From contig NJBF01000009.1 of assembly GCA_003144275.1 (NCBI GenBank), forward strand, positions 1-7,642: DNA of 7,642 bases, given 5' to 3'. The position numbers and the translations under genes are program-made. The DNA is from Candidatus Heimdallarchaeota archaeon B3_Heim (lineage in GTDB: Archaea; Asgardarchaeota; Heimdallarchaeia; Hodarchaeales; Hodarchaeaceae). The notes beneath the pieces are model-generated. The model saw nothing but the letters and a program-made list of their open reading frames with translations. It was not told where the DNA came from and made no database searches. Shown piece after piece: positions 1-7,642 of the stretch (the first letter of the stretch is position 1; every line of letters starts with the position of its first letter).

Positions 1-92
1 TTTGCACAGGTACATAAATCCATAAAAATGGGCCGGGGTTTCATCTGCATACGGATAGTCAATTGTGGTTGAGGGTGTTTTTTGGTGCGCAT
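1..92 (-). CDS. Possible 5' end of a gene running off the window edge (MRTKKHPQPQLTIRMQMKPRPIFMDLCTCA...)
   Basis: ATG at 92, a purine-rich GAGTGGGA just upstream and a TATA-like CTTATAAG at 119-126. The frame is open to the window edge, but a second frame is also open and no domain is recognisable. Confidence 0.25.
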   Translation of the reverse strand, partial: MRTKKHPQPQLTIRMQMKPRPIFMDLCTCA

Positions 93-215
93 TCCCACTC
101 TTTTAGGGAGCTTCCCCTCTTATAAGTTTGTAACCGAGAGAGAGCGGTGAAAATGACGAATATGACGAAAATCAACGCTTCTGTTTTTCGAAAAGTAATA
201 AGTTGTCGGACAAAT

Positions 216-1202
216 TCAACCATGGGCTTGTATCAAAAGAACTGAACTCATAGGAATAGTAATAGGTCTTTTTGAAGCTTTTCCAGCCAATACGACAAAT
301 AATTGATCATCTTCAGAATCAATTCTTTCTATATGTGCTTTTTGCCCTCTATAGGGTCCATCAACAATTTTAATTAAATCGTTGACATGGAGACCCTTTT
401 CAAGAGTTTTTTTGATATGTGCAAACGTTTTTATTCCAAATCGCAAATGAATGCGGAAATTCAAACGTCTCTCTGGTATTCCCATGAAAATTTGTTTTTG
501 TAATCCACGGAGGATCGATAAATCAGATAATGAGTCAGTTAAAGCCCGGATTGTCGGGTATTCAGAGATTTGACTCTCTATTGTATCTAGATCAACAGAA
601 TTAGCATTATTGGATGCTGAGTATACCATGTTTAAATTCTTTGTATCAGAAATTTGTGCCTGATCGACATACGTTTGAAAAGAAAAGCGAGATGTTAGTA
701 ATGGTGGAATTATTCGATCTAGAGAACTAAACAAATGGATAAGTGACAATGGAGATCGGGGATTATGGCTTTCCAAAATTAAACGTTTTCTGCACAATAG
801 TAATTCAACAAGTTTTGATGGTATTGGTAAAGGCTCAATACTCTCAAAATCATCATACTGAAGAAGACGATTTCCTGCTACCGCTAAGCTATTATTAAAT
901 AATGGTGAAATAAAATATAAGGCTGATTTTTCGTTATAGAGGGAATTATCAATAATTAATGTATGCGTCTTTATTGCTTTTCTACCAAATTGATCAGTAC
1001 CATCATCAAAAGTAAATCTCAAACCAATTTTTCCTGAACTATGCAGAAATTTTGTCAAATATACCTCATTGAATTTGCTGGGAGGTTTTTTGGGTATATA
1101 TTGCGATAAATCTTGGATCTGACTTTTTGTAATCGTCGCAGCTACAACATCCAAACCCTTTGGGGGATTATTCCTCACAATTACCTGATGAATGCTAGTC
1201 AT
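216..1202 (-). CDS. DENN/GAP1-like GTPase-associated protein with a C-terminal Spt5/NusG-like KOW domain (328 aa)
   Basis: N-terminal DGTDQFGRKAIKTHTLII resembles the D-x-x-G-R...H motif of GAP1-N/uDENN-like domains. Middle ELLLCRKRLILES...LDRIIPPLLTSRFSFQTY resembles cDENN/GAP1-M. aa 270-325 (GLHVNDLIKIVDGPYRGQKAHIERID...RPITIPMSSV) match the archaeal Spt5 KOW pattern. The gene starts 26 bp after the GTPase stop. Confidence 0.7.
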   Translation of the reverse strand: MTSIHQVIVRNNPPKGLDVVAATITKSQIQDLSQYIPKKPPSKFNEVYLTKFLHSSGKIGLRFTFDDGTDQFGRKAIKTHTLIIDNSLYNEKSALYFISPLFNNSLAVAGNRLLQYDDFESIEPLPIPSKLVELLLCRKRLILESHNPRSPLSLIHLFSSLDRIIPPLLTSRFSFQTYVDQAQISDTKNLNMVYSASNNANSVDLDTIESQISEYPTIRALTDSLSDLSILRGLQKQIFMGIPERRLNFRIHLRFGIKTFAHIKKTLEKGLHVNDLIKIVDGPYRGQKAHIERIDSEDDQLFVVLAGKASKRPITIPMSSVLLIQAHG

Positions 1203-1228
1203 AGACAGTCCAGTTCATTAATGCTACT

Positions 1229-1855
1229 TTAATACAAAGCTTGTTTACACTTCTCAAATATATAATCAATTTTTTCGTAAGGAGAGTCTTGAACACTAAT
1301 ATATACTCGTTCAAATACAGCAAAAGGAAATGTCATCTTGAAATCCTTGATGACAGTTTCAAAATTGTCTAAAAATTTGCTAGCTTGGGTTTCATCATAG
1401 TTTATTGTATCTATCTTATTGACTACGAAGACGAACAAGGTTTTCTTTTTTCGTGCTTTCTTATCGGCTTTATCTGGATCCAAACTTAAACTATCAAGGA
1501 AATAATTAAATGAATCTTCCATAGCAACACGTTGAGCTTCCACAGGTTGAGAAGGATCAAGCATAAAGAGAATTCCATCAGTTTTATATCTACGCATGGC
1601 TTCACGCCATTTTCGTCTTAATTTAAAGTCACCAGGATTATCTACAGCAATAATATTGTATTTACGATAACGTTCTAATGAAATTTTTGATTGTTTGGCC
1701 GCAGATAAAAGAACCATTTTTTTTTTCTCAATAACAATATCCATCGTCTTTTCAGTGGCTGCGGAGTCCTCGCCCTTTAATCTTTTTATCAGACTAGTCT
1801 TCCCAACGCCAGTGTGCCCTAAAATAGTCAATCTAATGTCTCTATCTAGTACCAT
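1229..1855 (-). CDS. Small Ras-superfamily GTPase, Arf-like (208 aa)
   Basis: G1 GHTGVGKTS, G2 TEKT, G3 DNPG followed by Arf-like FKLRRKW, G4 NKID and a degenerate G5 ISVQ. SD-like AGGGTGG lies 6 nt before the ATG. Confidence 0.9.
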   Translation of the reverse strand: MVLDRDIRLTILGHTGVGKTSLIKRLKGEDSAATEKTMDIVIEKKKMVLLSAAKQSKISLERYRKYNIIAVDNPGDFKLRRKWREAMRRYKTDGILFMLDPSQPVEAQRVAMEDSFNYFLDSLSLDPDKADKKARKKKTLFVFVVNKIDTINYDETQASKFLDNFETVIKDFKMTFPFAVFERVYISVQDSPYEKIDYIFEKCKQALY

Positions 1856-1861
1856 GAGTAG

Positions 1862-1868
1862 CCACCCT
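1862..1868 (-). promoter_or_regulatory. Shine-Dalgarno-like site of the GTPase gene
   Basis: AGGGTGG on the minus strand, 6 nt upstream of ATG 1855. Confidence 0.6.
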
Positions 1869-1877
1869 ATAGTAAAG

Positions 1878-1913
1878 GGCAGAAGAACTCATTAAAAAGT
1901 AAGTTCCTCTGCC
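1878..1913 (-). promoter_or_regulatory. 12-bp stem-loop in the presumed 5' leader of the GTPase operon
   Basis: Minus strand GGCAGAGGAACU-N12-AGUUCUUCUGCC. The single imperfection is a G.U wobble on the minus-strand RNA but an A.C mismatch on the plus-strand RNA. Confidence 0.6.
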
Positions 1914-1954
1914 ATAATCGTGATGAAAGCTACTAATAAGACTAACCTTATTGA

Positions 1955-2110
1955 TTAAATTACGGCTCTCAAATCAGGGAATATGGAAGACAAAAAGAAA
2001 GAATTGTACAATGGTATGAATTCGCTAATTTACTTAGAAATAACCTTTCACACAATTATTAGACAAGAGATATAGCTAGAGAAAAATTAAACTCTTTTTA
2101 GCTAATATAA
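1955..2110 (+). pseudogene. Possible decayed HEPN-domain fragment
   Basis: The frame reads LNYGSQIREYGRQKERIVQWYEFANLLRNNLSHNY*TRDIAREKLNSF*LI*. It contains an R-X4-H (RNxxxHxY) motif followed by a helix-like segment. There is no start codon and there are several stops. Confidence 0.25.
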
Positions 2111-2216
2111 ACAAGATAGTTAAAATCATAAAAAGAAGGCTTTAACATTGCAAAATCAAAGGCATTCAAAAGATATTATTCTTAAGTAACAATGGACTAA
2201 TAATTCAGGGAATATG
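1974..2216 (+). repeat. 12-bp direct repeat TCAGGGAATATG (1974-1985 and 2205-2216)
   Basis: Two exact copies 231 bp apart in the long intergenic gap. The repeat is seen directly; its function is unknown. Confidence 0.4.
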
Positions 2217-2546
2217 AAAGCGAAATACATGATCGGGGTACAATAACTCTCATTAATCAAAAATTTATGCCTTAATACAAAAATTAGGCTGACTCTAGCG
2301 AATTTACTCAAGGAAATTTGGTGAAAAAGGCAATTGAGTCAAAATACCCTCGAAGAGAAGGTTTTAAGCAAACTTTCGAGTTTAGGGAACTTACCCCTAA
2401 CTTCGCCATGAACGAGTACAAATAGTGGATATGTGGACGAATTTCGATATTGTGAGGTAAGGGCACAATTACTGAATCAGGCGAAAACAAGATAAAAATA
2501 AAAAGCCTTTTAAACATGAAGCTAGCCAATCTCTTCGTAAGAAACC

Positions 2547-2567
2547 TTCGGTACATCTCATACCGAA
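2547..2567. promoter_or_regulatory. Inverted repeat TTCGGTA-N7-TACCGAA, candidate operator
   Basis: Perfect 7-bp arms about 30 bp upstream of the TATA-like box of the AbrB/ACT gene. Confidence 0.45.
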
Positions 2568-2597
2568 AACACTTTCAAACATCGGAATACTCCCTAA

Positions 2598-2607
2598 TAA
2601 ATATAAA
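2598..2607 (+). promoter_or_regulatory. Archaeal TATA-like box (TAAATATAAA)
   Basis: Starts 33 bp upstream of ATG 2631. The same TAAATATAA motif starts 32 bp upstream of ATG 6063. Confidence 0.6.
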
Positions 2608-2630
2608 TTACGTGGAGGCATAAATTTAGA

Positions 2631-3053
2631 ATGTCTGCAGTCACAATAGCAAAAATGATCCAATTACAAGAATCAAAACCCATATCACTACCCGCAGATT
2701 TCCTGGAAACTTTGCGACCGAAAGATGTGGAGGAAAGCTCAGCAGTTATGATCCTAGCCCCTTCAACCAAAATTATCAGGATTATACCAACAAAAAGCCC
2801 TGAAGTGGTAAAAGTAGCCATTGAAATCGGTGAATTATCACCTGACTTTTTACAGGAACTGGGCGTAGTGTTCATGCGTAGTAAGATCAAGACGTTATAC
2901 AGTACAGGTCTGTGTTTCACACAGGATTCATGTACTTACGAGGGTTACCTCGATTCTAGCGACTTGACTATCTCACGAGACCAACTCCAAGACGAATTAA
3001 AGGAAATCAAGGGTGTAAGCAAGGTCGATATCACGACTTTGACCGCTGCTTAG
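2631..3053 (+). CDS. AbrB/SpoVT-like N-terminal plus ACT-like C-terminal domain protein, probable regulator (140 aa)
   Basis: N-terminal ISLPADFLETL resembles the AbrB I-x-I-P-x-E/D-x-x-x-x-L motif. The C-terminal beta-alpha-beta-beta-alpha-beta pattern ends in ACT-typical ELKEIKGVSKVDI and includes YSTGLCFTQDSCTYEGY. Confidence 0.7.
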   Translation: MSAVTIAKMIQLQESKPISLPADFLETLRPKDVEESSAVMILAPSTKIIRIIPTKSPEVVKVAIEIGELSPDFLQELGVVFMRSKIKTLYSTGLCFTQDSCTYEGYLDSSDLTISRDQLQDELKEIKGVSKVDITTLTAA

Positions 3054-3064
3054 ATTCCCGTTCG

Positions 3065-3079
3065 TCCCTTCCTCTTTTT
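3065..3079 (+). terminator. Pyrimidine/oligo-T tract, candidate archaeal terminator
   Basis: TCCCTTCCTCTTTTT begins 11 bp after the 3053 stop. Confidence 0.35.
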
Positions 3080-3256
3080 ATAGTTATAATCATCTAAAAG
3101 CGTTTTTCGGGTTATTAGTGTAAGCTTTACCCCCATTTTTTTCATTTCTTACAAATTTTTTTAATTGATCGATCTTTTACCATTTTCATTATAGATTTGA
3201 ATCGAAAACTCAAGAATTGGAGTTTAATCAGTCCAATCTAGCAGTGGTGAGAAAAA

Positions 3257-4123
3257 TTGGAGGATTTGATAGATTTGCTCCCAAAAATAATCGAAGCAAT
3301 TACACCTTTACTGATTATTATATGTTTGTTAATTCTAATCTGGTTAAGTGGAGTATTCCTTAAATCTTTTATTAGAAGGCTTCCAAAAATTCCTCCTGGT
3401 GGCAAAAATGCTCTTAATCTAGTAATTAGTATTACTCAAATTCTCATTTTTGGTTTTGTCATGTTTACAATCCTAGGAGCTAGTCAAGAAGTGATATTAG
3501 GCTTTTCTGCAATATTAGCTACAGTTGTTGGATTTGCCTCAACTTCAATCGCAACAAACGTATATGGAGGACTTTATTTAATCACAACAAGGCCGTTTCG
3601 TGTCGGCGATTTAATTCAGGCTCAAGAAGCCATTGGAATTGTTGAAGAAATTGGTTTAACCTTTACACGAATTGTACAACTAGATAAAACGATTGTAATA
3701 ATCCCTAATAGTAATTTACTAAACTTTTCGTTATTAAATTACAGCATACGATCACCTTCAGATCAGGAAAAGCAGGAAGGGATGATAACTGCGCGAGATG
3801 CAATTAAAGTAATTTCTACTGAATTATATTTTGATTCACGTTATACTAAATTGAGAAGACTGATCCAACTACAGCTAAATGCAGTTACACCTCCAATTTC
3901 TCTTACAGAAGTTAATAAGCGTTTGAAAAAAGTGTGTGAAAAATTCGCCCCAATCTTTGGTCAAGAGCCAACATACTATTTTGGAAAAAGCGATTATCGT
4001 CAAAATACCTATCTACTAATTACCGCACCAGACGCCTATACCATTTTTAATACATGGCCATATTTAATGGAGTCGATAATGGAAACAGTGTTTGTTGAAC
4101 TCCAGGAGGGAGCGTTGAATTGA
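3257..4123 (+). CDS. mscS: MscS-family mechanosensitive channel protein, paralog 1 (288 aa, TTG start)
   Basis: Three N-terminal hydrophobic segments, ATN..G....RPFRVGDLI, GIVEEIGLTFTRIVQLDKTIVIIPNSNL. A GGTGA SD lies 6 nt before the TTG. Confidence 0.9.
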   Translation: MEDLIDLLPKIIEAITPLLIIICLLILIWLSGVFLKSFIRRLPKIPPGGKNALNLVISITQILIFGFVMFTILGASQEVILGFSAILATVVGFASTSIATNVYGGLYLITTRPFRVGDLIQAQEAIGIVEEIGLTFTRIVQLDKTIVIIPNSNLLNFSLLNYSIRSPSDQEKQEGMITARDAIKVISTELYFDSRYTKLRRLIQLQLNAVTPPISLTEVNKRLKKVCEKFAPIFGQEPTYYFGKSDYRQNTYLLITAPDAYTIFNTWPYLMESIMETVFVELQEGALN

Positions 4124-4962
4124 TTCTTGCCTCATTTATTGATACTTTGACCCCAGAATTTAAATTTCTTTTTTTTATTCTAATAGTAATAGCTCTTCTC
4201 ATTATAAACTGGATTATTCAGTTTTTTCTTTCATTTCAACTTCGTAAAATTAGTAGAGTTCCCTTAGACATAGTAAATCTAATTAAAATATTTTCCAAAC
4301 TTATCACTGCACTATCAATCCTTTTTTCAATAATGGCCATCTATGGCCTTTCAGTAGAGGGAATTATCGGAGTTTCAGCGTTTTTAGGTGCAATAGTTTC
4401 ATTTGGTTCTACTCAAATGCTCAGCAATCTCTTTGTAGGTGTCTATATAATTTTTATAAGGCCTTTTGGGGTTGATGACTTTATTGCCGTTGGTAATGAA
4501 GTGCGTGGCCAGGTTGTAGAAATTTCATTAAACTATACCAAAATTAGAACAATTAACAATATTTTTCACTACATCCCAAACAAAAACTTCATGAATTCTA
4601 ATATTACACTCTATAAACAAAAAGTTGAGCGTCGAATTGGGAATACAGAGGCTCAAGCTATACAAGCTAAAAAGTCCAAGATACGAAGTATCAGATCCTT
4701 TGCGATGCAGTTGATTGAAGAAGAAGTGGTACGCTATACATTCATTTGGGGTGCTCCATTGGGAGATTTAAAAACGACAAAAGAGAAAATTCAAGAGGTT
4801 TGTGACATATATACAGGAGTATTTGGTTATAAGCCCGAATTTTTCCTCTATTCGCTAGATTATCGAATGCAGTTTAAGATAATAATTACTACCCATAGTA
4901 CAGAGCTTTTGCTCAAAAATATCATGATTTTTCGTAATGAAATAGTTGCACGTTTCCATTAG
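4120..4962 (+). CDS. mscS: MscS-family mechanosensitive channel protein, paralog 2 (280 aa, TTG start overlapping the upstream TGA)
   Basis: LSNLFVGVYIIFIRPFGVDDFI, GQVVEISLNYTKIRTINNIFHYIPNKNF. There is a TTGA start/stop overlap and a GGAGG upstream. Confidence 0.9.
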   Translation: MILASFIDTLTPEFKFLFFILIVIALLIINWIIQFFLSFQLRKISRVPLDIVNLIKIFSKLITALSILFSIMAIYGLSVEGIIGVSAFLGAIVSFGSTQMLSNLFVGVYIIFIRPFGVDDFIAVGNEVRGQVVEISLNYTKIRTINNIFHYIPNKNFMNSNITLYKQKVERRIGNTEAQAIQAKKSKIRSIRSFAMQLIEEEVVRYTFIWGAPLGDLKTTKEKIQEVCDIYTGVFGYKPEFFLYSLDYRMQFKIIITTHSTELLLKNIMIFRNEIVARFH

Positions 4963-4966
4963 GCTC

Positions 4967-5863
4967 TCAAGAAATAGATAGAATAAATGGTGTTAACAGA
5001 TCTCGAACTAGTTTTCCAGCTTTTTTTGAGTTCCACTTAAGTAGATCCATATGTGTAGCACTTGGAACAGTCAGGTTTGTGGCATGCTTTAATGGTACGC
5101 TTGAAGCATCTACAACTCCATCATTGGGGATCATTCCTACATGTAGATATGGGAATTTTCGGTTTATCCAGAATTTTCTGAAGAGAAGAGGTTGCCAAAC
5201 AGACTGTAATAGTCCAGAGGAATTTAATCCTCTCACCGTGAACCATTTTATAGATTTTTCTTCTTCTGTTAAGTTTTTATTGAGGTCAACAAGAAATTTA
5301 GACGTAGGTACCATTTGGATAAACTGAGATTTCAGAATCTGCCAATCACTCATACTCACTCCACCTCTGGGCAATTCCAGTGCTAAATTCAATCCTGTCA
5401 AAAGAATGTCTGTTGGAATATTGATTATCCGTTGTGCAAGCCTTGTTCCATGATTAGGTGTTCCTAGCAAGAAAATTCTGGAAAACCGGTATTTCCTGTC
5501 TTTAAAGGGAGCCAGATATTTGATCATTGCTCGTGTGACCAAACCCCCCATTGAATGGGCAAAAATATCGATACAAACTGGAGATGGGTGATCCTGAATT
5601 GATGAATTTATTAGATTAAGGAAATGATTGGATAACGTCTGTTCCGTTCCTGGATCGTAGATTGGAGTTTTCAAATCATAAGGACGACTGAAATCCAATC
5701 CGTATTTTGAGTTATAGTAAGATACATTTACTATATCGTCATATATATTAGGTAAAGAGGAACATGCTAGACATTTCTCGATTTCACCCATAAAACCTCT
5801 TTTTCCAGCAAAACCATGAACGAGAATTGCTATACGATCACAAGTTTTGGAGGTAACGCTCAT
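4967..5863 (-). CDS. Alpha/beta-fold hydrolase, lipase/esterase-like (298 aa)
   Basis: Oxyanion motif LVHGF, nucleophile elbow AHSMGG (S104), LLGTPNHG, NDGVV (D248) and a C-terminal His (H271). No signal peptide is evident. Confidence 0.9.
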   Translation of the reverse strand: MSVTSKTCDRIAILVHGFAGKRGFMGEIEKCLACSSLPNIYDDIVNVSYYNSKYGLDFSRPYDLKTPIYDPGTEQTLSNHFLNLINSSIQDHPSPVCIDIFAHSMGGLVTRAMIKYLAPFKDRKYRFSRIFLLGTPNHGTRLAQRIINIPTDILLTGLNLALELPRGGVSMSDWQILKSQFIQMVPTSKFLVDLNKNLTEEEKSIKWFTVRGLNSSGLLQSVWQPLLFRKFWINRKFPYLHVGMIPNDGVVDASSVPLKHATNLTVPSATHMDLLKWNSKKAGKLVRDLLTPFILSIS

Positions 5864-6002
5864 AACGTAACTAAGAGGACCTAAAATTTTAAGTGTGTCG
5901 GATCAAAAATGAAAATGAAGAAAAATTATCTATCGAAAATAAATTTCAGAAGTAACTAATTACACTCGATGAAGTAGAAATTCCTGTGAAAAACATTAAT
6001 TA

Positions 6003-6025
6003 AATATGCATCTTCTCTGCATATT
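6003..6025. promoter_or_regulatory. Inverted repeat AATATGCA-N7-TGCATATT, candidate operator in the divergent hydrolase/wHTH promoter region
   Basis: Perfect 8-bp arms ending 5 bp before the TATA-like box at 6031. Confidence 0.5.
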
Positions 6026-6030
6026 AATCA

Positions 6031-6039
6031 TAAATATAA
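6031..6039 (+). promoter_or_regulatory. Archaeal TATA-like box (TAAATATAA)
   Basis: Starts 32 bp upstream of ATG 6063, with the same motif and spacing as at 2598. Confidence 0.6.
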
Positions 6040-6062
6040 TCAACTTAGGGTATGATTTCCTT

Positions 6063-6740
6063 ATGGCATTTAGTGCGGATGAGACCGAGAGCCTTAGCTT
6101 GTTGTTACATCCCGTACGCCGGAAAATTTACTCCATCTTAGCTGAAAACCCAGGATCATATTTTTTTGATTTAGCAAAATTCCTTGAACTGCCTCAAGGG
6201 ACTCTTAATTGGCATTTAAAGCGTCTTGAGGAAGATTCTTTGATTAAATCTATCAAATATGCAGGTAAACGAGTTTATTATCCTGCAGGCCTTCGATCAG
6301 CTGAAGCCGAACGAATTTATACAATTCTTCGTCCTCCTACTGCCAGTAAGATTTTTACTTATGTTCTAAATCATCCTGGATCATTTCAGAGTCAAATAGC
6401 CCAAGGGATCAAACCTTCAGTACATCATGATACCGTTCGTTATCACCTGACCCGCCTAGAAGATGTTGGTTTAATTGAAACAAAACGAAGTGGACGAACA
6501 GTCCAAATTTTTCCCGGAGAGGTTGCAGAAAATTTACAAAATGGATCCTTAACCGCTATCTCTGATTCTTATGTACATTTTTTATTAGAAAAGTTACGAG
6601 AAGGATGTCTCCATCCTGAAGTTGTGTTAAAAAGCAAAAAACAACTAGTCCTGCGTGTGGAATGTCCAAATGGAGAAGATATGATATTAAATTTTAAGAT
6701 GAGTGATTGGCAGTTATTTACTCCCAGTGAAGAGGAATAA
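6063..6740 (+). CDS. Tandem winged-helix (ArsR-like, COG3398-like) transcriptional regulator with a C-terminal extension (225 aa from the likely start MAFSAD...)
   Basis: Two repeats: HPVRRKIYSILAENPG...GTLNWHLKRLEEDSLI and PPTASKIFTYVLNHPG...DTVRYHLTRLEDVGLI. The start is moved from 6006 to 6063 because the first 19 codons overlap the inverted repeat and TATA box. Confidence 0.85.
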   Translation: MAFSADETESLSLLLHPVRRKIYSILAENPGSYFFDLAKFLELPQGTLNWHLKRLEEDSLIKSIKYAGKRVYYPAGLRSAEAERIYTILRPPTASKIFTYVLNHPGSFQSQIAQGIKPSVHHDTVRYHLTRLEDVGLIETKRSGRTVQIFPGEVAENLQNGSLTAISDSYVHFLLEKLREGCLHPEVVLKSKKQLVLRVECPNGEDMILNFKMSDWQLFTPSEEE

Positions 6741-6867
6741 CTTCTTTAATTAGTTTTTAACGAGCTTTCTCATCTATATTAACAAATGGTTGTTGATTAT
6801 TCTGGTAATCCAATCTCCATATTGAATATTTTTCTCTTTCAATAATTTCACTAAGGATTTGCAACGA

Positions 6868-7608
6868 ATGGCCTCTCGATTTGATTCGAAAACTTATGTG
6901 CTGAACCAATTCAATGCCCTTGCGAGTAAATATTTCCCTCAGGAATATATGCGCGTGAATAGTGGGAAAAAAGGTTATCGTTTAAGTGATGGTACACAAA
7001 ATTTAATTGAAAAAGCGAAAACTATTGTCAATCGAGCTGAAGAAAGCCGTGAGACTATTCCACACTCAACCACCAATATCTACAAGTATGGGGTAGTCTT
7101 CCAAAAAATCTTTGAGGATTTAAGTCAGTTTCAAGCCCTTACTTCAGTAAAATCTCGTTCTCGAAGAGGTTATCGTAAAGAACTAGAGTTTATGGGATTT
7201 GATCTGAAAAAAATTGAATTAGAATTGAAGAAAAGCTCTAATCCTCCTGTAAAGAGTCAAAAGGATGAAAAATATGTACGAGATATTAAAAAACAATATA
7301 TTCAGATGGTTGTCGATGGAGAGTTCCAAAATCTCAAATCTGATATCGAGGAAAAAAAATCCTTGTTTATTCTGGAGAACTCTGTAGGGTATAAGTTTTT
7401 TGATATTCAAACTCGTCTCGTTACCTCCATTACTCAAAAGTTTGACCAATTAAGAAGGTTAAAGGATGAAAAAGAGAAAATAATCAATTCTCAAGAGACT
7501 TTTAGGACTAAGATAAAAGAAATTTCTCCCCAGATCCCCAAATATAAGGAAATCATACATATTCAGAAGAAAGCACTCGGAATTTACGAGAGGACAGACA
7601 AAAAATAG
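6868..7608 (+). CDS. Hypothetical basic, helical/coiled-coil-rich protein (about 246-249 aa; start TTG 6859 or ATG 6868)
   Basis: Long open frame with plausible protein composition (K/E-rich C-terminal half) and AAGGA upstream. No recognisable motif. Confidence 0.7.
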   Translation: MASRFDSKTYVLNQFNALASKYFPQEYMRVNSGKKGYRLSDGTQNLIEKAKTIVNRAEESRETIPHSTTNIYKYGVVFQKIFEDLSQFQALTSVKSRSRRGYRKELEFMGFDLKKIELELKKSSNPPVKSQKDEKYVRDIKKQYIQMVVDGEFQNLKSDIEEKKSLFILENSVGYKFFDIQTRLVTSITQKFDQLRRLKDEKEKIINSQETFRTKIKEISPQIPKYKEIIHIQKKALGIYERTDKK

Positions 7609-7642
7609 GAGATTCTAACAGATTCAGAACTTTCTATTTTTC

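Follow-up and report, generated by a model that had tools for sequence, protein, structure and literature searches.

Small GTPases and proteins of the longin/DENN type are numerous in Asgard archaea, and to our knowledge a partner or a cellular role is known for almost none of them. Classical DENN modules are GEFs, and KOW domains are, as a rule, intermolecular binders. In the text of Liu et al. (2021; bioRxiv 10.1101/2020.10.19.343400), DENN proteins beside small GTPases are already recorded in Asgard archaea, and the Heimdall group is described as having DENN paralogues with non-eukaryotic domain architectures; KOW, Spt5 and NusG are not mentioned in that text. In bacteria, it was reported that GAP1 proteins consist of three globular domains and carry variable C-terminal fusions, their genes lying downstream of that of a GTPase (Kaur et al. 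2020, PMC7159879). A third comparison is offered by the Avl9-type DENN GAPs (Avl9, DENND6A/B, DENND11, Afi1 and Anr2), for which an Arg finger between longin beta4 and beta5 is the defining feature (bioRxiv 10.64898/2026.01.05.697756).

The locus studied here lies in a window of 7,642 nucleotides, i.e., the whole stretch analysed (contig NJBF01000009.1 of Candidatus Heimdallarchaeota archaeon B3_Heim). The ORF list and translation give a 328-aa protein (P0001, 216..1202, minus strand, stop codon at 216-218), in which a DENN-like part is followed by a C-terminal KOW domain. A DENN-like protein has, in some Hodarchaeales, gained a KOW copy of the transcription factor Spt5. The preliminary description of this DNA knew of no account of such a fusion, and none was found in a literature search; the fusion is apparently undescribed so far. 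Like the operon described by Liu et al., the locus has an Asgard host, a DENN-type fold, an adjoining small GTPase gene and a proposed regulator role. A LAMTOR1-like Roadblock gene is also present in that operon; in a Pfam scan, Roadblock/LC7 had no match among the ORFs of the window.

The KOW domain and its fusion to the DENN-like protein

The preliminary description had placed a Spt5/NusG-like KOW domain, with no NGN domain in front, at aa 270-325 (228..395, minus strand). These coordinates proved exact, and the type of the domain was supported by sequence profiles as well as by PDB sequence and fold matches. Scanned separately, aa 255-328 matched PF00467 (KOW) with 24.8 bits (E 1.8e-5; gathering cut-off 22.3); the same profile gave 25.4 bits in a six-frame genome search, again above the cut-off, and 21.5 bits, slightly below it, on the full-length protein. 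The archaeal Spt5 profile TIGR00405 (NCBIfam) matched with E 1.6e-7 over model positions 75-143, that is, its KOW half only, as against E 0.07 for the rplX profile; at 28-31 bits over positions 74-143 versus a cut-off of 69.95, however, this match does not make the protein a member of Spt5/NusG. The best sequence match in the PDB was Spt5 of M. jannaschii (E 5e-7) and the top matches were all Spt5/NusG, while uL24 appeared with E 0.2-0.5 only. With the KOW region as the sole query, a word-index search returned the closest orthologues only. No NGN domain stands in front of the KOW, as residues 228-269, immediately before it, make up the final helices of the DENN-like part. The genuine Spt5 of the genome is encoded on a separate contig (93.1 bits, above the cut-off of 69.95), and its KOW shares 33% identity with the fused KOW (E 7e-9). 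Since the normal Spt5 is kept elsewhere, the fused KOW represents an additional copy and not a relocated Spt5.

The AF2 model of the 328-aa protein (pLDDT 90, pTM 0.88) agrees with the KOW/SH3-like fold that had been expected for this region. In the model, the domain forms an SH3-like barrel of five strands (aa 276-279, 288-295, 300-305, 314-317 and 321-325), which superimposed on the Spt5 KOW of P. furiosus with Z 11.3 and an rmsd of 1.0 A over 58 residues at 34% identity, and on Spt5 of M. jannaschii with Z 10.8. Across the archaeal Spt5 structures compared (3P8B, 4ZN1 and 9BCT) the ranges were Z 10.8-11.3, rmsd 1.0-1.3 A and 26-34% identity; unlike in these proteins, the NGN and Spt4 context is missing in the DENN-KOW protein, and the fused KOW evolves far faster. 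The GPYRG loop corresponds to the G-x-aromatic-x-G loop that follows strand 1 in KOW domains, and each of the 26 fused copies retains it in the form G-x-[FYH]-x-G. The ESM Atlas feature search gave no usable match, and the Atlas model of the DENN-KOW protein was poor (pLDDT 0.39).

It is almost certain that a Spt5-type KOW is truly fused to the DENN-like fold. An origin of the fusion as a chimera of the assembly, or as a wrong gene call in which a sequencing error joined two genes, has a negligible probability. A suspicion of this kind could arise from the position of the gene: the contig ends 215 nt from it, and the flank past the end of the gene (1..220, no strand assigned) is not collinear with close relatives. 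However, this flank lies outside the domain and touches only the final residue and the stop codon of the DENN-KOW gene. Similarity to a 97%-identical relative ends at nt 221, the contigs of runs X2 and X3 differ from the window before nt 221, and a contig of run X1 departs after nt 224; the collinearity break is thus found beyond the KOW and not at the junction of the two domains (~nt 398). The junction itself is spanned by contigs of three runs from three independent studies with 97-98% identity. Moreover, 26 distinct, independent KOW-bearing orthologues from ENA, JGI, NCBI and Logan show the identical single frame, on contigs of up to 108 kb. The junction is therefore borne out by related genomes as well as by independent contigs, and the fusion, which occurs in 6 of the 24 Hodarchaeales species genomes, is not peculiar to one contig.

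The 52 homologues of the 328-aa protein all belong to Hodarchaeales/Heimdall-group Asgard archaea. About 30 orthologues stop four residues past the final DENN helix, have no KOW close by and carry, precisely at the fusion point, a short conserved aromatic tail with the consensus N-Y-F. Because these orthologues manage without the KOW, the domain is dispensable for the core function of the protein. An exhaustive HMMER search over all lengths gave 24 representatives, each of 353 aa or less, and revealed no other C-terminal domain and no longer fusion; the distant homologues had short basic tails only. As to whether homologues swap the C-terminal domain, they occur with and without the KOW, but no other domain was found in its place. 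A split gene, i.e., a stand-alone KOW gene next to a KOW-less orthologue, was also considered and rejected, as no such gene was found. At the KOW-less locus L001 the next gene is an oppositely oriented ORF of 71 aa, which gave no KOW match in a tblastn-type search, and in the KOW-less genomes the fused KOW query matched only Spt5 genes elsewhere. The KOW-bearing and KOW-less orthologues provide a natural, ready comparison.

Within the main clade the dN/dS of the fused KOW was 0.13-0.31, indicating purifying selection. The median pairwise identity in the same genomes was 46% for the fused KOW versus 92% for the Spt5 KOW; across 12 Hodarchaeales genomes the Spt5 KOW was 82-100% identical, the fused KOWs 22-97%, and the two groups shared 27-41% identity with each other. 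A common core of the fused KOW and the Hodarchaeales Spt5 could be written as G-L...D...I..GP.KG..A.I..I...V.L...SV.L.Q. For the phylogeny of the domain, 26 fused KOWs, 14 Spt5 KOWs, uL24 and eS4 of the same genome and one UpxY KOW were compared over 61 columns. The fused and the Spt5 KOWs were mutually far closer than either was to the ribosomal KOWs, but the tree as a whole was unresolved: the ribosomal outgroups had branch lengths of 7-9 changes per site, long branches attract one another, and neither the donor nor the order of events can be read from it. The tree of the DENN part requires at least three changes of KOW state; a single KOW-bearing clade was not rejected by the AU test (p 0.24).

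The DENN/GAP1-like module and the neighbouring GTPase

The DENN or GAP1 nature of the N-terminal part, likewise claimed in the preliminary description, was borne out at the level of fold by Foldseek, VIA-align and AFDB comparisons. In the predicted structure, aa 1-268 (399..1202, minus strand) confidently form a compact, tripartite DENN/GAP1-like module, with a longin lobe (~aa 1-100), a central alpha/beta lobe (~aa 129-210) and a helical dDENN-like lobe (~aa 216-269), the order of secondary structure being b-b-a-b-b-b-a, then alpha/beta, then helices. This is the tripartite arrangement of DENN folds, although the whole-module fold scores were moderate (TM 0.3-0.5, rmsd 5-10 A). Among solved structures, Foldseek retrieved DENND1A/1B along the entire module with probability 1.00 and E 8e-6 to 8e-5 (DENND1B-Rab35, 3tw8, E 8e-6; DENND1A, 6ekk). 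VIA-align gave Z 9.0-9.5, with 233 residues aligned to DENND10 (Z 9.5) and 253 to DENND1A (Z 9.4); for these DENN comparisons the TM was 0.3-0.45. Among AFDB Swiss-Prot models the matches were SaeB (E 2e-9) and DENND11, DENND6B, Avl9, Afi1-like and Anr2 (E 1e-7 to 1e-5), and among AFDB clusters they included bacterial proteins, several of them named for a GAP1 N-terminal domain (E 1e-11 to 1e-8, TM 0.41-0.52, query residues 3-270). At the level of sequence, the Pfam families DENN, uDENN, dDENN and Avl9 gave no match at E up to 1 in the DENN-KOW protein or in ten distant homologues, the GAP1 family of Pfam gave none in the same proteins and the longin families none in the ten homologues, and a PDB profile search with the DENN-KOW protein matched KOW proteins alone and no DENN.

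The bacterial GAP1 proteins, together with SaeB of M. smegmatis, are the best overall fold matches (TM up to 0.52; SaeB E 2e-9). As in the bacterial systems, the fold has three domains and the gene follows a GTPase gene, here co-oriented and separated by a gap of 26 nt. Unlike in the GAP1/DO-GTPase systems, the partner (P0002, 1229..1855, minus strand) is a single-domain Ras-superfamily GTPase of 208 aa and not a double one. In addition, the bacterial conflict systems are patchy in distribution, whereas the GTPase and the DENN-like protein form a single-copy pair that is near-universal in the order and whose syntenic position is constant in almost every genome; GASH, FNIII and effector genes were not found nearby. 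The fold link among bacterial GAP1, the archaeal protein and the eukaryotic DENN GAPs bears on the origin of the DENN module.

The monomeric DENN GAPs (Vignogna and Fromme) are the top eukaryotic fold matches and share the conserved Arg of the longin beta4-beta5 loop. In the model, Arg74 (codon at 981..983, minus strand; a candidate arginine finger) is located on a conserved surface, in the loop that links longin strand beta4 (aa 59-69) to beta5 (aa 75-84), the position expected of a DENN GAP. It belongs to the invariant loop D70-x-x-G73-R74, and D70, G73, R74, G16, L17 and D18 were invariant among 33 aligned homologues. It was reported that in the longin GAPs FLCN, SMCR8 and NPRL2 a GP motif ends the beta1-beta2 loop beside the arginine finger (PMC12290439). 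The motif is absent as such from the archaeal protein, in which the loop reads N-N-P-P-K-G16-L17-D18 and the invariant G16, which falls within the modelled GTPase interface, is followed by Leu. As in the DENN GAPs, the longin surface receives the GTPase in the model, and the Arg is placed beside the P-loop and switch I. The archaeal protein has no detectable sequence similarity to them, however; its module is shorter (268 aa versus ~350-450 aa), it carries a KOW, which they are without, and the GTPase with which it is paired is from an Asgard archaeon and lacks the catalytic Gln.

Among Pfam profiles, the GTPase scored 26.6 bits with Arf (cut-off 22.3) and 27.6 bits with SRPRB (cut-off 25). 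Its motifs are GHTGVGKT (G1), DNPGD (G3) and NKID (G4), and the catalytic Gln is absent. In G3, P74, G75 and D76 were invariant among 27 GTPase homologues, and N73 was replaced by S or T in some. The GTPase gene adjoins the DENN-like gene in all 20 loci checked, at 76-98% identity. The locus offers a matched pair, in which a GTPase without the catalytic Gln is combined with a compact DENN-like protein whose invariant Arg occupies the site of the DENN GAP finger. A 52%-identical GTPase paralogue of 224 aa on another contig is without a DENN-like neighbour and so offers no second example of the pair.

The complex was modelled with GTP and Mg included, along with three control pairs. It scored 0.64 (runs 0.67, 0.61 and 0.64) versus 0.01 for the best of the three controls; in calibration, 58 of 80 solved complexes and 2 of 110 mismatched pairs attained the mark used for this score, and this calibration applies only roughly here. 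Because DENN-GTPase complexes have already been solved, part of the score may mirror known structures. At least 91% of the contacts were common to the runs and the partner pLDDT was at least 87. The modelled interface comprises residues 11, 15-18, 30-33, 36-40, 42, 70, 72 and 74-76 on the DENN side and residues 15-16, 33-36, 38-39, 41, 76-79 and 81-82 on the GTPase side. In it, R74 contacts GTPase residues 34-36 with an expected error of 1.8-2.2 A, and F72 contacts G16 of the P-loop; the KOW was absent from the confident contacts. On this modelling the DENN-like protein probably binds the neighbouring 208-aa GTPase, and with so confident a model of the complex the pair lends itself to direct tests.

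Possible functions of the module and of the KOW

The protein appears fairly likely to be a regulator of the adjacent GTPase, in which a KOW derived from Spt5 has been joined to a compact DENN/GAP1-like module. It would regulate the small GTPase whose gene lies 26 nt upstream, with the longin lobe predicted to clamp its P-loop, switch I and switch II and with the invariant Arg74 of the beta4-beta5 loop placed beside the P-loop and switch I. The module would then act as a GAP by providing an arginine finger. A GAP is slightly favoured over a GEF, a choice that models alone do not settle, and it is the most likely activity because DNPGD replaces DxxGQ in the GTPase and the nearest eukaryotic folds are those of the Avl9/DENND6/DENND11 "DENN GAP" group. 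The alternative, that the module is a GEF for the neighbouring GTPase in the manner of DENND1 and Rab35, with the KOW still serving as an adaptor, is rather unlikely but has its own arguments: the best matches among solved structures are the DENND1A/1B GEF domains with Rab35, proteins with longin and DENN lobes are mostly GEFs, and Liu et al. (bioRxiv 10.1101/2020.10.19.343400) proposed a GEF role for Asgard DENN modules. However, in DENND1B-Rab35 the GTPase is touched by all three DENN lobes (PMC3521125), whereas the interface modelled here involves the longin lobe only (residues 11-76) and is centred on the invariant beta4-beta5 Arg; the leading eukaryotic folds in AFDB Swiss-Prot are moreover proposed DENN GAPs, and the partner GTPase lacks the catalytic Gln.

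For the KOW, a role as a targeting adaptor has about an even chance. It would take the regulator, or the complex of GTPase and regulator, to a protein or RNA ligand, and this role is the most likely one; the domain lies outside the confident contacts and is C-terminal, like the variable output domains of GAP1. The KOW could possibly do without any outside ligand and act as a structural cap or autoregulatory lid on the DENN-like module, replacing the N-Y-F tail. This is unlikely, even though the whole-chain pTM of 0.88 would suit a fixed position of the KOW, the KOW-less orthologues finish in the conserved Y-F tail at the fusion point and evolution of the fused KOW is fast; the domain retains its canonical G-x-[FYH]-x-G loop and has a barrel core in common with Spt5, it is under purifying selection, and KOW domains typically bind other molecules. 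The Spt5 origin makes a nucleic-acid or a ribosome- or transcription-associated partner of the adaptor the natural first guess. The preliminary description had gone further and suggested that the KOW could tie the GTPase switch to RNA polymerase, the ribosome or nascent RNA, or serve as a decoy or sensor for factors that target Spt5. Such a reading, in which the KOW would keep Spt5-like partners (RNA polymerase-associated factors such as the archaeal termination factor FttA/aCPSF1, uS10 or nascent RNA), is improbable. It agrees with the archaeal Spt5 being the closest of the KOW classes by profile (TIGR00405 versus rplX) and in the PDB, and with Spt5 genes, at 33-38% identity, being the sole other matches in related genomes. 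A shared constrained surface would, however, predict similar conservation in the two domains, and the Spt5 KOW is far more conserved than the fused KOW. Evolving so much faster, the fused KOW need not bind any Spt5 partner, and its rate argues against retention of the full, tightly constrained set of these partners. The fixed synteny of the gene pair, which is not in a variable defence island, weighs against a decoy. There is a low probability that part of the gene-expression machinery, such as the ribosome/uS10, FttA/aCPSF1, RNA polymerase or nascent RNA, is still recognised by the fused KOW. If it were, a DENN-type GAP and an Arf/SR-beta-like GTPase would be recruited to transcribing or translating complexes in this Hodarchaeales lineage, and in the archaea most closely related to eukaryotes a eukaryote-like GTPase switch would be linked directly and physically to transcription or translation. 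As a targeting adaptor, the KOW is the sole part of the protein pointing beyond the pair, and its ligand could reveal the process under this very conserved GTPase.

In the remainder of the window, a Pfam scan of the ORFs identified MscS channels, a hydrolase and an HTH regulator as neighbours. A conserved, divergent neighbour of 140 aa showed a low-score likeness to MazE/AbrB-ACT clusters, which is given as a lead only.

The KOW domain and the module preceding it

The 328-aa protein is encoded at 216-1202 on the reverse strand, 26 nt after the gene of a 208-aa small GTPase (1229-1855, reverse strand; both from ORF and translation). Its aa 270-325 (228-395, reverse strand; exact coordinate match) had been read in the preliminary description as a Spt5/NusG-type KOW domain without an NGN domain in front. 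This reading is confirmed by the following profile, structure and genome comparisons. When aa 255-328 were scanned alone, the Pfam KOW family was matched with 24.8 bits (cut-off 22.3) and TIGR00405, the model of archaeal Spt5, over its KOW half with E 1.6e-7, and uL24 (rplX) only with E 0.07. The best PDB sequence match was Spt5 of the archaeon M. jannaschii (E 5e-7), with those of the archaea P. furiosus and T. kodakarensis at ~3e-6 and eukaryotic SPT5 and bacterial NusG after them; ribosomal KOW proteins in the PDB reached only E 0.2-0.5 with the family profile. In the AlphaFold2 model of the protein (33 homologues, pLDDT 90, pTM 0.88), the last 58 residues superposed on the KOW of P. furiosus Spt5 with Z 11.3, rmsd 1.0 A and 34% identity. 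The NGN domain is absent from the 328-aa protein, and the true Spt5 of the genome is located on another contig (93.1 bits, above the cut-off), its KOW being 33% identical to the fused one.

For aa 1-268, no Pfam or NCBIfam family was matched, and the family profile found no solved DENN protein among PDB sequences. The earlier label 'DENN/GAP1-like' is correct by fold, since fold searches returned both DENN and GAP1 proteins. The modelled module consists of a longin-type lobe (b-b-a-b-b-b-a, aa 4-102), an alpha/beta lobe and a helical lobe. The best matches in the PDB were the GEF domains of DENND1B/1A by Foldseek (E 8e-6 to 8e-5, probability 1.00) and DENND10 and DENND1A by VIA-align (Z 9.5 and 9.4, 233-253 residues). 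The best matches among AFDB clusters were large bacterial proteins (E 1e-11 to 1e-8, TM 0.41-0.52), of which several bear the name 'GTPase-associated protein 1 N-terminal domain-containing', and those in AFDB Swiss-Prot included DENND11, DENND6B, Avl9, Afi1-like and Anr2 (E 1e-7 to 1e-5). Among reviewed proteins, the best fold match was M. smegmatis SaeB ('ESX-1 scaffolding and assembly protein', A0QNH5 / L8FL04; E 2e-9) through its first 340 residues, and this model-based match suggests that SaeB contains a GAP1/DENN-like module.

Distribution and evolution of the fusion

The DENN-KOW fusion is real. The word-index search yielded 52 homologues and the exhaustive HMMER search 24 representatives, all of at most 353 aa and with sources named Candidatus Hodarchaeales or Heimdallarchaeota (Asgard archaea). 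The fusion recurs in related genomes and the C-terminus varies among homologues of the N-terminal part: the alignment placed a KOW at the same point, straight after the last helix, in 26 orthologues, in about 30 close orthologues the chain stops four residues past that helix, mostly with a Y-F tail, and 11 distant homologues have short basic tails. The junction between the two parts (about nt 398) was also bridged, at 97-98% identity, by contigs of three public sequencing runs (X1, X2 and X3) from three studies of marine sediment and cold seep. Matches were present in 22 of 24 species genomes of the order, with the KOW form in six and the KOW-less form in 12; in one second-family genome the match was partial and distant only, and in three the query matched the Spt5 KOW only. 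In KOW-less genomes no stand-alone copy of the KOW was found, and other matches to the fused KOW were Spt5 genes only. A KOW-bearing locus (108-kb contig) and a KOW-less locus (4.9-Mb chromosome) are syntenic, both including an HTH regulator, a 140-aa gene, the GTPase, an HhH-GPD glycosylase, a SIS protein, a Hel308-type helicase and MCM.

The one irregularity lies past the gene: contigs of runs X2 and X3, and likewise a relative with 97% identity, cease to resemble the window exactly at nt 221, and the X1 contig containing flank 1-220 departs from the window after nt 224. Positions 1-220 are therefore either a mis-joined contig end or a strain-level rearrangement giving a different flank. Within the gene, the change is confined to the stop codon and the final residue, the protein of close relatives ending in ...AHEP and the window's protein in ...AHG.

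In the DENN-part tree, 22 KOW-bearing sequences, the window's protein among them, formed one clade (SH-aLRT 100), and four divergent KOW-bearing sequences were located elsewhere, one of them adjoining two KOW-less sequences. At least three changes of KOW state are needed on this tree; a single KOW-bearing clade was not rejected (AU p 0.24). A phylogeny of the KOW alone was also built, in which the donor was not resolved. The fused KOW retains the core G-L...D...I..GP.KG..A.I..I...V.L...SV.L.Q, and its dN/dS in the main clade was 0.13-0.31; its dN was about 1.5-2 times the value for the DENN part, and dS was near saturation in several pairs. Pairwise identity was 82-100% (median 92%) for the Spt5 KOW of 12 Hodarchaeales genomes, 22-97% (median 46%) among fused KOWs and 27-41% between the two. 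Judged from these sequence comparisons, constraint on the fused KOW is much looser than on that of Spt5.

The adjacent GTPase and the candidate function

The GTPase adjoins the DENN-like gene in 20 of 20 orthologous loci, with 76-98% identity across the order versus 42-97% for the DENN-like protein; divergence of the latter was about three times faster (loci L009-L026). Its Pfam scores for Arf and SR-beta exceed the cut-offs, and it bears two Lys/Arg-rich inserts. Its motifs are GHTGVGKT (G1), NKID (G4) and DNPGD in place of DxxGQ (G3), where P74, G75 and D76 are invariant, N73 is variable and the catalytic Gln is missing. A complex model of the two proteins with GTP and Mg scored 0.64 (runs 0.67, 0.61 and 0.64), and three controls reached 0.01 at best. 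In the tool's calibration, 58 of the 80 solved complexes attained this mark, as did 2 of the 110 mismatched pairs, counts that apply only roughly here because of the custom alignments and small molecules in the model; part of the score could also reflect likeness to known structures, because DENN-GTPase complexes have already been solved. The runs shared at least 91% of contacts, with partner pLDDT of at least 87. The model supports a predicted binding of the DENN-like protein to the adjacent GTPase. The predicted interface involves only the longin lobe (residues 11, 15-18, 30-33, 36-40, 42, 70, 72 and 74-76) and, on the GTPase, the P-loop (15-16), switch I (33-41) and switch II (76-82). The best-defined contacts were R74 with GTPase 34-36 and F72 with G16 of the P-loop. 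D70, G73, R74, G16, L17 and D18 of the DENN-like protein were invariant in 33 of 33 aligned homologues. No KOW residue was among the confident contacts.

The model places R74 between longin strands beta4 and beta5, in the connecting loop. Avl9 and DENND6A were shown to be GAPs in a 2026 preprint, which proposed a 'DENN GAP' family of monomeric DENN proteins with a conserved beta4-beta5 arginine (Avl9, DENND6A/B, DENND11, Afi1 and Anr2; bioRxiv 10.64898/2026.01.05.697756). These proteins, with their arginine in the same loop as R74, are also the top eukaryotic fold matches of the 328-aa protein. Because of the loop position, these fold matches and the Gln-less G3, the most likely candidate activity of the module is that of a GAP, in which R74 would supply an arginine finger to the GTPase. 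A GEF for the GTPase is a serious rival, the GEF domains of DENND1B/1A being among the fold matches. The longin GAPs FLCN, SMCR8 and NPRL2 have a 'GP' motif, which the 328-aa protein lacks as such (PMC12290439).

The KOW is read, by analogy, as an added adaptor that would bring the regulator to some protein or RNA, since it is C-terminal, outside the confident contacts and at the position where bacterial GAP1 proteins carry variable output or effector domains (PMC7159879). As the domain is of Spt5 origin, the transcription or translation machinery is a natural candidate for its putative target. That the domain evolves fast and is missing from most orthologues speaks for an accessory link specific to the lineage and against a copy of the partner set of Spt5. 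The role of the KOW may instead be intramolecular, either structural or as a lid.

DENN proteins beside small GTPases in Asgard archaea have already been reported (Liu et al., bioRxiv 10.1101/2020.10.19.343400), and the text of that study, its figure of DENN architectures aside, does not mention a KOW. No description of the DENN-KOW architecture was found in a full-text literature search; one database source names an orthologue 'KOW motif-containing protein'. The module class is known; its novel points are the fusion to a KOW and the pairing of a DENN-GAP-like arginine with a GTPase that lacks the catalytic Gln.

Neighbouring and related genes

The window covers the initial 7.6 kb of one contig of a 3.9-Mb, 94%-complete genome, and an identical GTPase sequence is recorded on a contig of about 94.6 kb. 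A 224-aa GTPase paralogue (52% identical, G3 DNPGE) was found in the same genome (contig C23:25759-26424, which is 1501-2175 of locus L041). It lies between uvrB-like and uvrC-like genes and adjoins a 274-aa gene that has no annotation and runs on the other strand, with no DENN-like gene beside it. A bacterial-type NusG paralogue of the UpxY family (166.5 bits, cut-off 100) adjoins a membrane protein gene on another contig (C71:80-643); this contig is probably a bacterial contaminant of the bin (estimated contamination 3.9%), or a transfer.

The conserved 140-aa gene (2631-3053, forward strand) is divergent from the GTPase in KOW-bearing and KOW-less loci. It has no Pfam family, and its nearest named Atlas clusters were, at low score, MazE/AbrB-plus-ACT proteins; it could be a local regulator, and resemblance to a Roadblock protein was not apparent. 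A hairpin of 14 pairs (6 G-C) at 1878-1913 on the reverse strand, just upstream of the GTPase start codon, was flagged by the terminator scan, yet its position is that of a 5' leader and not a gene end. Two adjacent MscS-type channel paralogues (3257-4962, forward strand) share a 4-nt overlap, each with TTG as its start codon, and the pair is also present in a related locus (L002).
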